In this document: positions 1-64,000 of the stretch, piece by piece | How the letters are laid out: the number at the start of each line of letters is the position of its first letter | Position numbering within the stretch: position 1 is the first letter of the stretch | Assembly: GCF_013315695.1 (NCBI RefSeq) | Contig: NZ_CP054353.1 | Length of the DNA: 64,000 bases | Reading direction: 5' to 3' (one strand) | Source: Escherichia coli | GTDB taxonomy: Bacteria; Pseudomonadota; Gammaproteobacteria; Enterobacterales; Enterobacteriaceae | Translations under genes and position numbers: made by a program | The notes under the pieces: model-generated | Seen by the model: only the letters and a program-made list of their open reading frames with translations | Told to the model about the DNA's origin: nothing | Database searches by the model: none

Positions 1-11
1 GAATCCCCCCG

Positions 12-1067
12 TTAACCAATTTTGACGGTAACAAATTTGCGAATATCTGCCGGAACCGGCTGCGGTGCGCTGTGCGTCTGCACGTACTCAATCGCCGGAT
101 CGCCGTCCTCAATCCAGTTTTTCGGGTAAAACATGTTTTGCGTTGCGCCCGTTCTTACCGCTTCCTGTTCCAGGATCGCACCATAGGCCACCAGCCCTTT
201 ATTGTTGGTGTTGCCCAGGACCAGCAAATCAGGCTCAAGGAAATATTTTTCTGTGCCGTCGCTGTCAGTGTATTTGCCGGAATAGACGATAAGGGCCAGA
301 TCACCAAGATAGCCTTTAAAGCTCACCACTTCGCCCAGGTTTTTACATGCCAGCTCTGCGGCGGATTCTGAACCACGGGAGAGATCGTACAGTTCACGGA
401 ATTTTTTAAAGCTGCGTAACATGCGCCATACATCAACGCCCATAATCATGACGTTTGCGGGGCAACCTGCCTGATCTGCGTATAGCTCAATGTCATAGAT
501 TGGGTCGTGTATGTCTTTGTCCTGCTCTGACCATTTTTTACCGTCGGCCTGCTCTATGATGTTTTTTTCCGGTATCTTCCAGTCGATTTCATAGCGCTCT
601 ATGCCTTCGCCCTCAATGATGTTTTTTCCGGTCGTTACCGCATTTACCGCCAGCCATTCCACGCGCGCTTTAATGGCGTTTATCTGGCGGCGCATGTTGC
701 CAGTAATCAGGCGCATACGGCGGTAGGTAGGGTCGTTAAGCTGTGCTGGATCTTCTCCAGCCATGCGCATTATTGTTTTTAATGGATCGATTTCGTGTTT
801 TGGCTTCATGTAGCCAGGGCGAATAATGCTTGTTTCGTACCCTTTATCGCGCTGAACCTGGCTACCCACCATAGGCGAACAAAACGCCGACATAGTGACT
901 TCTTCAATATCCAGGTTATCTAACATGATGTCCTGTGTGTTGAATGTCGCCACGTTCGGGAAAAACAGCGCGGTAAACAGCGGACTGAATTTAAATTCCG
1001 CAATATCCTCGCGATTCAGGTACGCAAAAAGCTGGTTAGTGTTAAGTGCTATTGCTTTTACTGTCAT
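12..1067 (-). CDS. Major capsid protein, lambda gpE family
   Basis: 351-aa ORF; translation shares many conserved blocks with lambda E as I recall it (GY.KPKHE, DP.YRR.R, RSFK, RGS.SE, VYSG.Y, VLGNT, YPKNW..GDPA, QSAP). Start overlaps stop of upstream gene (TAATG); GGGGGTGA RBS. Confidence 0.8.
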   Translation of the reverse strand: MTVKAIALNTNQLFAYLNREDIAEFKFSPLFTALFFPNVATFNTQDIMLDNLDIEEVTMSAFCSPMVGSQVQRDKGYETSIIRPGYMKPKHEIDPLKTIMRMAGEDPAQLNDPTYRRMRLITGNMRRQINAIKARVEWLAVNAVTTGKNIIEGEGIERYEIDWKIPEKNIIEQADGKKWSEQDKDIHDPIYDIELYADQAGCPANVMIMGVDVWRMLRSFKKFRELYDLSRGSESAAELACKNLGEVVSFKGYLGDLALIVYSGKYTDSDGTEKYFLEPDLLVLGNTNNKGLVAYGAILEQEAVRTGATQNMFYPKNWIEDGDPAIEYVQTHSAPQPVPADIRKFVTVKIG

Positions 1068-1273
1068 TATTCACCCCCGTGAACCTGATTCATACCCAGC
1101 GCCGCGCGTAAATAGGCGCGTACCTGCCAGCCTGTTGACGGCTCAACCATCGCCAGCGGATCAAGTCCTGCCGCAATGCCTGCTTTTACGTTCTGCTGGT
1201 GGCGTTCCTTGAGCGCCTTCACGATGTCGGGGCTTATGTACACCGAAACACCGCCTTTTTTCTCTTCAGCCAT
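1067..1273 (-). CDS. Hypothetical small protein (68 aa), first gene of capsid operon
   Basis: ORF with AAGAGGA RBS ~10 nt upstream; translationally coupled to capsid gene; no recognisable family. Confidence 0.45.
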   Translation of the reverse strand: MAEEKKGGVSVYISPDIVKALKERHQQNVKAGIAAGLDPLAMVEPSTGWQVRAYLRAALGMNQVHGGE

Positions 1274-1304
1274 AGTAAGAAATTCCTCTTTGACTTAAAA
1301 AATC

Positions 1305-1358
1305 ATAACTGGATGTTCATCCAGTTATGATTATAATCATGATTGCATTTTGTGCAAT
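1305..1358 (-). promoter_or_regulatory. Promoter/operator of capsid operon: three adjacent palindromes overlapping sigma70-like -35/-10
   Basis: Perfect 24-bp palindrome ATAACTGGATG-TT-CATCCAGTTAT (1305-1328); 14-bp palindrome ATGATTATAATCAT (1327-1340) containing TATAAT on minus strand; ATTGCA-N5-TGCAAT (1342-1358) containing TTGCAC -35 at 16-bp spacing. Confidence 0.5.
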
Positions 1359-1436
1359 GATATTGAGTTGCGTTGCAAATTATGAAATTATTATCCCGAT
1401 CATGTGTGTCAGTGCACCAAAAAACCTCATATGCAA

Positions 1437-1510
1437 AAGCCCGATAAGCCACCTCTGACCTTATCGGGCTTTTTTTGGGCGCAAAAAAGCCGGATTGCTC
1501 CGGCTGTGTG
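1437..1510 (-). terminator. Two tandem hairpin terminators downstream of PerC-like gene
   Basis: GCCCGATAAG...CTTATCGGGC hairpin flanked by A-run and T-run (bidirectional), then AGCCGG-attgct-CCGGCT hairpin followed by T-run on minus strand. Confidence 0.5.
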
Positions 1511-1527
1511 GTGTGGTTCTGGTATTC

Positions 1528-1776
1528 CTACTCTGCTAATTTGCTCAGCCCCATGTCTGCGTAAGTGCGATTTACTGCATTTCTCAGGTCTGCATAGTTC
1601 TCCGTTGGCGGCTCCGGTGGCCTCTGTGCCTTCCTGGAACATTCCAGCCGTCGCATCGTGATGTGATGCCGTTCCTTGTCTGTCTCCACCAGCATCATGA
1701 CTTCACCCCATCGCGCCGCCGCCCTCCGGTAAAATCCTTTCGCTTCGAGTTCTTCCGCTATGCGGTCATGTACCAT
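1528..1776 (-). CDS. PerC-like transcriptional regulator (82 aa)
   Basis: Start chosen at internal ATG with GAGGGGGTGA RBS 10 nt after SSB stop; motif AEELEAKGFYRRAAARW resembles the PerC/Pch family signature from memory; needs profile search. Confidence 0.45.
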   Translation of the reverse strand: MVHDRIAEELEAKGFYRRAAARWGEVMMLVETDKERHHITMRRLECSRKAQRPPEPPTENYADLRNAVNRTYADMGLSKLAE

Positions 1777-1786
1777 CGTCACCCCC

Positions 1787-2197
1787 TCAGAACGGAATAT
1801 CATCACCGTAAGGGTCATCGCCTCCCGCTGGTGGCTGATTACCCTGTGCGCCTGTGGTTTTGCGTCTGTTCCCGCCAGGACGTGCCGCACGGGCACTGAT
1901 TACGCTGTCTGCAATAACCTGATAACCCTGACGCGTCTCCCCGTTCTGTCCGGTCCACTGGCTTACCTGCATCGTGCCGGATACGCTGGCAACGTCGCCT
2001 TTTTGATGTTTAGCCAGGAAGTCGGCCTGCTTACCAAATGCGATGACCGATAGCCATAACGTCGCCTGTCCGTCCTGTGCCTGACTGCATGGCAGTGATA
2101 CCGCCATACGCGCCAGCGTCATCGGTGTGCCCTTGCTGGTCTGTTTTACCTGCGGGTCGTCCACCAGCCGACCGTAAGCCGCTATCTGTGCTGTCAT
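1787..2197 (-). CDS. ssb: Single-stranded DNA-binding protein (SSB)
   Basis: 136-aa ORF, Gly/Pro/Gln-rich C-terminal linker ending in acidic tip ...GDDIPF, the hallmark SSB C-terminus; GGAGAGGTGG RBS; ATGA overlap with upstream gene. Confidence 0.8.
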   Translation of the reverse strand: MTAQIAAYGRLVDDPQVKQTSKGTPMTLARMAVSLPCSQAQDGQATLWLSVIAFGKQADFLAKHQKGDVASVSGTMQVSQWTGQNGETRQGYQVIADSVISARAARPGGNRRKTTGAQGNQPPAGGDDPYGDDIPF

Positions 2198-2445
2198 GAT
2201 TCCACCTCTCCGGTTTTAACGTTGATGGTTGTTACCTGTTCCGCTTCGGCAATCTCCCGTTCTGTCAGCGTGGCAAAGTTTGCCGCCGCCGTGGTCATGA
2301 ATGCGCTTATCAGGTCGGGATGTTCCTTCGCGTATCCTTCCCGCGTGTGGCGGTCTATCGTTCTGATTGCCACCTTTAAGGTGTGCTCAGTCATGTCTAA
2401 CGCTTTATATTTTGGCTCTGTTCTGTCTCTGCGTGTTCTGGTCAT
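2194..2445 (-). CDS. Hypothetical protein (83 aa) between ori and ssb
   Basis: ORF with GAGGTGG RBS before ATG at 2445 (ORF track extends to TTG at 2457); coupled to ssb by ATGA overlap; no recognised family. Confidence 0.45.
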   Translation of the reverse strand: MTRTRRDRTEPKYKALDMTEHTLKVAIRTIDRHTREGYAKEHPDLISAFMTTAAANFATLTEREIAEAEQVTTINVKTGEVES

Positions 2446-2477
2446 TTGCCACCTCAATTTATATATATAGAAACATG

Positions 2478-2795
2478 TGCGGGTTATGCGGGTTATTGGG
2501 TTATCTTAGCGTGCTAACCATTTTTTATCCTTTTATATCAGTATTTTGCAAAACACCCTGTTTATTATTTGCCCACCACGTAACCCGCAAAACGCTCAAA
2601 ATAACCCGCAAACGGGGTTTTTTCTGCGGGTTACGCATGACTGTCCGGTGTTACTTCAGTTATTCGCCTGCGGGTTATAATCGTGCTTTTGCGGGTTATA
2701 AATGCCCTTTTGCGGGTTACGTGCGGGTTATTGGTTTCCTTTATATTCATGCACTTAATACACTTATACACAGGATAACCCGCATAACCCGCAAT
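2478..2795. repeat. Iteron array / replication origin of the island
   Basis: About 11 copies of the 9-mer GCGGGTTA(T/C) in both orientations with AT-rich spacers, including tandem pairs, directly downstream of the primase-helicase gene. Confidence 0.7.
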
Positions 2796-2815
2796 TTTTT
2801 TCCTCACACAGGGGA

Positions 2816-4939
2816 TTAATCTTCATCATCAGGCTGGAACATCAGCACGTAAAAAACATGCTGCTTACCCCCAATCTTGCCCAGCGCCTTTTTTTTGTAT
2901 CGGCGATCGCTTCCCTTCTCCAGCATTCCGGCAGCATCCAGGGCACGCGCAAAATGCGCCGGATTAAATCCCTTCGCTATCTCACTCTCAAACACGTGCG
3001 GGAACGTGTAATAGCGCATCTCGTCATCTTCGTTGCGAATGCTCCCTTTTCTGTATCCGGCAAGCTCTTTAATCGGTAAATCACGCTCATCTGTATTGGG
3101 GTACGGAAGGTAGCGGCTAAACCCAAACGACGACAAAAACGCCTCAGCCTGTTCAACCATCTGTTTAAATTCCCTGTTACCCGTGCCGAACTCCTTCACC
3201 CAGGCATTAAAGTTATGCTGTATCGCGTCGCGGCATTCCTGCACGACCCAGCCAGTTACATGACCGGAAAGCACAAGCGCGGCCTCCAGTATGGCGAAAC
3301 GTTCACCCACGCGGTGGACCTGCTCGCCGTAGCTCTCCGGTATCAGGTTGCGCCACCGTTCGCGGCATTCCCTTACCGTATCCTTTGCCTCCTGCTGGTG
3401 GCCTGCCAGCCATTTAACCCACTCACGACCCGCCGCCCCGTGATTTGCTGTCCAGGCATCCTTTAACGCGTCAGCATGTTCCTTACCGTTGCTGTATTCG
3501 TGAAATTTCGTGGCTTTTTCCATCGGAACGTTAAGCAGTCGGACAAGCTGCCCCGCCTTAACTTTTATCCCCTCACTTTTGAGGAATGTCTCAACGTCCA
3601 TTTCTCCGGTGCTGATTGCCACCGTTCGCCAGTGTTTGATCTCCCTGTTGCCGCCATCCTTCGCCCCCTGCAATTTCCCTGAACCGTTAAACAGCGTATA
3701 AGCAGACGTTGACACTTCCCGCGCATTTCCGGCCTGGCCTATCTCATCCAGTGGTAAAAGCCCGTCATTATGGGCCTCGGCCTCATTGGCAATACCTAAC
3801 GCCGTGCCGTACCAGGTCAGCCGCTGCGCGTCCGGCTCTCCCCATAAACTTGATGCGATGTTCTGCGTGGTGGTCTTACCTGCCGATGACTGTTCGAAAA
3901 GATGCACCCCGAAGCCGTCAGCACCCACAAGGCCAATTAAAGGCGCTGCCAGTGACGTTGCCACACCCAGCATCATTGAGGCATTACCGCCAGCCAGCCG
4001 CGCCACACTCTCGCGCCAGCCCTCCGCCGTACCCGCCACGGAATAACCGTTAATCGCGGCGCTTTTTCCGGTAAACAGGATCGGTTTTTCAGAATCACCA
4101 ATGATCGAACCGTCCGGCATGATGTACGCGCCAAAATGCCAGCCCGTTGTTGTGCTTAACTGCCATTCCTCATGGCTTCCGCTTAACTGCATCCAGTCCG
4201 CCAGGATTGCCCTGTATTTGCCGTTGGTTGTCACGTTCAGCCCGTGATCTTTAAGTAACCGCCAGCCGTCACGGTCGCCGATACCACCACACGGGATCGC
4301 CATTGTGATGACTTCATGATTTGCTAATTTTTTCCAGCGCATGACGCGGTAATGCTCTTTACCGATCGTCCCCGTTCCCAGTAGTTCAAGCGGAGAACAT
4401 AACCACGTCTCAGGCCGGATAATTTCGCCTGACTGCTTATCCACTTTGGGCGTTACCCAGAAAACACCATCGGCGCGACTTTCAACGCGTGGCTTTAATT
4501 CGTCATCGCTATGGCTTCCGGTATCTTTTTTCTTTACCGGAAACTCAATAACCAGACCATCAGAAAGATTCTGCCGCTCACGGGCCAGATATTCGCGCCA
4601 GTTCTCCACCTCCTGACCGTGCATTCCATCAGGGTAAAAATTTGCATCCTGTACGCCTGCCGCCGCCAGCTTCTGACCAATCGCCTTGATCATTACTGGC
4701 TCAAGATGTCCGGCCCTGAATATGCGTACTGATTTTCGGCCTTCCGGCACAATTTGCAGCTTATCCAGTTCGGCAAGTTGTTGCTCTCCAAGCCAGACAG
4801 GAGGCACGTTATCGCCAGCCAGTCGCCCGTCCTGTTCCTGCCACTGTTTCGCATGTGCCCAGGCATCACTACCCGCAAAAATGATGACTTCCGTCATTTT
4901 GTCACGTGGCTGGTGTTTTAAATTTGGCGCTTTTTTCAT
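2816..4939 (-). CDS. Primase-helicase (P4 alpha-like, D5/SF3-type)
   Basis: ~707-aa ORF; Walker A-like SSAGKTTT; size and position (next to iteron ori, downstream of int/alpA) typical of satellite replication proteins. Likely start ATG at 4939 with GGAGAG RBS, overlapping upstream stop (ATGA); ORF track extends to 4954. Confidence 0.75.
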   Translation of the reverse strand: MKKAPNLKHQPRDKMTEVIIFAGSDAWAHAKQWQEQDGRLAGDNVPPVWLGEQQLAELDKLQIVPEGRKSVRIFRAGHLEPVMIKAIGQKLAAAGVQDANFYPDGMHGQEVENWREYLARERQNLSDGLVIEFPVKKKDTGSHSDDELKPRVESRADGVFWVTPKVDKQSGEIIRPETWLCSPLELLGTGTIGKEHYRVMRWKKLANHEVITMAIPCGGIGDRDGWRLLKDHGLNVTTNGKYRAILADWMQLSGSHEEWQLSTTTGWHFGAYIMPDGSIIGDSEKPILFTGKSAAINGYSVAGTAEGWRESVARLAGGNASMMLGVATSLAAPLIGLVGADGFGVHLFEQSSAGKTTTQNIASSLWGEPDAQRLTWYGTALGIANEAEAHNDGLLPLDEIGQAGNAREVSTSAYTLFNGSGKLQGAKDGGNREIKHWRTVAISTGEMDVETFLKSEGIKVKAGQLVRLLNVPMEKATKFHEYSNGKEHADALKDAWTANHGAAGREWVKWLAGHQQEAKDTVRECRERWRNLIPESYGEQVHRVGERFAILEAALVLSGHVTGWVVQECRDAIQHNFNAWVKEFGTGNREFKQMVEQAEAFLSSFGFSRYLPYPNTDERDLPIKELAGYRKGSIRNEDDEMRYYTFPHVFESEIAKGFNPAHFARALDAAGMLEKGSDRRYKKKALGKIGGKQHVFYVLMFQPDDED

Positions 4940-5235
4940 TTCTGCTCTCTCCACGCGGCAATCATGTTTTTCAGTTCCTGTAGTTTTTTATCCACATCCA
5001 CACGTGACACATGGTTATTTCTGGAAGTCGGGATTTCCCGCCTGAATCTGCTAATAAAGATCTCCACGTTCAGCGAACTATGAAATGAATAGCCATCACG
5101 AATAAAATACACACGGTCAAACATCAGTTCTTTTACCGTTACTCTGTTGCCGTTCTTATCCAGATAAATAGCGCCGGGGATAATTTTGGGGTGTGCATAA
5201 CCGCTGGCAGTCAAGCCAGATAAATATGTTCTCAT
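4936..5235 (-). CDS. Hypothetical protein (99 aa), low-GC cargo
   Basis: ORF translationally coupled to primase gene (ATGA); local GC ~30-38% versus ~50% for neighbours; no recognised domain. Confidence 0.5.
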   Translation of the reverse strand: MRTYLSGLTASGYAHPKIIPGAIYLDKNGNRVTVKELMFDRVYFIRDGYSFHSSLNVEIFISRFRREIPTSRNNHVSRVDVDKKLQELKNMIAAWREQK

Positions 5236-5241
5236 GATTAT

Positions 5242-5562
5242 TTATCCCCGATTTGAATCAGTATTCGCTTTCTTTATAGCATTTAATGCATTTGTGGCAT
5301 TTTCAATGGTGCACCGTAACGAAATATCAAACTGCCCAAGCATTGCCAGTAACAAACCGATATTACCCATATCAATGCGCATGGCCTTTTCGTCATATTC
5401 CTCATTTTCTGACGCATACCACATCAGGCTACCAATTGACGCAATACCCATTGATATATTGTCAGTAGCCCCATCCGCAGCGGAATAAACTTTTTTAGCA
5501 ATATCATGCTCACAGTTAAAATGCGGATTAATCAGGTACTGGTAATTGGTCATGTCAGGCAT
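5242..5562 (-). CDS. Hypothetical protein (106 aa), low-GC cargo
   Basis: ORF starting ATGCCTGA-overlapped with upstream 67-aa gene; low GC; no recognised domain. Confidence 0.5.
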   Translation of the reverse strand: MPDMTNYQYLINPHFNCEHDIAKKVYSAADGATDNISMGIASIGSLMWYASENEEYDEKAMRIDMGNIGLLLAMLGQFDISLRCTIENATNALNAIKKANTDSNRG

Positions 5563-5758
5563 GGCACACCCCCTGACGAATACGGGCGGCGAATACCATC
5601 ACGCAGCCAGCCGGGGATTGCTGGCGTGCTTCCTGTTCGCTGCTGGCCTCAATGGTAATCACGCGCGGTTGTGCCGTGCTCAGGGCGATAAAACGCCAGA
5701 TGTATTTATTCAGGTTGTGCGAGTCCCGCCCTTGCGGGTGTGTGGTATGATTTAACAT
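5555..5758 (-). CDS. Small conserved satellite protein (67 aa), possibly Icd-like
   Basis: 3' portion of a long spurious ORF; ATG at 5758 preceded by GAGG; native-like GC; YIWRF...FAARIR pattern vaguely matches Icd-like annotations from memory (unverified). Confidence 0.4.
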   Translation of the reverse strand: MLNHTTHPQGRDSHNLNKYIWRFIALSTAQPRVITIEASSEQEARQQSPAGCVMVFAARIRQGVCHA

Positions 5759-5839
5759 AGCTACCTCGATACTGTTGCTATCGTTGGTTGTTAGACGCCC
5801 TGCATGTGTTGCGAGCACTGCGGGGCGTTGCTCTTTCAG

Positions 5840-5885
5840 GTGTATTTCACCTTTGCTTTTTAATTTACTCACTGGTGAAATACAC
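5840..5885. promoter_or_regulatory. Perfect 12-bp inverted repeat in divergent promoter region (candidate operator)
   Basis: GTGTATTTCACC (5840-5851) and GGTGAAATACAC (5874-5885) separated by a 22-nt loop, followed by T-rich tract; lies between divergently oriented 67-aa gene and RHH gene. Confidence 0.45.
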
Positions 5886-5951
5886 TTCAAGCCTTTTTTT
5901 ATCATTTTTTTTGCGTATACTGACATACACCAATTTTTAGGAGATCCAGAA

Positions 5952-6131
5952 ATGGCAACTGGTGCAAAGAACGCAAAATCACAAATGACAACTGTCAGAA
6001 TCCCACATGAAGTAATGGATGATATTGAGCAACTTAAAGAACCTGGCGAAAGTACCGCTGGTTTTTTAGTTACTGCCGCAAAAGGCGAGATCAAACGCCG
6101 CCAGCGCCGCAAGGCCAAAGAATCAGAATAA
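5952..6131 (+). CDS. Ribbon-helix-helix-like small DNA-binding protein (59 aa), candidate repressor
   Basis: ATG at 5952 preceded by AGGAGAT RBS; N-terminal region (TTVRIPHEVMDDIEQLK) has RHH/CopG-like character; basic C-terminal tail. Confidence 0.45.
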   Translation: MATGAKNAKSQMTTVRIPHEVMDDIEQLKEPGESTAGFLVTAAKGEIKRRQRRKAKESE

Positions 6132-6188
6132 TCACTATCAGCGCCGTGGCGTGAGGTACTCCGGCGCATTGCTTTACAGGTCAGTACT

Positions 6189-6398
6189 ATGAGCAAAAAA
6201 CACCGATCAGCAGATGAGATTTTTGCAGAACAACGAAGATTGCTTTTGCAAAGTATCATTTCACGCCAGCAAGAGAAGGCGCGAGCTAAACAAATGCCAC
6301 CAAATACAGAACCAGCGCCTACAAGATTTGCGCTTGATGATTTTCTCGATAAACACCCCAGGGTAATGAAAGCAAACAAAAACCGCCCACCAGCCTGA
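6189..6398 (+). CDS. Hypothetical protein (69 aa)
   Basis: ORF downstream of RHH gene on same strand, followed by a strong terminator; weak RBS; no recognised family. Confidence 0.35.
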   Translation: MSKKHRSADEIFAEQRRLLLQSIISRQQEKARAKQMPPNTEPAPTRFALDDFLDKHPRVMKANKNRPPA

Positions 6399-6441
6399 TA
6401 GCGGCTATCATCCCCGTGCTTATGTTTAGTGTTTCCAAACT

Positions 6442-6469
6442 GGCGACCTCCCAAGGTCGCCTTTTTTTT
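6442..6469 (+). terminator. Rho-independent terminator
   Basis: GGCGACCT-ccca-AGGTCGCC hairpin followed by T8. Confidence 0.65.
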
Positions 6470-6488
6470 ATGTGCCATTGTCACCACC

Positions 6489-6785
6489 TCAAGCGGCCTT
6501 GCCTGAATTAATGCGTTCGCGGTTTTTGACCCACGCCACAACCTCAGACTTAACCCAGCCAACAGAACGACCGCCGAGACTGATACGGGAGGGGAAGCGG
6601 CCCTGCTTTTCCATCTCGTAACGAGTTGTGCGGCAAACGCCTGTTAGCTCTCTGCATTCTTTTTCGCGGATTACGCGATCTTCATTTATTTCACGCATAC
6701 AAAAACCTACATAAAAATTACGTATATAAACTTTTCTCTTAGCTGTAGATATATGAGATCGGATATTACTTAGATTCTTTTTCAC
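6489..6785 (-). CDS. alpA: AlpA/Vis-family phage transcriptional regulator / excisionase-like
   Basis: C-terminal part matches AlpA-type HTH pattern (ECRELTGVCRTTRYEMEKQGRFP...GGRSVGWVKSEVVAWV). Start uncertain: GTG at 6785 or ATG at 6698. Confidence 0.6.
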   Translation of the reverse strand: MKKNLSNIRSHISTAKRKVYIRNFYVGFCMREINEDRVIREKECRELTGVCRTTRYEMEKQGRFPSRISLGGRSVGWVKSEVVAWVKNRERINSGKAA

Positions 6786-7107
6786 CTCTTAAATTAAAAA
6801 CACAACCATGCTAAAGGCTTTGTTCGCTAAGGTTCGTAGAAGCTCGTTAGTGTTTAAAATCGTGTCACGAGTTTTTAAGCGACGCAACAAAAAATGTCGT
6901 TATTTGGCATGACACCTGAATTACCTCATTAAAAACAAATAGATAAACCATCAGGTGTTGGAACAATCAAGAAACAGAGAATAAGAACTAAGAAGAAGAC
7001 ATTTCAAATTTTTTCAATACTTGACACATATAAATCGTCGATATTTGCCGATATTCGACGATTTATTTTAGAGGGCCATTTTTCGCAAGAAAAACAGCCG
7101 TAATTTG

Positions 7108-8346
7108 TCAAGAATTTTGGGAGTAAATTCGCGGGGTCATAACAACGATTTTTTCATCATTGTTCTGGAGAAGCTCGAGACGCTCAACCCATAGATTAAG
7201 AGCGTCACGTTTTGCATCGAGATAACGGGAGTGATTATAGACTCGTTGCATTCCTGGCAACTGGTGCGCGGTTAGCTGCTCCACTACATGAGGATCCACG
7301 CCTAAATCGTTCAGCATCGTTGTAAACGTGTGCCGGATGTCGTGCAACGTCCAGGGGGCTTGATTAATGCGTCTGTGTGCCGTTCTTCCGTACTCTGATA
7401 CAGATGATTGCCCTTTCAGTTCTCCGAGTAATAAGCCCGTGTGTCGGTTCTGCTCCACCAGCTTCGTTACGAACGGCAAGATCGCTTCCGGTATTGGCCT
7501 GAATATTGCTACCTTCGTTTTGCTGTGTTCTTTCGGCACAGTCCAGAGCATTTCTTTAAAATCCCATTCCTGGACCTCAGAGCGTCTTAGCTCAGTGGTA
7601 CGGCATCCGAAGACAATCAGGAGGCGAATCAGGGCGCTGTAGTACGGTGTGTAAATTTTTTCATCCAGGGCGCGTAGTAATTCCCCAAGCTCCTTGTTTG
7701 TTAGTACGCGCTCGCTTATTTCTGCTTTTTTCCCAACATCACCTACAACCATATCATCTAGAACGTTGGTAATTGCGTAGCGTCGTTTGCGGCAGTACTT
7801 AAGCGCCTGCTTGCATACCTGTAACAAAAATCCTGCTGATACCGGATTACGCATAGCAAGCTGATCAAAACAGGTCAGCCAGTGGCGTAGCTCGCATTTT
7901 TCCAGCGGCATAGCACCAATATGGCTGATTATGTGTGTATTGATCCGGCTTTTCAGAGATTCGTAATCTGTGCGCTTTTCCTTCGCGTACGATTCAAGCC
8001 AGTAAGTGAGCGCTTCCTTAACCGTAACAGGTGATAACGCTTCCTGTACGGTGTGATTAAGCTCATGGCGTGGATTTTTACCCTCAGCAAGCCAGGCGCG
8101 ACACTGCGACGCTTTTTCCCTGGCTGCTTTCAGGCTCAAATCTGGATAATTTCCCAGCCTCAGACGTTCAGGGGCTACCTTCCTGCCTGTTCCGGCCCTG
8201 TAAGTGAAATACCAGGTTAACAGGCCATTGGTTGAATGCCTTACGCTAAGGTTGCCACCATCATTAAAAAAGGTGTTTTTTGTGGTTGGTGATCCGCTTA
8301 ATTTTCGTAAAAGAGTGTCGCTAAGTCTATGAATTGCCCTGCTCAT
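7108..8346 (-). CDS. int: Tyrosine-type site-specific integrase
   Basis: 412-aa ORF; C-terminal catalytic region with HDIRHT and ...VYNHSRY (R-H-R-Y family pattern); located at island edge next to host gene. Confidence 0.85.
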   Translation of the reverse strand: MSRAIHRLSDTLLRKLSGSPTTKNTFFNDGGNLSVRHSTNGLLTWYFTYRAGTGRKVAPERLRLGNYPDLSLKAAREKASQCRAWLAEGKNPRHELNHTVQEALSPVTVKEALTYWLESYAKEKRTDYESLKSRINTHIISHIGAMPLEKCELRHWLTCFDQLAMRNPVSAGFLLQVCKQALKYCRKRRYAITNVLDDMVVGDVGKKAEISERVLTNKELGELLRALDEKIYTPYYSALIRLLIVFGCRTTELRRSEVQEWDFKEMLWTVPKEHSKTKVAIFRPIPEAILPFVTKLVEQNRHTGLLLGELKGQSSVSEYGRTAHRRINQAPWTLHDIRHTFTTMLNDLGVDPHVVEQLTAHQLPGMQRVYNHSRYLDAKRDALNLWVERLELLQNNDEKIVVMTPRIYSQNS

Positions 8347-8401
8347 GTTTCGAATTTCCGGTCATCAAAATTAACTACACCATTGACTACACCGAGCATC
8401 G

Positions 8402-8434
8402 TACAAGGGCGAACTGTGACGAACAAGGGCGAAC
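8402..8434. repeat. Direct repeats (ACAAGGGCGAAC x2) in int-proximal attachment region
   Basis: Two copies of a 12-mer 8 bp apart, plus CGAACAC repeats nearby, between int start and cspD; candidate integrase arm-type sites. Confidence 0.3.
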
Positions 8435-8750
8435 AAGAAAAACGAAATTATCCTTTATAATCATAGAAATAAATGAGATACCTACACCATGACGAACACC
8501 CACGAACACTAACTGATAAATAACTATCATCTATCGTTGGCATCAGCGACATCTGTCACATTCCTGTCAATAGCGTTAACTGCTTCAAATTTTTGATTCA
8601 TACCTGCCCCCTGGCCCCTGTCAAATGCTTGACGGCTCGCCCTAATTCTCTAAATTGTATTTCTAGAGTTGGCGAGGTTTTGAACAGCCCCCTCTCTGAC
8701 CCCGGTTTATTCCATCTTACTTGTATAAGATTTGCGAAGGATGTCGAAGC

Positions 8751-8975
8751 ATGGAAAAGGGTACTGTTAAGTGGTTCAACAATGCCAAAGGGTTTGGTTT
8801 CATCTGCCCTGAAGGCGGCGGCGAAGATATTTTCGCTCATTATTCCACCATTCAGATGGATGGTTACAGAACGCTAAAAGCTGGACAATCCGTTCAGTTT
8901 GATGTCCACCAGGGGCCAAAAGGCAATCACGCCAGTGTTATTGTGCCCGTCGAAGTAGAAGCGGCAGTCGCATAG
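8751..8975 (+). CDS. cspD: Stationary-phase cold-shock-domain protein CspD
   Basis: 74-aa translation MEKGTVKWFNNAKGFGFI... recognised as CspD; ORF track begins upstream at an earlier in-frame ATG. Confidence 0.9.
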   Translation: MEKGTVKWFNNAKGFGFICPEGGGEDIFAHYSTIQMDGYRTLKAGQSVQFDVHQGPKGNHASVIVPVEVEAAVA

Positions 8976-9010
8976 CTCTTCTGTCTCATTGTGTACATCC
9001 TAAAGGCAAA

Positions 9011-9040
9011 ATGCCAGCCCGATCGGCTGGCATTTTTATC
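9011..9040. terminator. Bidirectional rho-independent terminator (cspD / macB convergent)
   Basis: ATGCCAGCC-loop-GGCTGGCAT hairpin flanked by A-run and T-run. Confidence 0.6.
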
Positions 9041-9047
9041 TCAAAAA

Positions 9048-10994
9048 TTACTCTCGTGCCAGAGCATCTACTGGATCCAGTCGTGCCGCATTTCGTGCGG
9101 GTAACCAGCCAAATAAAATCCCGGTGACCGTCGAGCAGAGAAATGCCAGCAGCAGCGCCAACGGTGAAAAACCGATCTCCCAGCCGGGTAAGAAAAGCTG
9201 CAAGGTGAAAGCAATTAACAGTGACAGTGTTATTCCCAACGCGCCACCGACCAGGCAAACCAGTACGGCTTCGATCAGGAACTGTTGCAAAACATCACTT
9301 GCTCGCGCACCTACAGCCATGCGAATGCCAATTTCCCGCGTCCGCTCGGTCACTGACACCAGCATAATATTCATTACACCAATACCGCCCACCACCAGCG
9401 AAATCACCGCCACCAGCGTCAGAAACAGTTGTAAAGTACGTGTGGTCTTTTCAACGGTTTTCAAGACGCCGTCCATGTTCCAGGTAAAGAAATCCTTCTT
9501 ACCGTGGCGCAGTGAAAGTAAACGCGTGAGTTGCTGTTCCGCCTCGGCGCTGTCAAATCCTTCTTTCACCCTGACAGTAATGGAGTTCAGCCACGACTGG
9601 CCCATAACTCGCCCGGACATCGTGCTGTAAGGTAGCCAGACACGCAGCACTTTACTGCTACCAAACATCGACTGTTTTTCTTCCGCCACACCAATGACTC
9701 TGGCGGGCATATTGCCGACCAGAATTACCTCACCAACCACATCTGCTTTATGGGGGAAAAGCTGGCGGCGAGTATTACTGTCGAGAACCACGACCTGCGC
9801 ACGACCGTTCAGCTGCTCCTGATTAAAGGTGTTCCCTTCACTGAAGGTCATGCCATAGACATTAAAATAATCGCCGCTCACGCCATTGGCACTGGCAGCC
9901 ACATCAACATTGTTATAACGCAGGTGCAGGTTTTGCGAGACGGCAGGTGTGGCTGAGGCGACCCACGGTTGTTTTTGGATGGCGATTAAGTCATCGTACT
10001 TCAGCGCCTGCTGATATTGCGGATCGTCATCGCCAAAATCTTTCCCGGGATAGACATCAATAGTATTCGTACCAATAGAACGAATATCCGCCAGCACCAT
10101 TTGTTTGGCGGCGTCGCCCACCACGACAATGGAAACCACCGACGCAATACCGATAATAATCCCCAGCATGGTCAGTAAAGTACGCATTTTATTCGCTGCC
10201 AGCGCCCGCCATGCCATCGTCAGCGCTTCGTTAAAACCGCTGACAAATTGCCGCCAGCCAGAGGCCGTGTTGACAACAGGTTCCGTCCCGCCAGCAACAT
10301 TCACTTTTTCAATGGCGGGAGGATTGCGCACAATTTCACCGTCACGAATTTCGATCACCCGCTCGGCCTGAGCAGCGACCTGCGGATCGTGGGTAACGAT
10401 AATCACCGTATGCCCGCGATCGCGCAGCTGATGCAGGATCGCCATCACCTCTTCGCCAGAATGGCTGTCCAGTGCGCCGGTTGGTTCATCGGCAAGAATT
10501 ACCTGACCGCCGTTCATCAATGCCCGCGCGATGCTGACACGCTGTTGCTGACCACCCGAAAGCTGTGCCGGATAATACTCTGTACGGTCTTCCAGCCCCA
10601 GTCGTTGCAGCAACTCCTGGGCGCGAAGCAGCCGCTGTTTCCGCTCAAGACCAGCATAGACAGCGGGTACTTCAACGTTCTGCTCGGCGGTTAAATGCGA
10701 AAGCAAATGGTAACGCTGGAAAATAAAGCCGAAATGCTCGCGGCGCAGTTGCGCCAGCGCATCGGCGTCCAGCGTGGCAACATCCTGACCGGCGACGCGA
10801 TAGGTGCCGCTGGTGGCCTTATCCAGGCAGCCGAGAATATTCATCAGGGTCGATTTACCGGAACCCGAAGCGCCAACAATCGCTACCATCTCACCGGCAT
10901 AAATATCGAGGCTGATGCCCTTCAGCACCTCAACCTGCTCATCACCGGCAGGATAGCTGCGACGAATATCCTTTAATTCGAGCAAGGGCGTCAT
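9048..10994 (-). CDS. macB: Macrolide export ABC transporter ATP-binding/permease MacB
   Basis: 648-aa ORF with N-terminal ABC ATPase motifs and C-terminal FtsX-like permease; recognised as MacB. Confidence 0.9.
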
Positions 10995-12106
10995 TGTGCA
11001 GCTCCTGGTTTGTCCTCACCAATCACCACTTCATCGCCCGCTTCCAGCCCTTTGACAATCTCAACATCGGTATCGTTACGTGCGCCAATCGTCACTTCAC
11101 GCTCCCGTGTTTCACCATTACGCAACAATTTGACTTTATAACGATTATCGCCAACCGGATCGCCTAACGCCGACAGAGGGATCGTCAGCACATTTTTCAC
11201 ATCGGTGAGCTGAATATGCACTTGCGCGGTCATATCCAGCCGCAGCAAACCATTGGGGTTGGGTACTTCAAAACGGGCGTAATAGAAAATAGCGTCGTTA
11301 ACCTTTTCCGGCGTCGGTAGCACATCCTTGATTTGCCCCTCGTAGCGCGTCAGTGGATCGCCAAGCACCGTAAACCAGGCTTTTTGCCCCGGCTTCAGGT
11401 GGATTACATCCGCTTCAGAAACCTGCGCTTTTACCAGCATGGTGCTCATATCTGCCAGCGTCAGAATGTTCGGTGCTTGTTGTGCGGCAATCACCGTCTG
11501 GCCTTGCAGAGTGGTGATTTGCGTGACTTCCCCGGCCATCGGAGCAACGATGCGGGTGTAATCGAGATTGGTTTTAGCCGTATCGAGAGAGGCCTGATTG
11601 CGCTTGATTTGCGCGTCAATGGTGCCAATTTGCGCCTGTTTCACAGCCATCTCCGTCGCGGCGGTATCGAGATCCTGCTGTGAAACCGCTTGCGTTTGTG
11701 CAAGACGTTGCTGACGGGAATACGTCACCCGCGCCAGTTTCAGCTCCGCTTCCGCCTGCTGCCGCTGCGCGCGTAGCTCCATCAGCGTTGCTTCCACCTC
11801 CTTAATCTGGTTTTCAGCCTGTTCAGGATCAATAACCCCTAAAAGCTGGTCTTTTTTTACTTTATCGCCAATCGCCACCGACAGCGTTTTCAACTGACCG
11901 CTGACCTGCGCGCCCACGTCAACCTTACGCAGCGCGTCCAGCTTTCCGGTCGCCAGCACGCTTTGCTGTAAATCACCGGGGCGCACAATCAGCGTCTGAT
12001 AAGTCGGCTCGGGTGCGTTAAGAATTCTCCATAACGTAATCAGTCCGGCGATGACTATCACCAGCGCAATAACGTAACGCTTCTTCACGGTTTTCCGCTT
12101 TTTCAT
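10991..12106 (-). CDS. macA: Macrolide export periplasmic adaptor MacA
   Basis: Membrane-fusion-protein family; ATGA overlap with macB; start set at MKKRKTVKK. Confidence 0.9.
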
Positions 12107-12220
12107 AAATATTCTGAATACTCCATATGCCAATCCGGGTCATTAACTTCAACGAAATATCAACAAAACCCTAAAATTTACGTTAGTAATCACACTATTG
12201 ATGTTTGGTTAAGATACGCA

Positions 12221-13213
12221 ATGGTGAAATCGACGTCATGTATAATCATTGATTTCATGAATATGTCGCAGCTAACTGAACGGACCTTTACGCCATCTGA
12301 ATCTCTCAGCAGCCTGTCACTTTTTCTTAGTCTGGCACGTGGACAGTGTCGGCCGGGTAAATTCTGGCATCGCCGTAGTTTTCGCCAGAAATTTTTGCTG
12401 CGCTCGTTGATTATGCCGCGTTTAAGCGTTGAGTGGATGAACGAACTTTCCCACTGGCCCAATCTCAATGTGTTGTTAACGCGCCAGCCGCGACTGCCTG
12501 TGCGTCTGCATCGCCCTTACCTTGCGGCGAATCTTAGCCGTAAGCAATTGCTGGAGGCGTTACGTTACCATTATGCGTTACTCCGCGGGTGTATGTCGGC
12601 GGAAGAATTCAGCTTATATTTGAATACCCCCGGGCTGCAACTGGCGAAGCTGGAAGGCAAAAACGGCGAGCAGTTCACGCTTGAGCTGACCATGATGATC
12701 TCAATGGATAAAGAAGGTGACAGCACAATCCTGTTCCGCAACAGCGAAGGTATTCCTCTGGCAGAGATCACGTTTACTCTGTGTGAATATCAGGGGAAAA
12801 GAACAATGTTTATTGGCGGACTGCAAGGCGCAAAATGGGAAATTCCACATCAGGAAATCCAGAATGCGACGAAAGCCTGCCACGGGCTATTTCCCAAACG
12901 CCTTGTGATGGAAGCGGCCTGTCTGTTTGCCCAACGTTTGCAGGTAGAGCAGATTATTGCCGTCAGCAATGAAACGCATATTTACCGCAGCCTGCGTTAT
13001 CGCGATAAAGAAGGCAAGATCCACGCTGATTACAACGCTTTCTGGGAATCGGTTGGCGGCGTATGTGATGCTGAACGCCATTACCGCCTTCCAGCACAGA
13101 TAGCACGAAAAGAGATTGCCGAAATCGCCAGTAAAAAACGGGCTGAATACCGTCGGCGCTATGAGATGCTCGACGCTATTCAGCCACAAATGGCCACAAT
13201 GTTTCGCGGTTAA
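12221..13213 (+). CDS. ybjX: DUF535/VirK-like protein YbjX
   Basis: ORF in conserved K-12 position between macA and ybjD; start may be internal. Confidence 0.75.
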   Translation: MVKSTSCIIIDFMNMSQLTERTFTPSESLSSLSLFLSLARGQCRPGKFWHRRSFRQKFLLRSLIMPRLSVEWMNELSHWPNLNVLLTRQPRLPVRLHRPYLAANLSRKQLLEALRYHYALLRGCMSAEEFSLYLNTPGLQLAKLEGKNGEQFTLELTMMISMDKEGDSTILFRNSEGIPLAEITFTLCEYQGKRTMFIGGLQGAKWEIPHQEIQNATKACHGLFPKRLVMEAACLFAQRLQVEQIIAVSNETHIYRSLRYRDKEGKIHADYNAFWESVGGVCDAERHYRLPAQIARKEIAEIASKKRAEYRRRYEMLDAIQPQMATMFRG

Positions 13214-14868
13214 TCCGCGCGACCGCGCGCCAGCCACAGCACGCGTGAGAACATTTTTTTCAGCAGAGTCGGTACGGAATCCACACCACGACGTCCGGCC
13301 TCCATTGCCACTTCAATGGCAAGATCGGGTTTGGAAGAGCGATGGATCGCTTTCGAGATAATTTTGCGCAGATTCATCGGTACATTTTCCGGGATTTGCG
13401 CCACGCGGTGGAACACATCGGAAAATCCCTGGCGATACATAAAATGTTCCATATCCAGCGCCGGTAACGCCGTTAAATGTTCTCGTTCGGCTTCCCGATC
13501 GTTATTCAACAGGCTGCGTACCGTAGCGGCATATTTCTTCCCTGCTTCATCGCCATCGACCAGTACATGCCATTCAATCCCCATTCGCCGGGCAAATTTC
13601 ACCAGTGGTTTTAGCCCGGACTGGGCAAATTCAATGACCTTAATCCCTTCGGCATCGAAATGGTGTCCACACTGGCGCGCCAGTTCGTTGATAACCCAGG
13701 TTTCTGTTTCCCCTTCCACCAGCAGCCAGCAGCGTGCAAACAGCGATGATGGACGATTAAAACGAATGTGGAAAGAGATGCGTCGGCTATCTTCGGTACT
13801 CAAACCACTCGGCCCCAGACGCCAGGCGGCAACGCGCGAGGACTCACGTACCAGTCGGCAAACATGCTCTACCGGCGTTAACGAAAGCAACTCTCCCGAG
13901 TTGGTAGTAGCGATGCGCTGCAATGGCAGAAGATTCAACAGATGCCAGGCAACTGAAAGCATAATGGGGTGCAAACGGGTTTCTGGATCTTCGATCAGCA
14001 ACAATGGACGGGAGTCTTTATCCAGCCGCAATGTGCCTTTTGCCTGCAATAAAGTAGCAAACAGACCGAGCAAAATAACCCGATACGAGCGCCCTCCAGG
14101 TCGGTCAATCATCCGGTTGATGATATCCAGATAGCGCCAGCTTCGTTGCTCATTGCTGGCTCGCCGCCGCATTAAACGATATCGCGCCTGTCCAGCTCCC
14201 TGCTCAGAGAAATAATGCTCAAGCAGTTGCACCATTGCGGAAAGTCCCTGACGAATCTGTCCATCAGAGAGATTTTGCGGATGTGAGGACAACTCACGGG
14301 CGAGGAAATCGAGCTGGCGCGCGGTGACTTCCACATTAGGGACATTTGGCACCGTGCCGTTACGAATACGGCGCATAAAACGGGCATCACGCAAGCGCAG
14401 CACCGGCATTAAACGCACCAGATGGCGTGCCTGATCGTTAATATCCTCGACATCAATCGGATGTCCGTCTTTATCGAGAAAACTGCGGAGTGTCATCACG
14501 CTGCCGTCTTCCGCACTCTCCCCTTCCAGACGATAAAAAATACGGTGATAGCCATCGGTGCATGGCGTCCAGCACGCTTCCAGCGGCCGATAGCGGCGAA
14601 CCCGATGTCGGCCTGGCAGCGATTCGCGGAAGGTCAAAATAATATGCAGATGATGTTCTCGCCCGTTGATATCTCCCGGCGGGAACCAGAAATCGTCGCG
14701 CTCAAAATGGTAGAGATCTGATTCTGGCGATAGCAGCAGGGTTAAGGCGTCCAGCAAGCTGGATTTACCCCACGCGTTCTCCCCAATCAGGACGTTGTTT
14801 TGTTCCAGCATCAACGACAAACGGTTGATACCGCGAAAACCCACAATTTCAACGCGCTCAAGAATCAT
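13210..14868 (-). CDS. ybjD: OLD-family ATPase/nuclease-like protein YbjD
   Basis: 552-aa ORF with N-terminal P-loop (GENAWGKSS) ATPase; K-12 synteny. Confidence 0.85.
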   Translation of the reverse strand: MILERVEIVGFRGINRLSLMLEQNNVLIGENAWGKSSLLDALTLLLSPESDLYHFERDDFWFPPGDINGREHHLHIILTFRESLPGRHRVRRYRPLEACWTPCTDGYHRIFYRLEGESAEDGSVMTLRSFLDKDGHPIDVEDINDQARHLVRLMPVLRLRDARFMRRIRNGTVPNVPNVEVTARQLDFLARELSSHPQNLSDGQIRQGLSAMVQLLEHYFSEQGAGQARYRLMRRRASNEQRSWRYLDIINRMIDRPGGRSYRVILLGLFATLLQAKGTLRLDKDSRPLLLIEDPETRLHPIMLSVAWHLLNLLPLQRIATTNSGELLSLTPVEHVCRLVRESSRVAAWRLGPSGLSTEDSRRISFHIRFNRPSSLFARCWLLVEGETETWVINELARQCGHHFDAEGIKVIEFAQSGLKPLVKFARRMGIEWHVLVDGDEAGKKYAATVRSLLNNDREAEREHLTALPALDMEHFMYRQGFSDVFHRVAQIPENVPMNLRKIISKAIHRSSKPDLAIEVAMEAGRRGVDSVPTLLKKMFSRVLWLARGRAD

Positions 14869-15293
14869 ATCCCCTCCAGAAATATGTGACTTATCCTTTA
14901 CGCTGGCAGTATAACGGGAAAGGCCATGCTAATACGTGATGACATCACATTTAAGCATGGCAAATGTCTGAAAAATGAGCGAATAATCGCGTTATACTCC
15001 CTCTTGCTGATAAGCCTGCAAAAACAACAAAATCAAATAATTAGCATGATAAATTATTTTTTATTACGCCTAAAGGATTAAATCTTTTGCTTGCACTACA
15101 CTGTCAATCAGACAAATGACTATATGGGGCAACCCGCTGTTGCCCTAAATCAAATTTACTGGATTTATTTATCTGGTGAATGACTCGCCTTCGTTTTTAA
15201 AATAGCCGCGCATTATTTCCGTCGTCACTTTTTTACGACGACCCTATAAAACGACCATATTTTTCACAGGGTCAATTTTTAATTGAGGTGGAT

Positions 15294-15989
15294 ATGTTCA
15301 GAAAATTAGCAGCTGAATGTTTTGGTACTTTCTGGCTTGTTTTTGGTGGCTGTGGTAGTGCCGTACTGGCCGCAGGCTTCCCGGAATTAGGCATTGGTTT
15401 TGCCGGCGTGGCGCTTGCATTCGGTCTGACCGTTCTGACGATGGCCTTTGCTGTTGGTCATATTTCTGGTGGTCATTTTAACCCGGCGGTCACTATTGGT
15501 TTATGGGCTGGCGGACGTTTCCCGGCAAAAGAAGTCGTTGGCTACGTAATTGCCCAGGTTGTCGGCGGTATTGTTGCGGCGGCGCTGCTGTATTTAATTG
15601 CCAGTGGTAAAACGGGTTTTGACGCGGCAGCCAGCGGTTTTGCTTCTAACGGTTATGGCGAGCATTCGCCAGGCGGTTATTCCATGCTTTCCGCGCTGGT
15701 AGTTGAACTGGTATTGAGTGCAGGTTTCCTGCTGGTGATCCACGGCGCAACCGACAAATTCGCTCCGGCAGGTTTTGCGCCGATCGCTATTGGTCTGGCC
15801 TTAACCCTGATTCACTTAATCAGTATTCCGGTGACTAACACTTCTGTTAACCCGGCGCGCAGCACCGCGGTTGCTATCTTCCAGGGCGGCTGGGCGTTAG
15901 AACAACTGTGGTTCTTCTGGGTGGTGCCAATTGTCGGCGGTATTATCGGTGGTCTGATTTACCGGACCCTGCTGGAAAAGCGTAATTAA
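15294..15989 (+). CDS. aqpZ: Aquaporin Z
   Basis: MIP-family channel with two NPA motifs ([14 protein letters not shown]). Confidence 0.9.
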
Positions 15990-16001
15990 TTAACGCAGAA
16001 G

Positions 16002-16027
16002 GCCTGGCGCAATGTCAGGCTTTTTTT
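16002..16027 (+). terminator. aqpZ rho-independent terminator
   Basis: GCCTG-loop-CAGGC hairpin followed by T7 directly after aqpZ stop. Confidence 0.55.
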
Positions 16028-16112
16028 AAAATGTTGTTATATGTTGATTCATCATCTTGTTGCGCTCCTTTCATGAGCTAAGCCACATATTGCCACTGAC
16101 GCAAGGAGCGCG

Positions 16113-16141
16113 CAGGGGGCGGCCAATCGCCGCCGCCCCCT
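16113..16141. repeat. GC-rich palindrome
   Basis: CAGGGGGCGGC-caatcgc-GCCGCCCCCTG, perfect 11-bp arms. Confidence 0.4.
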
Positions 16142-16253
16142 GCCCCCCCGGGCTCTGGCGAACAAAATCGCCGCTGCGCGGTACCCTCGGCTTATCCCTT
16201 GCGGCTACCGGGTCGGGCGCGAGGTAACATATATGGACGCTCCCGGAATGCAA

Positions 16254-16503
16254 TGCTTTCTTCAGTTATGTAATAAAACGGGTAGGTGCAGCCATATATC
16301 CGGTTTCTGATGGGATTTTTATCCCGAACCATGATGAAATCCGCCAGGCAGGTACCAATCATCCTCTACGGGCTAACTTGCCCTTGTTACCTCTCGGTGT
16401 ATCCTGCCTGCGGTCTTACCTGTTTTGCCATCTTCTGAAGTCACCTGCACCTACCAGGACGTTAACTTTTTTTCAGCACCTCGTCAGATTGACTGACCTT
16501 GTG
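16254..16503 (-). ncRNA. Candidate structured non-coding RNA (possible bridge RNA) 3' of IS110-family recombinase
   Basis: 250-nt non-coding region with long-range inverted repeat GGTAGGTGCAG / CTGCACCTACC and local hairpins; bridge-RNA assignment is by analogy only. Confidence 0.25.
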
Positions 16504-17529
16504 TCAGGCGAGCTGCCGAGGTTGATATTCAGTATTGTGTGACAACATTGACCACATGATCCTCGCTGTTTTTGCCGCCATGGCGACAACAGCTACATTG
16601 TAGTGCTTCCGCTCAAGGAGTCCCTGAAGCCAGGAATTCTCCTCAACCGCGCCGTTTCGGTTGACCCAGGCGGTAAGTGCGCGTGCGCCGTGAACCAGCA
16701 GGTATCGGAAATATCCATCTCCACGTTTGCTGATCCCTCCCAGTTGCTGTTTCCCGCCGCTGGAATGTTCCTTTGGTGTCAGCCCCAGCCATGAAGCGAA
16801 CTGCTTTGCGGTACTGAATTGTCGGGCATTACCCACTGCTGCTACCACATAAGTGGCCGTTAGCATGCCAACCCCCGGGATCTTGGCCATTCTCTGGCAG
16901 GCTTCCTGCGTTCTATACCAGGAGGCCAGAGCTTCTTCTACCTGTTTAACTTGTTCTTCAAGTTCCCGGATATGTTTAGACTGTCTGTAGATGCTGGTTC
17001 TGACAAAGGGAGATAAACCATTTTCGCCATCCTCCAGAATGGCTGGCAGCTCACGTGTTAAATGGCTTTGTCCGGCCGCAATCGTAATACCAAACTCAGC
17101 AAGTGTGGCTCTTAAACTATTGGCACAGGCAATCCGCTCACGGATAAGTATTCCCCGTTCAGTGTGTAACGCTAAAACGGCCTGCTGCTCTTCGGTTTTT
17201 ATCTGAACAAAACGCATATTCGGACGGGTTACCGCTTCGCAGATTGCTTCAGCATCTGCTGCATCCGTCTTGTTCGTTTTCACATAAGGCTTCACATACT
17301 GCGGAGGTATGAGTTTTACCTCATGACCATAGCGGGTGAATAATCGCGCAAAATAATGACTGGATGAGCAGGCTTCCATGCCAATCAGACAAGGTTCCAG
17401 TTGAATCACAAACTGAACAAACTTAGCCCGGGTGAGCTTTTTACGCAAAATAGTATGGCCTTCATGATCGACACCATGAAGCTGAAAAACGTTCTTTGCC
17501 AGGTCGATACCAAGAGTTGATACTTTCAT
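16504..17529 (-). CDS. IS110-family transposase/recombinase (DEDD RuvC-like N-domain + C-terminal HhH domain)
   Basis: 341-aa ORF; N-terminus GIDLAKNVFQLHGVD and C-terminal AKIPGVGMLTATYVVAAVGNARQF...GISKRGD match IS110/IS1111 transposase family patterns. Confidence 0.8.
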   Translation of the reverse strand: MKVSTLGIDLAKNVFQLHGVDHEGHTILRKKLTRAKFVQFVIQLEPCLIGMEACSSSHYFARLFTRYGHEVKLIPPQYVKPYVKTNKTDAADAEAICEAVTRPNMRFVQIKTEEQQAVLALHTERGILIRERIACANSLRATLAEFGITIAAGQSHLTRELPAILEDGENGLSPFVRTSIYRQSKHIRELEEQVKQVEEALASWYRTQEACQRMAKIPGVGMLTATYVVAAVGNARQFSTAKQFASWLGLTPKEHSSGGKQQLGGISKRGDGYFRYLLVHGARALTAWVNRNGAVEENSWLQGLLERKHYNVAVVAMAAKTARIMWSMLSHNTEYQPRQLA

Positions 17530-17530
17530 G

Positions 17531-17606
17531 TGGACGCTCCTAATTTTTCAGGACGTATTGCAACGATCCAGTCTGGTACTTTGATACCGTAAAATCTGGA
17601 GCGTCC
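17531..17606 (-). promoter_or_regulatory. RBS-sequestering hairpin in recombinase leader
   Basis: On minus-strand RNA, TGGACGCTCC (from 17606-17597) can pair with GGAGCGTCCA (17540-17531), which contains the GGAG Shine-Dalgarno immediately before the ATG. Confidence 0.4.
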
Positions 17607-17760
17607 ATCTCATTATCCCTGTAAAACGCGCCCTCAGCCCACATCCATGTGGGCTGCCCCGGCCTTCAGGGAACGCCTCGGCGATTTTGACGCCACCAAA
17701 CAACCGTGCGGCCTATTGATAAAGAGCTAACACATTGTCAAAAAACATCACTATGGTTTC

Positions 17761-18708
17761 TTAGAGTTTCTCGATATCAATTGCCTGAATAGCCCTTGCA
17801 ATATCAGGGGAATTATTCAACACCCGAACATGCTGAAATAATTCTGTTGCTTCATCGTATTCTTTACGCAAATAACTCAACCACTGTTTAATCCGCGCTA
17901 CGTGATATAACCCGGTATCGCCCTGCTTTTCCAGACGGGTATATTTTTGCAGCAAAGCAACTACCTCCGGCCACGGCATTCGCGGTTCGTTATATTTTAC
18001 CACCCGGCTCAGGTTGGGAATATTGAGCGCCCCGCGACCAATCATCACTGCGTCACAGCCGCTGATCGCCATGCATTGTTGCGCGCTCTGCCAGTCCCAG
18101 ATTTCACCGTTGGCAATCACCGGAATATTCAACCGCTGGCGAATCTCGCCAATCGCCTGCCAGTCAATATGCTCCGCGCGGTAACCCTGCTCTTTTGTCC
18201 GCCCATGTACTACCAGCTCCGTAGCGCCAGCCTGTTGCACCGCATCGGCGATTTCAAATTTCTTCTCACCGCTGTCCCAGCCCAGACGCACTTTTACGCT
18301 GACGGGCAAATGCGCCGGTACAGCTTCGCGCATCGCTTTTGCACCCTGATAGATGAGTTCAGGATCTTTGAGTAACGTCGCCCCACCGCCGCTACCGTTA
18401 ACCGTTTTCGACGGGCAGCCGCAATTGAGATCCACGCCCCAGGAACCTAACTCGACCGCACGGGCGGCATTCTCTGCCAGCCATTGTGGGAACTGACCTA
18501 ACAACTGCACGCGCACCAGCGTACCGGATGGTGTCCGGCTGGCGTTTTGTAGCTCAGGGCAAATGCGATGAAAGACTTTTACCGGCAGCAGTTGATCCAC
18601 CACGCGGACAAACTCGGTGATGCACAGATCGTAGTCGTTAACTTCGGTCAGCAATTCACGCACCAGAGAGTCGAGTACACCCTCCATCGGTGCCAGTAAC
18701 ACACGCAT
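17761..18708 (-). CDS. dusC: tRNA-dihydrouridine synthase C
   Basis: 315-aa Dus-family TIM-barrel flavoenzyme; recognised as DusC (YohI). Confidence 0.9.
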
Positions 18709-18769
18709 ATCATCACCCGCAAAAAAATGAGGCGCTATGTTAGCGCCTATGGTCAGCGGATTAAAGTAC

Positions 18770-19963
18770 TCAGCGTGGTTGCAAACAGTTATCTTCTTTC
18801 CAGCCGTACAGCCACTCCATGCCGCGGTAAAACTCTGCCTGCGATTTCCCTTTCCACAGCAGGTTACGTACCTGGCGCTCTACTCCTGCGGCATGATAAA
18901 CCCGCCCCATTTCACGGGTCGACCAGATGATGCGCGCGGTGCGCGGTATACGTACCGACTCATACAGCGCAAAGGCTTGTGCCGCATCACCCTCACACTG
19001 CGCCAGCGCCTTACCCAGTGTTACCGCGTCTTCCAGCGCCATACAGGCACCCTGCGCCATATACTGCGCCACCGAATGGGCCGCATCGCCCACCAGCGTA
19101 ATGCGCTTCGTTCCCCACTTCGCTACCGGTTCACGGTCGGCGGTTGACCAGCGTCGCCAGGAGGTCGGTTTATCCAGCATCTGGCGCGGACGGGGGTGAA
19201 TCCCTTCAAAGTAAGAGAGCACTTCCTCTTTACTGCCATCTTTCACGCCCCACTCTTCCTGCTGGCGGCTGTGGAATGTCACCACCAGGTTATACTGCTT
19301 GCCGCCGCGTAAAGGGTAATGCACCAAGTGACAGCACGGCCCCGCCCACAGTACTGGTGCGTTAATGCGCAAATCTTCCGGCATATCGGCACAATCGATA
19401 ACCGCACGGTAGACCACATGCCCGGTGACACGCGGCGCATCGCCCAATAAGCTCTGGCGCACCACTGACTTCACGCCGTCACAGCCAATCAGAATATCGC
19501 CGATCCAACTATTGCCGCGATCGTCGAAAACGGTGACATCGTCTTCTGTCTCGCGAATATCCACGACGTTGGTGGAGGTGTGATATTCCACGTCCGGATG
19601 CGTCAGTACCGCTTCCCACACCGAGGCATGAATATCAACCCGGTGGATCACCGCGTAAGGGCCGCCGAAATGATCGCGAAAGGCCTGACCGGTTTCAATG
19701 CGCACCACTTCTTCGGCGTTTACCGCATCCATCATGGTGATGTGATCGGTGAATACCGCGCGCTGGCGGGCGATTTCGCCGACGCCGAGGCTATCCAACG
19801 CCGAAAACGCATTTGGCCCCAACTGGATACCTGCGCCAATCTCACCGATCTCATGCGCCTTTTCCAGCAGCACCACTTTGATCCCCTGGCGGGCCAGTGA
19901 CAACGCAGTTGCCGCACCGCCGATCCCGCCTCCCACAATTACTGCGCGTGTCACTTTAGTCAT
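18770..19963 (-). CDS. mhbM: 3-hydroxybenzoate 6-hydroxylase (FAD-dependent monooxygenase)
   Basis: N-terminal GGGIGG FAD-binding fold, salicylate-hydroxylase-like; last gene of mhb-type cluster. Confidence 0.7.
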
Positions 19964-19977
19964 TATGGTTCTCCTGG

Positions 19978-20637
19978 TCAGGCTGAAATTTTATCTTGTT
20001 GATTTTCTGGCGCTGCGGCAATGAACGCTGGCAGCTGCGTGCAGGCGTCGTACACCGCTTTGCAGCGCGGATACCCGCTCAGATCGCAGTTCATACGTAG
20101 CGCGTTCGCCCACTGTGGAACAAGGCAGCAATCTGCCAGCGTCGGCGTCTCGCCCACACAAAATTGCCCCGACTGGCTCTGGCGCAGTAGCTGTTCCACC
20201 GCGCTTAACCCTTGCTGGATCCAGTGCGCATACCAGCGTTTTTTATCTTCTTCACTGACGTTCAGCTCTTCGGTCAGGTAGCGCAGCACGCGTAGGTTAT
20301 TCAATGGATGAATATCGCAGGCGATGGCATAGACAATTTCCAGCACCTTGTTGCGGGCCGGTTCTTCCTGCGGCATCAGCGGAACTTGCGGGTAGTGACT
20401 CTCCAGCCAGTCAATAATCGCCAGCGATTGTCCGAGTGATTCGCCCTCGTCGGTCAGCAGCGTCGGCACCAGCCCGACCGGATTCATCCGCCGGTAGGCC
20501 AGTTCGTTTTGCTGACCAATGCGGATATTCACCCCTTCGGTCTGGTAATCGATACCCTTCAGCGCCAGCGCAATGCGCACCCGGTAAGACGCTGAACTAT
20601 TAAAAAAACTGTACAGCTTCATCATCACCTCAGACAA
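19978..20637 (-). CDS. mhbI: Maleylpyruvate isomerase (zeta-class glutathione S-transferase)
   Basis: GST-fold N-terminus ([18 protein letters not shown]) typical of maleylacetoacetate/maleylpyruvate isomerases. Confidence 0.7.
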
Positions 20638-21331
20638 TCTTCACCGCGATAGGCGTTAAGCCCTCGACGTTGCCCGTGATCACATCACCTTTGACTACTG
20701 GGCCAACCCCTTCCGGCGTACCTGTAAAGATTAGATCGCCCGGTTGCAGTTCAAAGAAGCCTGACAGGTAGCTGATGGTTTCATTCACTGACCAGATGAG
20801 ATGACGAATATCGCTGCGCTGATGATCTTCGCCGTTAACCTGTAACCAGATAGGTGCGTTATCAATACCGCCAGTTTCGCTGGCTTTGTGCAGCGGCGCG
20901 ATGGGGGCCGAGAGATCGAACGCTTTGCCGATTTCCCACGGGCGGCCCATCTGGCGCATTTCCATTTGACGGTCACGGCGAGTCATATCAAGACCCGTGG
21001 CATAACCCCAGACATATTCATGGGCGTTTTCCAGCGGGATATCACTGCCTTTTTTACCAATCGCCACCACCAGTTCAATTTCATAATGGTAGTTATCGGT
21101 CTGCGCCGGATACGGCAGCGCCAGCGTTTCGCCAGCGGCAACCGGAACAACGGCATCCGCCGGTTTGCAGAAGAAGAATGGCGGTTCACGATCCGGATCA
21201 AAGCCCATTTCACGGGCGTGGGCGGCATAGTTACGTCCGACGCAGTAAACGCGGCGTACGGGGAATTGTTCATCACTGCCAACAACCGGTACGGTAACGG
21301 GCGCTTGTGGTTCGAATACGTATTGAGTCAT
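20630..21331 (-). CDS. mhbH: Fumarylpyruvate hydrolase (FAH family)
   Basis: FAH-family pattern ([16 protein letters not shown]...). Confidence 0.7.
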
Positions 21332-21346
21332 TTTCTCTCTCCCAAA

Positions 21347-22375
21347 TTAATAACGCGCTTCGCGGAACAGCCCCAGGGCTTCTTGTACCGGTCTGTCCGA
21401 AAAACTAAATAAAACGGTATCTTGCGTGGTCTGGAACGACACGCCGTGCCAGGTCGGCACCACGAAGATATCTTTTGCACTAAAGCTGAAGGTTTCATTG
21501 CCGATAGTGACCTGCCCGCTACCTTCCACCACATGGTAGATGGTGCTGTCAGTGGTACGCGCCACGCGTGAGGCAAACCCTTTCGGCAGCAGTTGCAGGA
21601 AAGCGCCCATCGACGGCATCGGATAGCCACCGGTGACCGGGTTGACGTAGCGCATTTTGTAGCCATCCCACTCATCGGCATCGCCCAGGCGGGTTAAATC
21701 GTGTAGCACTTCGCGGCTACGCTCATAACGGTAGTTAAAGATGGGCGAGGAGTTCCCGGTCTGATGGCGCAGCGGCAACATATTGGCAGCGTAACGCGGC
21801 AGATAATCGCCCTCTTTACGCGTTACTGGTTGTTGCTCCTCCGGGTAATCTTCGGCAAAACCGCAGCCCAGAGTGTTCACTAATGGCAGATCCAGCCCAT
21901 CGAGCCAGATAACCGGTTCGTCGCCAGGGTTACCGTGATCGTGCCAGCGCCACTGCGGGGTCAGGATAAAATCGCCCTCATTCATTGGCGTGCGTTCGCC
22001 ATCAACGGCGGTGAATGCCCCTTTACCTTCAACAATAAAACGCAGCGCCGACTGGTTATGGCGATGACTCGGTGCCACTTCGCCCGGCATGATCAGTTGC
22101 AAACCGGCATATAAAGTCGCGGTGATGGAAGACTGCCCGCGCAGCGCCGGGTTTTCCAGCACCAGCACGCGGCGCACGGCTTCTTTCGCGCCAATCAGGC
22201 TGCCGCTCTCCAGCAGCAGCGGGCGGATCTCCTGATAATTCCAGTACGCTGGCGCACAGTTAGCGTTGGGCGTTTTTGGCACCAGATGGTGCAGTGACTC
22301 CCACAGAGGGGTCAGGTTTTGCCCGGAAATATACTGATAAAATTGCTCGCGGCTATTTTGATTGTTATCAGTCAT
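21347..22375 (-). CDS. mhbD: Gentisate 1,2-dioxygenase (bicupin)
   Basis: 342-aa cupin protein with His-rich metal motif ([13 protein letters not shown]) and gentisate-dioxygenase-like N-terminus. Confidence 0.75.
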
Positions 22376-22386
22376 TGGGATGCTCC

Positions 22387-23745
22387 TTATTCGTTCACAA
22401 CACCTGCGTGAGGCAGTGAGTCAGGGACAGAGGTCGACTGGCGAACCACGGTGATCAGCAGGGTTAACATCACCGCACTGATCGCCGCGGGCACAGCGAT
22501 AATGAAAAACAGAGTGTCGAAAGAGAAATTCATCGCCATCATCACGCCGCCAGACAGCGAGCCAACAATCGCGCCGCAGCGGCCCACGGCGTTTGACCAG
22601 CTCACGCCCGTGGCGCGACTTTGTGTTGGATAAAGTGTTGCGGTCAGCGCATTCAGCCCCACCTGCGATCCGCTGATGCCAATGCCGGTGCCGAAAATCG
22701 CCAGCGCCATTAGCCATAATCCGTCCTGGCTTAAGCCAATCATCACGATGCATACAGCGCCTATGGCATAGCTCAGCGCCAGTACGCGGAAAGGATTGAA
22801 CTTATCCATCAGCACGCCCAGCGCCAGCGCGCCCAACGTACCGCCAATCTGGAACGCGGCGGTAACCCAGGAGGCATGTTGCAGGTCGATGCCGCGATGG
22901 TTGAGCAGCGTTGGCATCCAGCTTGAGAGCAGGTAAATAATCAGCAAGCTCATAAAGAACACCACCCACAGCATCAACGTGATGGGTAACTGACGCCCCA
23001 TAAACAGTTGACGAATGCTGCCTTTTGTAACGGAGGCTGATTCAATGAGATAAAAGTGGGTATCGACATAACGCTCGCGGGTGATGGCGCTGACGGTTTT
23101 CGCAATCACCGCCTGGGGTAGCTGGCGGCGCACCTGCCAGCGTGGCGATTCCGGCAGAACCACCAGCAGTGCAACAAACAGCATCAGCGGTAATACGCCA
23201 CCCAACACCAGGATCCCGTGCCAGCCAATCACCGGCACCAGCTGCGCGCTGACAATCCCACCAAACGCCGAACCCAGGGTAAAGCCGCAAAACATCAGCG
23301 TCACCAGCGCGCCGCGGCGGCGGGCAGGCAGATATTCCGAGGTCATGGTAATTGTGTTTGGCATCGCGCCACCCAGCCCAAGGCCGGTGAGGAAACGGAG
23401 GAATACTAGCGTTTGCAGATCCGGTGAGAAAGCCGAGGCGAGGCTTAACGCGCCAAACAAAAAGACGCACAGCTCAATCACCCGTTTGCGGCCAAAGCGA
23501 TCGGACAACGGACCACAAAGCAGTGCGCCTGCGGTTAACCCCAGCAGACCCGCGCCAAAAAGCGGGGCGAGATCGCCTGCGGTGAGTTGCCAGTGAGTGC
23601 GAATATCAGGGGCGATAAAGCCGATAGCCGCGGTGTCAAAACCATCGAGCATTACCACCAGAAAACAGCAGATGATAACGCGCCACTGCATCTTGCCGAC
23701 CGGAGCAGCATCGATCAGTGCTTGTAAATCACGTCGTTGAGTCAT
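22387..23745 (-). CDS. mhbT: MFS aromatic-acid transporter (3-hydroxybenzoate transporter-like)
   Basis: 452-aa, 12-TM MFS profile; first gene of the catabolic operon. Confidence 0.7.
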
Positions 23746-23871
23746 AGTAAATGCCTCAGTGCAGGTAAGGTAGATGTTTCTTTTGTTTTATGTATGTTGC
23801 GATATTGTGATTAAAGAGATGAAATGTACAATGGCATTTCGGGCAGAGAGATAACCTGGAGGTTATGGCAA

Positions 23872-24780
23872 ATGGCAAACTGGGCGCAGAAACTAAAGCT
23901 TCATCACCTGCAAATGCTGGTGGCGCTGGGTGAACAGGGCAATCTGACCCATGTGGCGCGGATGATGAATATCACCCAGCCTGCGCTGTCGAAATGGTTG
24001 TCACAACTCGAAGATGAGATCGGCCTCACACTCTTTGAGCGGCACAGCAAAGGGTTACGCCCTACCGAAGGCGGTAGATTGTTATTGCAACATGCCCAGC
24101 GGTTAATCAATGACATGGAGCGCTCGCAACATGAACTGGCCCGTTTTAAACAAGGTGGGCTGGTCGGCAGTCTGAAAATTGGCTGTTCTCCCGTCGCCAC
24201 TGACTGCGTATCACAGGCGATTTTGCATTTGCTCAAGGAGATGCCAACTCTACACCTGAATATTGAAGAGAAGGTTATGACCCCATTGCTGCAAGATCTG
24301 TTGGCAGGTTCTGTCGACGTGGTCGTTGGGCGAATTGGCGGTCGCGCCTTGCAGCTGCCACTGAATTATAAGGTGCTCTACACCGAGCCGGTGTGTTTTG
24401 TCGCCCGTGCTGAGCATCCACTGGCGAAATACGCCACCCTCAGCTGGAATGATCTTGCTAACTGGCGGTGGATAGTCTGGCCGACAGGTACCCCCATTCG
24501 CATCAGTATTGATAATGCGCTGGTAGACCACGGCGTGATGCTGCCAGAAAACACGATTGAGTCGGCGTCGATGAACGTCAGTACCAACCTGTTACAAAGC
24601 AGCGATATGATCTCTATTTTGTCATTACGCCTGGCGCAACGTTATGCCAGCCAGGGACAACTGGTGATCCTCAACCTGCCAAAGATAGAACAGAAAGGCA
24701 GCGTCGGTGTGTTCTGGCGCAATAACGAAACGCCTTCTTATGCTTTAAGTCAGTTTCTGCACTTTTTACAGCAGAATTAG
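23872..24780 (+). CDS. mhbR: LysR-family transcriptional regulator of the gentisate cluster
   Basis: N-terminal LysR HTH (LQMLVALGEQGNLTHVARMMNITQPALSKWLSQLE); divergent from operon; start set at MANWAQK with GGAGG RBS. Confidence 0.75.
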   Translation: MANWAQKLKLHHLQMLVALGEQGNLTHVARMMNITQPALSKWLSQLEDEIGLTLFERHSKGLRPTEGGRLLLQHAQRLINDMERSQHELARFKQGGLVGSLKIGCSPVATDCVSQAILHLLKEMPTLHLNIEEKVMTPLLQDLLAGSVDVVVGRIGGRALQLPLNYKVLYTEPVCFVARAEHPLAKYATLSWNDLANWRWIVWPTGTPIRISIDNALVDHGVMLPENTIESASMNVSTNLLQSSDMISILSLRLAQRYASQGQLVILNLPKIEQKGSVGVFWRNNETPSYALSQFLHFLQQN

Positions 24781-24874
24781 TGTGCTGAACTGGGCGCTCG
24801 CCCGAGGTTACGTCCCTAAAATTCAACTATGCTGAGAATTCTTAATGTGATCGGTAGCACGTTTTACGAATTAA

Positions 24875-26001
<1,127 letters not shown>

Positions 26002-26130
26002 AATTTGCGATGCGTCGCGCATTTTTGATGTAAGTTTCACGCGTTGCATAATTAATGAGATTCAGATCACATATAAAGCCATAACGGGTTCGTAAACTGT
26101 TATCCCATTACATGATTATGAGGCAACGCC

Positions 26131-28126
<1,996 letters not shown>

Positions 28127-28319
28127 TATTTTCCCTTTTCTGTTAATTATTGAGAATAATTATTACTTCACTTAATAAGCTGCGGATATAACATTCTGAA
28201 CCGCAGCTATTTGTGAATCCTTTCACAGTTTAAATTTCCCCACGCGCATAGCCTTAATATCAGCACGCAATATTTATTTAGCGTTCGCCTTAATTACTCA
28301 TAGCATTAAGGAAGATCAC

Positions 28320-29558
28320 ATGCCGCAACAAAATTATCTGGATGAACTCACTCCGGCTTTTACGCCTTTACTGGCGATTAAAGAAGCCTCTCGCTGTTTA
28401 TTATGTCATGACGCTCCCTGTAGTCAGGCTTGCCCGGCACAGACCGATCCGGGGAAATTTATTCGCTCAATCTACTTTCGTAATTTTAAAGGTGCTGCCG
28501 AGACAATTCGCGAAAATAATGCCCTCGGTGCCGTTTGTGCCAGAGTGTGCCCGACGGAGAAATTATGCCAAAGCGGTTGTACACGTGCCGGTGTTGATAC
28601 TCCCATTGATATCGGTCGCTTACAGCGTTTTGTTACTGATTTTGAACAACAAACTGGGATGGAAATTTATCAGCCCGGTACTAAAACGCTCGGCAAAGTC
28701 GCGATTATTGGCGCGGGTCCTGCCGGATTGCAGGCCAGTGTGACACTGACAAACCAGGGTTATGACGTCACGATCTATGAGAAAGAAGCACAACCCGGTG
28801 GCTGGTTGCGTAACGGCATTCCGCAATTCCGGTTACCGCAATCAGTACTGGATGCAGAAATCGCCCGTATTGAAAAAATGGGCGTGACCATTAAATGCAA
28901 TAACGAAATCGGTAACACACTCACCCTGGAGCAGCTGAAAGCGGAAAACCGCGCGGTACTGGTCACAGTGGGGTTATCGAGCGGTTCGGGGCTACCACTG
29001 TTTGAGCATAGCAACGTTGAGATTGCCGTCGACTTCTTGCAACGTGCACGACAGGCGCAAGGCGATATCAGCATTCCACAAAGCGCATTAATTATCGGCG
29101 GCGGTGATGTCACGATGGACGTAGCCAGCACGCTGAAAGTTCTCGGCTGTCAGGCAGTAACTTGCGTAGCGCGTGAAGAGTTAGATGAGTTTCCGGCAAG
29201 CGAAAAAGAGTTTGCCAGCGCCCGGGAGCTGGGCGTTTCGATCATTGATGGATTCACGCCAGTAGCCGTGGAAGGCAATAAAGTCACGTTTAAGCATGTA
29301 CGGTTACCGGGCGAACTGACGATGGCGGCAGATAAAATTATTCTCGCCGTCGGTCAGCATGCCAGACTGGATGCCTTTGCGGAGTTAGAGCCGCAGCGTA
29401 ACACCATCAAAACACAAAATTATCAGACCCGCGATCCGCAAGTCTTTGCTGCTGGCGATATTGTTGAGGGTGACAAAACCGTGGTCTATGCCGTGAAAAC
29501 CGGGAAAGAAGCCGCCGAGGCGATTCATCACTATTTAGAGGGAGCTTGCTCATGTTAA
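28320..29558 (+). CDS. preT: NAD-dependent dihydropyrimidine dehydrogenase subunit PreT
   Basis: FeS cysteine clusters plus FAD/NAD Rossmann motif (IIGAGPAG). Confidence 0.85.
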
Positions 29559-30787
29559 CGAAAGATCTTTCGATTACTTTTTGCGGCGTGAAGTTTCCCA
29601 ACCCGTTCTGCCTCTCTTCTTCGCCTGTAGGCAACTGCTATGAGATGTGTGCCAAAGCCTACGACACAGGCTGGGGCGGCGTGGTGTTTAAAACGATCGG
29701 CTTTTTTATCGCCAACGAAGTCTCGCCGCGTTTTGATCATCTGGTGAAAGAAGATACCGGTTTTATCGGCTTCAAAAATATGGAGCAGATTGCTGAACAT
29801 CCGTTGGAAGATAATCTGGCCGCCCTGCGTCGGCTGAAAGAAGATTATCCGGACAAAGTATTGATCGCTTCAATCATGGGCGAAAATGAGCAGCAATGGG
29901 AAGAGCTGGCGCGTCTGGTGCAAGAAGCTGGCGCGGATATGATCGAGTGTAACTTCTCCTGTCCGCAAATGACTTCTCATGCGATGGGTAGCGATGTCGG
30001 GCAAAGCCCGGAGCTGGTAGAAAAATATTGTCGGGCAGTAAAACGTGGTTCCACGCTGCCAATGCTGGCGAAGATGACGCCGAATATCGGTGATATGTGC
30101 GAAGTGGCGCTGGCGGCGAAGCGCGGCGGCGCAGATGGCATTGCGGCGATTAACACCGTTAAATCCATCACCAATATCGATCTTAATCAGAAAATCGGTA
30201 TGCCGATCGTTAACGGTAAATCGAGTATTTCCGGATATTCCGGTAAAGCGGTAAAACCGATCGCCCTGCGCTTCATTCAGCAAATGCGTACCCATCCAGA
30301 GCTGCGCGATTTCCCGATCAGCGGTATCGGCGGTATTGAAACCTGGGAAGATGCGGCAGAGTTTTTATTGCTCGGTGCAGCGACGTTGCAGGTGACCACC
30401 GGCATTATGCAGTACGGGTATCGGATAGTGGAAGATATGGCGAGCGGGTTGTCGCATTATCTCGCCGATCAAGGGTTTGATTCGTTGCAGGAGATGGTAG
30501 GTCTGGCGAATAACAATATTGTCCCGGCGGAAGATTTAGACCGCAGTTATATTGTCTATCCCCATATCAATCTTGATAAATGTGTTGGCTGTGGACGCTG
30601 TTATATTTCCTGTTACGACGGCGGTCACCAGGCGATGGAATGGAGCGAGAAAACCCGTACACCGCATTGTAATACCGAGAAATGTGTGGGTTGCCTGCTT
30701 TGTGGTCACGTCTGCCCGGTGGGTTGTATTGATCTCGGAGAAGTGAAGTTTAAGAAGGGAGAGAAAGAACACCCGGTAACGTTGTAA
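29552..30787 (+). CDS. preA: NAD-dependent dihydropyrimidine dehydrogenase subunit PreA
   Basis: Dihydroorotate-dehydrogenase-like TIM barrel with C-terminal 4Fe-4S ferredoxin motifs. Confidence 0.85.
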
Positions 30788-30794
30788 AATCAGA

Positions 30795-30843
30795 GACGCA
30801 TCCGGCATTTGGCACCGATTGCCGGATGCAGCGCATCCGGCAA
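30795..30843. repeat. REP-type palindromic unit(s) (BIME-like)
   Basis: GACGCATCCGGCA ... TTGCCGGATGCAGCGCATCCGGCAA between convergent preA and mglC. Confidence 0.6.
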
Positions 30844-30857
30844 TACCCACATTCACA

Positions 30858-31868
30858 TCATTTCTTACGCGCGTATTTCAGTGAATCCAGCGCTACGGCG
30901 AAGATAATAATCGCCCCTTTGATGATGTACTGCCAGTATGGGTTTACGCCGATATACGTCAGGCCATAGTTGATGACGGTAAAAATAATTACCCCGGTCA
31001 CCACGCCAATCACCGTCCCCACACCGCCGCTGAACGATACGCCGCCCACCACGCACGCCGCGATAGCATCCAGTTCATACATAAAGCCGAGGTTGTTGGT
31101 GGCAGAGCCGATACGTCCGGCTTCTAACATCCCGCCGAAGGCATAGAACACACCAGACAACGCGTAGATCATCAGCAGGTTCAGGCCGACGTTGACACCA
31201 GATACTTTCGCCGCTTCCGGGTTACCGCCAATGGCAAAAATGTTCTTACCGAAGCGGGTTTTGTTCCACAACACCCAGACGAACGCCACCGCAATCAACG
31301 CGTAGAAGGTGATGTAAGAGAGACGGAAACTCCCCAGCGCGACAAAGCCCTGAGCAAAGGTAGAGAAGCCACTGTCAAAACCAGAAATTGGCGACGCCCC
31401 GACAAAGTCGTAATAGAGCGAGTTGATGCCATAGACGATGATCATCGTGCCGAGCGTGGTAATGAACGGCGTCACGTTGAGATAGGCGATAATCAGACCG
31501 TTGATCAAACCGATCACCGCACCAATGGCACAGACAATCAGAATAACCAGCGCAATCGGCATCGTCGCCATTTCCGGGAACACTTTGTTAGCGTTATCCA
31601 TGGACTGCAATAACGTCGCTGCCACCACTGCCGCCAGCCCCACCTGGCGACCTGCAGAAAGGTCGGTCCCCTGGGTGACAATTAACCCTGCCACACCGAG
31701 CGCGATAATAATACGCACCGATGACTGGGTGAGAATATTACTTAAGTTCAACAGACTTAAAAATGTTGGGTCCTGGAAAATAATAATCGCCAGCAAAACT
31801 AAAAGAACGACGTAAATACCGCCCTCTTTCAGGTAAGTAAGAAAACTTTTCTTATTTAACGCACTCAT
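30858..31868 (-). CDS. mglC: Galactose/methyl-galactoside ABC transporter permease
   Basis: 336-aa multi-TM permease; mglBAC operon context. Confidence 0.9.
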   Translation of the reverse strand: MSALNKKSFLTYLKEGGIYVVLLVLLAIIIFQDPTFLSLLNLSNILTQSSVRIIIALGVAGLIVTQGTDLSAGRQVGLAAVVAATLLQSMDNANKVFPEMATMPIALVILIVCAIGAVIGLINGLIIAYLNVTPFITTLGTMIIVYGINSLYYDFVGASPISGFDSGFSTFAQGFVALGSFRLSYITFYALIAVAFVWVLWNKTRFGKNIFAIGGNPEAAKVSGVNVGLNLLMIYALSGVFYAFGGMLEAGRIGSATNNLGFMYELDAIAACVVGGVSFSGGVGTVIGVVTGVIIFTVINYGLTYIGVNPYWQYIIKGAIIIFAVALDSLKYARKK

Positions 31869-31883
31869 GGGAAGCCCCTAATC

Positions 31884-33404
31884 TTAAAGGTGCAAAGACG
31901 CAAGACGCAGAATTTCGTTTTGCGTTGTTGTTTTTGTATCGACAATTCCGGAAACGAGACCATTGCTCATGACCAGAATACGGTCTGTTATCCCTAACAA
32001 CTCAGGCATTTCAGAGGAGATAATAATAATCCCTTTGCCTTTCTTCGCCAGTTCGGCAATTAACTGATAGATCTCAAACTTCGCTCCGACATCAATACCG
32101 CGCGTCGGTTCATCGAGCATTAATATTTCTGGTTGCGTTAGTAGCCAGCGACCAATAATCACCTTTTGCTGATTACCGCCGGAGAGCGAACCAATTTGCG
32201 TCCGATGACCTGGCGTTTTTACCCGCATCGAATCAATGACCCACTGGGTATCGCTTTTCATCCGCGAATTATCCAGCAAGCCAACTTTGTTTTTGTAATT
32301 GCGAATATTGGAAATTAACGAGTTAAAGCCAATATCCAGATAGGCATAAATTCCCGTTGAGCGGCGCTCTTCAGTTACCAGTGCAAATCCGTGGTTTATG
32401 GCTTCGTTGGCATTATGGTTATTGATCTTTTTGCCGTGCAACGTAATGGTGCCAGCCGATTTCTCGCGAATACCAAATAACGTCTCAACAATATCGGTAC
32501 GTTTCGCTCCCACCAGACCGGCTATACCGAGAATCTCCCCTTTATGCAGATCAAACGAGACATCACGGATCGACGGCTGGCGCAGCGACGTCAGGTTACG
32601 CACTTCCAGAATCACTTCGCCCGGCTTGTTTTCTTTGTCAGGGAAACGCTGGTTAAGAGAACGCCCAACCATCATGGCGATGATCTTGTCCATCGTCAGC
32701 CCTGCCAGCGGTTCGGTAGCGATCCACTGACCGTCGCGCAATACGGTAACTTCATCACATAACTGGAAGATTTCTTCCATTTTATGCGAGATATAAACAA
32801 TACCGCAGCCGCGCTCTTTTAATTTACGAATAATAGTGAACAGATGATTGACCTCTTTTTCGGTTAACGAAGAAGTCGGTTCATCCATAATCACAATTTT
32901 CGCGTTATAGGAAAACGCTTTGGCGATTTCAATCATCTGCATTTGCGAAACGGATAATGTGCCGACGCGTGCACGCGGATCGATATCAATATCCAGTTCA
33001 TCAAAAATCGCTTTGGTTTCGCGGTACATTTTGTCTTGATCGACAAACATGCCTTTGGTGGGATATCGCCCCAGCCACATGTTATCCATCACCGAACGTT
33101 GTAATACCAGGTTTAACTCCTGGTGTACCATCGAAATACCATTTTCCAGCGCTTCTTTGGCAGAATGGAAATCGATCTCTTTACCCTGGAATAAAATGGT
33201 GCCGGAGTCTTTTTGATAAATACCAAACAGGCATTTTAATAATGTTGATTTTCCTGCGCCGTTTTCCCCCATTAATGCATGGATAGAATGTGGCCGGACT
33301 TTTAAATTAACGTTATCAAGTGCCTTAACACCAGGAAAAGACTTGTTGATACCGCTCATTTCCAACAAGTATTCCCCGGAAGACGGAGTCGTTGAGCTGA
33401 CCAT
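31884..33404 (-). CDS. mglA: Galactose/methyl-galactoside ABC transporter ATP-binding protein
   Basis: 506-aa duplicated ABC ATPase ([17 protein letters not shown]). Confidence 0.9.
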
Positions 33405-33464
33405 ATAATTTTACCTTGTTGGCCATACAATAAGGGCGCAGTAAACGACTGCGCCCAATCAGTC

Positions 33465-34463
33465 TTATTTCTTGCTGAATTCAGCCAGGTTGTCTTTATC
33501 TACGCCAACATAAGGTACGCGGACCACTTTGTTGTCGATTTTCCAGTTGGTGCCATCAGCCGCACCTTTGCCATCGGCCAGGTTTTTCGCCAAATCAAAG
33601 GTCGCTTTCGCCTGGTTGTTAGCATCGTTCAGTACGGTGCCCGCCAGTGCACCGGATTTCACCAGCGCAAGCGCTTCTGGCAGCGCATCGACGCCAAACA
33701 CCGGAATGCTGGATTTGTTGTGTGCTTTCAGTGCTTCTACCGCGCCCATTGCCATCGCATCGTTGTTGGCGATAACCACTTCGATTTTGTTGGCGTTCGG
33801 GCCAGACAGCCAGGCGTCCATCTTATCTTTCGCCTGAGCGGTATCCCACATAGCGGTATCTAACTGTAACTGTTCAGTTTTGATGCCTTTGTCGTTCAAT
33901 TCTTTAATCACGTAAGTGGTACGTGCTTCTGCATCCGGATGGCCCGGCTCACCTTTCAGCAGTACGAATTGAATCTGACCGTCTTTGTTCAGATCCCAAC
34001 CCTGATTCGCCGCCCAGTGTTTAGCAATCAAATCGCCCTGAATAATGCCGGACTCTTTGGAGTCAGTGCCAACGTAGTAGGCTTTGTCGTAGCTATCCAG
34101 CGCCTTACGAGACGGTTCTTTGTTGAAGAAAACCACCGGCACGTTTTGCCCACGCGCTTTCTCAATCACCGTACCCGCAGCTGCCGGGTCAACCAGGTTG
34201 ATTGCCAGTGCCTTCACCCCTTTCGCCAGCAATACGTCGATCTGATCGTTCTGCTTGGACTGGTCATTCTGAGAATCATTCATCAGCAGCTGAACATCTG
34301 GCGCGGCTTTCGCATCTTGCTCAATAGCCTTGCGCACCACAGACATAAAGTTATCGTCGTACTTGTAGATTGTTACACCAATGCGAGTATCAGCGGCGTG
34401 TGCAGCGGCACCGAATAACATGCTGGCCATCACAGCAGACAGGGTTAACACCTTCTTATTCAT
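33465..34463 (-). CDS. mglB: Periplasmic D-galactose/D-glucose-binding protein
   Basis: 332-aa protein with signal peptide; recognised MglB sequence. Confidence 0.9.
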
Positions 34464-34714
34464 GGTATCTCCGGTTTTTCTTATGCAGGGTAGTGCTTGA
34501 GATAAATGCTCGGCGGGGCAGTAGAGTTAATGAAGTGTTACTGAACGCCGAAGCTCACTTTTTAAAATTCGTTCTTCCATGCCCGGTAACGCTCCAGAAA
34601 ACGGCTTTAATTGTTGTTATGACGCTATTACCTCGGTGAAAGTGATTATTCACTGTTACATACGGGTTACAACGTTAAAACGGTGCAATCATAGCTATCA
34701 CATTGTTAAGATAC

Positions 34715-34730
34715 TGTGAAATCACTCACA
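34715..34730. promoter_or_regulatory. CRP-binding site (perfect consensus half-sites)
   Basis: TGTGA-aatcac-TCACA upstream of mglB. Confidence 0.6.
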
Positions 34731-34732
34731 GA

Positions 34733-34748
34733 TTGAAAGCGGTTACAT
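34733..34748. promoter_or_regulatory. GalR/GalS-type operator
   Basis: TTGAAAGCGGTTACAT resembles gal operator half-palindromes (..AGCGGTTACAT); overlaps galS stop, adjacent to CRP site. Confidence 0.45.
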
Positions 34749-35783
34749 CGCCTGATTTGTTGAGTTAGTGATCGCCGCCGCATTCTGGCGCGTTGCGACA
34801 GAATGACGACGCACTAACGTTGGCATAAAACAGTGGCTGGCACGAGGATCAATATTGCCTGCTGCCCCCTGCAAGGCCAGTTCGGTGGCTAATTTAGCCA
34901 TTGAAGCAATGGGATAACGCACGGTCGTTAATTGCGGGTCGGTGTAACGGGCGATGGGAATATCATCGAAACCGATGATTGAGAGATGTAACGGAATCGC
35001 AATGCCATTATCTTTTAATGCTGTCAGTGCGCCAGCAGCCATATTGTCGTTATAAGCAAATACAGCGGTAAGTTGTAGATTGCGCCCCAGCAGTTCAACC
35101 ATCGCCGCCTCACCGCCCGGCATGTCCGGCGTGCCAGTGCCAATCCAGCTTTCCGGCGGAATAATATCCTGCTCTTTCAACGCACTCATCCAGCCTGCTT
35201 TACGCATGGCGTCATCTTCAATGCCGTGACTGGAAGAAAGATAACCAATACGTTGATGACCGTTATTCAGCAACATGCGCGTCGCCATTCGGGCACCGCT
35301 GAGATTATCCAGGCAAACGCAACGATGGGCGTACCCCGGCACAACGCGGTTGATTAACACCATACCGGGAATGTTATCCATAAATTGTGCCAGTTCATCA
35401 TCACTCAATGCTTTTGAGTGAACAATCAACGCATTACAACGCTGGCGAATTAACACCTCAATGGCGTGACGCTCTTTTTCCGCTTCATGATAGCTATTGC
35501 CTATTAGCACGTATTTCTGATGCTGCTGAGCGACCAAATCCACCGCTTTTACCAGCGCACCAAAAAACGCATCAGAAACGTCCATCACCACCACGCCAAT
35601 GGTATCGCTAACCTGAGTTGCCAGCGCCTGGGCATTGGCGTTTGGCCGATAATCCAGCTCACTCACGGCTTTCATTACTGCTTCACGCGTGTCGGCACTG
35701 ACCAGCGTGCTGTTATTGAGCACCCGGGAAACCGTTGCCACAGAGACGCCAGCCTGACGCGCTACATCACGAATGGTGATCAT
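34743..35783 (-). CDS. galS: Galactose isorepressor GalS (LacI family)
   Basis: N-terminal [26 protein letters not shown]; K-12 synteny. Confidence 0.9.
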
Positions 35784-35924
35784 ATTCACTACCTGTTATG
35801 AGATTGCAGTAAATGACTGCTTGCTGGCGGCTATTTTGTCAGCACTGAATACAGGACTTCGTGAATCGAGTCACAGCAATGGAAACGGTTACAGCCGTTT
35901 TGTTAACGAATGTGATCCAGATCG

Positions 35925-37082
35925 TTATCTTGATGTTTTAGATATTGCCGGTCCGGCAGCACGCAAAGTTAACTGACGCCAGAGCCATTCCACCGGCCCC
36001 TGGCGGAAGTAACGCAGCCAGATAACAGAGAAGAAGATATTCGCCAGCCATACCGGAATAACAAACGCCAGCAGCTCCAGACGGTCAAACTGCATAAACA
36101 AACCGAGGTGGTAAAAAAGCGTAGTACAAATCAGCGTTTGCAATAGATAGTTGGTCAGTGCCATCCGTCCGACACAGGCGATTGCCAGCACCAGCTTAAA
36201 GCGGCTTAATTGCGGCCAGAAGCCATAAAACAGCGACGCATAGCCAATCGCTTGAAACGGCGCACTCAGTTCCCGCGGCATTTGAAGTAAGAAGGCACAC
36301 CAGCGATACGCCCAGTCTAGCTGCCATTGCAGGGCGATGGCAGGAAGGTTAATGGTCACCCCAATCGCCACCAGCACAAAACCAGTACGACGATAGTGAC
36401 GTAAGCTGAACTGCCCTTTCAGCCAGCCGCTGCGCATCAGCGCCGCACCAATGAGCATCATCCCTGCCAGTTGCCAGCCATACTGTGCGCCCAGTGCCAG
36501 TAAACTGTTGCCAACACCATCGGCACGATTACTGATCGCTTCAACGCCGCCGTGAAGCTTCCAGTATTTTTCATACAAAATAGCCGATGCATCCGGCGTC
36601 CAGGCGCGGCTGGTCTGGCTGTCGGAAATCAGCCCCAATAACAGCAAAACGCCAAGCCCCACCAGATAAAGCATGACGCCTGTATTAAACAGGCTTTTTA
36701 CCGATGGCGCATCGCGCACCAGCCGCCAGCAGATTAAGCCCACCAGCCCGTAAGCCAGCAGAATATCGCCGTCCCAGAACAATAAACCGTGAATAAAGCC
36801 CAGCAAGACTAACAGCGTTAACCGCGACTGGATCCAGCGTCTGCCACGGGGCAGCAACATTTGCAGGCCCGCCCCAAACAGCAGAGCAAAAAGCGTGAGG
36901 AATTTCACCTGGCCGATGAGATCGAGAAATGCCCAGGTCCATGCATCCTGCGACGTAATAGCGCCGTACCAGGCGGGATTGAGATAAGCCGCCTTTGGTA
37001 GCCCAAAGGCGCTGATGTTTAATAGCAGGATCCCCAGAATGGCGACGCCGCGAACAAAATCGAGCGTGACGTTGCGCTCCAT
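35925..37082 (-). CDS. yeiB: DUF418 inner-membrane protein YeiB
   Basis: 385-aa multi-TM ORF; K-12 synteny. Confidence 0.8.
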   Translation of the reverse strand: MERNVTLDFVRGVAILGILLLNISAFGLPKAAYLNPAWYGAITSQDAWTWAFLDLIGQVKFLTLFALLFGAGLQMLLPRGRRWIQSRLTLLVLLGFIHGLLFWDGDILLAYGLVGLICWRLVRDAPSVKSLFNTGVMLYLVGLGVLLLLGLISDSQTSRAWTPDASAILYEKYWKLHGGVEAISNRADGVGNSLLALGAQYGWQLAGMMLIGAALMRSGWLKGQFSLRHYRRTGFVLVAIGVTINLPAIALQWQLDWAYRWCAFLLQMPRELSAPFQAIGYASLFYGFWPQLSRFKLVLAIACVGRMALTNYLLQTLICTTLFYHLGLFMQFDRLELLAFVIPVWLANIFFSVIWLRYFRQGPVEWLWRQLTLRAAGPAISKTSR

Positions 37083-37098
37083 GGTTCCTGTCTTTTAA

Positions 37099-37767
37099 TC
37101 AGTTGTGATGACGCACAGCGCGCAGAAACTCGTGGCGCGTATTCTGACTGGATTTGAACAATCCACCAAGAGAAGTCGTTGTTGTGGCACTGGTTGCGTC
37201 GCGGATGCCACGCGCTTTCACGCAGTAATGCACCGCGTCGATAGAGACAGCCACGTTATTGGTGCCCAGCAGCGTTTGTAGCGCAATGAGAATTTGCTGG
37301 GTCAGACGTTCCTGCACCTGCGGACGTTGGGCAAAGAACTGCACGATGCGGTTAATTTTTGACAGACCGATCACCGAATCTTTCGGGATATAAGCCACCG
37401 TCGCTTTGCCATCGATGGTAACAAAATGGTGTTCACAGGTGCTGGTCAGGGTGATATCGCGCACGGTGACCATTTCATCGACCTTCATTTTGTTTTCAAT
37501 GAGGGTGATTTTCGGGAAATTGGCGTAATCCAGACCGGAGAAAATTTCATCGACATACATTTTAGCGATGCGATGCGGCGTTTCCATCAAACTGTCATCA
37601 GCCAGGTCGAGATTCAGCAGCTGCATGATTTCGGTCATATGACCAGCAATAAGGCTTTTGCGCGTTTCGTTATCCATTTCATGCACGGGCGGGCGCAGCG
37701 GTGTTTCCAGTCCTCGCGCAACTAACGCTTCATGAACCAGGGCCGCTTCTTTACTGAGTGATGGCAT
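37099..37767 (-). CDS. folE: GTP cyclohydrolase I
   Basis: 222-aa protein; recognised FolE sequence with catalytic Cys/His region (TSTCEHHF). Confidence 0.9.
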
Positions 37768-37991
37768 TTATGATTTCTCCTGCAGGTGTGACGCCTCCGC
37801 CCTGCGTGGGGGCAAAGTTATTAAGCTGATTTACAGCCTGATTATTGTGCGTGAGGCGGCGCACATAATCCAGTATTCACAGCGATAATTATTGTAATTG
37901 CCGCTGCCTTTCATCAGCAGATGTTAAAACATCGTTATGCAAATACGGAAGTGAAAGTTACTCACAGCACATTGAATAAACGGTATGATGA

Positions 37992-38861
<870 letters not shown>

Positions 38862-38892
38862 AAGTCCGCCCGGTTCGCCGGGCATCTTCTCA

Positions 38893-40884
38893 TCAGAAGC
38901 GATAATCCACTGCCATAAAGTAACGACGTCCGTCTTCGTTATAGCTGTAGTCGTCACGACTGAGATCCTTGTCGCCAAGGTTCAGCACGCCTGCGCGCAG
39001 TTTGACGTCTTTAGTTACCTGCCAGGCCGCACCGGTATTCCAGATGGTATAACCGCCCGGTGTTTTAGCCGTCGCGCTGTCGGCGCGTTTCTGCCCGGTA
39101 TAGTGACCAGAAACATAGAATGACCAGTCTTCCAGCGCCAGCGGTTTCCAGTCCAGCGTACCGTTAGCAGTATGGAACGGCAGATCGGATAGCGGTTTGT
39201 TTTCGCCGTTGCTGACATCACGACCATCGTTGTAGGTGTAGTTGAGTGACAGTTTCCATTCATCGTTGAACGGAATTTTCAGCTCGGTTTCCACGCCCTG
39301 AATACGTGCTTTGTTAACGTTGTAGTAGCTGAATACCGGTATGCGCCGTCCGTTAGCGCCCGTCTCAAAACCGACAAAGTTTTGGTAGCCCGGTGCAGCA
39401 TTGACGTCAGACGTACGGCTGATGCTGATGCGATCTTTCACATCGTTACGGAAAACGGTAACGCTGGACTCCACCCCTTCCAGCCAGCCTTCTTCACCCA
39501 TGTAGTAAAGCCCCAGCTCCCAACTTTCGCTGGTTTCTGGTTTCAGATCCGGGCTACCCACAATCTTACATGCGCCACGGCAGGAATTGCTCGTCCAGTC
39601 AGGGCTAAGTTGCAACAGAGAAGGCGCTTTAAATGCCGTCGCCCAGCCCCCTTTCACCGTTACGGTGTCGGTGGCGTTATAAACCAGGTAGGCACGCGGA
39701 CTCCAGTGTTCACCGTAGGTTTCATGATCGTCCATACGTACGCCGGTCGTCAGCGCCAGCGGCTCGAAGATCCGCCATTCATCTTCCACAAACAGCGCGT
39801 ACTGGCTGGCAGATGTTTTGGAGCTGGTTCCCCCTGTCAGGTTCACCTCATCGCTAAGTTTGTCGTGACGCCATTCACCGCCAACCGTGAGAAACTGATT
39901 AATCGCCGTTAACGGCAACGTGTATTTGCCGTCGACCGTATTGCTTTCGGAAGTTATCGGGCTGCTGTTGCCGGGGTTTTTGTTCTCGACTTTCTCACCG
40001 TAGTATTTCAGTTCGCTGGTGCCGTAATCCCAACGCCCATTATGGCTAACGGAGTAGTTCTGGCGTTCCAGGCGGTTTTTGTCCAGCGAGTCGGAATCAC
40101 GATCCTGACGGTCGAAACCGTATCCGGCAGTAAAATCGTGATTTTGATTCGGTGTCCAGGCAAATTCGACATTGCCGTCGCGGCTGGAGAATCCTTCAAT
40201 ACGCGGCGTTTCTCCGGTATCGGTGGTCGTTGAGTTTTGCGGGTCATCCTTTTCACGTTTTGCCAGGCTGCCGTAAGCTTTCATTCCCAGCACGCCGTCA
40301 ATTAATGGTCCGCTGGTAAAGAACTGACCGTTATAGGTATCACCGCGATCGCGATGTTCCTGAACGGTGGTATCGACGGTAACGGTGCCCGACCATTTCT
40401 GACCGATTTTTTTGGTGATGATATTCACTACACCGCCGAGCGCATCGGAACCGTACAGCGACGACATCGGACCACGGACCACTTCAATACGTTCGATGGA
40501 ATCGACCGGGATCCAGTTCAGATCGAAATCATTGTGGCGGAAGACGGCATTGCGGGAGTTAACGCGTTTACCGTCGACAAGAATCAGGGTGTAGCTGCTG
40601 TCCAGACCACGAATACTTACGCCCTTACGGTTATCCCCTTCGTTCGTCAGTTGTACGCCAGGCACTTCTTTGAGGACATCCTTCAGATTCTGTACCGGTT
40701 TTCGCTGCAGGTCTTCCTAGGTAATGACGCTGATACTGGCGGGTGCATCTTTAAGGTTTTGCTCAACGGAAGATGCAGTGACAACCATCGTTTCGCCATC
40801 ATCATCGACCGCTAACACAGGCCATGCACAAGAAATAGCGGACAAACACAGCCCGACCCGTACGAAAGGGTTCAACCTAAACAT
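38893..40884 (-). pseudogene. cirA: cirA (catecholate siderophore / colicin Ia-Ib receptor) interrupted by in-frame amber codon
   Basis: Reading frame from ATG at 40884 encodes the CirA signal peptide and TonB box (ETMVVTA) then TAG at codon 56 (minus-strand codon 40719-40717) where K-12 has Gln, as I recall; the rest of the 663-codon frame is intact. Confidence 0.7.
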
Positions 40885-41176
40885 TCCATATCTCCATGAG
40901 GTAACTACGAAAATAAAATGGGTTATCGCTCACATCTTCTTCATGTCCCCTTGCGTACGGCAGCATCGCGGTGGACTTATTTGTATGCAGGTGATCATCC
41001 CAGAAAGCCGGAACAGCCTCTGATTTGTCAGCCTTTTTTGATTGCGGCGTAACGATAATGCAAACGATAACAATTATCAATCCAAATGTTAAATTTTATA
41101 TCCGCATGATTTGTCAGGGAAATGGAATTGAAAAAGCCCTCTCGGTTGAGAGGGCTTAGCAAGGAAGGGAGGAAAC

Positions 41177-42646
41177 TTATTTCTTATCGTTCTGCGGGAA
41201 CTTCATTTCGCTGTAACGTACGAAGTGTGTTCCTTTAATCAGCTTGTAGCCGAACCAAATAATCAGGAACAGCGGGATACCAATATACGTTGCCGCTACG
41301 CCGCCCCAGTCAATGGTATCTTTCAGGAACGCTTCGTAGTTCTGGCCCAAAGTGATAATCAGACACAGAATGAATGCGAAGATCGGCCCCAGTGGGAAGA
41401 AACCTGAACGGTACGGCAGATCGTTAATGTCGTGTCCCTGCAATACGTAACCGCGACGGAAGCGGTAGTGGCTAATGGCAATCCCCAGCCAGGCGATAAA
41501 ACCCGTCATCCCGGAGGTGTTCAGCAGCCACAGGTATACCGTCTGGTTGCCAAACATGGAGGTCAGGAAGCACAGACCGGCAATCACCGTCGTCGCATAC
41601 AGCGCATTACGCGGCACGCCACCACGCGACAGTTTAGCGAAAATGCGCGGCGCTTTACCGTCACACGCCAGGGTGTACAGCATACGAGTAGACGCATACA
41701 TACCGGAGTTACCCGCTGACAGCACCGCCGTCAGAATAACTGCGTTCATCACCGCCGCCGCAGAGAGCAGACCCGCGTGCTGGAACACCAGGGTGAACGG
41801 ACTAACGCTGATGTCTTTAACATCGTTACGCAGCAGGCTCGGATCGGTGTACGGAATAATCAGGCTGATAATCAGGATCGCGAACACATAGAACAACAGG
41901 ATTCGCCAGAATACCTGACGTACCGCGCGTGGAATGTTTTTCGCCGGATCTTCGGACTCGCCTGCAGCAATACCGATCAGCTCGGTTCCCTGGAAAGAGA
42001 AGCCGACAATCATAGCTACGCCGATCATCGCCGCAAAACCACCAGCAAACGGCGCTTCGCCGATTGTCCAGTTGCTCCAGCCCGCAGGCTGCGCGCCTTT
42101 GAAGATACCGATAATCATCAGCACGCCAACGATGATAAAGACAATAACTGTCGTGACTTTGATCAGTGAGAACCAGTATTCCGCTTCACCAAAGCCACGA
42201 ACTGAGATGTAGTTCAGCAGGAAGATAACGCCGAGGAACAGCGCACTCCAGATCCAGCCCGGTGTATCCGGGAACCACCAGCTCATGACCAGCTGTGCTG
42301 CAACCAGGTCAACGGCGATAGTCACCGCCCAGTTGTACCAGTAGTTCCAGCCCAGCGCGAAGCCAAAGCCTTCTTCAACATAGTTCTGACCATAAGTGGC
42401 AAACGAACCGGAAACCGGCATATATGCAGCCAGTTCACCGAGACTGGTCATCAGGAAGTAAACCATCAGGCCAATCAGCATATACGAGAGCAATGCCCCG
42501 CCCGGACCTGCCTGAGAAATCGTTGCGCCAGAGGCAACAAAAAGACCTGTACCGATGGAACCGCCAATGGCAATCATCGTCAGGTGACGCGCCTTTAATT
42601 CACGGCGTAAGCCCGGCGCTTCTGTAGTTTTAGTTTCGGAACCCAT
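41177..42646 (-). CDS. lysP: Lysine-specific permease
   Basis: 489-aa APC-family transporter; recognised LysP. Confidence 0.9.
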   Translation of the reverse strand: MGSETKTTEAPGLRRELKARHLTMIAIGGSIGTGLFVASGATISQAGPGGALLSYMLIGLMVYFLMTSLGELAAYMPVSGSFATYGQNYVEEGFGFALGWNYWYNWAVTIAVDLVAAQLVMSWWFPDTPGWIWSALFLGVIFLLNYISVRGFGEAEYWFSLIKVTTVIVFIIVGVLMIIGIFKGAQPAGWSNWTIGEAPFAGGFAAMIGVAMIVGFSFQGTELIGIAAGESEDPAKNIPRAVRQVFWRILLFYVFAILIISLIIPYTDPSLLRNDVKDISVSPFTLVFQHAGLLSAAAVMNAVILTAVLSAGNSGMYASTRMLYTLACDGKAPRIFAKLSRGGVPRNALYATTVIAGLCFLTSMFGNQTVYLWLLNTSGMTGFIAWLGIAISHYRFRRGYVLQGHDINDLPYRSGFFPLGPIFAFILCLIITLGQNYEAFLKDTIDWGGVAATYIGIPLFLIIWFGYKLIKGTHFVRYSEMKFPQNDKK

Positions 42647-42850
42647 ACAAAAATGCTATCCATCTTAAAAATGAGGCGCGATTGTAGCAGACGATTGGCA
42701 ATCCTTCCGGCAGAAATACACGGTTATAAGACACCTTCATGATCGCCCAGGGATTATAAGTAAAGCAGCCAATCTCTTTTCTGGCGAATGCATGCTGAGG
42801 GCGCTGCGTCACGAAATCGACACAGCACCAGCATGTTCTTGTACAGCAAC

Positions 42851-43732
42851 TTAACGCGGTACATTCGCGGGATCGCAATAGTCCAGGAAGCGCCGTAGCG
42901 CGTTGGAAAGGTGTTTTTGCCGATGATGTATACGCCACAACGTACGCATCAGGCGCGGAAGAGGGACCGCAACTTCACTTAATGTGCCTGCCTGCAATTG
43001 ATCTTCAATCACCCGTCGCGACAGGCAACTAATACCCAACCCATGACGCACCGCATGTTTGATTGCCTCGGAGTTACCTAATTCCATCGCCATCTCAAAC
43101 TTCGGTAAATGTGACAGCAACAGATAATCGACAATCTCCCGCGTGCCGGAACCGCGTTCACGCAGGATCCACGGCGCAGCGGCCAGCTGTTCTAAGGTGA
43201 CCGGACCACGAGCCAATGGCGAAGTCGGCGCGGCGAAAACCACCAGCTCGTCTTCCAGCCACGGTTCAGAGATGATTTCAGTGCTGTGGCACGGTCCTTC
43301 AATAAAGCCAATATCAACGCGGAAGTCCAGCACCGCTTGCATCACGTCCTGGCTGTTCCCAACGCTAAGTTCAATCGGCAACTGCGGATAATCATGGCGA
43401 TAACGGGCGATAACTGCAGGCAGAATATAGTTACCGATGGTACTACTGGCATAGATACGAATCGCGCCGTTGTCTTCGCGAAACAGTTGTTCGATTTCAA
43501 CTGCCTGTTCAAGCAGTGCCAACGCTCGCGGATAGAGCAGCCGCCCGTGTTCATTAACAACCAGTCTTTTCCCCACGCGATCAAACAGTTGAACGCCAAG
43601 CTGCCCTTCCAGGTCGGTCAAGGCTGCGCTCACTGCTGATTGCGACAACGCCAGCATCACCGACGCCTGGGTGGTTGATCCACTTTTCAATACTTCTGCA
43701 AAAACTTCCAACTGCCGGAGGGTGATGTGCAT
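42851..43732 (-). CDS. yeiE: LysR-family transcriptional regulator YeiE
   Basis: 293-aa with N-terminal LysR HTH; divergent from yeiH. Confidence 0.85.
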
Positions 43733-43830
43733 AGTCGCTTACCACTTATAAAGATTAATTATAAATATATAATCAATTTTATTTTTAAACCAGTTAGTCG
43801 TAACCTTATGCCCGGTTAAAGGAGAGGGTT

Positions 43831-44880
43831 ATGACGAATATCACCTTACAGAAACAACATCGTACACTGTGGCATTTTATTCCGGGGTTAGCCCTGAGTG
43901 CAGTTATCACCGGGGTCGCCCTGTGGGGTGGTTCCATTCCCGCGGTTGCGGGTGCCGGGTTTAGTGCCCTCACCCTCGCAATTTTGTTGGGGATGGTTTT
44001 AGGCAACACCATCTATCCGCACATCTGGAAAAGCTGTGACGGTGGTGTGCTGTTTGCCAAGCAATATTTATTACGTCTGGGTATCATTCTTTATGGCTTC
44101 CGTCTGACGTTCTCGCAAATTGCCGATGTCGGTATCAGTGGGATCATCATTGACGTGCTGACGCTGTCCAGTACCTTCCTGCTGGCTTGCTTCCTGGGGC
44201 AGAAAGTGTTTGGTCTGGATAAGCACACCAGCTGGTTGATCGGTGCCGGTAGCAGTATCTGTGGTGCTGCCGCGGTACTGGCGACTGAGCCGGTAGTGAA
44301 AGCAGAAGCCAGTAAAGTAACCGTGGCTGTTGCAACCGTTGTTATCTTCGGGACCGTCGCGATTTTCCTCTACCCGGCGATATATCCGCTGATGTCTCAA
44401 TGGTTTAGTCCGGAAACTTTCGGTATCTACATTGGTTCTACTGTGCACGAAGTGGCGCAGGTGGTGGCGGCAGGTCATGCCATCAGCCCGGATGCAGAAA
44501 ACGCAGCAGTTATTTCCAAAATGCTGCGCGTGATGATGCTGGCTCCGTTCCTCATCCTGCTGGCGGCGCGTGTTAAACAGCTGTCTGGGGCGAACAGCGG
44601 CGAGAAAAGCAAAATCACTATTCCGTGGTTTGCCATCTTGTTCATCGTAGTTGCCATCTTTAACTCGTTCCACCTGTTACCGCAGAGCGTAGTGAATATG
44701 CTGGTAACGCTGGATACCTTCCTGCTGGCAATGGCGATGGCGGCGCTGGGTCTGACCACTCACGTCAGCGCGCTGAAAAAAGCCGGGGCGAAACCTCTGC
44801 TGATGGCTCTGGTACTGTTTGCCTGGCTGATTGTTGGTGGTGGTGCGATTAACTATGTGATTCAAAGCGTCATCGCATAA
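43831..44880 (+). CDS. yeiH: UPF0324 inner-membrane protein YeiH
   Basis: 349-aa multi-TM ORF; K-12 synteny. Confidence 0.85.
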
Positions 44881-44953
44881 ACCACTACATCTTGCTCCTG
44901 TTAACCCGCTATCATTACCGTTTTCCTCCAGCGGGTTTAACAGGAGTCCTCGC

Positions 44954-45811
44954 ATGAAATACATTGGAGCGCACGTTAGTGCTGCTGGCGGTCTGGCAAA
45001 TGCCGCAATTCGCGCCGCCGAAATCGACGCAACCGCGTTTGCCTTGTTCACCAAAAACCAACGTCAGTGGCGTGCCGCACCGCTCACGACGCAAACCATC
45101 GATGAATTCAAAGCCGCCTGTGAAAAATATCACTACACATCGGCGCAAATTCTTCCCCACGACAGTTATCTGATTAACCTCGGACATCCGGTCGCTGAAG
45201 CTCTGGAAAAATCGCGCGATGCGTTTATCGATGAAATGCAGCGTTGCGAACAGCTGGGGCTTTCTTTGCTCAACTTCCACCCTGGCAGCCATCTGATGCA
45301 GATTTCAGAAGAGGATTGCCTTGCGCGTATTGCCGAATCCATCAACATTGCGCTGGATAAAACTCATGGTGTGACAGCGGTGATTGAAAACACCGCCGGT
45401 CAGGGCAGTAACTTAGGGTTTAAATTCGAACATCTCGCGGCGATTATCGACGGCGTGGAAGATAAATCCCGCGTCGGCGTCTGCATTGATACCTGCCATG
45501 CTTTCGCTGCCGGGTATGATTTGCGTACTTCTGCCGAATGCGAGAAAACGTTCGCGGATTTTGCCCGTATTGTCGGCTTTAAGTATCTGCGCGGGATGCA
45601 CCTTAACGATGCGAAAAGCACCTTTGGCAGCCGCGTTGACCGCCATCATAGCCTCGGTGAAGGCAATATCGGTCATGATGCGTTCCGCTGGATCATGCAG
45701 GACGACCGTTTCGACGGCATTCCGCTGATCCTTGAAACCATCAACCCGGATATCTGGGCAGAAGAGATCGCCTGGCTGAAAGCGCAACAAACTGAAAAAG
45801 CGGTAGCCTGA
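44954..45811 (+). CDS. nfo: Endonuclease IV
   Basis: 285-aa TIM-barrel AP endonuclease; recognised Nfo sequence. Confidence 0.9.
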
Positions 45812-45813
45812 AG

Positions 45814-46902
45814 ATGAATAACCGGGAGAAGGAGATCCTTGCAATATTAAGGCGTAACCCGCTGATTCAGCAGAACGAAATTGCGGATATGCTGCAAATC
45901 AGCCGTTCGCGTGTTGCAGCGCATATTATGGATTTAATGCGCAAAGGACGGATTAAAGGCAAAGGTTACATTCTCACCGAGCAGGAATACTGCGTAGTGG
46001 TGGGGACAATCAATATGGATATTCGCGGGATGGCGGATATCCGTTACCCGCAAGCGGCTTCTCATCCCGGTACCATTCATTGCTCGGCAGGCGGCGTTGG
46101 ACGCAATATCGCCCACAATCTGGCGCTGTTAGGCCGCGACGTTCATTTGCTTTCAGTGATTGGCGATGACTTTTATGGCGAAATGCTCCTGGAAGAAACG
46201 CGCCGCGCCGGCGTGAATGTCTCCGGCTGCGTTCGTTTACATGGTCAAAGCACATCGACGTATCTGGCAATTGCCAATCGAGACGATCAAACCGTGCTGG
46301 CGATTAACGATACCCATCTGCTGGATCAGTTGACACCGCAACTACTGAACGGGTCGCGCGATTTACTTCGTCATGCGGGCGTGGTACTGGCTGATTGCAA
46401 CCTGACAGCCGAGGCGCTGGAGTGGGTCTTTACCCTCGCTGATGAAATCCCGGTGTTTGTCGATACCGTTTCAGAATTCAAAGCGGGCAAAATCAAACAC
46501 TGGCTGGCGCATATTCACACCCTGAAACCCACTTTACCGGAGCTGGAAATTTTATGGGGACAGGCGATCACCAGCGATGCTGACCGTAATGCCGCAGTGA
46601 ATGCATTACATCAGCAAGGTGTTCAGCAACTGTTTGTTTATTTGCCCGATGAGTCAGTTTATTGCAGCGAAAAGGATGGAGCACAATTTTTGCTGACCGC
46701 ACCAGCGCATACGACAGTAGACAGTTTTGGTGCTGACGATGGTTTTATGGCGGGTCTGGTATATAGCTTTCTGGAGGGAAACAATTTCCGTGACAGCGCC
46801 CGTTTTGCGATGGCCTGCGCGGCAATTTCACGCGCCAGCGGCAGCTTAAACAACCCTACCCTGTCTGCCGATAACGCGCTTTCATTAGTGCCAATGGTGT
46901 AA
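45814..46902 (+). CDS. yeiI: Sugar kinase with N-terminal HTH domain YeiI
   Basis: 362-aa PfkB-family kinase (GAGD motif) preceded by HTH. Confidence 0.85.
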   Translation: MNNREKEILAILRRNPLIQQNEIADMLQISRSRVAAHIMDLMRKGRIKGKGYILTEQEYCVVVGTINMDIRGMADIRYPQAASHPGTIHCSAGGVGRNIAHNLALLGRDVHLLSVIGDDFYGEMLLEETRRAGVNVSGCVRLHGQSTSTYLAIANRDDQTVLAINDTHLLDQLTPQLLNGSRDLLRHAGVVLADCNLTAEALEWVFTLADEIPVFVDTVSEFKAGKIKHWLAHIHTLKPTLPELEILWGQAITSDADRNAAVNALHQQGVQQLFVYLPDESVYCSEKDGAQFLLTAPAHTTVDSFGADDGFMAGLVYSFLEGNNFRDSARFAMACAAISRASGSLNNPTLSADNALSLVPMV

Positions 46903-46909
46903 CAATGTT

Positions 46910-46943
46910 GCCGGATTCGACGCTTGACCGCGTCTTATCCGGC
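46910..46943. repeat. REP element
   Basis: GCCGGATTCGACGCTTGACCGCGTCTTATCCGGC. Confidence 0.6.
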
Positions 46944-46957
46944 TCATAACTCGCGCA

Positions 46958-48208
46958 CTACGCTAAGCCAATAAAGAACCCGGCAATGGTAGCGCTCATC
47001 AGGTTAGAAAGTGTCGCCGCCGCCAGCGCGCGTAAACCAAGCTGGGCGATTTCCGGCGCGCGGTGTGGCGCAACCGCAGAAAATGCCCCAACCACTACCC
47101 CGATAGAACCAAAGTTAGCGAAACCGCACAACGCGAAGGAAATAATCGCCACGGTTTTAGCATCCAGAGTGCCAGCTGTTTGCAGATAAGGTGAGAAATT
47201 GAGGTAAGCGACAAATTCATTAATCGCCAGTTTCTGTCCAATCAAACTCCCGGCAAGATTCGCATCACTCCAGTCAACCCCCATCACCCACGCCAGTGGA
47301 GCCAACAGGTAACCTAAAATGGACTCCAGCGAGGCATGTTCAAAACCAAACCAGCCGCCAACGCCGCCGATAATACCGTTAATCAACGCAATTATTGCAA
47401 CAAATGCCATCACCACTGTCGCTACACCGGCGGCGATTTTCAGCCCGGTCATTGCCCCTGTCGCAGCGGCTTCAATAATGCTTTTTGGCGGTGTTTCGGT
47501 GAAAGAGAGGTTATTAAAAGAAACCTGCGAAGATTCCGTAGCCGGGCTTAACAGGCGGGCAAACAAGATCCCGCCTGGGATCGCCATTAACGATGCCGCC
47601 AGCAAATATTCCACAGGTACGCCCAGTGCGGCGTAACCAATCATTGTCGAACCAGCAATCGAGGCCATGCCACTACAAATCGCTGTAAATAATTCATTGC
47701 GATTCAGCCGATCGATAAAGGGTTTGACGATTGCCGGAATTTCGTTTTGCCCGAGGAAAATGGTAGTGACCGCGACGAATGACTCGATCTTGCTGATATT
47801 TAATGCTTTCTGGAAGATACCGCCGAGAATGCGAATTAAGATCCCCATCACACCGATGTAGTAGAGAATACTCACCAGCGCGGTGACGAAGATAATTGCC
47901 GGTAATACTCTGAAACCAAAGATAAATCCTGCACCATCAAACAGCGTGTCCATTTTCGGCCCGACCAGCGAACCGAAGATAAATGCGCTACCCGCGTCGC
48001 TGTACGCCATCACTTTATGCACGCCAAAAGCGACTTTTTCTGCGACCCAACGCCCTGGCGGTAACCAAAGCATAATCCCGCCAATCACGACCTGTAACAC
48101 TAACGCCGCGCCAACGGTACGCAGGCTTATCTTCTTCTTGTTTACTGACAGTAAAAACGCAATTGCCAGCAGTACCACCATTCCCAGAACACTTCTCATG
48201 ACATCCAT
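46958..48208 (-). CDS. nupX: Nucleoside permease (NupC/CNT family)
   Basis: 416-aa CNT-family transporter; paralog of psuT in this window. Confidence 0.85.
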   Translation of the reverse strand: MDVMRSVLGMVVLLAIAFLLSVNKKKISLRTVGAALVLQVVIGGIMLWLPPGRWVAEKVAFGVHKVMAYSDAGSAFIFGSLVGPKMDTLFDGAGFIFGFRVLPAIIFVTALVSILYYIGVMGILIRILGGIFQKALNISKIESFVAVTTIFLGQNEIPAIVKPFIDRLNRNELFTAICSGMASIAGSTMIGYAALGVPVEYLLAASLMAIPGGILFARLLSPATESSQVSFNNLSFTETPPKSIIEAAATGAMTGLKIAAGVATVVMAFVAIIALINGIIGGVGGWFGFEHASLESILGYLLAPLAWVMGVDWSDANLAGSLIGQKLAINEFVAYLNFSPYLQTAGTLDAKTVAIISFALCGFANFGSIGVVVGAFSAVAPHRAPEIAQLGLRALAAATLSNLMSATIAGFFIGLA

Positions 48209-48307
48209 AGTGATTATCTCTTCATGTCATTTTGGGCGACGGCTTTCTGCCCATCAGAAATAGCCGGGCCTGCATCTTGCGATACTGTCCCGGCTTGTTA
48301 TCAACAC

Positions 48308-49249
48308 TTAATGGGTTTTGATGTAGCCGCGCACGCACTCTTCGACTAAGCCCCAGAACCAGTCGGTATCAATAGTGATGCCGACTTTGGTATTAGCGGG
48401 CTTGCCAAGAACGCCCAGTTCGTCGCAGACGGTACGCCCGTAGCAAGGGCCGCTGTTGACGTCCACTTCGACGTACATCTCCTGGGTTTTAATGCCATCA
48501 GGGTTGATCAGATAACCAATGCAGGTGGCGTCGTGCACCGGGCCGCCAGCCAGGCCGTAGTTTTCGAACTGGGTTTTGAGAGTGAAGTTCATGATGTCGC
48601 TGAACAGCTCTCCGGCAGGGCCGCCTGCCCTTTCCATCCGAGCAATTACGTCCGGGGTGCAAACGGTCTGGTTGGTAAGATCGAGGCCCATCATCACTAA
48701 TGGAACGCCGGAGGTGAACACCACGCGTGCGGCTTCCGGGTCAGCAAAGATGTTGAACTCGGCAGATGGGGTGAAGTTGCCTGTACCGTAAGCGCCGCCC
48801 ATTAGCACAATTTCACGGATTTTGGGCAGGATCGCGGGTTGCATACGCATTGCCACCGCGATATTTGAAAGCGGACCAACCGGCACCAGAGTGATATCGC
48901 CATCGCTTGCCATCAGGGTATCAATGATATATTTCACCGCATGAGTGCTTTCTGCCTGGCGGGTCAGCGGCTCGAATACCGGGCCATCCAGTCCGGTTTC
49001 ACCGTGAATATTATCGGCAACGATTTGTTGCCGCATAATGGGTTGTGGCATCCCCGCATAAACCGGAACATTAATCTCCAGTTTCTGGCAAACATTCAGG
49101 CCATTAATTAATGTTTTATCGAGGGTTTGATTACCCGCTACAATGGTGATACCTAATAAATCAATCGCCGGATGTTTCGCTGCCATCATCATTGCAATAG
49201 CATCATCATGACCCGGATCACAATCCAGAATAATTTTTCTCTTTTCCAT
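48308..49249 (-). CDS. rihB: Pyrimidine-specific ribonucleoside hydrolase RihB
   Basis: 313-aa IU-nucleoside hydrolase with N-terminal DCDPGHDDA motif. Confidence 0.9.
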
Positions 49250-49326
49250 TGTTTATTTCCTCTGTTTCCAGGGTGATGCTGCCAACTTACTGATTTAGTG
49301 TATGATGGTGTTTTTGAGGTGCTCCA

Positions 49327-49602
49327 GTGGCTTCTGTTTCTATCAGCTGTCCCTCCTGTTCAGCTACTGACGGGGTGGTGCGTAACGGCAAAAGCACCGC
49401 CGGACATCAGCGCTATCTCTGCTCTCACTGCCGTAAAACATGGCAACTGCAGTTCACTTACACCGCTTCTCAACCCGGTACGCACCAGAAAATCATTGAT
49501 ATGGCCATGAATGGCGTTGGATGCCGGGCAACAGCCCGCATTATGGGCGTTGGCCTCAACACGATTTTACGTCACTTAAAAAACTCAGGCCGCAGTCGGT
49601 AA
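49327..49602 (+). CDS. insA: IS1 InsA
   Basis: 91-aa protein with CPSC...CSHC zinc finger; recognised IS1 InsA. Confidence 0.9.
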
Positions 49603-50024
49603 CCTCGCGCATACAGCCGGGCAGTGACGTCATCGTCTGCGCGGAAATGGACGAACAGTGGGGCTATGTCGGGGCTAAATCGCGCCAGCGCTGGCTGTTT
49701 TACGCGTATGACAGGCTCCGGAAGACGGTTGTTGCGCACGTATTCGGTGAACGCACTATGGCGACGCTGGGGCGTCTTATGAGCCTGCTGTCACCCTTTG
49801 ACGTGGTGATATGGATGACGGATGGCTGGCCGCTGTATGAATCCCGCCTGAAGGGAAAGCTGCACGTAATCAGCAAGCGATATACGCAGCGAATTGAGCG
49901 GCATAACCTGAATCTGAGGCAGCACCTGGCACGGCTGGGACGGAAGTCGCTGTCGTTCTCAAAATCGGTGGAGCTGCATGACAAAGTCATCGGGCATTAT
50001 CTGAACATAAAACACTATCAATAA
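49521..50024 (+). CDS. insB: IS1 InsB (expressed as InsAB' by -1 frameshift)
   Basis: 167-aa ORF overlapping the insA 3' end in the -1 frame; recognised IS1 InsB. Confidence 0.85.
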
Positions 50025-50194
50025 GTTGGAGTCATTACCTGTTTCCAGTTGCGTTATTTTTTCTACAGCAAAGAAAATTCGACCGGGCCGATGATTGAAT
50101 CTTAACAACAGCGTACGTATGCTAAATATGAGAAATCTCATAGCGGATAAACATCGTGAAAGAAATCCACAATAATGATCTTAAGCAGCAATTG

Positions 50195-50854
50195 ATGAGT
50201 GAATCCGCGTTTAAGGATTGCTTTTCAACGGATGTTTCAGCCGATACGCGGCTGTTTCATTTTTTAGCACGTGACTACATTGTGCAGGAAGGGCAACAGC
50301 CGTCATGGCTGTTTTACCTGACGCGAGGCCGCGCCAGGCTTTACGCCACGCTAGCTAATGGTCGCGTGTCGCTGATCGATTTCTTTGCCGCCCCCTGTTT
50401 TATTGGTGAGATTGAGTTAATCGATAAAGACCATGAACCGCGTGCGGTGCAGGCTATTGAAGAGTGTTGGTGCCTTGCGCTCCCTATGAAACATTACCGC
50501 CCGCTGTTATTAAACGACACGCTATTTTTACGAAAACTCTGCGTTACTTTAAGCCATAAAAATTATCGCAATATTGTTTCTTTAACTCAGAATCAATCAT
50601 TTCCGTTAGTGAATCGCCTGGCAGCATTTATATTACTCTCACAAGAAGGTGATCTTTATCACGAAAAGCATACGCAAGCGGCAGAGTATTTAGGCGTTTC
50701 TTATCGACATCTTTTATATGTTCTCGCGCAATTCATTCACGACGGTTTATTAATTAAAAGCAAGAAAGGATATCTAATTAAAAACAGAAAGCAGTTGTCA
50801 GGACTGGCGCTGGAGATGGACCCGGAGAATAAATTCTCCGGGATGATGCAGTAA
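50195..50854 (+). CDS. yeiL: CRP/FNR-family regulator YeiL
   Basis: cNMP-binding-like domain plus C-terminal HTH; start set at MSESAFK. Confidence 0.8.
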
Positions 50855-50876
50855 AAAATAATCTGCAATAGCGCGA

Positions 50877-50915
50877 TTGCCGGATGCAACGCTTAATAAG
50901 GCGTACATCCGGCAA
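50877..50915. repeat. REP-like palindromic element
   Basis: TTGCCGGATGCAACGC...GCGTACATCCGGCAA between yeiL and psuT. Confidence 0.55.
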
Positions 50916-50921
50916 TGAAAC

Positions 50922-52172
50922 TCAAGCTAAACCAATAAAGAACCCGGCAATGGTCGCGCTCATCAGGTTGGAAAGCGTTGCTGCTGCCAGCGCCCGTAAA
51001 CCAAGCTGAGCGATTTCCGGTGCGCGTTTTGGCGAAATAGCCGAAAATGCCCCAACGACAACACCGATAGAACCAAAGTTAGCAAAACCACAAAGCGCAA
51101 AGGAGATAATCGCCACGGTTTTCACTTCCAGCGTGCCGCTCGTTTGCAGGTATGGGGAGAAACTCAGGTAAGCGACGAATTCGTTAATCGCCAGTTTCTG
51201 CCCAATCAGGCTACCCGCAAGGTTGGCATCACTCCAGTCCACACCCATGATCCACGCCAGTGGTGCCAACACATAGCCAAAAATACTTTCCAGAGAGGCA
51301 TTGGCGAAACCAAACCAGCCGCCAATTCCGCCGATAATGCCGTTGATCAGCGCAATAATTGCGACAAACGCCATTACTACCGTCGCTACACCAGCGGCGA
51401 TTTTCAGCCCGGTCATCGCACCGCTCGCCGCTGCTTCGATAAAGCTTTTTGGCGGCGTTTCGCTGAACGACAGATTTTCAAATGTGACCTGCGAAGGCTC
51501 GGTTGCCGGGCTAAGAATACGTGCAAACAAAATACCACCAGGGATCGCCATCAGCGATGCCGCTAACAGGTAGTCAATTGGTACGCCCATTCCGGCATAA
51601 CCAATCATCATCGAACCAGCAATGGACGCCATCCCGCTACAAATAGCCGTAAACAACTCGTTGCGATTCATGCGATCGATAAACGGTTTAACGATCGCCG
51701 GGATCTCATTTTGCCCGAGGAAAATAGTGGTAACCGCAACAAAAGATTCGATTTTGCTGATGTTGAGGGCTTTCTGGAAAATGCTGCCAAGGATGCGAAT
51801 CAGCAGCCCCATCACGCCAATGTAGTACAGCAGACTAATGAGCGCAGTGACGAAGATAATCGCCGGGAGTACGCGAAAGGCGAAGATAAAACCCGCACCG
51901 TCAAAGAGGACATCCATTTTCGGCCCAACCAGCGAACCAAAAATGAAGGCGCTACCGGCATCACTGTAAGACATCACTTTATGAACGCCTAATGCCGCCT
52001 GTTCTACCGCCCATTTTCCTGGTGGAAAATAGAGCATGATTCCGCCAATGGCGATTTGTAGCAGCAACGCGGCTCCAACCGTGCGCAAACTGATGCTCTT
52101 TTTATTCACTGACAACAAAAATGCTATTGCCAGTAACACCACCATCCCCACAACACTTCTCATTATATCCAT
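50922..52172 (-). CDS. psuT: Putative pseudouridine/nucleoside transporter (NupC family)
   Basis: 416-aa CNT-family transporter upstream of psuG/psuK; K-12 synteny. Confidence 0.85.
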   Translation of the reverse strand: MDIMRSVVGMVVLLAIAFLLSVNKKSISLRTVGAALLLQIAIGGIMLYFPPGKWAVEQAALGVHKVMSYSDAGSAFIFGSLVGPKMDVLFDGAGFIFAFRVLPAIIFVTALISLLYYIGVMGLLIRILGSIFQKALNISKIESFVAVTTIFLGQNEIPAIVKPFIDRMNRNELFTAICSGMASIAGSMMIGYAGMGVPIDYLLAASLMAIPGGILFARILSPATEPSQVTFENLSFSETPPKSFIEAAASGAMTGLKIAAGVATVVMAFVAIIALINGIIGGIGGWFGFANASLESIFGYVLAPLAWIMGVDWSDANLAGSLIGQKLAINEFVAYLSFSPYLQTSGTLEVKTVAIISFALCGFANFGSIGVVVGAFSAISPKRAPEIAQLGLRALAAATLSNLMSATIAGFFIGLA

Positions 52173-52265
52173 AATGATTTTCCCTTCATGCCAGTAAACC
52201 CGGCGTCAGCGCCAGGTTTTGGTATGTATGATCAGTACGGGCGACGGCTTTCTGCCCGTCAGAAA

Positions 52266-53204
52266 TTAACCCGCGAGACGCTGGTATTCTTTGGCAATTT
52301 CGCTCGCCAGAATGGCGTTGTTGAACACCAGTTGGATGTTGGATTTCAGGCTGTCACCGCCAGTCAGTTCAGCAACACGCGCCAGCAGGAACGGTGTACT
52401 TTCTTTACCAATAACGCCCTGCTCTTCGGCTTCGGCGACGGCTTGATCTATGGCTGCATTGATAGATTCCTCCGGCATCGCAAACTGCTCCGGGATCGGA
52501 TTCGCCACTACCAGGCCGCCGTTCAAACCGGTTTGCCATTTCACTGCCATTGCACGAGCGATTTCCGTGGCACTATCAAGGCGAATGCTGACGTCAAACG
52601 GGCTGGTACGGCAGAAAAACGCAGGCAGCGCTTTTGTCTGATAGCCAATTAACGGCACACCGAAGGTTTCTAAATATTCTGTTGTTAATCCTAAATCGAG
52701 AATAGATTTTGCACCGGCACAAACAACGGTGACATTAGTATTTGCCAGTTCTTGCAAATCGGCAGAAATATCGAAGGTATGTTCCGCCCCGCGATGCACA
52801 CCACCAATTCCCCCGGTGGCAAATACTTTAATTCCGGCAAGCGCCGCAATAATCATCGTTGAAGCCACAGTGGTTGCGCCATTTTTTCCGGCGGCAACGA
52901 CAAAAGGTAAATCGCGACGACTAACTTTGGTCACGTTATGCCCTTCGCGACCCAGCAATTCAATTTCTTCTTTGCTTAAACCCACTTTCATCACGCCGCC
53001 AATAATGGCGATAGTGGCAGGTACAGCGCCCTGTTCACGAATAGTTTCTTCAACTTCAATTGCGGTCTGGGCATTTTGTGGGAACGGCATCCCGTGAGAA
53101 ATAATGGTCGATTCCAGCGCCACAACCGGTTTTTTGTTTTTTAAAGCGTCCTGCACTTCCGGGGAAATTTGTAATAATTCAGGGGAAATTTTTAATTCAG
53201 ACAT
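52266..53204 (-). CDS. psuG: Pseudouridine-5'-phosphate glycosidase
   Basis: 312-aa ORF; recognised YeiN/PsuG. Confidence 0.85.
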   Translation of the reverse strand: MSELKISPELLQISPEVQDALKNKKPVVALESTIISHGMPFPQNAQTAIEVEETIREQGAVPATIAIIGGVMKVGLSKEEIELLGREGHNVTKVSRRDLPFVVAAGKNGATTVASTMIIAALAGIKVFATGGIGGVHRGAEHTFDISADLQELANTNVTVVCAGAKSILDLGLTTEYLETFGVPLIGYQTKALPAFFCRTSPFDVSIRLDSATEIARAMAVKWQTGLNGGLVVANPIPEQFAMPEESINAAIDQAVAEAEEQGVIGKESTPFLLARVAELTGGDSLKSNIQLVFNNAILASEIAKEYQRLAG

Positions 53205-54133
53205 TCTGCGTTCTCCACTAACGATATAACGTTGGCAATCGATAAATCGGGGTTATTGGTGTATTCACAGGAGAGCGCCATTGACGAACATCCCTGTGCG
53301 AAACGAACAGATTCGGCAAACGGCATTCCGTCTACCCAACACGAAGCAAGTCCCGCCATCATGGCATCGCCCGCTCCGGTAACATTAATAACATTGGTTT
53401 TGATCGGCGCAGACCAGCCACTTTCACCGCTGATATCGCTGTAATAAACGCCATCGCCGCCCATGCTCAATACCAGTCGGTTCAGCCCATGTTGATGGAA
53501 CCAGGCAGCAACTTTTGCCACATCTTCACGCCCTGACAGCGCAATCCCACTCAGGGTTTCCGCTTCAAGGCGGTTTGGCTTGAGAGTGTGGATTTGATTT
53601 AGACGGTCGCGCACTTTGACACATTTCCACGCTGAAACAGGATCGACAAATACGGGTACGTTGGCGGCATTATCCAGAATCCATGCCAGTGCCTCTTCAC
53701 TGATATTACAGTCCGCGACAATGACCTTTGCCCTCTGAATAAATTCACGGTGCTGTGCGAGATATTCAGCTGTAATAGCGTTGCTAATATTCATGTCATT
53801 TATAGCAACCAGCATTTCACCGGTATTATCGAGTAATGATAAATAGCTCGACGTATTTTCTCCCGGCACAATCAGGCATTTATCGACATAAACGCCAGAT
53901 TGATTGGTTTGCGTTAGCAGCGATTGGCCATAAAAATCACTGCCTACGGCGCTCAGTAGCCAGGCTCTATTACCCAGCAACGCCAGGTTTTGTGCAATAT
54001 TGCGCCCTACCCCACCAGGCGTAAATTTTATTTTACCTGGATTTGAATCCGCATAATTTAATGATTCATGTGAATATCCGGCGACATCAATATTCGCCGA
54101 GCCTATAATTACGACATAATCCTTTTCGCGCAT
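53192..54133 (-). CDS. psuK: Pseudouridine kinase (PfkB family)
   Basis: 313-aa ribokinase-like protein with GAGD motif; overlaps psuG start. Confidence 0.85.
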   Translation of the reverse strand: MREKDYVVIIGSANIDVAGYSHESLNYADSNPGKIKFTPGGVGRNIAQNLALLGNRAWLLSAVGSDFYGQSLLTQTNQSGVYVDKCLIVPGENTSSYLSLLDNTGEMLVAINDMNISNAITAEYLAQHREFIQRAKVIVADCNISEEALAWILDNAANVPVFVDPVSAWKCVKVRDRLNQIHTLKPNRLEAETLSGIALSGREDVAKVAAWFHQHGLNRLVLSMGGDGVYYSDISGESGWSAPIKTNVINVTGAGDAMMAGLASCWVDGMPFAESVRFAQGCSSMALSCEYTNNPDLSIANVISLVENAECLN

Positions 54134-54200
54134 AGCACGTCCTCTGGTAAAAAATTACCAACCCTGTCAATCCACAAGAATATAGATACTGCAAAGACGG

Positions 54201-54236
54201 TTTAAACATGTGTTCATATTTAAACATGTGCTCATA
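54201..54236. repeat. Tandem 18-bp direct repeat upstream of psuK
   Basis: TTTAAACATGTGTTCATA immediately followed by TTTAAACATGTGCTCATA. Confidence 0.5.
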
Positions 54237-54556
54237 GTATGCATGTTTTACGTAAAGTAAATTGCCGCCAGAGAGGCAAAATGGGCAGATTTGAGCAGGC
54301 TCACAAAATGCGATTAAATGCCTGAATTACAAAAACGGGGAATTTGTGACGGGATGCACAGAACAGGAACACTAAAAAAGGGCAGAAATTAATCTGCCCT
54401 TGAGGAAATAACCTTAGTGTTTGATGAAAGTTTCAGGTTTCTACTAAAAGATAAAACCATTTAAATTCATAAAATTACATTCACAAACCGGTCATTCCCT
54501 TTGCGCTCATCCAATGTTACAGGGCAGGAAATTTCTGCCCTGGAACACACCTTTTA

Positions 54557-56248
54557 TTACGCTGCTTTCGCTACTGCGTCCACTTCCGGACGTTTCAGGA
54601 AGGCATAGGCCAAACCCGCCACCAGCGTACCGGCAATAATGGCTACCAGGTAACCCAATACCGGCGTAATCGCGCCAGGGATCAGCAGAACAAACAGACC
54701 ACCGTGCGGTGCCATCAGTTTCGCACCAATCGCCATTGAGATTGCGCCAGTCAGCGCCCCACCCACGATACAGCACGGCAGCACACGCATCGGATCACGA
54801 GCAGCAAACGGAATTGCACCTTCCGAAATGAAGCACAGTCCCAATACCAGAGCGGCTTTGCCACCTTCCTGCTGCGCTTTGTCGAATTTGCGACGCGCCA
54901 CCATTGTTGCCAGACCCATTGCCAGCGGTGGCACCATACCTGCCGCCATAATCGCCGCCATCGGGCCATAGGTTTGAGTACTCAGCAGACCCACACCGAA
55001 CGCGTACGCTGCTTTGTTTACCGGACCGCCCATGTCAGTACACATCATGCCACCGAGGATCGCCCCCAGCAGAACCGCATTCGCAGTCCCCATGGTCTGC
55101 AGCCAGTGAGTCAACCCTTCGAGAATGCCAGCAACCGGTTTACCGATCAGGTAAATCATCGCCAGACCGACCACCAGACTGGAAATTAGCGGAATGATCA
55201 GGATCGGTTTCAGCGCCTCCATACTCTGCGGCAGTTTCAATTGCGTACTGATTAACTTCGCAATGTAACCCGCCAGGAAGCCCGCAATAATACCGCCAAT
55301 GAAGCCAGAACCGGTGCTGACCGCCAGCATACCGCCAATCAGACCCGGCGTGAGACCCGGACGATCGGCAATAGAAAAGGCAATATAACCTGCCAGTACC
55401 GGCACCATCAACGCAAAGGCTGAACCACCACCAATCTGCATCAGCGCCGCAGCCAACGTACCCGGCTCTTTAAACGCTTCGATACCAAAAGCAAAAGAAA
55501 GCGCGATACACAGACCACCTGCAACGACCATCGGCAGCATGTAAGAGACGCCCGTCAGCAAGTGACGGTAAGCGCCTGCACTCTCTTTCTTGCCTTCAGT
55601 GGTCGCTGTTTGAGCTTTGCCCGCTGGTTCATACAGCGTTGCTTCAGCAACCGCTTTATCCAGTTCCTGCGCAGTTTTCTTCAGCGCCAGACCGGTAGAG
55701 GTGCGATACATCGGTTTACCAGCAAATTTCGCCAGATCCACTTCAATATCTGCCGCCACAATCACCAGATCCGCTGCGGCGACTTCTTCAGGGGTGATTG
55801 CATTACCCGCGCCAACCGAACCACGGGTTTCAACTTTCACCCACCAGCCACGTTTTTTCGCTTCGGTTTCAATGGCTTCAGCCGCCATAAAGGTGTGTGC
55901 TACGCCAGTCGGGCAAGCAGTCACCGCAACTACGCGTTTCGGACCGCTGGCGGCAACCGGTGCTGTCGCAGCGACCGGCGCAGTGTAAGGTTTCGCATGG
56001 CCTTTGGCTTCACTCAGGAACAGCTCAGGGTGCGCAACTGCCCGGGAAATATCGCCCAGCCAGACATTTTTACCGTTCAGCGCGCTGTCGTTCGGGATGG
56101 AATCACCGAGAACAATCGCCATTTCAGCGTCGTTCGGATTGTCGATGATTTCCAGTTTTGCTTTTCGCGCCGCCGCGCCCAGCAGGGTCTTCGCCATATA
56201 GGCGCGTGCCTGACCGAGATTAGCGTCAATAATCAGCAGCGTTTTCAT
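54557..56248 (-). CDS. fruA: PTS fructose-specific EIIB'BC component
   Basis: 563-aa; IIB domain followed by multi-TM IIC domain; fruBKA operon context. Confidence 0.9.
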   Translation of the reverse strand: MKTLLIIDANLGQARAYMAKTLLGAAARKAKLEIIDNPNDAEMAIVLGDSIPNDSALNGKNVWLGDISRAVAHPELFLSEAKGHAKPYTAPVAATAPVAASGPKRVVAVTACPTGVAHTFMAAEAIETEAKKRGWWVKVETRGSVGAGNAITPEEVAAADLVIVAADIEVDLAKFAGKPMYRTSTGLALKKTAQELDKAVAEATLYEPAGKAQTATTEGKKESAGAYRHLLTGVSYMLPMVVAGGLCIALSFAFGIEAFKEPGTLAAALMQIGGGSAFALMVPVLAGYIAFSIADRPGLTPGLIGGMLAVSTGSGFIGGIIAGFLAGYIAKLISTQLKLPQSMEALKPILIIPLISSLVVGLAMIYLIGKPVAGILEGLTHWLQTMGTANAVLLGAILGGMMCTDMGGPVNKAAYAFGVGLLSTQTYGPMAAIMAAGMVPPLAMGLATMVARRKFDKAQQEGGKAALVLGLCFISEGAIPFAARDPMRVLPCCIVGGALTGAISMAIGAKLMAPHGGLFVLLIPGAITPVLGYLVAIIAGTLVAGLAYAFLKRPEVDAVAKAA

Positions 56249-56264
56249 TATGCCTCTCCTGCTG

Positions 56265-57203
56265 TCAGTTAAAAGGTTGTAAGTCGACGCGCGCCATCAT
56301 TGCGGCCAACTGCGGACGATCGGTAATACCCACATTGCTTTGACTTACCGCCAGGGCTGCAACAGCTGTCGCCAGACGCAGTGTGTGTTCACTGGATTCA
56401 CGCATCAGCAAGCCATAAATCAGGCCACCAACCATAGAATCCCCTGCGCCAACGGTGCTTACGACATCGACTGACGGTGGTTTGGCGATCCATTCGCCGG
56501 AGGCATTAACCCAAAGCGCGCCTTCGGCACCCAGTGAAATAACGACATGCGCGATACCCTGTTCACGCAGCGCATGCGCAGCTTCAATCACATCTTTCAT
56601 TTCAGGCAGTTTACGGCCCGCCCAGATTTCCAGCTCGCGGCGGTTAGGTTTCACCAGCCACGGTGCCGCTTTCAAACCTGCTACTAACGCTTCACGGCTA
56701 CTATCAAAGATAATGCAAGGACACTGACTACGCAGGCGAGTCATCCAGTCGGTGAACGCTTCCGGGCTGACGCCTGACGGTAAGCTTCCGCTGACACAGA
56801 CCATATCGAACTGACCGAGCCAGCTCAGAGAATCAGTCACAAAGCGTTCCCAGTCGGCGGGGGTGACTTCAAAACCCGAGAAGTTGAAGTCGGTCACTTC
56901 GCCGTCTTTTTCCGTCAGCTTAACGTTAATTCGGGTGCGCCCCTGTACAACCTGGAAACGGTTGGCAATGCCCAGCTCGCTGAACAGTTGCTGAAAACCA
57001 TCCTGATTGTCTTTACCGAGGAAGCCGCCAACGGTGACATCAATTCCCAGGTCTTTTAATACTTTGGCCACGTTGATGCCTTTACCCGCCGCATGCAGAC
57101 CGGTGGTTTTCACCAGGTTCACTTCGCCGCGTTCAATTTCCGGGCAGAAACCAACAAGGTCATAAGCCGGATTAAGGGTGATAGTAGCAACACGTCTGCT
57201 CAT
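56265..57203 (-). CDS. fruK: 1-phosphofructokinase
   Basis: 312-aa PfkB-family kinase between fruB and fruA. Confidence 0.9.
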   Translation of the reverse strand: MSRRVATITLNPAYDLVGFCPEIERGEVNLVKTTGLHAAGKGINVAKVLKDLGIDVTVGGFLGKDNQDGFQQLFSELGIANRFQVVQGRTRINVKLTEKDGEVTDFNFSGFEVTPADWERFVTDSLSWLGQFDMVCVSGSLPSGVSPEAFTDWMTRLRSQCPCIIFDSSREALVAGLKAAPWLVKPNRRELEIWAGRKLPEMKDVIEAAHALREQGIAHVVISLGAEGALWVNASGEWIAKPPSVDVVSTVGAGDSMVGGLIYGLLMRESSEHTLRLATAVAALAVSQSNVGITDRPQLAAMMARVDLQPFN

Positions 57204-58333
57204 TATGCGCCCTCCCCAAGACCAGCAGCGATAGCGTCGCCAATGGCTTTCAGCGCCTGTTCAGCATCTGCACCCTGGGCGGTAAAGCGTAGGCGATGAC
57301 CTTTCTTAACGCCAAGTGCCACAACTTTCATCAGACTACGTCCGTTTGCCGGTTTGCCGGTGCCATCAAGGTTTGTCACGGTAATATCACTGTTAAATTG
57401 TTTAATGGTATTGACCAGCATGGTACCTGGACGAGCATGCAGGCCGTGTTCATTGCGCACCACAAACTCCGCGCTTAACACGTCGTCGGTCGGCGCATCA
57501 TCGCTGGTCAGCAGTGCCAGCAACGTTGCCGCATCCGCTTTCAGCAAGCGGTCAGCTTTATTATCGAGTAACAAATCAGCGAGACGCTTAAGAACCGCGA
57601 CGGGCTGATCGTCATTCATCGCCACACTCACCAGCATGGCTGCCGTTTCGCCGTCCACATCAAAAGCATTTGCCGCACGGCTTACCGCAATCGCGCTACG
57701 CAGATTGCCTTCGGCGCTATCGCTCAGCCAGATACCCTGTCCGAGGTTCAGCGGTTGTTCATTGATGGCTTTGGTGACGAAAGTGGCGTCAACTGCCCCC
57801 GCCTCTTTCAGACGTGCAGCGTTCAGCGCCTGAAGAGTCAGCAGATCGCTGGCGACGATATCCAGCGTCAGCATTTCGTTGTCGAGCTTCAGCTGCTCAC
57901 TCTGCTTTTCGCCCATCAGCAATGCGCGAAGTTCTTCTGCTGTTGTTGCTGACTTCAGCTGTTCAGCAACGGAATCATCGCTCAGTACGTGGGTCAGCTG
58001 GCGTAGCAGGCCCAGATGTTCATCCGAGCTGGCAGCAATACCGATCGCCACGTACGCTACCTGACCGTCACCCCAGGTGACGCCTTCCGGGAACTGAAAT
58101 ACCTGAACGCCGGTTTTCAGCACCTGATCGCGGGTGTCGGTAGTGCCGTGTGGAATAGCAATACCATTGCCGAGGAACGTTGAGGTTTGCTGTTCGCGCG
58201 CCAGCATGCCATTGACGTAGCCTTCTGCTACATTACCGGCCTGCACCAGCGCCGCAGCGACCTGGCGAATCGCCTCTTCTTTGTCTCCGGCCTTTTCGCC
58301 CGGATGGATGTCCTGTACGGATAACTGGAACAT
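57203..58333 (-). CDS. fruB: Fructose PTS diphosphoryl transfer protein (EIIA-Fru/FPr)
   Basis: 376-aa; N-terminal IIA-Fru domain and C-terminal HPr-like domain. Confidence 0.9.
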
Positions 58334-58347
58334 AGTTCTCCTCTCTT

Positions 58348-58368
58348 GCTGAATTGAAACGATTCAGC
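58348..58368. promoter_or_regulatory. Cra (FruR) operator-like palindrome
   Basis: GCTGAAT-tgaaac-GATTCAGC just upstream of fruB start. Confidence 0.55.
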
Positions 58369-58419
58369 TTCTATGAGAAAAAAAGCGCCAACCTGGCTTA
58401 GGGTTAAAGACAAGATCGC

Positions 58420-58433
58420 GCTGAAACGTTTCA
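58420..58433. promoter_or_regulatory. Cra (FruR) operator, consensus match
   Basis: GCTGAAACGTTTCA, palindromic Cra consensus, upstream of fruB. Confidence 0.65.
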
Positions 58434-58700
58434 AGAAAGCATAATACTTCTGTTTCAGCACGCAAGGAAAGCCGTAAAGTAATGAGCAAAAGTTTGATGT
58501 GCTGCACAATTTTTTGTCATTTTTCCTAATTGCTGATGGGAAAATCCGTTATCAGCAATTTCATTTCAGCAGCGTCAGCAGCCAATCAGCAACAGTGAAA
58601 TGGCATTTTGATTATTCGTGGCGCTTTTGATTTCGCTGTCTGTTTATTTTCTGACAAGCAGCGTAAACTCCGCGTCTTCCTCTTCCAGTGATCGACCAGC

Positions 58701-59882
58701 ATGCATAACTCCCCCGCAGTCTCCAGCGCGAAATCGTTTGACCTGACCTCGACGGCGTTTTTAATCGTTGCCTTTCTCACCGGTATTGCGGGCGCTCTGC
58801 AAACCCCGACACTCAGTATTTTTCTTACTGATGAAGTACATGCCCGTCCGGCGATGGTGGGATTCTTCTTTACCGGCAGCGCTGTCATTGGGATTCTGGT
58901 CAGTCAGTTTCTCGCCGGGCGCTCTGATAAGCGCGGCGATCGCAAATCGCTGATTGTCTTTTGCTGCCTGTTAGGCGTGCTGGCCTGCACTCTTTTTGCC
59001 TGGAATCGCAACTACTTTGTTTTGCTATTCGTTGGCGTCTTTCTTAGCAGCTTTGGCTCAACTGCTAACCCGCAAATGTTTGCCCTTGCCCGTGAACATG
59101 CCGACAAAACCGGACGTGAGGCGGTGATGTTCAGCTCTTTTTTACGCGCTCAGGTTTCACTGGCATGGGTCATTGGCCCGCCGCTGGCTTATGCCTTAGC
59201 GATGGGTTTCAGCTTTACGGTAATGTATCTGAGCGCAGCGGTAGCGTTTATTGTTTGCGGCGTGATGGTGTGGCTGTTTTTACCGTCGATGCAAAAAGAA
59301 CTTCCACTGGCGACCGGCACGGTTGAAGCGCCGCGCCGTAACCGTCGCGATACGCTGCTGCTGTTTGTCATTTGTACATTGATGTGGGGCTCGAACAGCC
59401 TGTACATCATCAACATGCCGCTATTTATTATCAACGAACTGCATCTTCCCGAGAAACTGGCCGGTGTGATGATGGGGACCGCCGCCGGGCTGGAAATCCC
59501 GACCATGTTGATTGCCGGATATTTCGCCAAACGTCTGGGTAAGCGTTTCTTAATGCGCGTTGCTGCCGTGGGTGGCGTCTGTTTTTACGCAGGAATGCTG
59601 ATGGCGCATTCACCTGCCATTCTGTTGGGCTTGCAGCTGCTAAATGCTATTTTTATTGGCATTCTGGGCGGCATCGGGATGCTTTATTTTCAGGATTTGA
59701 TGCCCGGTCAGGCAGGTTCAGCCACCACGCTCTATACCAACACGTCGCGCGTGGGCTGGATCATCGCAGGATCTGTGGCGGGCATCGTCGCCGAGATCTG
59801 GAATTATCACGCTGTGTTCTGGTTTGCGATGGTGATGATTATCGCCACTCTGTTTTGCTTACTGCGGATTAAAGATGTTTAA
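58701..59882 (+). CDS. setB: Sugar efflux transporter B (MFS)
   Basis: 393-aa 12-TM MFS protein; K-12 synteny. Confidence 0.85.
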
Positions 59883-60133
59883 GGCGCGGTCAGCATTTCC
59901 AGATCGATAAGCCAGGTCATGGCCTGCTGACGCGAGTTACCGCACATTTCAGCGCTGGCTTGTAAGCCTGCACAGACTTTCGGCCGCAGTGGCGAGGTGA
60001 AAATTTTACAGCGTTGCTGTTCATCAAGCTGAATGCAGGGCGTATTGGCGGGCTTGCCATCTGGCATACCGGGAATAGGGCTGGAAATTGAAGGGGCAGT
60101 GCAACACGCCCCGCAACCCGGACGGCATTCCAT
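59879..60133 (-). CDS. yeiW: Cys-rich UPF0153 protein YeiW
   Basis: 84-aa protein beginning [14 protein letters not shown]; ORF track extends upstream. Confidence 0.75.
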
Positions 60134-60287
60134 ACGTTGTTCTCTTAAGGTTAACCACCGGATTGATGAGCGCGCACAGTACCACCTTTTTTGCACCAGC
60201 AAAAGTGCGAATACCACTTGCCCGAAAGGCCCGTCGCGAGTACTTTGTCGCGATATTTTTGACATTTTTGACTACAGGAATTTTTCG

Positions 60288-60860
60288 ATGCCAAGAGCGA
60301 ACGAAATTAAAAAAGGTATGGTACTGAATTACAACGGCAAACTGCTGCTGGTTAAGGACATTGATATTCAGTCGCCCACTGCCCGCGGTGCCGCTACGCT
60401 GTACAAAATGCGTTTTTCTGATGTCCGAACCGGGCTGAAAGTAGAAGAGCGTTTCAAAGGTGATGATATCGTTGACACCGTGACGCTGACCCGCCGTTAC
60501 GTTGACTTCTCCTATGTCGATGGTAACGAATATGTCTTTATGGATAAAGAAGACTATACCCCGTATACCTTCACCAAAGATCAGATTGAAGAAGAGTTGC
60601 TGTTTATGCCAGAGGGCGGGATGCCGGACATGCAGGTGCTGACCTGGGACGGTCAATTGCTGGCGCTTGAGCTGCCGCAGACCGTTGATCTGGAAATCGT
60701 TGAAACCGCACCAGGCATCAAAGGGGCATCTGCCAGCGCCCGTAACAAACCGGCGACATTGAGCACTGGTCTGGTGATTCAGGTACCAGAATACTTAAGC
60801 CCGGGCGAAAAAATTCGTATCCATATCGAAGAACGCCGTTATATGGGTCGTGCTGACTAA
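60288..60860 (+). CDS. yeiP: Elongation factor P-like protein
   Basis: 190-aa EF-P fold paralog; start ATG at 60288 inside a longer track ORF. Confidence 0.85.
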
Positions 60861-60877
60861 CTTCAGCCGCATGCAGA

Positions 60878-60906
60878 AAAGGGATAGCTCAGGCTGTCCC
60901 TTTTTT
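60878..60906 (+). terminator. Rho-independent terminator after yeiP
   Basis: GGGATAGC-tcag-GCTGTCCC hairpin (one mismatch) followed by T6. Confidence 0.55.
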
Positions 60907-61082
60907 AATTTATTATACCAATCTTCTATTTTGCGCTTCCTGAATATAGTTCTCCCGTAATATTCACCAGTTCATTGATCGCCCTCACACTTCATCGCAT
61001 TAACAATCCAGACCAATTTCAATTGTTGTCATATAACTTTACACTGTCATTGTTAATCAATCGTTACTAAGACGTGACTCCT

Positions 61083-62549
61083 ATGAATACAATCGCCTCC
61101 GTTACGCTCCCGCATCATGTACACGCTCCACGCTACGATCGCCAGCAGTTGCAATCACGTATCGTTCATTTTGGCTTTGGAGCCTTTCACCGCGCTCATC
61201 AGGCGTTACTGACCGATCGTGTGCTGAATGCCCAGGGCGGCGACTGGGGGATCTGTGAAATCAGCTTGTTCAGCGGTGATCAACTGATGAGCCAGCTCCG
61301 CGCACAGAACCATTTATATACCGTGCTGGAGAAAGGTGCGGACGGCAATCAGGCGATAATTGTCGGTGCCGTTCACGACTGCCTGAATGCAAAACTGGAT
61401 TCCTTAGCGGCAATTATTGAGAAATTTTGCGAGCCACAGGTGGCAATTGTTTCCCTGACGATTACCGAAAAAGGCTATTGTATTGACCCGGCCACCGGTG
61501 CACTCGACACCAGCAATCCGCGGATTATTCACGATCTTCAAAATCCTGAAGAACCTCACTCCGCGCCGGGTATTCTCGTCGAAGCACTGAAACGACGCCG
61601 TGAACGCGGCCTTGCACCGTTTACCGTACTCTCCTGCGACAATATTCCCGACAATGGCCATGTGGTGAAAAACGCGGTGCTGGGAATGGCAGAAAAACGT
61701 TCACCAGAACTCGCCGGGTGGATAAAAGAACACGTCAGTTTTCCGGGAACCATGGTCGACCGTATTGTTCCGGCAGCAACCGACGAATCACTGGCGGAAA
61801 TCAGCCAGCATCTGGGAGTGAATGATCCCTGCGCGATTAGCTGCGAACCGTTTATCCAGTGGGTGGTGGAAGATAACTTCGTCGCTGGGCGTCCTGCCTG
61901 GGAAGTCGCAGGCGTACAAATGGTGAATGATGTCCTGCCATGGGAAGAGATGAAACTGCGTATGCTTAATGGCAGCCACTCTTTTCTCGCTTATCTGGGT
62001 TACCTCTCAGGATTCGCCCATATCAGTGATTGCATGCAGGATCGCGCATTTCGCCATGCCGCCAGAACATTAATGCTGGATGAGCAAGCGCCGACTCTGC
62101 GAATTAAAGATGTCGATTTAACACAATATGCGGATAAGTTAATTGCACGTTTTGCTAACCCGGCGCTGAAACATAAGACCTGGCAAATCGCGATGGATGG
62201 CAGCCAGAAATTACCGCAACGTATGCTGGCAGGTATTCGCATACATCTGGCGCGCGAAACGGACTGGTCGTTGCTGGCATTAGGCGTTGCAGGCTGGATG
62301 CGTTACGTCAGCGGCGTTGATGATGCCGGAAATGCCATTGATGTTCGCGATCCGCTTAGCGATAAAATTTGCGAACTTGTTGCGGGCAGTAACAGTGAAC
62401 AACGCGTAACCGCCCTGCTTTCTCTGCGTGAAGTTTTCGGTGATGATCTGCCAGATAACCCGCATTTTGTGCAGGCAATCGAACAAGCCTGGCAACAAAT
62501 CGCACAATTCGGCGCGCATCAAGCGCTATTAAACACCCTCAAAATTTAA
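61083..62549 (+). CDS. yeiQ: Mannitol-dehydrogenase-family oxidoreductase YeiQ
   Basis: N-terminal Rossmann fold (VHFGFGAFHRAHQA); K-12 synteny. Confidence 0.85.
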   Translation: MNTIASVTLPHHVHAPRYDRQQLQSRIVHFGFGAFHRAHQALLTDRVLNAQGGDWGICEISLFSGDQLMSQLRAQNHLYTVLEKGADGNQAIIVGAVHDCLNAKLDSLAAIIEKFCEPQVAIVSLTITEKGYCIDPATGALDTSNPRIIHDLQNPEEPHSAPGILVEALKRRRERGLAPFTVLSCDNIPDNGHVVKNAVLGMAEKRSPELAGWIKEHVSFPGTMVDRIVPAATDESLAEISQHLGVNDPCAISCEPFIQWVVEDNFVAGRPAWEVAGVQMVNDVLPWEEMKLRMLNGSHSFLAYLGYLSGFAHISDCMQDRAFRHAARTLMLDEQAPTLRIKDVDLTQYADKLIARFANPALKHKTWQIAMDGSQKLPQRMLAGIRIHLARETDWSLLALGVAGWMRYVSGVDDAGNAIDVRDPLSDKICELVAGSNSEQRVTALLSLREVFGDDLPDNPHFVQAIEQAWQQIAQFGAHQALLNTLKI

Positions 62550-62666
62550 CGATTTCTGCGGTTAAAGCGGATGAAGCTCGCCTTCGTCCGCTCTCCCCTT
62601 CTCTTTTCTGCCTTTTTTAGCCAGGATTAACGCTCAGTTAACTTTTAAGAGTATTGCGGAGCCGTT

Positions 62667-63653
62667 GTGACCAGAACCAACCTCATCACCGGTTTTCTCG
62701 GCAGCGGGAAAACTACGTCGATTCTTCATCTGTTAGCCCATAAAGATCCCAACGAAAAATGGGCGGTACTGGTTAATGAATTTGGGGAAGTCGGAATTGA
62801 TGGTGCTTTGCTCGCCGATAGCGGCGCATTGTTGAAAGAGATCCCCGGCGGCTGTATGTGCTGCGTTAATGGTTTACCCATGCAGGTAGGGTTGAATACC
62901 TTACTGCGTCAGGGAAAACCAGACCGCTTGTTGATAGAGCCGACCGGGCTGGGCCATCCGAAACAGATCCTCGATCTCTTAACCGCGCCCGTGTATGAAC
63001 CGTGGATAGATCTGCGCGCCACGTTGTGCATTCTCGATCCACGCCTGCTGCTGGACGAAAAAAGCGCCAGCAATGAAAATTTCCGTGACCAGCTGGCTGC
63101 CGCAGACATTATTGTCGCCAATAAATCCGACCGTGCGACGCCCGAAAGTGAGCAAGCGCTACAGCGCTGGTGGCAGCAAAATGGTGGCGATCGGCAATTA
63201 ATTCACAGCGAGCATGGAAAAATTGACGGTCATCTTCTGGATTTGCCGCGTCGCAATTTAGCCGAGTTGCCCGCCAGCGCCGCGCATTCTCATCAGCATG
63301 TCGTGAAAAAAGGGTTAGCAGCGTTAAGCCTGCCAGAGCATCAACGCTGGCGTCGCAGTCTGAACAGCGGGCAAGGATATCAGGCCTGCGGCTGGATATT
63401 CGACGCTGATACGGTATTCGACACCATTGGCATTCTGGAATGGGCGCGACTTGCACCGGTAGAACGCGTCAAAGGCGTGCTGCGTATTCCCGAAGGGCTG
63501 GTGCGAATCAACCGTCAGGGCGATGACCTGCACATTGAAACGCAAAACGTTGCGCCACCGGACAGCCGTATTGAGCTGATTTCCAGCAGCGAAGCTGACT
63601 GGAATGCCTTGCAGAGCGCGCTGTTGAAGCTTCGTTTAGCGACTACCGCGTAA
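62667..63653 (+). CDS. yeiR: CobW/COG0523-family metal-chaperone GTPase YeiR
   Basis: P-loop GFLGSGKTT and CxCC motif (GGCMCCV). Confidence 0.85.
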   Translation: MTRTNLITGFLGSGKTTSILHLLAHKDPNEKWAVLVNEFGEVGIDGALLADSGALLKEIPGGCMCCVNGLPMQVGLNTLLRQGKPDRLLIEPTGLGHPKQILDLLTAPVYEPWIDLRATLCILDPRLLLDEKSASNENFRDQLAAADIIVANKSDRATPESEQALQRWWQQNGGDRQLIHSEHGKIDGHLLDLPRRNLAELPASAAHSHQHVVKKGLAALSLPEHQRWRRSLNSGQGYQACGWIFDADTVFDTIGILEWARLAPVERVKGVLRIPEGLVRINRQGDDLHIETQNVAPPDSRIELISSSEADWNALQSALLKLRLATTA

Positions 63654-63691
63654 GGTTGCCTGCGTTTTTCAGTAAGATAATTAGAGAAAAT

Positions 63692-64000
63692 ATGATTAAA
63701 AATTTGCCGCAAATAGTGTTGTTGAATATTGTCGGCCTCGCGCTGTTTCTTTCCTGGTATATTCCCGTTAATCATGGATTCTGGTTGCCGATTGATGCGG
63801 ATATTTTTTATTTCTTTAATCAGAAACTGGTCGAAAGTAAGGCCTTTTTGTGGCTGGTTGCATTGACCAACAATCGCGCCTTCGACGGTTGTTCACTGCT
63901 GGCGATGGGTATGTTGATGCTGAGTTTCTGGCTGAAAGAAAACGCCCCTGGCAGACGACGTATCGTGATTATTGGTCTGGTCATGCTATTAACTGCAGTG
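63692..64000 (+). CDS. lpxT: Lipid A 1-diphosphate synthase LpxT (partial, 3' end beyond window)
   Basis: ORF start MIKNLPQIVLLNIVGLALFLSWY..., PAP2-family membrane protein; truncated by window end. Confidence 0.75.
   Translation, partial: MIKNLPQIVLLNIVGLALFLSWYIPVNHGFWLPIDADIFYFFNQKLVESKAFLWLVALTNNRAFDGCSLLAMGMLMLSFWLKENAPGRRRIVIIGLVMLLTAV

Follow-up and report, generated by a model that had tools for sequence, protein, structure and literature searches.

Host LexA controls functions of several mobile elements, among them the colicin operons, tum of coliphage 186 and rstA of CTXphi, with expression tied to DNA damage. The LexA box of Gram-positive bacteria is CGAAC-N4-GTTCG. The Escherichia coli box has the consensus TACTG(TA)5CAGTA (PMC6590174). 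Among phage satellites, operon I of the SaPIs of Staphylococcus aureus, a packaging and interference module, is LexA-repressed according to a later citation of the original work (Ubeda et al. 2007, as cited in PMC5052747). Gram-negative PICIs have been described as unlike SaPIs in their regulation, with an AlpA activator as against an Stl repressor. Islands of the EcCICFT073 type are described in PMC6092414, where alpA, the island master activator, is helper-responsive and SOS-independent. In the literature that we searched, with most subscription journals outside its scope, LexA appears in connection with Gram-negative PICIs solely within citations of SaPI work. We found in it neither the box sequence described below nor a LexA link to these islands, and no start site, LexA binding or SOS induction for the genes considered here; on SOS induction of the O157 island (CP-933C) the search was uninformative.

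The stretch of E. coli DNA analysed here (the window) is 64,000 nucleotides long, and its first 8.4 kb are an EcCICFT073-type phage satellite (PICI), located between clpS and cspD and with its core genes all on the minus strand. Annotation of a genome locus identical to it (L001) showed int, alpA, pri-rep, ori iterons and a capsid/decoration module in a single orientation, a length of about 10 kb and insertion at a chromosomal att site. The gene organization is the same as in EcCICFT073, and the capsid module is 91–95% identical. The island features that matter for the argument are as follows, in window coordinates.

7108-8346, minus strand: integrase gene.
Minus strand, among the satellite core genes: AlpA-like HTH gene.
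2816-4954, minus strand: DUF927 primase gene.
About 2460-2800: GCGGGTTA iterons.
1787-2197, minus strand: SSB gene.
1528-1776, minus strand: PerC gene.
1435-1505, minus strand: two tandem intrinsic-terminator hairpins at the end of the PerC/SSB/primase transcription unit, kept in relatives.
1067..1273, minus strand: first operon gene, encoding a 68-aa protein (phrog_3255).
12..1067, minus strand: major capsid gene, lambda gpE family (PF03864); the remainder of the operon lies past the window start.

At the identical locus the operon continues beyond the window with a gpD-like decoration protein and then a 137-aa protein. The repeats that concern us sit in the 254-nt gap upstream of the capsid module, where the operon sense is the minus strand.

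The GCGGGTTA(T) iterons occur in both orientations as a dense array downstream of the primase gene (2460-2800) and are presumed to be the island replication origin. The hairpins at 1435-1505 carry A- and T-runs on both sides, which gives them a bidirectional look; they set the PerC gene apart from the capsid promoter and are kept even where the upstream gene differs. The product of the fourth operon gene (137 aa, L001 12171-12584, phrog_1999) resembles head-maturation-protease profiles in their C-terminal part (phrog_53, E = 7e-10), which suggests a Nu3-like scaffold. Capsid, decoration and scaffold homologues would then all be island-encoded, although the island is reported to use helper capsids. 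A 144-aa protein of EcCICFT073 is the packaging-redirection protein RppA (match to PDB 6hlk, E = 5e-31). Its gene is intact in EcCICFT073 and reduced in the window strain's island to a 22-residue C-terminal remnant (L001 11812-11877), and this island may be incapable of hijacking helper packaging. PDB sequence searches with the 137-aa protein and a 93-aa downstream protein gave no match, a capsid-protein scan of genome contigs found no relatives, and Rfam returned nothing near gathering scores.

Within the upstream gap we predict the following elements, given here with the leader of the first gene.

1372..1388, minus strand (1388->1372): distal motif copy ATTTCATAATTTGCAAC, 30 bp upstream of the proximal centre, with its own centre at about -57.
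1342..1358: proximal ATTGCA-N5-TGCAAT, overlapping the -35 and the spacer, centre at about -27.
1352..1357, minus strand: predicted -35 hexamer TTGCAC, separated from the -10 by 16 nt; TTGC is essentially invariant (alignments A1 and A3).
1330..1335, minus strand: predicted -10 hexamer TATAAT, from the sequence; invariant or at least 90% conserved in 90 relatives and kept across genera.
1301-1315 / 1318-1332: extended inverted repeat with 15-nt arms and a 2-nt centre, containing the predicted LexA box.
1307..1326, minus strand (1326->1307): predicted LexA box AACTGGATGAACATCCAGTT, with its CTG-N10-CAG core at 1309-1324.
1284..1290, minus strand: ribosome-binding site AAGAGGA of the 68-aa gene, invariant in alignment A1 and preceded by a conserved T-run at 1297-1302.

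The sequence-only reading had picked out three palindromes in this gap. The largest, taken for a perfect 24-bp palindrome over the start, is indeed there; it is larger than described (15+15-nt arms), and its 2-nt centre is not self-complementary, so that it is no strict palindrome. Its operon-strand sequence is AATCATAACTGGATGAACATCCAGTTATGATT, and arms of at least 15 nt arose in 0 of 2,000 dinucleotide shuffles of the 254-nt intergenic region. The 14-bp palindrome said to contain the TATAAT -10 is present as the perfect palindrome ATGATTATAATCAT at 1327-1340, with TATAAT on the minus strand (1335->1330), and is modestly unlikely by chance (44 of 2,000 shuffles). Its inner 12 bp (TGATTATAATCA) are near-invariant and include the six bases of the -10 hexamer, while its outer pair is A–T in 24, C–G in 13 and broken in 17 of the 55 distinct sequences compared. 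We regard this palindrome mainly as the -10 element itself, and a separate operator is probably not needed to explain it. The third repeat also exists as reported, as ATTGCA-N5-TGCAAT at 1342-1358 with the TTGCAC -35 on the minus strand (1357->1352). With one mismatch allowed, its pattern occurs six times in the window against 5.2 expected, which is chance level, and no covariation was seen in its extended 9-nt arms.

From these elements we infer a sigma-70 promoter for the capsid module, with its start site predicted at 1321-1326 on the minus strand. A simple consensus scan misses TTGCAC because it matches TTGACA at only three of six positions. Four other candidate sites were compared by eye with consensus sequences and rejected: a Fur box over the -10 palindrome (about 12 of 19 positions agree, the sequence being AT-rich); a sigma-54 -24/-12 element (GG is absent and the spacing does not fit); a MarA/SoxS marbox (the first half alone matches, and it varies in relatives); and a P2/P4 Ogr/Delta TGT-N12-ACA site, which is absent.

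We consider it likely that the large palindrome is a LexA operator of the capsid-module promoter, which SOS would derepress. We scored 20-mers with a matrix made from 18 classical SOS boxes, each of which was located in MG1655, letter for letter, upstream of its own gene. Against this matrix AACTGGATGAACATCCAGTT has a heterology index (HI) of 5.9 and 22 bits, within the leave-one-out HI range of the 18 verified boxes (2.2–11.4); in the leave-one-out ranking it would come about 6th of 18, beside dinI, sulA and recA and ahead of ruvAB, with whose box it shares the arms CTGGAT....ATCCAG. The runner-up among all 20-mers of the 64-kb window, at HI 14.9, trails it by nine units. In 297 kb of E. coli DNA, HI values of 10 or less were reached only by the training sites, this box and two others, and shuffles of the same 297 kb gave no site at HI of 6 or less. 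The box begins 3 nt after TATAAT and covers roughly -3 to +17 of the predicted promoter. We infer LexA binding and SOS inducibility of the capsid promoter from this fit in score, specificity and position, together with the conservation described below. The earlier view that dense operators imply tight control by a dimeric regulator thus holds to the extent that a conserved CTG-N10-CAG operator lies over the predicted start; the regulator is most likely host LexA. Against LexA, the box departs from consensus, with a less AT-rich spacer and CTGG in place of CTGT; the capsid and decoration genes of EcCICFT073 are, moreover, dispensable for both transfer and interference (PMC6092414), so that a benefit of such control is not obvious.

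Between int and alpA, EcCICFT073 has a further LexA-like site, TACTGTTTTTTTATACACTG (L105 7289-7308; HI 8.3, with CAC replacing CAG), for which there is no equivalent in the window's island.

The region was found in 597 of 5,426 complete E. coli genomes (~11%), at 80–100% identity. For comparison we used 12 divergent genome copies and 80 IMG/VR loci, the latter collected through the 68-aa protein, a query independent of the promoter; alignment A1 holds 90 sequences (55 distinct rows) and alignment A3 holds nine. The box stands 33 nt before the ATG in 12/12 E. coli genome copies and in 79/80 IMG/VR loci, the exception being a 1-nt insertion. CTGGAT, CAT and CAG are invariant in the 90 sequences (55 distinct), and such changes as occur in the box are neutral or go toward the LexA consensus (GATG>GATA, ATCCAG>ATACAG, and AA>TT or TA at the centre). 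EcCICFT073 has the same promoter with an identical box. More distantly, a Salmonella island (66% protein identity) carries GACTGGATAAATATCCAGAT in the unchanged position, and a Pluralibacter island (60% identity) carries AACTGGATGTTTGTCCAGTT about 13 nt further downstream, in both cases without the outer arms. At the outer pair (82/103), 21 of the 55 distinct sequences (38%) are unpaired. Since the outer arms are often broken, and are absent in Salmonella and Pluralibacter, the 20-bp box rather than the 32-bp hairpin is the selected unit.

In a metagenomic relative (L110, 63% protein identity) the -35, the -10, the T-run and the RBS are retained, and there is no box. The box is also missing from an island of E. 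coli JNEC-KY176 (L013, about 640-760) that encodes a different, HK97-type capsid: upstream of its capsid gene it has in common the terminator, the -35 and -10 hexamers and the two ATTKCA motifs, and diverges directly after the -10, which marks a module-exchange (recombination) breakpoint at the promoter. LexA control would not be universal in the wider family, because both of these relatives are without the box.

The large repeat could act as RNA, instead of or besides binding LexA, and this we think unlikely. The hairpin might be an intrinsic terminator or attenuator against read-through from the upstream AlpA-driven genes, or a shorter, transcribed 5'-terminal stem-loop with a stabilising role. 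A terminator scan does flag the large repeat on the operon strand (14 pairs, then TTTT), and the RNA of the window copy folds at -19.8 kcal/mol (z = -6) into a hairpin of 14–15 pairs, of which only 4–5 are G–C, followed by UUUUUU. The outer arms show a few compensatory changes (CACAA/TTGTG, CAGGA/TCCTG, C-G>T-A) besides those of G-U type, and they covary more than shuffles do, in a shuffle control made without correction for relatedness. Against this, the stem is broken at the outer pair in the 38% of distinct sequences noted above, the common L004/L024 type folds at just -8.9 kcal/mol (z = -0.9), Salmonella and Pluralibacter lack the outer arms, and L110 has kept the T-run despite having no hairpin. 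Given the predicted -10, moreover, the operon's own transcripts would begin inside the 5' arm, and two strong terminators already stand 100–170 nt upstream. We mostly reject a terminator role on these grounds of conservation, and see a secondary one as possible. That the palindromes have no regulatory role at all, having arisen as side effects of promoter AT-richness and of module recombination, is very improbable. TATAAT is nearly self-complementary by itself, the third repeat occurs at chance frequency and the L013 breakpoint falls exactly after the -10, all of which such an origin would accommodate; chance is nonetheless excluded for the large repeat by the shuffles of its 15-nt arms, and the box core is invariant amid variable flanks, with a displaced copy surviving in Pluralibacter.

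It is also quite unlikely, in our judgement, that the palindromes are operators for a regulator from the island or a helper, be it the 68-aa protein acting on its own promoter, PerC or a phage late activator. The first operon product is a small helical protein, and in L013 the 68-aa gene and the large palindrome are absent together; both points count in favour of this reading. The AlphaFold (AF2) model of this protein has two helices (pLDDT 73) and no recognizable DNA-binding fold; the RHH assignment made earlier found no backing, with no Pfam match even at E<=10 and no Foldseek match at E<=0.001. PerC, named earlier as a candidate, loses its claim because the box is unchanged in islands without a PerC gene upstream, and PerC is missing beside several islands whose promoter is identical. 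Against any such regulator on the large palindrome, a helper-phage late activator included, the core of the repeat fits the LexA matrix far above chance, and the host repressor is the most likely ligand. The constancy of the box without an adjacent PerC, and the occurrence of the same 68-aa allele beside different flanking bases, favour a host factor.

What LexA does not explain is the ATTGCA-N5-TGCAAT motif, which occurs twice, 30 bp apart. The proximal half-sites TTGCA/TGCAA are conserved and their spacer is variable in Salmonella, Pluralibacter and the metagenomic relative; in the distal copy ATTTCAT and TG.AA are invariant in 9/9 sequences (alignment A3). For both copies, written together as ATTKCA-N5-TGMAAY, the half-sites are thus conserved across genera and the 5-nt spacers vary, a pattern that dimeric DNA-binding proteins commonly leave, which suggests that the pair is an operator of a second regulator. 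The 68-aa protein is a poor candidate, since L013 has both motifs and no 68-aa gene. The alpA promoter region does not contain the motif.

Both residual signals could be accommodated together with LexA in a promoter of three layers, a combination that we hold to be unlikely as a whole. A LexA operator would lie over the start; the 5' arm of the extended palindrome would be nested in the -10, such that AlpA-driven read-through RNA would form the full hairpin and terminate, while the operon's own transcripts, starting inside the arm, would escape; and the ATTKCA pair would cover the -35 and bind a second dimeric regulator of host, island or helper origin. Were this so, the capsid genes would be expressed only when SOS coincided with a second signal, and early transcription of the island would be kept out of them.

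Under LexA control of the box, which we prefer, a LexA dimer on AACTGGATGAACATCCAGTT, which lies directly past the -10 and spans the start site, would occlude RNA polymerase in undamaged cells. DNA damage would activate RecA, LexA would cleave itself and the operon would be derepressed, with expression of the 68-aa protein, the gpE-like capsid protein, the gpD-like decoration protein and the scaffold-like protein. The predicted SOS unit probably consists of these four genes, because EcCICFT073 has a terminator-like hairpin between the fourth gene and rppA. The known helpers of EcCICFT073-type islands (lambda, phi80 and a CFT073 prophage) would, as SOS-inducible prophages, be induced by the same signal, and the induced helper would then switch on AlpA-dependent excision and replication of the island. 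The proposed arrangement would have two keys, a helper signal for excision and replication and host SOS for the capsid module. If this is correct, SOS induced by antibiotics would be linked to the expression of satellite capsid genes. The relevance is mainly to phage-satellite research.

For the ATTKCA half-sites, sequence likeness provides one named candidate, and as a lead only: CytR, which needs CRP. The half-sites contain the pentamers TGCAA/TTGCA of CytR operators, which also occur as GTTGCATT octamers (PMC3454398), and the proximal site of Pluralibacter is GTTGCATT-A-AATGCAAT. Their order is opposite to that of classical TGCAA-N2-3-TTGCA, however, and no flanking CRP sites were seen by eye.

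For the box itself the parallels are closer. Like the SOS boxes of E. coli (ruvAB CGCTGGATATCTATCCAGCA, cho, recA and sulA), it is a 20-bp palindromic CTG-N10-CAG site over the -10/+1 of a sigma-70 promoter, and its score is within the range of proven boxes; unlike them, it is a predicted LexA site that lies upstream of capsid rather than DNA-repair genes and inside a 32-bp inverted repeat. With the colicin operons, 186 tum and CTXphi rstA it shares a host LexA operator, here predicted, on the promoter of a mobile element, but those operators govern lysis, antirepressor or replication functions and not satellite capsid genes. Because LexA boxes are common on mobile elements and the SaPIs set a precedent, we regard this box as a further case of a known kind. 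The likeness to SaPI operon I extends to the arrangement of the module: in both, a capsid- or packaging-related set of PICI genes after the replication origin is under the host SOS repressor (here by prediction), and a separate signal from the helper phage governs excision and replication. The two differ in phylum and in LexA motif, and their genes are unrelated (gpE-, gpD- and Nu3-like here, terS, cpm and pti in SaPIs); rppA of EcCICFT073, being past the terminator, may also be outside the capsid operon. If the box is a LexA operator, both PICI lineages have made a late module directly subject to the SOS repressor of the host, and would have done so by convergence.

Follow-up and report, generated by a model that had tools for sequence, protein, structure and literature searches.

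The locus described here raises the question of whether a small PerC-like gene that lies just before a capsid operon is the switch for that operon. The gene is near one end of a 64-kb stretch of E. coli DNA (the window), and an earlier note on this DNA had proposed that its product could activate the late operon of the island that carries it or could cross-regulate host genes.

The gene itself is clear. A minus-strand ORF (1528..1776) runs from an in-frame ATG at 1776 to a stop codon that ends at 1528 and encodes 82 amino acids plus the stop. An alternative GTG start at 1896 would give a protein of 122 amino acids; this longer form overlaps the SSB gene and gains nothing in its match to the PerC domain. 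We favor the ATG at 1776 because a Shine-Dalgarno sequence (GAGGGGG, 1788-1782, minus strand) lies 5 nt upstream of it, where it overlaps the stop codon of SSB (1789-1787). The family assignment in the earlier note was correct: Pfam's PerC model (PF06069) matches the 82-aa protein with E=1e-35, and as the score of 122.3 bits compares to a cutoff of 22.6, the match is far beyond what chance would give. The match covers residues 1-78 of the protein and positions 1-77 of the 90 in the model. Also, the identical 249-nt coding sequence in strain N10 is named "PerC family transcriptional regulator" in RefSeq (WP_001672381.1). (A word-indexed protein search returned close E. coli relatives only; an exhaustive HMMER search recovered the wider family, in 99 clusters.)

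In an alignment of 44 family members, all of the invariant residues (L10, E11, R17, A19, and W23) are kept in this protein, as are the near-invariant residues D4, A7, G14, R18, R22, C46, M75, and G76, and the core pattern of the family (D.KAE.LE..GLYRRAA.RW ... RR..C ... MG) is present throughout. What is missing is the C-terminal tail that most members have after the MG (G.aFR or WRNY): close relatives continue as ...EIWRNY.. and distant ones as ..G.AFR.., while this protein ends in ...MGLSKLAE. The tail is not a defining feature of PF06069, and the EcCICFT073 allele has a short C-terminus too. Against relatives at 41-81% identity, perC has a dN/dS of 0.26-0.49, which indicates purifying selection. 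Because of this ratio and because every invariant residue is present, perC is not simply decaying.

The element that carries perC is a phage-inducible chromosomal island (PICI) of the EcCICFT073 type, inserted between clpS and yljB/cspD. The earlier note had described PerC/Pch genes as prophage-borne; they are found on prophage-like elements in general, but this one rides a phage satellite and not a phage. The window opens with the integrase-proximal part of the PICI, which takes up 8.4 kb, and we read the rest of the island (the decoration protein, TerS, and the clpS boundary) from strain N10, at 98.7% identity. The genes follow the order int, alpA, pri-rep with an iteron origin, and packaging genes, in a single orientation, and the order matches that of the prototype EcCICFT073, which is located in CFT073. 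(A length of about 11-12 kb and the absence of lysis and tail genes also belong to the definition of this type.) In detail, a tyrosine integrase (7108..8346, minus strand) marks the cspD/yljB-proximal end of the island. An AlpA-like helix-turn-helix regulator (6489..6698, minus), a YlcI/YnfO-family gene on the plus strand, Icd-like and small ORFs on the minus strand, and a 99-aa DUF4222 protein (4936-5235, minus) follow. Next are a DUF927 primase/helicase (pri-rep; 2816..4954, minus) and a PICI replication origin (2470..2800) with at least 12 iterons (TGCGGGTTA, in both orientations), which lies between the primase gene and an 83-aa ORF on the minus strand. Between this ORF and perC is the SSB gene (1787..2197, minus; Pfam SSB E=4e-17; TIGR00621), immediately 5' of perC. 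The packaging operon begins with a 68-aa ORF (1067..1273, minus; phrog_3255, with no function assigned) and the major capsid gene (Phage_cap_E, E=3e-49; 12..1067, minus). In strain N10 it continues past the start of the window with the genes for the decoration protein and TerS, each of which is followed by a hypothetical gene.

The DUF4222 protein belongs to the family of RgdR, a regulator of type III secretion and motility that is encoded on O-island 51 (OI-51). It is 31% identical to the O157 RgdR and reads P20-G21-A22 at the positions where R20-G21-D22, the motif after which RgdR was named, stands in the active EHEC protein.

The closest known relative of perC is the PerC-like gene of EcCICFT073 (WP_000233305.1, which by gene order is probably c1497 of E. 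coli CFT073). Both proteins have 82 amino acids, of which 79 are identical (96%); the three substitutions are M28Q, H38Q, and I39V. The neighbors are shared as well: SSB lies upstream, and the terminators, the late promoter, the 68-aa ORF, the capsid gene, and the decoration gene lie downstream. Between the perC stop codon and the 68-aa ORF, only three substitutions separate the two islands. The two islands differ in their integration site (clpS/cspD here, roxA/phoQ for EcCICFT073) and in the primase, which is a DUF927 allele here and a 1,755-nt primase in CFT073. The next relative is PchE of EHEC O157:H7, from O-island 51 (CP-933C, the cf-PICI EcCIEDL933). It is 79% identical and occupies the same post-SSB position; a published description of OI-51 places "PerC (PchE)" behind the gene for an ssDNA-binding protein (PMC3378721). 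PchE has 90 amino acids and a C-terminal tail (...EIWRNYPDS) that is missing here. Also, its island continues with an extra small ORF and then an HK97-type capsid module whose promoter region does not contain the LexA-like box discussed below. Thus the 82-aa gene is an ortholog of the already described PerC-like gene of EcCICFT073, a PchE-type allele and a PerC/Pch-family regulator. The gene, its assignment to the family, and the presence of PerC on PICIs were already known.

What do such proteins do? PF06069 and the GLYRRAA.RW core are shared with EPEC PerC and EHEC PchA-C, which activate LEE1/ler. LEE1 activation has been reported for PerC and PchA-C and not for PICI-borne alleles (PMC11773190), and that study, citing Porter 2005, reports that LEE1 fusions were unaffected by the PerC-like genes of EcCICFT073 and EcCIEDL933. 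According to Fillol-Salom et al. 2018 (PMC6092414), some E. coli PICIs encode PerC alleles and some of these activate LEE. A third PICI-borne member, EcCIMP1_025, shares about 40% identity with the alleles of EcCICFT073 and EcCIEDL933 and represses LEE1 in C. rodentium (PMC11773190); its authors noted its resemblance to ANR, and the same 2025 study of EcCIMP1 describes PerC regulators as common in Gram-negative PICIs (PMC11773190). The host of the island studied here is probably LEE-negative.

perC probably belongs to the transcript of the replication genes. A promoter scan gave no minus-strand promoter-like site within the SSB gene, and the ribosome-binding site of perC overlaps the SSB stop codon, which together suggest co-transcription. 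The earlier note had correctly put perC between SSB and the capsid promoter. Downstream of perC are two terminators and a promoter. The first terminator is an intrinsic terminator (AGCCGGAgcaaTCCGGCT then T6; 1482..1505, minus, with the hairpin at 1505-1488) that ends the early, or replication, operon right after perC. In islands without perC the same hairpin is found directly 3' of SSB. The second hairpin (1435..1473) is bidirectional, has 14-bp arms (AAAAGCCCGATAAG / CTTATCGGGCTTTT), and is kept in the islands of EcN, O157 BB24, and CFT073. Beyond these lies a putative late promoter (1330..1357, minus) with a -35-like TTGCAC (1357-1352), a 16-nt spacer, and a perfect -10 TATAAT (1335-1330), in a region of 31% GC. 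We infer its function from these elements. A sigma-70 scan passed over the TATAAT promoter on account of its -35 element, which matches at just 3/6 positions, and instead listed a weaker site that lies further upstream. A second palindrome, ATCATTGCAcaaaaTGCAATCAT (1339-1361), overlaps the -35 region and may be an operator for some regulator.

perC closes the early operon and is followed by a terminator and the late promoter, a place that resembles that of phage late-gene regulators such as lambda Q. PerC could then be an early-to-late switch that activates or de-silences the AT-rich capsid/packaging promoter directly downstream, which takes up the activation of the late operon that the earlier note had suggested. 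We consider this quite unlikely. In its favor, perC is at the end of the early operon, the two terminators and the promoter region with 31% GC come next, and Pch-type proteins de-silence AT-rich promoters that are bound by H-NS (PMC4764244). Also, if PerC were such a switch, one might expect it to be found wherever the late region is found, and to some extent it is. The late region (the 68-aa ORF and the intergenic region) is present in 618 of 5,426 complete E. coli genomes, and the contiguous arrangement of capsid, 68-aa ORF, intergenic region, perC, and SSB in 407 of 5,426, which puts perC directly upstream in about two thirds of the islands with the late module (407/618). The remainder argues against the switch, as the late module occurs without perC in about 27-34% of the 618 genomes. 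Similarly, in an evenly spaced sample of the arrangements, about 5 of 60 had the capsid gene, the 68-aa ORF, and SSB without perC.

In the EcN island, the SSB gene is followed directly by the terminator, with no perC, and yet the second hairpin, the promoter, the palindrome, and the 68-aa ORF are nearly identical to those in the window. The -35 element, the -10 element, and the operator are almost unchanged, and when we looked in this island for a promoter change that would compensate for the lack of perC, we saw none. Obligate co-occurrence of perC with the late promoter and operon is therefore not what we observe, given the 407 contiguous cases among 618 and the EcN promoter without perC.

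Conversely, perC does not depend on this late module. Its clade is present in 1,182 of the 5,426 complete E. coli genomes, and most of these have downstream modules other than this late region. perC is also found 5' of an unrelated capsid module, of the HK97 type, in cf-PICIs. Its place before two unrelated E. coli capsid modules (Phage_cap_E and HK97 cf-PICI) could be taken to favor a switch, but in strain TOE17 the perC before the cf-PICI capsid module is a pseudogene with an internal stop. Other E. coli islands have SSB, ProQ, and PerC followed by defense-like genes, without capsid genes, and perC islands with a Q antiterminator in place of structural genes downstream also exist. (In one E. 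coli PICI variant, SSB is followed by three successive ORFs of the PerC family and then by a Phage_antitermQ homolog, with capsid genes absent; L004:8001-8297, 9223-9694, 11043-11435, and likewise L005 and L006.)

The same pattern holds across genera. When we scanned one genome per Enterobacterales species, we obtained 45 perC loci, 14 of which have the order Int-AlpA-primase-(SSB)-(ProQ)-PerC. Within the three genes upstream of perC, DUF927 occurs 12 times and SSB 8 times. The genes 3' of perC are heterogeneous (tape-measure-like, SMC/AAA, ABC-3C, and Hha), and none of the 45 loci has a capsid or terminase gene downstream of perC. Because primase and SSB recur upstream and the downstream genes are mixed, perC is tied to the end of the replication operon and not to a particular late module. 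Its synteny with the primase and SSB, and not with capsid or terminase genes, speaks against a late-operon activator. We conclude that perC is an optional cassette with a modular distribution, linked to the replication operon and not to the capsid genes. Phage genomes give no context for perC, because just two of 50,697 phage records matched in a tblastn search, both weakly. For this part of the PerC family at least, the carriers look to be satellites and islands rather than phages.

Other features of these islands deserve mention. PICI-like islands of Pantoea, Erwinia, Chimaeribacter, and Leclercia (Int-AlpA-DUF927 primase-PerC) carry a tape-measure-like gene of about 900-1,140 aa located 1-1.4 kb 3' of perC (L020:11557-14697, L023:11534-14689, L025:11529-14684, L026:11676-15086, and L016:11367-14045), which is unusual cargo for a satellite that hijacks capsids. 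In several islands, SSB and perC are separated by a gene with a ProQ/FinO domain, which may encode an RNA chaperone (L007:7477-8004, L008:9462-9998, L016:8532-9017, and L020:9535-10011). As to how optional genes come and go, the terminator AGCCGGAGCAATCCGGC with its T run recurs after SSB in EcN and after perC in the window and in CFT073. The O157 BB24 island encodes perC and an extra 74-aa ORF, and the same terminator stands behind each (L054:9626-10260; compare window 1482-1527). Optional genes appear to be inserted at the post-SSB point as cassettes that are bounded by terminators.

A switch of this kind also draws some support from the tape-measure-like gene 3' of perC in five islands of other genera. 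Against it, the late promoter has a strong LexA-box-like operator, which together with the perfect TATAAT fits repression and de-repression and not the need for an activator. The candidate operator is the palindrome AACTGGATGTTCATCCAGTT (1307..1326), which starts 4 nt 3' of the -10 element and is the core of a 15-bp perfect inverted repeat (1301-1332). As the pattern CTG-N10-CAG matches 31 times in the window and is uninformative by itself, we used a position weight matrix, which was based on about 29 LexA boxes of E. coli in published compilations. With this matrix AACTGGATGTTCATCCAGTT scores 21.7 bits, as compared to a median of 19.5 for the training sites (18.7 when each was left out in turn), and the runner-up in the whole window scores 9.0 bits. 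AACTGGATGTTCATCCAGTT resembles the ruvAB box; with the ruvAB box dropped from the training set, it still scores 21.6 bits. The core is kept in the islands of EcN, O157 BB24, N10, and CFT073, and a scan with the matrix found no such box in the late regions of the cf-PICI and CH4784. These matches suggest that the packaging genes are under SOS/LexA control, with a putative operator at 1307-1326, and the promoter of the capsid operon looks to be LexA-controlled.

We also considered whether the 15-bp inverted repeat (1301-1332) is a leader hairpin or attenuator, and rejected this in favor of a protein operator. First, transcription from the TATAAT would begin within the left arm of the repeat. Second, related islands differ in the outer left arm only, without compensating changes. 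Third, the CTGGAT-N4-ATCCAG core is intact in those islands.

The PICI papers that we searched do not mention a LexA-like operator on a packaging promoter, and our literature search found no study that links EcCICFT073 to LexA or PerC to PICI packaging. In SaPIs, operon I (packaging) is reportedly under SOS control (Ubeda 2007). We view the putative operator as a more novel and more interesting lead than the gene call for perC.

PerC is probably not a sequence-specific activator dedicated to the capsid operon. Another possibility is that perC is a functionless or decaying passenger that is kept by linkage to the island alone. This seems very unlikely. It is true that perC is missing from many otherwise equivalent islands, that one allele has an internal stop codon, that the C-terminus of this allele is shortened, and that its orthologs reportedly had no effect on LEE1 (PMC11773190). 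On the other hand, purifying selection has acted over a long divergence, the family-invariant residues are all in place, and the ribosome-binding site is intact. Nor would one expect a passenger to belong to a clade that is found in 1,182 complete E. coli genomes or to hold a conserved position in several genera.

The predicted structure offers some clues to what PerC might do. The AlphaFold model (pLDDT 86.5) has four helices (residues 5-13, 16-29, 33-50, and 62-74). When the model was compared to the PDB with Foldseek, no match reached E<=0.001, and those that came up were generic helical bundles (MIT domains, for example); a sequence search of the PDB gave chance-level matches (best E=0.18). 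The model matches no solved fold significantly, DNA-binding or other. This may speak against a switch that acts at the late promoter, but a protein without a recognized fold may still bind DNA. The N-terminal half of the protein resembles the ANR family (Aar, Cnr, and Rnr; NCBIfam NF033650). Residues 7-52 align to positions 9-54 of the 54 in that model, with a score of 20.5 bits (E=3e-4), which is below the cutoff of 32, but 34 of 44 PerC-family members match NF033650 (best E=3e-7). Because the score is under the cutoff and yet the relationship is family-wide, we view this as homology of the N-terminal half to ANR and not as membership in that family. Three predicted helices are common to both; PerC proteins have an extra C-terminal helix (residues 62-74), and the conserved tryptophan of ANR (W43) is a histidine in this allele. 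ANR proteins do not bind DNA and work by contacting AraC-type regulators and H-NS; no DNA-binding fold was recognized in the model of PerC. Aar, which does not bind DNA itself, interacts with AggR and H-NS (PMC5570504, PMC4983702), and Pch, which has no homology to known DNA-binding proteins, relieves silencing by H-NS, StpA, and Hha (PMC4764244).

Putting these together, we lean slightly towards perC being an accessory, trans-acting modulator of the PerC/ANR type, carried as optional cargo by the PICI and acting on H-NS or on regulators of the AraC type. Under this proposal, the gene would be optional cargo between SSB and the terminator of the early (replication) operon. As it lacks a promoter of its own, it would be made mainly when a helper phage turns the island on via AlpA. 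The product, a small protein with four predicted helices of which the first three are homologous to the ANR anti-activators, would act in trans through protein contacts with nucleoid complexes of the H-NS type, with AraC-type regulators, or with both, and would alter the expression of AT-rich, horizontally acquired genes. The basis for this mechanism is the relatives that have been studied (Pch, Aar, and EcCIMP1_025), and we infer from them the binding partner of PerC and the direction and targets of its regulation. Several observations weigh against the proposal: the reported lack of a LEE1 effect for the EcCICFT073 and EcCIEDL933 alleles, the lambda Q-like place of perC, its presence directly upstream in about two thirds of the islands with the late module, and the C-terminal tail that this allele lacks. 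The other suggestion in the earlier note, that PerC cross-regulates host genes, is plausible.

A related possibility is that PerC targets the helper phage, for example by modulating the expression of helper genes to aid it or to interfere with it. We think that this is unlikely. The presumed expression of perC only upon induction of the island operon, the near absence of the family from the genomes of phages, and the presence in some E. coli islands of three copies of PerC together with a Q-type antiterminator would all suit a protein that is directed at the helper. Also, the EcCIMP1 study reports that the island aids the replication of its helper (PMC11773190), but this effect was not assigned to the PerC-like gene of EcCIMP1 (PMC11773190). 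And when the post-origin genes of EcCICFT073 were expressed singly, only c1503 cut plaque formation by lambda (PMC6739421). Given its place past the origin, perC was probably one of the clones that had no such activity.

A more speculative variant of our favored modulator, which we hold to be quite improbable, is that PICI-borne PerC proteins are satellite-encoded anti-H-NS factors, which would be helpful and not essential and would act along with cleavage of LexA to license the packaging genes. PerC made from the early operon after induction by the helper would loosen the silencing by H-NS of the AT-rich regions of the satellite, such as the late promoter (1290-1400) and the int-alpA region. 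If true, this would explain both the conserved position of perC and its frequent loss.

As a gene call, perC adds little, as RefSeq already names it and the PICI literature already has PerC as satellite cargo. It is present in about one in five complete E. coli genomes, and our comparative results narrow the question of what role a PerC/ANR-like protein has in a phage satellite or in hosts that are LEE-negative. As for the packaging genes, the LexA-like operator, if true, would mean that the SOS control of satellite packaging known from SaPI operon I also reaches the PICIs of Gram-negative bacteria.

Follow-up and report, generated by a model that had tools for sequence, protein, structure and literature searches.

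What does a mobile island gain by encoding an SSB of its own in a host that already has one? This question is raised by ssb, an open reading frame within a satellite-type island of Escherichia coli. The frame lies in a 64,000-nucleotide stretch of contig NZ_CP054353.1, hereafter the window, to which coordinates refer unless another locus is named. We addressed it by establishing what the frame encodes and what kind of element carries it, and by comparing the protein and its C-terminal tip with host SSB and with relatives from islands, phages, and plasmids.

The ssb Frame Encodes a Bacterial-Type SSB

The frame runs from 2197 to 1787, with an ATG start, a TGA stop, and a Shine-Dalgarno-like sequence (GGAGAGGTGG) 5′ of the ATG. 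The encoded protein ends in the residues GGDDPYGDDIPF. It matched the Pfam SSB family (PF00436) with an E value of 4.2e-17 and 62.5 bits (cut-off 26), and the TIGR00621 ssb model with 58 bits, above the cut-off of 53.95. Sequence matches to it included 26 solved SSBs. An AlphaFold2 model built with a 73-sequence alignment reached a mean pLDDT of 88.7. In this model, residues 1-100 form the strands of an OB fold and one helix (pLDDT 95-98), while for residues 101-136 no secondary structure is predicted and confidence falls to block means of 61-71. The best 50 Foldseek matches of the model in the PDB were bacterial SSBs without exception, at a probability of 1.00.

Sequence and model together confirm that the frame encodes a genuine bacterial-type SSB and is not a chance ORF; the protein would be expected to bind ssDNA. 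A preliminary description of this DNA had proposed an SSB with an OB fold, and had looked to structure prediction for the presence or absence of that fold. Pfam, TIGR00621, AlphaFold2, and Foldseek all bear the proposal out, the fold being predicted across residues 1-100. The identification was already in the record, as RefSeq names an identical protein (WP_000126690.1) "single-stranded DNA-binding protein". Strain N10 carries WP_000126690.1, which matches the window SSB at 100% identity. Plus-strand ORFs over 1787-2197 (e.g. 1760-2053) are probably spurious, the minus-strand frame being under selection.

Gene Order Supports a Gram-Negative PICI

Both its anatomy and the published definition support assignment of the element that carries ssb to the Gram-negative PICIs, with a length of ~11 kb (Table 1). 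Its genes follow the order int, alpA, DUF927 primase-helicase, iteron origin, orf83, ssb, perC, terminator, and capsid genes. Every island gene except one is on the minus strand, and the island extends past the start of the window. Imperfect direct repeats that share the core AAATTAACTACACCATT are separated by 11,044 bp, the second copy being outside the window (9643-9715 of L001, the island of strain N10). The N10 island has the same gene order, and its 1.2-kb ssb region matches that of the window at 99.8% identity. That island sits between clpS and cspD and includes genes for head decoration and for a small terminase; its annotation contains no tail or lysis genes. No phage genome matched window positions 1-8600 by megablast. 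An Rfam search of positions 1-9000 gave no RNA family, including no P4-type C4/isrK immunity RNA. Helper-dependent behavior (induction, replication, and packaging) has been shown for the related model islands EcCICFT073 and EcCIEDL933. The integrase, AlpA, DUF927 primase-helicase, iteron origin, and att repeats agree with the earlier view that a satellite-type island carries ssb.

Table 1. Coordinates of island features in the window
Feature	Position	Strand	Remarks
Late/packaging zone, start	12..1273	minus	orf68 (1067-1273) and lambda-E-type major capsid gene (12-1067)
Second hairpin	1439-1469		GCCCGATAAG/CTTATCGGGC; read from sequence
Terminator-like hairpin and T-run	1488..1505	minus	Just 3′ of perC
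perC-family regulator gene	1528..1776	minus	82 aa from ATG at 1776
ssb	1787..2197	minus	136-aa SSB-family ORF; OB domain 1-100, linker ~101-127, tip DPYGDDIPF
orf83	2194..2445	minus	83-aa ORF from ATG at 2445 (87 aa from TTG); PHROG 1231
Putative replication origin	2478..2793		11 exact TGCGGGTTA iterons, both orientations; non-coding
pri	2816..4954	minus	DUF927 primase-helicase; RefSeq start at 4939
Small ORFs including DUF4222	between alpA and pri	minus	
alpA-type regulator	6489..6785	minus	Phage_AlpA, E = 7e-16
Tyrosine integrase	7108..8346	minus	Island context
att core AAATTAACTACACCATT	8368..8384	plus	Integrase end of island

By chance, 0.5 copies of the TGCGGGTTA iteron would be expected in the whole window. 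An A+T-rich stretch at ~2500-2575 separates the first two of the 11 copies from the other nine. The described E. coli PICI origin lies 3′ of pri and has an A+T-rich region with a set of iterons on either side (PMC6092414), and the iteron region of the window is likely the replication origin of this island. The ssb gene is 281 bp downstream of it. Two further TGCGGGTTA matches, at 59066 and 62456, were considered as a sign of a second island. This candidate was rejected, as they fall in core genome (fruB, setB, yeiPQR) that is present in 5,425 of 5,426 genomes.

Between alpA and int (~6790-7100), the window holds ~277 bp more than the otherwise near-identical N10 island. A 335-aa ORF with a TTG start (5555-6562, minus strand) spans the regulatory region; it is probably spurious as a gene, since the homologous island has 65-aa Icd-like, plus-strand YlcI/YnfO, and HTH genes there. 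Outside the island, cspD, macB, macA, and ybjX lie at 8.4-14 kb, and fruB, setB, and yeiP/Q/R at 58-64 kb. We take these two groups to be far apart on the K-12 map, which would place a rearrangement breakpoint or a strain-specific architecture between them in the window.

ssb Is Flanked Closely by orf83 and perC

The start codon of ssb (2197-2195) overlaps the TGA of orf83 (2196-2194) as ATGA, and perC starts 10 nt past the ssb stop. Judged from sequence, the two hairpins beyond perC likely mark the end of an orf83-ssb-perC transcription unit. Coupling of ssb to the 83-aa gene had been proposed before. The ATGA overlap is present in the window, but it recurs in only 42 of 81 relatives, which weakens the proposal. 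An extra 101-aa ORF lies between orf83 and ssb in 13 of the 81 relatives (e.g. L011 2496-2801), where it breaks the overlap; this ORF had no Pfam match.

The orf83 family is shallow and was found only in Escherichia, Shigella, and Citrobacter. Its product had no Pfam or PADLOC match, and its best match in the PDB was not significant (E = 0.94). A hit to COG5_N was treated as chance (E = 0.043; 14.5 bits against a cut-off of 31.2). The AlphaFold2 model of the orf83 product is helical and of low confidence (pLDDT 66.6). PADLOC also gave no defense-system match for ssb or its neighbors.

On the other side of ssb, a PerC-family gene follows directly in E. coli, in Klebsiella, and in an unassigned contig (window 1528-1776; L084 8049-8321; L085 9627-9911; L086 3571-3846). 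The SSB-PerC adjacency is kept across genera despite differing upstream genes.

A Host-Identical Tip on a Divergent OB Domain

In E. coli SSB, the aromatic residues W40, W54, F60, and W88 stack on ssDNA, and H55 is a residue of the subunit interface. Using as reference an E. coli SSB sequence identical to PDB 1eqq_A, we found an OB-domain identity of 26% between the host and island proteins, a value on which recent capture of host ssb was rejected. Three of the aromatics are kept in the island SSB (W54 as W48, F60 as F54, and W88 as W81). The equivalent of W40 is Cys37, within a poorly aligned loop. The equivalent of H55 is Leu49, and this position is hydrophobic throughout the short-SSB family. 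Among 72 short-SSB relatives, W48 is found in 65, F54 in all 72, and W or Y at position 81 in 68.

Along with the OB fold and these three aromatic equivalents, the island protein shares with chromosomal SSB (PDB 1EQQ) a disordered tail with a DDIPF end. The C-terminal nine residues are DPYGDDIPF in the island SSB and MDFDDDIPF in 1eqq_A, with DDIPF in common and DPYG replacing MDFD. The host-like DDIPF end that had been ascribed to the window copy is therefore host-identical over the last five residues. The proteins differ in length (136 aa for the island SSB, 178 aa for the host) and in the linker, which has ~27 residues in the island protein and ~56 in the host. They also differ in linker type, the island SSB having a basic RPGGNRRK stretch where the host has Gly/Gln/Pro-rich repeats. 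The minimum linker for function of E. coli SSB is reportedly 11-20 residues (PMC10164576). As the island linker exceeds this minimum, we count its length in favor of a functional SSB.

A Conserved Cassette in Mosaic Islands

Of 5,426 complete E. coli genomes, 1,615 matched the 1.2-kb ssb region by megablast, in up to six places per genome. A single-protein scan of IMG/VR gave 378 loci, of which 80 were retrieved and compared together with two annotated loci (82 in all). Across these 82 loci, ssb is 85-100% identical, and the pri, int, and packaging modules vary. The part common to all Pri proteins is confined to the N-terminal 130-230 residues, and identity among integrase alleles runs from 22 to 100%. 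Downstream, the loci carry either the lambda-E capsid set or another set. Among the latter are the genes of the O157:H7 capsid-forming island for an HK97-type capsid, a protease, a portal, and a terminase; the orf83-ssb-perC block is present in this island as well. Genes orf83 and ssb occur together in 80 of the 82 loci. On this comparison of loci, orf83-ssb-perC is a stable cassette within mosaic islands. Co-evolution of ssb with a particular Pri allele was rejected, as near-identical ssb genes are paired with several divergent Pri alleles.

Disrupted copies of ssb are few (2 of 83). Over 53 distinct alleles in the minus-strand frame, the Nei-Gojobori dN/dS was 0.15. By region, the OB domain gave a ratio of 0.13, the linker 0.29, and the tip 0.23, the last being drawn from nine codons and indistinguishable from the rest of ssb. 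These ratios indicate that ssb is evolving under purifying selection.

Relatives in Phages, Plasmids, and Other Islands

In 50,697 phage records, the best tblastn identity of the island SSB was 32.5%. With E. coli SSB as the query, 620 phage records matched at 60% identity or more and up to 92% (Escherichia, Salmonella, and Yersinia phages). Whereas the SSBs of enterobacterial phages are 60-92% host-like, the island SSB has 26% identity to the host. These values place the island SSB in a lineage separate from that of enterobacterial phage SSBs, one not found among the sequenced phages searched.

A library search with the island SSB gave 330 representative clusters at E ≤ 1e-10, mostly short SSBs of 115-175 aa. 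Among other bacteria, the short SSBs of small integrase/AlpA-like/primase islands (L088; Klebsiella L084) resemble it in having 125-150 aa and an OB domain. Their tails are 25-70 residues long, mostly 30-50, with a D-x-[IL]-P-F end. Their genes sit beside those for a primase or a helicase in small integrative elements, often with perC next. They differ in being 45-73% identical to the island SSB and in having other small genes upstream. The primases beside them are of the Zn-binding primase-helicase type or of the Toprim_3 plus AAA_25 type.

The arrangements are varied. A 22.9-kb circular element of Klebsiella (L084) has a primase-helicase, a small ORF unrelated to orf83, SSB, and PerC. A Klebsiella conjugative plasmid holds an SSB-PerC remnant, with an SSB from among the 45-73% relatives. 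An unassigned contig encodes an 842-aa protein, SSB, and PerC in order, and another island encodes int, HTH_17, SSB, Toprim_3, and AAA_25. L084 and a 10.6-kb circular Enterobacter element (L083) were deposited as "non-mobilizable plasmids". In both, the SSB module lies beside a large upstream ORF, which is an annotated primase-helicase in L084 and a 951-aa protein without annotation in L083. Further genes of L084 encode an antirepressor, an Icd-like protein, DUF4222, PerC, and an integrase. Both elements may be excised or plasmid-like satellites.

By analogy, the closest functional counterpart would be SsbF of the F plasmid. Like SsbF and phage SSBs, the island protein is an extra SSB on a mobile element and has a host-type C-terminal tip. 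SsbF partially complements chromosomal ssb mutants and co-localizes with host SSB, and with large ssDNA loads the SSB of the cell becomes limiting (PMC9849209). The two differ in place: SsbF is encoded in the conjugative leading region, whereas the island ssb lies beside a primase gene and an origin.

Natural Variation of the C-Terminal Tip

Tip sequences were compared in 81 full-length close relatives, the IMG/VR-derived loci L003-L082 among them. The tip GDDIPF was found in 39 loci (27 distinct nucleotide alleles), GDGIPF in 20 (15 alleles), GDDISF in 17 (7 alleles), GDDIQF in 3 (2 alleles), and GDNIPF in 2 (2 alleles). About half of the close relatives therefore carry tip substitutions, including Pro to Ser (17 of 81) and Pro to Gln (3 of 81). 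The preliminary description had the island SSB retaining the host-like tip; this holds for the window copy but not across its relatives, only 39 of 81 of which have GDDIPF. The Pro-to-Ser substitution at position −2 is the ssb-113 change (P176S), which greatly lowers the partner affinity of E. coli SSB and confers temperature sensitivity (PMC10164576).

Among the 72 short-SSB relatives, D is found at −5 in 68, P at −2 in 50, and F at −1 in 67, the last count being partly inflated by the selection of aromatic- or aliphatic-ended sequences. DDIPF and DNIPF predominate among 120 cluster representatives. Position −4 is variable in the whole short-SSB family, so that the D-to-G and D-to-N variants may be neutral. 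With substitutions in about half of the close relatives, canonical partner docking is not under absolute constraint. The tolerance of tips predicted to weaken docking tempers the case for partner recruitment as the selected function.

A Probable Auxiliary Role in Island Replication

Our data suggest that the island SSB is probably an auxiliary replication SSB, acting outside the minimal replicon. After induction, transcription would proceed in one direction from alpA to pri, through the origin, and into orf83-ssb-perC, a timing that we infer. The DUF927 primase-helicase would open the iteron origin, and the island SSB would coat the single strands so exposed. The tip of host SSB is read by the chi subunit of Pol III, PriA, and exonuclease I, and the DDIPF end of the island protein may dock these same readers. 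The benefit would be a supplement to the SSB pool, which would be limiting while island and helper phage both replicate.

We count for this role the fold, the kept aromatics, the identity of the tip, the place beside pri and the origin, conservation, and purifying selection. To these we add the recurrence of primase-SSB(-PerC) modules in Klebsiella and other small integrative elements, the SsbF precedent, and the placement of such genes near origins (PMC10111431). The replacements of W40 by Cys and of H55 by Leu, together with the tip substitutions, count against it. In E. coli, the pri+ori segment of EcCICFT073 is enough by itself for plasmid replication (PMC6092414). Since pri and ori replicate alone, the island SSB would not be required for initiation and is probably not essential. 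Its role would differ from that of the chromosomal SSB in being accessory.

The tip invites a different explanation, raised in the preliminary description as competition for partners, in which the island SSB would mainly titrate the proteins that interact with host SSB, or would take the place of host SSB on the DNA of helper or host. Replication, recombination, or SOS signaling would then be biased to the island, rather than island replication being served. A host-identical tip on an OB domain otherwise 26% identical is what such a factor might look like. The lineage is moreover satellite-specific, its best phage match being 32.5% in 50,697 records against phage SSBs that are 60-92% host-like, and polymorphism at critical tip positions could reflect tuning of the partners engaged. 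We nevertheless regard interference as unlikely. A replication role is the simpler fit to the position of ssb beside pri and the origin, the tip dN/dS (0.23 over nine codons) cannot be told apart from that of the rest of ssb, and family-wide variability at −4 leaves the D-to-G/N changes possibly neutral. Decidedly unlikely, in our view, is a protein dedicated to island-encoded partners (the Pri helicase, the product of orf83), for which it would act as loader or processivity partner and which, rather than host factors, would read its tip. Its appeal lies in the ATGA overlap with orf83 (the window and 42 of 81 relatives) and in the co-occurrence of the two genes at 80 of 82 loci. However, near-identical ssb alleles accompany Pri alleles with only the N-terminal 130-230 aa in common, Klebsiella has an unrelated gene in the place of orf83 upstream of ssb, and 13 loci have another ORF between orf83 and ssb. 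The low-confidence orf83 model is uninformative.

That replication from pri+ori proceeds alone (PMC6092414) could also mean that ssb is a dispensable passenger, conserved but redundant, whose loss would have no phenotype because host SSB suffices. Model-island papers do not place ssb among the genes required for transfer, and ssb-113-like tips are tolerated, as would be expected of a passenger. Yet a gene of this kind would hardly show purifying selection (dN/dS of 0.15 over 53 alleles), be kept across mosaic islands and genera, and be disrupted in only 2 of 83 copies, and we find this explanation very improbable.

Place in the Literature and Implications

"Primase, SSB and DUF5906" have been assigned to the replication category of Gram-negative and helper-embedded PICIs, located near mapped origins (Mageeney et al. 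2023, PMC10111431). The SSB described here agrees with that replication-zone SSB in family, kind of element, and position, with no structural difference. The literature treats the latter as a family listing alone, without function, tip analysis, or genetics. SSB is not mentioned in the founding PICI paper, the capsid-forming PICI preprint, the SatelliteFinder paper, or the EcCIMP1 paper, and our literature search found no functional study (expression, binding, or genetics) of this SSB. As a feature, the island ssb is already known and annotated; it is an accessory replication gene, itself very common, of a very common E. coli island family.

As it stands, ssb provides context for the island replication module composed of pri, the iteron origin, orf83, ssb, and perC. 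A more far-reaching idea, which we consider quite unlikely, is that the host-mimicking tip alleles of this satellite-specific SSB evolve to discriminate among host SSB-interacting proteins, recruiting some and starving others. Such an SSB would be a selective hub or a dominant-negative and would favor satellite replication over helper phage or host repair. If the island SSB did feed or starve the host SSB network in this way, it would be a new lever for tilting replication against helper phages, and the natural tip alleles would constitute a ready-made mutational series.

Follow-up and report, generated by a model that had tools for sequence, protein, structure and literature searches.

What is the dense cluster of short repeats that follows the replication gene of an Escherichia coli island, and which protein reads it? 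The cluster belongs to a 64,000-nucleotide stretch of E. coli chromosome (with macA, macB, cspD and aqpZ), called the window hereafter, in which an island is integrated at the left end. The original prediction had read the cluster as an iteron-type origin next to a primase-helicase gene. We examined its composition, its neighbouring protein, its relatives and its resemblance to replicons that are already understood.

A repeat array fills the interval between rep and the next gene

A search of the 64-kb window with the word GCGGGTTAY gave 14 matches, 11 of them inside 2479–2792, with seven on the plus strand (starts at 2479, 2488, 2626, 2670, 2691, 2712 and 2723) and four on the minus strand (starts at 2580, 2601, 2775 and 2784). 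The three others are lone singletons at 45854, 55265 and 62455. Chance would give 0.91 matches over the whole window, and the maximum reached in 100 shuffles was three. Nowhere else in the window does any 8-mer occur more than three times per 320 bp. A twelfth iteron (TTGGGTTAT, 2497–2505) is decayed, and relatives carry a full copy at the same place. The predicted content of the interval 2478–2795, about 11 copies in both orientations, thus proved accurate, with 11 exact copies and one decayed.

The array begins 24 bp past the stop codon of rep (2816), a 712-aa gene on the minus strand, and stops 33 bp from the ATG at 2445, the RefSeq start of the next gene, filling the entire intergenic gap between rep and this small gene. 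Spacing is 9 bp in the terminal tandem pairs and 21 bp, that is two helical turns, in the inner sets; a spacing of 11 bp occurs once. AT-rich spacers had been predicted and were found, although the array spacers are only moderately AT-rich: 67% at 2732–2774, 66% at 2506–2579 and 86% at 2458–2478, against 49% for the window.

The interval holds no annotated gene in a RefSeq copy of 99.3% identity, and Rfam gave no match over window positions 1–9000. Two mechanically called ORFs across the array (2367–2819, plus strand; 2631–2807, minus strand) were dropped as genes because RefSeq relatives annotate nothing there. A reading as terminator was also rejected: just two weak terminator-like hairpins were found, on the non-coding-sense strand and at chance level. 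A scan for host-factor sites returned one perfect DnaA box (2764–2772) and one IHF-like site with one mismatch. Since the DnaA box is kept in the closest relatives only, we do not claim a requirement for DnaA.

Genomic setting of the array

The island genes in the window are all carried by the minus strand, in the order integrase (7108–8346), AlpA-like regulator (6489–6785), several small genes, a DUF4222 gene (4936–5235), rep (2816–4954; the ATG at 4939 is the start used in RefSeq homologues), the array, a small conserved gene (2194–2445), ssb (1787–2197), a PerC-like regulator, a 68-aa gene and a major-capsid homologue (12–1067), which is cut near the window edge. The small gene, first after the putative origin, encodes 83–87 aa (phrog_1231) and is retained whatever the type of Rep; it is 84% identical to its counterpart in EcCICFT073. 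The island-encoded single-stranded DNA-binding protein (SSB) was recognised by its match to phrog_44 (E 7e-41) and by the RefSeq annotation of its homologues.

An integrase, alpA, unidirectional genes, rep followed by the presumed ori, and no full set of phage genes are all present as in Gram-negative PICIs. We accordingly classify the island, by its ORFs, PHROG matches and synteny and with its left end lying outside the window, as an E. coli PICI of the EcCICFT073 / EcCIEDL933 group. Arrays of 98–99% identity were found in E. coli E110019 and in O157:H7 genomes (98.3% in the latter), within capsid-forming PICIs, and at least 80% of a 461-bp array query was present in about 140 of 5,426 complete E. 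coli genomes.

Rep resembles SaPI Rep and Cch helicases

Breaks in DNA homology at window positions 4544/4570 and 3137 divide Rep into an N-terminal domain (residues ~1–137), a helicase core (~138–606) and a C-terminal domain (~607–712). Pfam recognised DUF927 at residues 173–440 (E 8e-48), and NCBIfam gave a weak match to Cch but none to TIGR01613. A phmmer search of the PDB with Rep found SaPIbov1 Rep (8tch, E 1e-13) and the Cch helicase (5dgk). The same two structures were the sole significant Foldseek matches (E 6e-10, ~505 aligned columns) of a full-length AlphaFold model, itself of mediocre quality (45-sequence alignment, mean pLDDT 61). The Walker A (GKTT, 359–362) and Walker B (DE, 403–404) motifs are invariant in 45 homologues. 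Because the DUF927 assignment, the matches to 8tch and 5dgk in both sequence and fold, and the invariant Walker motifs agree, Rep is best regarded as a homologue of the SaPI-Rep / Cch-type initiator-helicases.

The array was expected to lie beside a primase-helicase gene and to form a primase-dependent origin. The first of these expectations holds for the helicase, a DUF927 protein whose gene is 24 bp away, but not for the primase: neither Pfam nor NCBIfam found a primase domain in Rep, and neither a Zn-ribbon nor a TOPRIM domain is present. Longer paralogues (such as that of L012, 932 aa) do carry Zn_Ribbon_Prim and Toprim_3 ahead of DUF927, and the ~137-aa N-terminal domain stands in Rep in the place of this primase. 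As for the class of origin, the array is very probably of the PICI iteron kind, and 'Rep (initiator-helicase)-dependent' is a safer description than 'primase-dependent' because the N-terminal domain is a different one and no primase was found. The model of this N-terminal domain reaches a pLDDT of 80–90 with an alternating beta/alpha fold, and it gave no significant fold match in the PDB and no Pfam or NCBIfam family. About 140 N-terminal residues are common to Rep and to the otherwise unrelated P4-type Rep of EcCICFT073; in BLASTP of Rep against a P4-type PICI Rep only the N-terminal ~150 aa align.

The C-terminal domain gave less definite results. Pfam proposed a marginal match to HTH_56, the Cch C-terminal HTH, at residues 637–706 (E 0.0016), and a profile search of the PDB with this domain returned no meaningful match to a solved structure. 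AlphaFold attempts stayed at a pLDDT of 27–46 (below 50 for residues 591–712 in the full-length model; 43 for residues 560–712 modelled alone from 26 sequences). Since the HTH_56 match is marginal, a winged-helix reader in Rep is taken over from the SaPI Reps as an assumption.

The array appears to be composed of two modules

The 318-bp array is best described, on comparison with its relatives, as a fusion of two modules, R (2668–2795), proximal to rep, and L (2446–2667). Module R consists of four plus-strand iterons, a 43-bp spacer and two opposed tandem iterons. Starting from the rep stop codon, the tandem pair is formed by two minus-strand copies of GCGGGTTAT (2784–2792 and 2775–2783). The spacer follows (2732–2774, 67% AT), a candidate melting region that includes the DnaA-box consensus TTATACACA at 2764–2772, and then, on the plus strand, GCGGGTTAT (2723–2731), GCGGGTTAC (2712–2720) and two further copies of GCGGGTTAT in 21-bp phasing (2691–2699 and 2670–2678).

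Module L has a similar layout, with two to three plus-strand iterons, a 74-bp spacer of 66% AT and two minus-strand iterons phased at 21 bp, to which one more iteron is added. This last one (GCGGGTTAC, 2626–2634, plus strand) lies at the junction and is reversed in the remote L modules described below. It is followed on the minus strand by GCGGGTTAT (2601–2609) and GCGGGTTAC (2580–2588), and by the spacer (2506–2579), at whose lower-numbered end is a conserved palindrome, TTAGC-GT-GCTAA (2506–2517). Beyond the spacer are three tandem plus-strand iterons, namely the decayed copy (2497–2505), which is complete in L002, L006, L007 and the remote modules, and two copies of GCGGGTTAT (2488–2496 and 2479–2487). 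A (TA)5 tract (2460–2469) adjoins these tandem iterons. We consider it a candidate unwinding element because it is kept with module L even far from any downstream gene.

Relatives with a shorter origin separate the two modules. In L003, L004 and many viral contigs a six-iteron origin, module R only, stands beside rep. The homology of L003 ends exactly at window position 2668 and restarts in ssb at 2230, which sets the boundaries of the indel at 2231–2667. In eight of the nine short-origin loci with enough sequence for the search, a module homologous to L was found 7.7–10.6 kb downstream of rep. Compared with the left half of the window array, these remote modules show a mean column identity of 83% over ~190 bp and face the same way with respect to rep; in loci with a recognisable terL they lie 85–1,270 bp past it, at the end of the island. 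The exception is L023, a long locus with module R and no L within 10.5 kb. Conversely, L001, the only composite-origin island with enough sequence past terL, has no remote copy, which indicates that L either adjoins R or is remote. The composite origin of L056 likewise has no remote L in the ~300 bp available past terL. In composite origins both halves carry an identical word, whichever word it is, and therefore the same Rep would read both.

Iterons are conserved and their word appears to follow the Rep C-terminus

The repeats are conserved in related islands, and selectively so. Compared with the window, the iteron columns of L002 are 98.9% identical and the other columns 77.7%; for L006 the values are 86.4% and 44.3%, and for L007 87.5% and 39.7% (Fisher p from 2e-7 to 3e-16 across the three). 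Iterons are thus 86–99% identical where spacers are 40–78% identical. The sole iteron change in L006 and L007 is one C-to-T substitution, repeated in all copies, a pattern that we interpret as concerted evolution of the word.

The layout persists where the word does not. Thirteen loci from other Enterobacterales, with Reps 58–75% identical to that of the window, each have a repeat cluster in the 300–400 bp after the rep stop codon, made of the words GTGGGTTA, TGGGAYAAG, GTTGGTTCA or YCGGTTC. Offsets of the copies after rep are nearly constant (~25 and 34; 98, 109, 130 and 151; 194, 218 and 239; 291 and 309), and their orientations are nearly the same as in the window array.

The word seems to be tied to the last ~105 residues of Rep and not to its helicase core. 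The Rep of L005 (E. albertii) is 93% identical to that of the window in the core (residues 170–600) but 36% in the last 93 aa, and its word is different, its origin being of the CTTGTCCCA type. In L006 and L007 the core is 71–73% identical and the last 93 aa 67–69%, and the word differs at one base. In L005, DNA homology breaks at Rep residue ~606 and restarts only in ssb, which suggests that the C-terminal domain and the origin were exchanged as one cassette. Over 20 loci we counted seven iteron words, five in the DUF927 group and two for two P4-type Reps. The five DUF927 words match four types of C-terminal domain, one type going with two words that are one base apart, and this pairing is uncoupled from the identity of the core. 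Since the C-terminal domain and the repeats adjoin and may be co-inherited, the covariation could in part reflect physical linkage within one recombination block.

Exchange of reader and repeats, and occurrences in viral contigs

A second exchange is found in E. coli 23CRST038 (L063), whose cspD site is occupied by the island seen in the window. Homology covers window positions 1–2393 and 4570–9000, and the part between them (2394–4569) is replaced by a P4-alpha-like helicase with a C-terminal DNA-binding region, 51% identical to residues 320–771 of P4 alpha. This Rep is followed by nine copies of TGTTCACC, the repeat that the P4 record labels 'type 1' and places in ori and crr. The P4-like reader in L063 thus appears to go with P4's own repeats. 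Together with the tracking of the C-terminus by the word, the cassette swaps in L005 and L063 favour the proposal that the iteron word sets replicon specificity.

The tandem pair was further searched in 2.9 million viral contigs and found at 42 loci. In 37 of these, the cluster lies 26–36 bp from the end of a DUF927-type Rep whose C-terminus is 84% identical or more. Five loci (L026, L027, L029, L038 and L055) have the tandem pair without a Rep of this type. One of them, L038, resembles the remote L module. Another, L026, is an unrelated high-GC element with nine copies of GCGGGTTAC right after a gene for a 938-aa primase-polymerase/DUF927-like protein.

Comparison with known replicons

The closest counterpart is EcCICFT073, a Gram-negative PICI (Fillol-Salom et al. 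2018) whose gene order is identical, gene for gene, to that of the window island. Its origin is likewise located between rep and the homologue of the small gene, and has a similar design, with opposed terminal tandem pairs, inner sets and AT-rich spacers. Beyond the common N-terminal part the two Reps differ: the helicase and DNA-binding part is of the TIGR01613 P4 type in EcCICFT073 and of the DUF927 / SaPI-Rep type in the window, and the words are CTGTCTACC and GCGGGTTAY respectively. In EcCICFT073, rep together with the interval between rep and the small gene maintained a temperature-sensitive plasmid, and maintenance was lost on deletion of rep and reduced on deletion of ori (PMC6092414). 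Occurrences of GCGGGTTAT in searchable literature text were confined to unrelated primer lists, and searches for TGTTCACC and for the PDB code 8TCH gave nothing useful. The iterons in Fig. 2a of PMC6092414 lie outside such a text search, and this exact origin may therefore already be published.

As described in two reports, SaPI and PICI origins lie directly downstream of rep and comprise 6–12 short iterons, which flank an AT-rich centre, two or more per side and pointing opposite ways, and which are read by the C-terminal winged-helix domain of Rep (PMC9371898; PMC6092414). SaPI Reps are self-loading initiator-helicases, and replication from Rep and ori has been demonstrated in SaPIs (PMC9371898). 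The window array agrees with this description at every sequence-level point, namely position, number and orientation of iterons, and type of Rep. The Reps of SaPIs (SaPIbov1 Rep 8tch, SaPI1 and SaPI5) are homologous to the window Rep by sequence and fold, and their origins are similarly placed immediately 3′ of rep, with iterons opposed around an AT-rich region. In contrast, iterons are 8–9 bp long in the window and 5–6 bp in SaPIs, the C-terminus is a winged helix in SaPI Rep against a marginal HTH_56 match alone in the window Rep, and the window island differs in its Gram-negative host, its distinct Rep N-terminal domain and its doubled, two-module origin.

P4 also has 8-bp iterons in both orientations, including tandem pairs spaced by 9 bp. 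Its crr lies just after alpha, and ori, made of the same repeat, ~4.7 kb away; crr and ori are both needed in cis. This parallels the split arrangement of R and remote L, whereas R and L adjoin each other in the window and the word is another one. P4 ori had been cited as a model for a cluster directly downstream of the replication gene; it does not serve as one, the cluster adjacent to alpha being crr. Besides, P4 alpha has a Zn-ribbon and TOPRIM primase and a TIGR01613/D5 helicase, which the window Rep lacks, and its type-1 repeat is TGTTCACC, where the word of the array is GCGGGTTAY.

Other systems are more distant. The SCCmec Cch helicase (5dgk) has the helicase family and fold of the window Rep at an identity of ~16%, and its C-terminal HTH is the one marginally matched by that Rep; SCCmec has no established counterpart of the iteron origin. 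Iteron plasmids (pSC101, R6K, RK2, F and P1) similarly carry phased short direct repeats beside an AT-rich unwinding region, their repeat word sets replicon specificity, and extra iteron clusters act as control loci. Their Rep, however, is a winged-helix protein without helicase that needs DnaA, DnaB and DnaC, whereas the window initiator is itself a helicase. A classical Rep_3-type assignment is not supported, the array going with a DUF927 helicase and with a DnaA box conserved in close relatives only.

The array is probably a replication origin read by Rep

Several lines of evidence argue strongly that this PICI uses the array as its vegetative replication origin, read by the adjacent Rep, and we consider this highly probable: where the array lies and how it is built, the selective conservation of its iterons, the way the word varies with the Rep C-terminus, the cassette swaps, and the homology to tested systems. 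Module R by itself could be the origin proper and L (2446–2667) an accessory Rep-binding locus, acting either as a cis enhancer like P4 crr, by Rep looping, or in copy number, incompatibility or 'handcuffing' like the clusters of P1, F and RK2. Module R does stand alone beside rep in many islands, L is separable (adjacent or 7.7–10.6 kb away), and P4 offers a precedent in its two clusters of one repeat, crr by alpha and ori ~4.7 kb off. Set against this are the build of L, which repeats the opposed iterons and AT-rich spacer of R and adds (TA)5, and the locus L023, where R occurs with no L within 10.5 kb. As the internal design is the same, L could equally be the initiation site, and we find an origin restricted to R rather unlikely.

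Readings that deny the array an origin function fare worse. It could be dead: the copy at 2497–2505 has decayed, many chromosomal islands are degenerate and the window shows part of this one only, so that a defective island with a silent origin might be imagined. Since rep has an undisrupted reading frame (its product 99% identical to a widespread E. coli protein, with invariant ATPase motifs) and eleven copies are perfect, such a relic is quite improbable; int and alpA are also intact, and the array persists at 98.3% identity in O157:H7 genomes. Operators bound by a transcription regulator, whether AlpA, a PerC-like protein or another, for the operon of the small gene, ssb, perC and capsid gene would suit a position directly upstream of that operon, with the leftmost tandem copies 33 bp from the ATG at 2445 and beside a TATATATA tract, a possible -10 element. 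Yet the word changes with the C-terminal domain of Rep while flanking regulators and downstream genes stay constant, the small gene being 84% conserved between islands with unrelated words. Module L and its TA tract also occur at the end of the island, where no further island gene follows, and a consensus scan found no sigma-70-like promoter. We judge operators in place of an origin very improbable, and a secondary transcriptional role, by Rep autoregulation or as a roadblock, possible. Least credible of all is a packaging site (pac, or cosB-like repeats for the small terminase). Small-terminase sites are often short repeats, and the remote L lies just past terL in capsid-forming relatives, but the array follows rep and not the terminase genes, which makes this reading unlikely from the outset. 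It is moreover present in islands whether or not they encode terS and terL themselves, its word varies together with the C-terminus of Rep, and the cos sites of EcCICFT073 were mapped as distinct elements (PMC6092414).

For the origin that we favour, the following course can be proposed, largely by analogy with SaPI Reps. Once the island is induced and excised, Rep would be made; as a member of the SaPI-Rep / Cch family, it would act as an MCM-like helicase that forms hexamers and loads itself. The 8–9-bp word GCGGGTTAY would be read by its last ~105 residues, and hexamers would bind the iterons by these C-terminal domains without need of ATP. Because the phased iterons oppose each other across AT-rich spacers, Rep assemblies would be positioned face to face; the AT-rich DNA between them would melt and the rings would load themselves as 3′–5′ helicases. 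Replication would then be completed by the host replisome together with the island SSB, whose gene is the second one downstream. We infer binding, melting, helicase loading and a need for both modules from related systems, and the autonomous replication of the window island likewise from its sequence and from these relatives.

A more tentative extension, which we think has an appreciable but lesser chance of being right, is that PICI origins are bipartite, with two selected Rep-binding modules either fused or 8–10 kb apart and brought together by looping, and that the Rep N-terminal domain is a priming module. In such a scheme, split modules may flank the late-gene block, one at either end, and DNA loops held by Rep may let R and L act together, in the way put forward for ori and crr of P4. 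L, with its conserved (TA)5 and palindrome, may be where replication truly starts or else a locus that controls copy number, and the ~137-aa N-terminal domain may be a new priming or primase-recruiting module.

PICI-type origins are already known in Gram-positive and Gram-negative islands, and the array is almost certainly such an origin by all its sequence features. What appears modestly new is the layout conserved across five words of the DUF927 group and the two-module origin, fused or split, and, to a similarly modest degree, the division of Rep into three modules, with exchanges at residues ~137 and ~606. The second module, adjacent or remote, raises the question of whether PICI origins need two cis elements, as P4 does. 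The series of natural swaps, with one layout, five DUF927 words and exchanges at ~137 and ~606, constitutes a ready-made specificity-swap experiment; the word and its Rep segment could provide orthogonal Rep/ori pairs and tests of DNA recognition by a self-loading helicase. PICIs transfer genes for virulence, defence and resistance at high frequency; which islands can coexist, and which are amplified after induction by a helper phage, depends on the replicon. With word, layout and Rep segment defined, E. coli PICIs could be sorted into replicon and incompatibility groups, among them the island of O157:H7, in which this array is also present.

Conserved elements within the iteron array

The array of GCGGGTTAY iterons adjoining the 3′ end of rep contains further sequence elements in both of its modules. 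A perfect match to the DnaA-box consensus (TTATACACA, window 2764-2772) lies within the AT-rich spacer and abuts the rep-proximal tandem iterons. This box is kept in the E. coli relatives and carries one mismatch in the related locus L006; it is absent in the other iteron families compared. Module L, the half of the predicted origin that is remote from rep in some relatives, holds a palindrome (TTAGC-GT-GCTAA, 2506-2517) and a (TA)5 tract (2460-2469). Both elements are conserved in adjacent as well as remote copies of the module, and in part in origins of the GTGGGTTA type. The palindrome may serve as another protein site, and the (TA)5 tract is a candidate for the unwinding element.

In one locus with a remote module L (L044), the DNA just past the module (440-500) contains …GGGATTTCGATCCCCCCTCC…, a stretch resembling the 3′ terminus of a tRNA-like gene. 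This likeness suggests that the remote module lies at the extreme end of the island, beside its attachment site.

The same iteron word was also observed elsewhere. In a high-GC element (L026, IMG/VR contig 3300037067_009268), nine copies of GCGGGTTAC (12865-13125), the same word as in the window, directly follow the gene of a 938-aa primase-polymerase. Similarity of this gene to DUF927 is weak, and tblastn detected none to the C-terminal part of the window Rep. Tandem GCGGGTTAY copies occur in three viral contigs, four in L029 (8096-8131) and two each in L027 and L055; within the fetched DNA of these contigs, a DUF927 Rep was not found.

Rep domains found apart from the rest of the protein

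The N-terminal ~137 aa of Rep (residues 1-137, window 4544-4954) behave as a domain shuffling separately from the rest. They are nearly identical to the N-terminus of the P4-type Rep of EcCICFT073, although the two proteins are otherwise unrelated, and occupy the position where P4 alpha and longer paralogues have a Zn-ribbon and a TOPRIM primase. The high-confidence model (pLDDT 80-90) gives an alternating beta/alpha fold; Pfam and NCBIfam searches returned no match, and PDB no significant one. Priming or DnaG recruitment may be considered as candidate roles.

Separately, in a Yersinia pekkanenii locus (L013), a further sequence similar to the C-terminal domain of Rep stands by itself ~1 kb downstream of the rep gene (5664-5873; 46% identity with residues 640-709 of the window Rep). 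It may be a piece of a truncated Rep, or it may act in trans to compete for the iterons.

Island extent and exchange of the replicon cassette

The window begins within the island (1-8700), in a capsid-homologue gene, and therefore the other end and any packaging genes lie outside view. At the visible end, int (7108-8346) is located next to cspD (8721-8975). Among 5,426 complete E. coli genomes, only three have a match at a single location that covers 80% or more of window 1-9000. A 335-aa TTG-start ORF from mechanical listing (5555-6562, minus strand) is probably no gene; in annotated relatives, the equivalent region holds small genes (Icd-like, YlcI/YnfO, hypothetical).

A sister island (L063, NZ_AP045810.1 1635445-1645405) is integrated at the same cspD/yljB site and is 89-97% identical to the window island outside the replicon cassette. 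The cassette itself, comprising Rep helicase, C-terminal domain and origin, has been exchanged there for a P4-alpha-like one with TGTTCACC iterons.

Follow-up and report, generated by a model that had tools for sequence, protein, structure and literature searches.

A divergent rgdR allele and its slot neighbour upstream of the replicase in an Escherichia coli phage satellite

Two short open reading frames, orf106 and orf99, stand between an Icd-like gene and a primase-helicase gene in a 64,000-nucleotide stretch of an Escherichia coli genome (contig NZ_CP054353.1; the whole stretch is called the window here). A preliminary description of the locus took them for an undescribed two-gene cassette, acquired separately and serving helper manipulation or anti-phage defence. 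The question is whether the pair is such a module, or a regular part of the element that carries it.

Gene layout and the island

The features that bear on this question lie at the following positions of the window:

2475..2795, no strand: putative replication origin with at least 13 iterons TGCGGGTTA
2816..4939, minus strand: PICI replicase, a DUF927-type primase-helicase of 707 aa (phrog_1139, DNA primase, at 1e-189)
4936..5235, minus strand: orf99, ORF of 99 aa, RgdR-family (DUF4222)
5204..5219, no strand: 16-bp palindrome CTGGC-N6-GCCAG inside orf99 codons 6-11
5242..5562, minus strand: orf106, ORF of 106 aa
5555..5758, minus strand: Icd-like gene, 67 aa (NCBIfam NF033153 at 1.8e-19; phrog_6196)
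6489..6698, minus strand: ORF, AlpA-like HTH regulator gene; related islands have at this position a gene annotated as helix-turn-helix or AlpA
7108..8346, minus strand: ORF, tyrosine integrase gene at the island end adjoining cspD

The preliminary description had the two ORFs chained to each other and to both neighbours by overlapping codons. The ORFs and the outer overlaps are as it said: the icd stop and the orf106 start overlap by 8 nt (ATGCCTGA), and the orf99 stop and the replicase ATG by 4 nt (ATGA). The inner junction, from orf106 to orf99, is instead a 6-nt spacer (TAA-ATAATC-ATG). A Shine-Dalgarno-like purine-rich stretch precedes all four starts (icd-like, orf106, orf99 and replicase). 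No minus-strand promoter-like or terminator-like site was found between icd and pri, and the sole minus-strand promoter-like site within 2400-7200 lies at 7007-6978, upstream of the AlpA-like gene. An Rfam scan of positions 1-9000 of the window brought no family to its gathering score. By pairwise alignment the replicase is 100% identical to a RefSeq protein that carries the DUF927 annotation; a literature search for papers naming the RefSeq protein accessions found none.

The GC content of 4936-5562 is 41.1%, compared with 57.4% for icd, 53.5% for the primase and 51.1% for the window as a whole, which places it in the lowest 1% of 627-bp windows. The pair is thus low in GC for its surroundings, as had been claimed, though not as low as the 30-38% given: each of the two genes has 40-43%, and a single 100-bp window, at the orf106/orf99 junction, goes down to 32%. 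Both are genuine genes. All full-length copies in the IMG/VR loci are intact (75/75 for orf106 and 71/71 for orf99), the dN/dS values are 0.34 and 0.31 respectively, and third codon positions are the most variable in both. Purifying selection acts on both (dN/dS about 0.3), and they look like expressed genes.

The element is a phage satellite, as the preliminary description said; it is a PICI of the EcCICFT073/EcCIEDL933 type, inserted beside cspD. Following the criteria for PICIs in PMC6092414, we found that int, alpA and pri-rep all point the same way (minus strand) and that a putative iteron origin comes next, 3' of pri. The window does not reach the island's left end. The iterons occur in both orientations and flank an AT-rich stretch directly 3' of the replicase gene, and an origin in this place has been described for Gram-negative PICIs (PMC6092414). 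The insertion site, yljB/cspD/macB, is one at which further islands have been annotated.

The early operon runs in one direction, with the AlpA-like gene at its head: alpA, icd-like, orf106, orf99, pri-rep, ori. AlpA is the protein that switches on island genes (PMC6092414), and by analogy with EcCICFT073 this operon would be activated by AlpA upon helper-phage induction. A cloned pri-ori segment of EcCICFT073 maintained a plasmid (PMC6092414); if that clone lacked rgdR, then rgdR is not essential for replication.

An RgdR allele, a variable slot and a linked block

Neither ORF had been credited with a recognisable domain. For orf99 this does not hold: its protein matches Pfam PF13973 (DUF4222) over residues 16-67 with an i-Evalue of 1e-16, the only domain that Pfam finds in it, and belongs to phrog_285 (1e-21). 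Aligned by BLASTP with the 99-aa RgdR protein ECs1581, it shows 34% identity over 99/99 residues, gap-free, at E 1e-16. It is basic (pI 10.0) and has P20-G21-A22 where RgdR has RGD, so that both R20 and the RGD motif are absent. RgdR itself, 99 aa long with a pI of 10.09, is described as a non-specific DNA binder, an activator of LEE1 and a repressor of motility, and its RGD motif (residues 20-22) has been linked to the activation of T3S (PMC3378721); the protein has been reported from every E. coli PICI analysed (PMC6092414). By sequence comparison orf99 is a divergent allele of RgdR, a core PICI gene rather than added cargo.

The layout of related islands says the same. The set comprised 10 RefSeq islands and 80 IMG/VR loci, the latter read where the downstream DNA was readable, and in all 90 the replicase is immediately preceded by a DUF4222 gene, the two overlapping in ATGA. 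With an RgdR/DUF4222 allele directly before the replicase in every island examined, orf99 is not undescribed cargo. The type of replicase behind the DUF4222 gene varies (DUF927, a 605-aa primase, a 582/584-aa primase, a RepA-like helicase), and rgdR alleles and replicase types are reshuffled relative to each other, so nothing suggests that an allele has co-evolved with any one replicase. The DUF4222 proteins of the tabulated islands all have a pI of about 10. The AlphaFold2 (AF2) models of orf106 and orf99 both have confident cores; orf99 is predicted to fold as a basic Tudor/SH3-like barrel with a C-terminal helix and a disordered N-terminus. Searching PDB sequences with the family profiles of both proteins gave chance-level matches only.

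The orf106 protein comes closer to the claim, having no match in Pfam, NCBIfam or PADLOC, though it does belong to phrog_15327 (8e-71). It is acidic (pI 4.6), and its AF2 model (pLDDT 81) has helices at 19-51 and 58-105; it is predicted to be an acidic soluble helical hairpin. Structure and profile searches yielded no informative structural neighbour: Foldseek against the PDB returned nothing significant for the model (best E 0.93), the anti-activator TraM being among the weak, non-significant fold neighbours, and fold matches in AFDB50 were only uncharacterised proteins of ~100 aa, the named ones mostly from Enterobacterales and some called 'phage protein'. An exhaustive HMMER search gave 19 matches among 1.84 billion representative proteins, and the gene is found in 473 of 5426 complete E. 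coli genomes (8.7%).

Three candidate assignments for orf106 were rejected. A membrane hairpin does not fit a maximum 19-residue Kyte-Doolittle mean of 1.46, below the usual threshold of 1.6. For a WXG100/Esx-like hairpin there is no significant fold match, and no WxG at the predicted turn (52-57). A 1222-aa TPR repeat protein (P0058) scores strongly in the HMMER search, and the score comes from a 39-residue repeat, present 14 times, of the kind 'YDEK...GNLGLIL..LGQ'; the match was treated as compositional or convergent.

The place that orf106 occupies is indeed a variable slot. Between icd and rgdR at least seven unrelated PHROG families of small ORFs alternate in related islands, that of orf106 being one. 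These are single ORFs of 61-154 aa inside the replication operon, without enzymatic or sensor domains and mostly acidic: of the 7 other islands tabulated, 6 have a small acidic neighbour of rgdR and one (L012) a basic one. In hhalign comparisons of the orf106 family with phrog_2196-like and phrog_24341-like alignments, probabilities stayed below 1% and no shared ancestry was found. Distant homologues of orf106 occupy the same slot, and in two loci (L005 and L008) they precede non-DUF4222 genes; the ORFs downstream of them (122 aa in L005, 96 aa and 65 aa in L008) gave no alignment with DUF4222. The GC content of the slot is low, 37-48%, in all related islands, so low GC is not a mark of recent acquisition.

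In all 74 IMG/VR loci that carry the type A allele, that of orf99, and have readable upstream DNA, orf106 lies directly upstream of this allele. The orf106 gene is also paired with an rgdR allele only 36-37% identical (L014, L103, L104). The two genes therefore do travel together, as the word cassette implied, and they can also be separated. The likely seam is the palindrome CTGGC-N6-GCCAG, which occurs once in the window (0.03 expected) and is kept in 15/15 PICI loci and 79/80 IMG/VR loci, with third codon positions that are invariant across 8 rgdR alleles. In L103 and L104 homology to the window ends at 5201. The palindrome marks a recombination breakpoint between rgdR alleles; since its stem is invariant, no covariation was possible in the hairpin. 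In sum, orf106 and orf99 form a linked low-GC haplotype block, yet one that is separable at the palindrome in rgdR. The block is probably swapped between islands by recombination at conserved junctions: the icd 3' end, the palindrome at rgdR codons 6-11, and a point ~370 nt into the replicase gene. It is not a separately acquired defence cassette.

Proposed role and competing explanations

We consider it likely that the pair consists of an RgdR allele and a slot ORF in the early operon of a PICI, exchanged as a haplotype block, with an architecture that is known. The ATGA overlap should keep translation of orf99 in step with that of the replicase. The protein would most likely be a nucleic-acid-associated accessory factor of the replication or early module, and may bind DNA, RNA polymerase or the replisome; this replication-linked role is an argument from synteny. 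Effects on host transcription, as with O157 RgdR (LEE1 up, motility down), would then be a by-product and not the primary purpose. The phenotypes published for RgdR look like those of H-NS loss, from which an H-NS- or nucleoid-directed mechanism may be proposed. The orf106 protein probably binds a protein partner, which may come from the host or the helper phage, or may be RgdR itself, and a helper- or host-manipulating role is possible for it.

RgdR has hitherto been treated as an EHEC virulence regulator (PMC3378721). Since it is universal and replicase-coupled in E. coli PICIs, and short homologues stand before phage replication genes, we would place its primary role in the mobile element's own cycle; if true, this puts its effects on LEE and motility in a different light. 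The small ORFs before rgdR, for their part, are an uncharted set of satellite proteins. There is no support here for a new defence system, and the architecture of the pair is already known for PICIs: orf106 is a small helical PICI protein, and orf99 is a divergent copy of a known regulator.

Could orf99 instead be mainly a regulator of host virulence and motility like O157 RgdR, an accessory gene that benefits the host? RgdR activates LEE1 and T3S and represses motility, the C1493 protein of CFT073 has the same activity (PMC3378721), and the PICI paper places RgdR among accessory and virulence genes (PMC6092414). However, the gene is in every island, including those of LEE-negative strains, is always coupled to the replicase, and has its short homologues before the replication genes of lambdoid phages. 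In addition, orf99 lacks R20 and RGD, and the natural R20C variant of strain ED1a is inactive (PMC3378721). We regard this explanation as unlikely.

A more far-reaching proposal extends the preferred one. The RgdR family would consist of Tudor-like replication or early-module factors that dock to RNA polymerase, the replisome or the nucleoid; the slot would be a hotspot of small acidic helical tuners; orf106 and RgdR type A would be a co-adapted pair; and the palindrome would serve both as a cis element (an operator or RNA hairpin) and as the exchange point. Taken as a whole, we find this rather unlikely.

It also seems quite unlikely that orf106 serves RgdR type A as a dedicated partner, such as an anti-activator, chaperone or modulator, and controls the binding of RgdR to DNA or RNA polymerase. 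The type A allele is never without orf106 in the 74/74 loci, the charges are complementary (an acidic hairpin against a basic Tudor-like protein), the ORF next to rgdR is small and acidic in those 6 of 7 other islands, and the anti-activator TraM is among the weak fold neighbours. But that fold match is not significant, the ORF next to rgdR in L012 is basic, orf106 itself occurs with a 36%-identical rgdR allele and its distant homologues precede non-DUF4222 genes (L005, L008), and adjacency alone explains the linkage.

The original proposal, that the pair is one separately acquired two-gene module for helper manipulation or anti-phage defence, is in our view very doubtful. It draws on the tight linkage (74/74 loci), the distinctly low GC of the block, the acidic nature of orf106 beside the basic orf99, the location in a variable slot, an operon expected to fire upon helper induction, and the defence hotspots for which satellites are known (PMC9122126). 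Yet linkage is no surprise between neighbours separated by 6 nt, low GC occurs here in all related islands, orf99 replaces a core gene and adds none, orf106 is also found with another rgdR allele (L014, L103, L104), and both proteins lack enzymatic and sensor domains. In PADLOC-DB orf106 has no match, and the best match of orf99, Cmr7 at E 0.02 and 13 bits, is not credible. Nothing ties orf106 or orf99 to a known defence system.

The possibility that chance frames in a non-coding, AT-rich spacer account for one or both ORFs, as the short ORFs, the AT-rich DNA and the annotation of orf106 as hypothetical only might suggest, is effectively refuted by the intact copies, dN/dS values and third-position variability given above, by homologues at 25-42% identity that keep length and position, by the membership of orf99 in a Pfam family and by the confident AF2 cores.

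Comparison with known systems

The preliminary description compared the position of the pair with that of epsilon/orf151 in P4. The P4 genes epsilon, ORF151 and ORF106 are likewise small ORFs between an immunity region and a satellite primase gene, but the analogy breaks down at the sequence level and is loose in position. In BLASTP neither orf106 nor orf99 gave an alignment better than E 1 with any of the three P4 proteins, and the replicase had no match to P4 alpha at E<=1e-3. The P4 gene directly before alpha is ORF106, annotated DUF5375, whereas orf99 is DUF4222. We take P4 ORF106 to be cnr; Cnr reportedly precedes alpha directly and regulates P4 replication through alpha.

The slot resembles the defence hotspots of P4-like satellites (Rousset et al. 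2022, PMC9122126) in being a variable position at which unrelated genes swap; it differs in its single small ORFs, in its place within the replication operon and in having no PADLOC matches.

At the level of predicted fold, orf99 may recall the Tudor-like domains that bind RNA polymerase in the UvrD/PcrA C-terminus, the CarD/CdnL N-terminus and the Spt5/NusG KOW, to which it has no sequence relationship; a likeness in a very common small barrel would be weak evidence.

Short DUF4222 ORFs stand directly upstream of an O-like replication gene in e14, SfIV, vB_EcoS-733R5 and Klebsiella phages. Tblastn of the orf106 and orf99 proteins against 50,697 phage records gave no match; the O157 RgdR core alone finds phage ORFs in the same collection. 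The ORFs of e14 and the lambdoid phages share with orf99 the Pfam domain (9.5e-19 for the e14 ORF) and the overlap with a replication initiator gene. They differ from it in being 59-73 aa long and in consisting of the barrel only, without the N-terminal extension, the palindrome and the C-terminal helix, and they are usually unannotated, hidden in another frame of ymfM-like ORFs.

The closest counterparts are RgdR ECs1581 of O157:H7 (O-island 51 / CP-933C) and C1493 of EcCICFT073 (PMC3378721). The upstream neighbour differs, being a 77-aa ORF of phrog_2196 for RgdR and orf106 for orf99, and so does the GC content, 49-51% for RgdR against 43% for orf99. Like orf99, these are DUF4222 proteins of 99 aa with a pI of about 10, whose genes immediately precede the island replicase gene and overlap it in ATGA, and RgdR and orf99 share the N-terminal peptide SGLTASG together with the palindrome embedded in the gene.

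The island and its operon

An E. coli phage-inducible chromosomal island (PICI), inserted beside cspD, macB and macA, fills the left 8.3 kb of the window with its integrase-proximal part. ORF calls place every island gene on the minus strand, and the gene order is the same in related islands, at the same and at other attachment sites. This architecture is on record for Gram-negative PICIs (EcCICFT073 and the O157 island OI-51/CP-933C; PMC6092414).

Features of the island in the window, in order along the minus strand
7108-8346, minus strand: integrase (ORF)
6489-6698, minus strand: AlpA-like HTH gene (ORF)
5555-5758, minus strand: 67-aa Icd-like gene, icd (NCBIfam NF033153)
5242-5562, minus strand: orf106, 106 aa
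4936-5235, minus strand: orf99, 99 aa
2816-4939, minus strand: 707-aa DUF927-type primase-helicase, the replicase (phrog_1139 at 1e-189)
2475-2795: putative iteron-rich origin, directly 3' of the replicase gene
Farther downstream of the putative origin: SSB and capsid-related genes

The primase-helicase is 100% identical in pairwise alignment to a protein of strain SF-468 annotated as DUF927. In the putative origin, the iteron TGCGGGTTA(T/C) recurs at least 13 times, in either orientation, on both sides of an AT-rich stretch (~2500-2560), a layout as described for PICIs.

The preliminary description placed two low-GC ORFs, chained by overlapping stop and start codons, between icd and the primase-helicase. 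Both ORFs are present at the coordinates given, and two of the junctions are indeed overlaps (ATGCCTGA from icd into orf106, ATGA from orf99 into the primase), but orf106 and orf99 are themselves separated by a 6-nt gap (TAA ATAATC ATG). A purine-rich, Shine-Dalgarno-like stretch precedes each start. The interval 4936-5562 is among the lowest 1% of 627-bp windows in GC, at 41.1% rather than the 30-38% first given; orf106 has 40.2% and orf99 42.7%, whereas icd reaches 57.4% and the primase 53.5%, with a mean of 51.1% over the window.

No promoter-like or terminator-like site was found on the minus strand between icd and the primase, and within 2400-7200 that strand has a single promoter-like site, ahead of alpA, so the genes fit a single operon. 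In EcCICFT073, helper phages turn on AlpA, which then activates the island genes lying downstream of it (PMC6092414); by analogy, the same switch may operate in the window island. All full-length copies of both ORFs in IMG/VR loci are intact (75/75 for orf106, 71/71 for orf99), with variation peaking at third codon positions and pooled pairwise dN/dS of 0.34 and 0.31, respectively. In a smaller set of RefSeq sequences the values were 0.30 and 0.57.

The interval between alpA and icd (5760-6490) contains a plus-strand YlcI/YnfO-like ORF within 5775-6131, and in related islands (L001, L012-L015, L022-L024) also assorted pseudogene fragments annotated as ash-family or Icd-like. A 335-aa minus-strand ORF reported here by the ORF finder (5555-6562) is probably no gene except for its last 67 codons.

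orf99 as an allele of rgdR

The product of orf99, first described as having no recognisable domains, matches Pfam DUF4222 at 1e-16 and also phrog_285, and it carries the DUF4222 label in RefSeq. The sole characterised member of this family is RgdR (ECs1581) of O157:H7 OI-51, a 99-aa protein of pI 10.09 which raises LEE1 expression and type III secretion, lowers motility, and in EMSA shows non-specific DNA binding (PMC3378721; review PMC10877973). orf99 aligns with the gene at the counterpart position in the O157 island (L002 8137-8436) across all 99 residues without a gap, at 34% identity (E 1e-16). Its pI is 10.0, and all DUF4222 proteins compared have a pI of about 10. Fillol-Salom et al. 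found RgdR encoded by all E. coli PICIs they analysed (PMC6092414). In 10/10 RefSeq islands, a 95-100-aa DUF4222 gene lies directly upstream of the replicase, be it a DUF927-type protein, a 582-606-aa primase or a RepA-family helicase, and the junction is ATGA in all readable cases among 80 IMG/VR loci (all except the truncated L102). These findings make orf99 one allele of a core gene, not the added cargo it had been taken for. In place of RgdR's name-giving RGD motif orf99 carries P-G-A, and it is not to be taken for granted that this allele acts on LEE or motility.

The same family was found in phages. The core of O157 RgdR (residues 24-70) matched 46 phage records by tblastn, and DUF4222 ORFs of 59-73 aa are present in SfIV, vB_EcoS-733R5, two Klebsiella phages and the e14 prophage of K-12 (Pfam match of the e14 ORF, 9.5e-19). 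These ORFs sit directly upstream of an O-like or primosomal replication gene, overlapping its first 11 nt. In phages as well as in satellites, a DUF4222 gene precedes unrelated replication initiators; this synteny is the chief reason to suppose that the family's main task is tied to the replication or early module. Three observations speak against a specific partnership of RgdR with its replicase: rgdR alleles and replicase types are shuffled, an N-terminal segment is common to all replicases whichever rgdR allele precedes them, and a pri-ori clone of EcCICFT073, which may have contained rgdR, was enough for plasmid maintenance.

The 59-aa e14 ORF (L026 5002-5181; NC_000913.3:1204001-1204180) is unannotated, and counterparts are at L016 3438-3659 and L017 3480-3659. 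It is read in a different frame from ymfM (annotated "cell division inhibitor YmfM"), whose 3' half contains it, and it runs into the start of the replication gene ymfN/oweE. In the overlap, 25/34 nucleotide differences between e14 and phage 733R5 are third-position changes in the DUF4222 frame, and protein identity is 86% in that frame versus 47% in the ymfM frame; it is thus the DUF4222 frame that is under selection. The piece cloned in the filamentation study of ymfM was the ymfM ORF, and a text search found no frame control; the attribution of the phenotype to ymfM may deserve a check.

Within rgdR is a 16-bp palindrome, CTGGCTTnAnTGCCAG (5204-5219; 5-bp stem, 6-nt loop), which occurs once in the window against 0.03 expected. 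It occupies codons 6-11 of every PICI rgdR allele (the window, L001-L004, L010-L015, L021-L025 and 79/80 IMG/VR loci), despite protein identity of only about 30% between alleles. Its third codon positions are invariant, whereas conserved codons elsewhere (Gly21, for example) vary, which points to a constraint at the DNA or RNA level. It also coincides with a recombination breakpoint: homology to the window ends at 5201 in L103 and L104. Candidate roles are those of an operator, an RNA hairpin or a linker for module exchange.

The structure of orf99 was predicted with AlphaFold2 on a 26-sequence alignment (pLDDT 77, about 90 in the core). The model has disordered residues 1-19, a four-stranded barrel with a short helix (20-66), a linker, and a C-terminal helix (78-98). 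The barrel is a common small one, and its resemblance to known domains, several of which bind RNA polymerase, is at the fold level only; Pfam and a profile search of PDB sequences gave no sequence relationship to them. Because several such domains bind RNA polymerase, the model offers a lead towards an RNA-polymerase-directed mechanism behind RgdR's pleiotropic effects.

orf106 and the variable slot

orf106 has no match in Pfam, NCBIfam or PADLOC, and constitutes all of phrog_15327 (8e-71). When 1.84 billion representatives were searched exhaustively with HMMER, only 19 proteins came up, among them relatives ~100 aa long at 28-42% identity. In a ten-member alignment, six columns are invariant (L10, G44, M47, Y56, G69, N88) and I43, A50, D64 and M65 nearly so. 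Two relatives could be placed on contigs, both in integrase-bearing islands and at the same location: after small early ORFs and 1-3 genes ahead of the replicase or of the last large ORF on the contig. orf106 encodes an acidic protein (pI 4.6) with no predicted membrane-spanning segment, which AlphaFold2 models as a two-helix hairpin (19-51 and 58-105; pLDDT 81). Fold searches against the PDB turned up nothing informative (best E 0.9), and those against AFDB50 only uncharacterised ~100-aa proteins, the named ones mostly from Enterobacterales and some called "phage protein". Full-length orf106, 95-99% identical, is present in 473/5426 complete E. coli genomes.

The suggestion that orf106 sits in a variable slot is borne out. 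Between icd and rgdR, related islands carry 1-4 small ORFs of alternating families: phrog_340, phrog_2512 (5146 plus 24341), phrog_2196, phrog_1478 and phrog_3672. The orf106 family shows no relation by hhalign to the two other slot families tested. Of the eleven other slot ORFs compared, nine are acidic (pI 4.4-5.2). GC of slot ORFs in related islands is 37-52%, and 37-46% for the ORF adjoining rgdR, so low GC is a property of this stretch throughout the island family.

In five islands, ORFs of different families just upstream of rgdR end in the same tripeptide, H-T-G, followed by E or K (L002 8442-8675, L004 5104-5337, L010 3907-4164, L011 3882-4106, L013 3277-3504). In 4/5, the DNA encoding it also serves as the Shine-Dalgarno-like sequence for rgdR; together these mark a conserved junction at the slot's downstream edge.

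The two genes do travel together. In IMG/VR loci with the window's orf99 allele and upstream DNA, orf106 is directly upstream in 74/74; the icd allele before the pair ranges from 45 to 99% identity, and the replicase after it is mostly a 605-aa primase, with the DUF927 type in about 16. Homology to the window stops repeatedly ~30 nt into icd (~5590), upstream of icd (~5800-5830), and, in 57 loci, ~370 nt into the replicase gene (~4570). In L014, L103 and L104, orf106 accompanies a different rgdR allele, with just 36-37% identity to orf99. The proposed cassette is thus a real haplotype block, but one made of a slot gene and a core-gene allele which can be separated.

The replicase N-terminus (4570-4939, first ~123 codons) carries a segment (MK.APNLK.QP..K.TEVIIFAGSDAW.HAK.W.E) that is near-identical across DUF927-type proteins, 582-606-aa primases and a RepA-family helicase (window, L002, L004, L011, L013, L015). 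This segment and the homology end within the gene mark the N-terminal domain as a separate exchangeable module adjoining rgdR.

Comparison with P4 and defence systems

The pair had been proposed as a helper-manipulation or anti-phage module in a position like that of epsilon and ORF151 in P4. PADLOC gave no credible defence-system match for either protein. By BLASTP, neither orf106 nor orf99 resembles P4 epsilon, ORF151 or ORF106, and the window replicase does not match P4 alpha. The analogy holds for position and not for homology. In P4, epsilon, ORF151 and ORF106 (DUF5375) precede alpha, and the nearest positional analogue of orf99 is not epsilon or ORF151 but P4 ORF106, which we take to be cnr, a replication regulator acting through alpha.

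Follow-up and report, generated by a model that had tools for sequence, protein, structure and literature searches.

The window, a 64,000-nucleotide stretch of Escherichia coli DNA, carries on its minus strand a 67-aa open reading frame with the product MLNHTTHPQGRDSHNLNKYIWRFIALSTAQPRVITIEASSEQEARQQSPAGCVMVFAARIRQGVCHA. This ORF lies where the original prediction had placed it, and the ribosome-binding site of its own that had been claimed for it was confirmed (Table 1); GAGG or GGAG was found just 5' of the icd-like ATG in nearly all of 91 unique leaders. The ORF forms the 3' end of a listed 335-aa ORF on the same strand (5555..6562), and its GC content is 57.4%, against 40-45% for the neighbouring island genes. 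Purifying selection was evident from dN/dS values of 0.19-0.5 among informative pairs. The ORF truly encodes a protein, a member of the Icd/Kil family to which P1 Icd and P4 Kil belong, and it heads the early/replication operon of a capsid-forming PICI-type satellite. Of 5426 complete E. coli genomes, 1499-1959 carry DNA related to the locus, and a sequence identical to the 67-aa protein is already held at NCBI. The protein is ordinary and its family name is already in the databases; two control features look undescribed, namely a conserved long frame that ends as the icd-like gene and a predicted antisense RNA opposite its start.

Table 1. Features of the icd-like locus and the surrounding island, in positions of the window.
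Feature	Position	Strand	Basis or detail
int	8346-7108	minus	
alpA, PICI master activator family	6489..6785	minus	PF05930, 58 bits; directly upstream of long frame
Long open frame, 307 codons, Icd/Kil domain terminal	5555..6478	minus	starts at ATG 11 nt past alpA stop
Intrinsic terminator of YlcI/orf69 unit	6442..6469	+	complement encodes conserved KKKATLGGR long-frame start
Divergent YlcI/YnfO-family gene, 59 aa, ribbon-helix-helix-like	5952..6131	+	NF041551, 64 bits; antisense to long frame
Palindromic motif pair GTGTATTTCACC / GGTGAAATACAC, candidate operator	5835..5890		flanks -10 of internal promoter; third copy 5921-5931
Candidate internal sigma-70 promoter, short transcript	5862..5890	minus	-35 TTGAAG 5890-5885, 17-nt spacer, -10 TAAATT 5867-5862
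Predicted ~80-nt cis-antisense RNA over icd-like start codon, SD and 5' UTR	5757..5837	+	covariation, folding, terminator
Antisense RNA, anti-SD CCUC; first hairpin	5764-5767; 5767-5783	+	
Antisense RNA, linker GUUGGUUGUUAG, then terminator hairpin; U-tract	5795-5828; 5829-5837	+	
Candidate extended -10 promoter of antisense RNA, TGgTATGAT	5743..5751	+	within icd-like codons 3-6
Shine-Dalgarno GAGG of 67-aa ORF	5764..5767	minus	read from sequence, 5 nt before ATG
Icd/Kil-family ORF, short form with own start, 67 aa	5555..5758	minus	ATG 5758-5756, TGA 5557-5555; NF033153, dN/dS, AF2
Stop/start junction ATGCCTGA, 8-nt overlap	5555..5562	minus	next-gene ATG 5562-5560
Coupled downstream ORF, 106 aa, phrog_15327, function unknown	5242..5562	minus	ORF list, PHROG match
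DUF4222 gene, after 106-aa ORF	5235-4936	minus	
DUF927 primase/helicase, after DUF4222	4954-2816	minus	
Major head protein	1067-12	minus	PHROG match

The visible part of the island carries, in one orientation and in this order, int, alpA, DUF927 primase/helicase, SSB, PerC and major head, which matches the order in EcCIEDL933 (locus L007). About 8.3 kb of the island (1-8346) lies within the window, and its protease, portal and terminase genes fall outside. None of psu, delta and sid was found among the ORFs of this part, while the major head protein was present; as the island runs off the window, their absence holds for the visible part only. A P4-like satellite was ruled out for that part, which holds a capsid gene and shows the synteny of a cf-PICI, and by its gene content the element is of the capsid-forming PICI (EcCIEDL933) type. 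The P4-like prophage setting originally proposed is therefore not retained, although P4 does contribute a member of the family in Kil. For Gram-negative PICIs, alpA acts as the helper-induced master activator (PMC11773190; 10.1101/2022.09.08.507074), and cf-PICIs are induced by a helper phage through alpA and packaged in small capsids of their own (10.1101/2022.09.08.507074). We found no mention of an Icd-like gene in the PICI literature examined.

The Icd-like identity had been proposed as a weak identification, with a suggestion to look for annotated homologs by BLASTP or HMM search, and such homologs were found. The 48-position NCBIfam model NF033153 ('host cell division inhibitor Icd-like', phage_ICD_like; curated cutoff 25 bits) matched the 67-aa protein over positions 1-48 with 69.5 bits (E 1.8e-19), and the same model matched P4 Kil (76.1 bits) and P1 Icd (52.6 bits), each over the full profile. 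At related E. coli loci the RefSeq/PGAP name is 'host cell division inhibitor Icd-like protein'. Residues 18-60 aligned by BLASTP with residues 11-50 of P1 Icd (35% identity over 43 aa, pairwise E 2e-6). A tblastn search against phage genomes returned vB_KppS-Ant as the sole match and missed P1, so that profile methods are needed to reveal the P1 link.

Residues 12-51 of P1 Icd were shown experimentally to bind FtsZ and to cause filamentation; a topology of three strands and one helix was predicted for them, as were contacts of R15, E32 and R49 with FtsZ (PMC11897509). P4 Kil kills cells (PMC10111431). The 48-position family core corresponds to this region of P1 Icd. AF2 modelled the core of the 67-aa protein with a pLDDT of 86-89 as a beta-beta-alpha-beta fold (strands 19-26, 32-38 and 53-61; helix 41-46) and left residues 1-17 disordered, giving the same topology as described for Icd 12-51, both being predicted. 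R22, E41 and R59, which pair with R15, E32 and R49 of P1, show little or no variation across the family alignment, and nearly invariant residues are common to the P1, P4 and PICI copies; Y24, one predicted FtsZ contact, is not conserved. A search for solved structures and folds with the 67-aa protein returned nothing significant. Its homology suggests that the structured core (residues ~19-61) may act as P1 Icd 12-51 does, binding FtsZ and arresting division on activation of the island.

The gene is joined to its downstream neighbour by a stop/start overlap, and the G-rich Shine-Dalgarno sequence of that neighbour (AGGGGG) sits within the last icd-like codons. Of the 169 family loci that could be scored, 165 showed an overlap of 4, 8 or 11 nt, P1 icd-ant1 and P4 kil-epsilon among them, and the overlap is kept although the downstream genes of these loci are unrelated. 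Since the icd-like stop overlaps the next start, the downstream genes would be translated only with icd-like translation, and from this anatomy and from P1 and P4 we infer that the icd-like gene doubles as a translational gate of the operon. Leader RNA left untranslated would be exposed to Rho, a Rho dependence proposed purely by analogy. Coupling to downstream cargo genes had been predicted; the coupling is borne out by the overlap, while the genes belong to the replication module and are not cargo.

The long reading frame in which the ORF lies had been called spurious. The placement of the ORF at its 3' end was correct, but the frame is not a chance one. It opens with the Shine-Dalgarno and ATG context TGAGGTGGTGACAATG, and a strong SD and ATG just past the alpA stop is usual among related long frames. 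The 240 codons upstream of the short form (5759-6478) contain no stop in frame, whereas the other two frames have 18 and 17; the 108 codons free of overlap with plus-strand genes likewise contain none, against 13 and 9. Summed over 35 upstream classes, we counted 130 stops in frame versus 588 and 626. Of 50 upstream sequence classes, 40 kept the frame open over 150 codons or more, as did 123 of 159 loci; the median open length across these 159 related loci was ~265 codons. Among the top 144 representatives at 50% identity, 122 were more than 120 aa long and 132 had the domain ending within 3 aa of the C-terminus. These stop counts and the openness across related loci rule out a chance ORF, and the frame is instead kept open by selection as a putative eta-like 'translation track', in keeping with P4, where translation of eta prevents termination (PMC10111431). 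Some islands, those of EDL933, E2348/69 and NRZ included, have the long frame closed off 26-35 codons upstream. In L074, the one closed-frame lineage examined for this and the class to which NRZ appears to belong, another phase takes over with a 401-codon frame that stops 20 nt short of the icd ATG.

Reading the long frame as a conserved protein or an Ash homolog was unsupported. The 335-aa frame of the window had no Pfam match and no Phage_ASH (PF10554), for which P4 eta scores 82 bits, and 7 of 10 long representatives were without a Pfam domain; the similarity that does exist upstream is explained by the opposite-strand YlcI gene and terminator. An N-terminal MxxKTKAA..GR motif occurs in otherwise unrelated long forms, and we rejected it as protein conservation, the motif being the translated hairpin of the plus-strand terminator. 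The YlcI/YnfO gene had a dN/dS of 0.11-0.36 versus 0.26-0.67 for the overlapping long frame. Since the overlapping YlcI is under tighter constraint than the amino-acid sequence of the long frame, this frame may be translated noise or may be untranslated.

Rfam scans of the window found no C4/CI (RF01695) or isrK/c4-a1b1 RNA at the gathering threshold, nor at E<=10 within 5300-7200, and the positive controls P4, L005 and L133 were all detected. With the controls working, a C4/CI or isrK RNA upstream of the ORF, as in P1 and P4, was ruled out; C4-like RNA was observed in only 4 of 165 loci. The icd-like gene here is not preceded by a C4/CI immunity RNA, and a covarying two-hairpin element is present there instead.

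Folding of this element favoured the antisense strand, with a minimum free energy of -34.4 kcal/mol (z -4.41) against -24.3 for the mRNA strand, and the antisense strand was the more stable in all 91 unique leaders. Strands rich in G and U fold better in general. Across 16 pairs in 55 sequences, 97.3% of pairs were canonical on the antisense strand with 81 G.U pairs, against 88.0% with no G.U pairs on the mRNA strand. Compensatory changes were found in 13 of the 16 pairs, and none of 500 shuffles reached the observed values. The 81:0 wobble asymmetry is the stronger argument for the strand, but the sequences are phylogenetically related. A covariance model gave one match per locus, always on the antisense strand, including at the EDL933 icd-like start, and elsewhere in the 64-kb window we found no second antisense motif and no second Icd-like domain. 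The large hairpin is followed on the antisense strand by a U-tract (mean 5.6 of 9 positions, compared with ~1 T for the sense strand); with no U-tract there, a sense-strand intrinsic terminator was ruled out. Every window-type unique sequence has a candidate promoter, TGnTAT(G/A/T)(A/G)T, 4 nt ahead of the CAT; its -10 variants TATAAT, TATAGT and TATTAT keep the consensus. No recognisable -35 accompanies this candidate and a simple two-hexamer scan did not flag it; in the KppS-Ant-type subfamily it is not clearly recognisable. Because all the G.U pairs, the U-tract and the conserved extended -10 fall on the opposite strand, a cis-antisense RNA of ~80 nt is predicted. A literature search, which included searching by sequence words, found no report of antisense RNA in PICIs.

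Within the long frame we also observed a candidate internal promoter. Among 91 unique upstream regions, 82 have a -35 of TTGACG, TTGACA or TTGAAG, placed at -128 to -149 relative to the ATG; the copy in the window is weak, matching at 8 of 12 positions, and was not flagged by the two-hexamer scan. Other loci have palindromes at the corresponding position; these are allele-specific, each being paired with one YlcI/YnfO allele, a pairing that linkage alone could explain. The YlcI/YnfO protein is a candidate repressor of the internal promoter.

Several other accounts of the short gene and its surroundings were weighed. The 67-aa protein could be a transcriptional repressor, the label carried by its PHROG matches (phrog_6196 and phrog_1743, E 5.6e-45 and 9.3e-24), but this label probably derives from the P4 RefSeq entry 'cI gene product (AA 1-137)', an outdated view of cI as a protein. 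Immunity in P4 is conferred by a C4-family RNA at P4 8507-8420 (PMC10111431), and the 67-aa protein has neither a DNA-binding domain (no Pfam match) nor a structural match, so we dropped the label as a legacy of the old annotation and regard a repressor as very improbable. An ORF that matters purely through the act of translation, its peptide having no activity of its own, would account for a stop-start overlap that is conserved whatever gene comes next, for last codons that encode the next gene's Shine-Dalgarno sequence, and for a disordered stretch of 17 residues at the N-terminus that hosts the candidate antisense promoter; downstream expression does need translation of icd in P1 (note in the P1 record) and of kil/eta in P4 (PMC10111431). 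The purifying selection on the core, the nearly invariant residues across P1, P4 and PICI copies, the confident compact AF2 fold and the activity of the P1 Icd core on FtsZ argue against such a pure leader, and we consider it improbable. We give equally little credence to a module resembling type I toxin-antitoxin systems, in which peptide and antisense RNA would serve mainly to keep the island stable or to bring about abortive infection, and not to gate replication. Here a member of a family of small toxic proteins has its RBS faced by a short structured RNA predicted on the opposite strand. This layout, like that of SymE/SymR, fits the account, but the replication operon invariably begins with this gene and is coupled to its translation, RNA control in P1 and P4 serves immunity, and the protein is not a membrane peptide; moreover the RNA is a predicted one and toxicity is deduced from homologs.

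The two control features admit other readings as well. The long frame might be the antisense 'shadow' of YlcI/YnfO and orf69, never translated, with the short ORF as sole product. The conserved genes and terminator of the other strand do explain the upstream likeness of long forms, and the stronger constraint on YlcI, the scarcity of Pfam domains among long representatives and the islands that have no long frame all point the same way. A shadow would not predict the absence of stops in the 108 codons outside the overlap, the shortfall of in-frame stops over 35 classes, the recurrence of a strong SD and ATG past the alpA stop or the other-phase long frame found where the phase differs, and P4 eta offers an experimental precedent for translation (PMC10111431); we judge it unlikely, if still a credible contender. 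The covarying hairpins, for their part, might act on the sense mRNA (in stability, processing or as a protein site) or as DNA, with no antisense RNA made. Folding of the sense leader, too, is more stable than that of shuffles (z -2.9 to -3.5), the Shine-Dalgarno sequence adjoins or sits within the small hairpin, and the antisense promoter lacks a -35. On the mRNA, however, all 81 wobbles would be C.A mismatches, and the U-tract and the consistently lower free energy belong to the antisense strand; a sense-strand role seems distinctly unlikely.

Our preferred explanation joins an Icd/Kil gene, an FtsZ-type division block, an operon gate, shutoff by an antisense RNA and a bypass through alpA and the long frame, and as a whole we hold it to be rather probable. 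In the uninduced state the weak internal promoter would give transcripts carrying the short ORF, and the ~80-nt cis-antisense RNA, made from the promoter in codons 3-6, would pair with the Shine-Dalgarno sequence and AUG and shut the gate. This RNA would fill the role held by C4/CI RNA in P1 and P4, and the divergent YlcI/YnfO protein may additionally repress the internal promoter. On helper induction, transcripts from the alpA promoter would be translated continuously through alpA, the 307-codon frame ending as Icd/Kil and the coupled replication genes; such continuous translation, as in P4 eta, would put expression beyond the reach of both the RNA block and Rho. A broader generalisation is more tentative and falls somewhat short of what we would call probable: that in most enterobacterial PICI/cf-PICI-type satellites the C4/CI RNA has been replaced by an undescribed ~80-nt cis-antisense RNA, with its promoter in the opening codons of the Icd/Kil gene, plus a divergent YlcI/YnfO repressor with allele-specific operators, that the alpA-coupled frame, selected for openness, is the helper-induced bypass, and that together they form a quiescence/replication switch.

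Comparison with P1 (immI operon c4-icd-ant) showed the same NF033153 family, a shared core that is the FtsZ-binding region 12-51, a first small ORF whose stop overlaps the next start, and translation controlled by an RNA covering the RBS, which in the window is a predicted one. In P1 this RNA is the trans-acting C4, processed from the same transcript and ending 51 nt before the icd ATG, whereas the window has no C4 and a predicted cis-antisense RNA instead. The downstream gene in P1 is ant, in contrast to the replication genes of the window, and P1 Icd also differs by a 22-aa C-terminal tail and by having no long upstream frame (11 open codons). P4 is closer in layout: Kil (65 aa) belongs to the family, and its small ORF is the end of a long ORF that starts beside an alpA/vis homolog, has a promoter inside it, overlaps the next gene by 8 nt and lies upstream of the primase operon. 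P4 eta, however, has the Phage_ASH domain and encodes isrK-like and C4-family (CI) RNAs, whereas the long frame of the window has no ASH, C4 or isrK, is antisense to YlcI/YnfO and faces a different RNA element; a capsid gene is present in the window, and sid, psu and delta are absent from the visible part. EcCIEDL933 shares int, alpA, a variable zone, the Icd-like gene, small ORFs, DUF4222, DUF927, SSB, PerC and the major capsid gene. It differs in integration site, the window island adjoining cspD, and its variable zone holds a 247-aa ORF where the window has the opposite-strand YlcI/YnfO and orf69.

In P22 sar-ant and SymR/SymE, a short structured RNA with an intrinsic terminator lies opposite the RBS of a small, potentially toxic or regulatory gene. 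The predicted antisense RNA opposite the icd-like RBS resembles these in layout, with no sequence or Rfam relationship; it differs in being a predicted RNA and in having a target embedded in a long frame.

Gram-negative PICIs have so far been described as under alpA control alone. If the proposed circuit is correct, it would be a replication switch in satellite elements of about one third of complete E. coli genomes, and the long frame would illustrate selection that preserves openness and not a protein sequence. Homology to P4 Kil ties these PICIs to the P1 immI and P4 PLE/PLL immunity circuits, and homology to P4 Kil and P1 Icd links them to an FtsZ-binding core established by experiment. 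Several annotations can be corrected, including start calls that vary from 67 to 118 aa, a 324-aa 'hypothetical protein' in vB_KppS-Ant and the PHROG label 'transcriptional repressor'.

The 67-aa product of the first gene of the satellite replication operon is a member of an already known and named family, and an identical protein is present in NCBI. It scored 69.5 bits (E 1.8e-19; cutoff 25 bits) against the NCBIfam model NF033153 ('host cell division inhibitor Icd-like protein'), with all 48 profile positions covered, and it matched no Pfam family. The homologous gene is named Icd-like by RefSeq in E. coli genomes, and the same name is attached to a protein of 100% identity and to 172 close relatives. 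Of 5426 complete E. coli genomes, 1499 contained related DNA by megablast and 1959 by blastn. The authentic P1 Icd (NC_005856) scored 52.6 bits on the model and was 35% identical to the window protein over 43 aa (pairwise E 2e-6). A tblastn search of 50,697 phage records with the window protein did not reach P1, and profile methods were therefore needed for this link. The original prediction had tentatively suggested an Icd-like identity and proposed a homolog search; the annotated Icd-like homologs returned by profile search, pairwise alignment and genome search bear out that identity.

The P4 record (NC_001609, 8168-8584) contains an ORF labelled 'cI gene product (AA 1-137), transcriptional repressor', the last 65 codons of which encode a peptide scoring 76.1 bits on NF033153. 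We take this peptide, the end part of the longer gene eta, to be Kil, which Forti and colleagues (1999, J Bacteriol 181:5225) reportedly found to kill cells. By its profile score P4 Kil is placed in the same family as the window protein. PMC10111431 likewise describes Kil as killing cells and as the terminal part of eta, and names the CI RNA as the true P4 immunity factor. Rfam located in P4 a C4-family RNA at 8507-8420, which is the CI RNA, and an isrK-like element at 8692-8615. The best PHROG matches of the window protein (PHROGs 6196 and 1743) are labelled 'transcriptional repressor', a label that probably descends from the obsolete P4 cI protein annotation. An explicit equivalence of P4 Kil, P1 Icd and the PICI gene appears to be undescribed in the sources searched.

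The published work on P1 Icd (PMC11897509) shows that the protein prevents Z rings from forming, that it interacts with FtsZ (two-hybrid, pull-down) and that residues 12-51 suffice. The NF033153-matched stretch of P1 Icd was exactly residues 12-51, aligned with window residues 18-60. Within the family alignment (n=35 sequences) F23, E41, A44 and R45 were invariant and R22, A38, E43 and R59 nearly so; window R22, E41 and R59 correspond to P1 Icd R15, E32 and R49, which are predicted at the FtsZ interface in an AlphaFold3 model (PMC11897509). AlphaFold2, run from the alignment, gave a core with pLDDT of 86-89 (strands 19-26, 32-38 and 53-61, helix 41-46) and a disordered N-terminus of 17 residues, and this predicted core agrees with the published description of Icd 12-51 as 'three strands plus a small helix' (PMC11897509). 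No solved structural relative was found by sequence or by fold search. Pairwise dN/dS values of 0.19-0.5 between diverged copies indicate a real but fast-evolving protein. By analogy to P1 Icd, we infer that the window protein would inhibit division through FtsZ.

The original prediction had likened the ORF to Icd-like annotations of P4-like prophages. The layout of the element is that of EcCIEDL933, the prototype capsid-forming PICI, where an Icd-like gene occupies the corresponding position, and the element is not strictly P4-like. No mention of the Icd-like gene was found in the PICI literature searched. The icd-like ORF has a GC content of 57.4% vs 40-45% for adjacent island genes. Its own ribosome-binding site was present as claimed, as was coupling to the downstream genes, through the stop-start overlap ATGCCTGA; these genes, predicted to be cargo, are instead the replication module. 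Coordinates are collected in the table.

Features of the icd-like region and the surrounding island (window positions)
Feature	Position	Strand	Remarks
int	8346-7108	minus	
alpA	6785-6489	minus	
Intrinsic terminator of YlcI/orf69 unit	6442-6469	plus	just past alpA stop
orf69, small gene	6189-6398	plus	
YlcI/YnfO-family gene, small	5952-6131	plus	opposite strand to icd-like gene
335-aa listed frame	5555-6562	minus	icd-like ORF is its 3' end
Internal promoter, candidate	-35 TTGAAG 5890-5885; -10 TAAATT 5867-5862	minus	
Predicted antisense RNA	~5757-5837	plus	MFE -34.4 kcal/mol, z -4.41; anti-SD CCUC 5764-5767
GAGG (RBS) of icd-like ORF	5767-5764	minus	5 nt upstream of ATG
icd-like ORF, 67 aa	ATG 5758-5756 to TGA 5557-5555	minus	protein MLNHTTHPQGRDSHNLNKYIWRFIALSTAQPRVITIEASSEQEARQQSPAGCVMVFAARIRQGVCHA
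orf106 (106 aa), next ORF	5562-5242	minus	ATG overlaps icd-like stop as ATGCCTGA
DUF927 primase/helicase	4954-2816	minus	after icd-like gene, orf106, DUF4222
phrog_1231 ORF, SSB, PerC, then major head protein	downstream of DUF927	minus	head protein at window edge

Coupling was compared across 170 loci: besides the window, P1 and P4, these came from E. coli genomes and IMG/VR contigs gathered with three different family members as queries. The overlap between the Icd/Kil stop and the next start measured 8 nt at 115 loci, 11 nt at 40 and 4 nt at 10, and the last codons of the gene contain a G-rich SD. Among features outside the protein itself, coupling is the best conserved in the family, because the overlap was observed in 165 of 169 scorable loci whatever gene comes next; the following genes are mutually unrelated (ant1 in P1, epsilon in P4, orf106 in the window). 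The P1 record remarks that icd is 'apparently required for expression of ant'.

The ORF does lie in the 3' end of a long frame, as originally predicted, but that frame is not the spurious one it was held to be. Between the icd ATG and 6478 the frame runs for 240 codons without a stop, whereas the two alternative frames contain 18 and 17, and the 108 codons without an overlapping plus-strand gene had none vs 13 and 9. The first ATG (6478, context TGAGGTGGTGACAATG) is 11 nt downstream of the alpA stop, and across related loci the frame typically opens directly after that stop with TAAAGGGGAGCATATG or TAGGGGGAGCATATG. The 80 IMG/VR loci fall into 50 upstream sequence classes, whose YlcI alleles share 38-98% identity with the window allele; in 40 of these 50 classes at least 150 codons of the frame were open (median 268), and family-wide the median was 265, with at least 150 codons in 123 of 159 loci. 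Summed from alpA stop to icd start over 35 classes, the frame held 130 stops vs 588 and 626. On the stop counts in the window, the 35 classes and the 159 loci, we rejected a chance ORF. Among the top 144 representatives at 50% identity (from 589 family matches in 1.84 billion proteins), the domain ended no more than 3 aa from the C-terminus in 132, and 122 of the 144 were longer than 120 aa. A conserved long protein was not supported: seven of ten long representatives had no Pfam domain (three had Phage_ASH, like P4 eta). No Pfam domain was matched in the window's own long frame, and its likeness to other long forms stems from the opposite-strand YlcI gene and terminator; the complement of this terminator (6478-6440, minus) encodes the N-terminus 'M..K(T/K)KA..GR' shared by unrelated long forms. 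Within the overlap YlcI was more constrained (dN/dS 0.11-0.36 vs 0.26-0.67 for the long frame). The L074/NRZ lineage has only ~35 codons open in the icd frame, together with a 401-codon frame in another phase that opens past alpA and closes 20 nt short of the icd ATG; judged from these frames, that lineage would preserve unbroken translation but not the fusion to icd.

The simplest reading is that the long frame is selected for openness and would serve as a translation track like P4 eta, for which PMC10111431 describes translation from the upstream promoter as preventing premature termination, with coupling to the alpA homolog. The generality of such a frame in islands without Ash and C4 appears to be undescribed in the sources searched. 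One related locus (LR881103, vB_KppS-Ant) carries at 8182-9156 a deposited 324-aa 'hypothetical protein' consisting of long frame and Icd-like domain, with an unannotated YlcI/YnfO homolog on the opposite strand at 8586-8789. Two Icd/Kil-like stretches in tandem, HPKFIYTFLAVHRD then FIWRFIALSTAQ, were matched in P0124, P0126 and other long protein representatives.

Rfam gave no match at the gathering threshold anywhere in the window, and neither C4 nor isrK at E<=10 within 5300-7200, while detecting both in P4, in the Ash-type E. coli locus L005 and in a further related locus (L133). A sequence profile found C4-like RNA upstream in just 4 of the 165 family loci, and in each of these the RNA ended 51-56 nt ahead of the ATG. 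In all 91 unique leaders from the C4-less loci a conserved linker, reading UCUAACCACCAAC in the mRNA, accompanied a long GC-rich hairpin and a smaller one at the SD, and the antisense strand was the more stable in each (mean -28.5 vs -21.0 kcal/mol). Over 16 consensus pairs in 55 sequences, canonical pairs made up 97.3% on the antisense strand, 81 of them G.U, vs 88.0% on the mRNA strand (0 G.U), with compensatory changes in 13 of the 16 (RNAalifold); shuffles gave 81.7%, none of 500 being as high, and slid registers ~40%. Judged by this pairing, the leader structure belongs to the strand opposite the mRNA. A U-tract follows the big hairpin on that strand (mean 5.6 U in 9 nt), and the two therefore form an intrinsic terminator. 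A candidate extended -10, TGnTAT(G/A)AT, was observed in every window-type sequence 4 nt before the start-codon complement, ~80 nt upstream of the terminator and inside codons 3-6 of the icd-like ORF; its variants TATAAT, TATAGT and TATTAT all fit the consensus. This candidate promoter has no -35 and was unflagged by a simple promoter scan, and the KppS-Ant subfamily showed no clear match. A covariance model built from the 55 sequences matched exactly once in the 64-kb window and elsewhere gave a single match per locus, in every case on the antisense strand at the start codon, with no match in P1, P4 or L133. The antisense element appears to be undescribed in the literature and Rfam searched.

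A promoter-like site inside orf106, antisense to it (TTAGCA-16-TAAAAT, 9/12 matches, 5495-5522, plus), might drive a longer antisense RNA that stops at this terminator, or may be a chance match. Locus L005 (E. coli STEC307) is a mosaic with features at 3000-3082, 3188-3264, 3286-3373 and 3428-3619, in which the antisense motif lies at the start of an Ash-type ORF that contains isrK-like and C4 RNAs, followed by the kil/icd-like gene; both control elements therefore occur in one island.

The candidate internal promoter has a conserved -35 in 82 of 91 upstream classes. Palindromes GTGTATTTCACC and GGTGAAATACAC flank its -10 (within 5835-5931), and the divergent YlcI/YnfO gene, ribbon-helix-helix-like ('TVRIPHEVMDDIEQL'), faces the icd-like gene. 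Other loci have different palindromes, each paired with one YlcI beta-strand allele, such as GTGTGTTTCATG with the 'LTTVRVPLDVM' allele in 12 of 12 loci. This pairing suggests an immunity-type repressor/operator pair, although linkage by adjacency could give the same association. In an uninduced island the predicted antisense RNA would silence internal-promoter transcripts at the icd RBS, YlcI/YnfO may also repress the promoter via the flanking palindromes, and the replication operon would be left untranslated and exposed to polarity. Upon helper induction, transcripts from the alpA promoter would be translated gap-free through alpA, the long frame with its Icd/Kil domain, orf106, DUF4222 and primase, which would bypass the block as P4 eta does. 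We rate this regulatory arrangement as a variation on the P1/P4 scheme, the protein being already known.

The integrase end of the island adjoins cspD, macB and macA (8347-12133), with no tRNA gene anywhere in the window; in a related island of an O157 strain (Z1814) the integrase adjoins yljB. The Rfam int-alpA RNA motif (RF02996) had no match in the window and was observed between int and alpA in related islands L006, L094, L126, L168 and L169.
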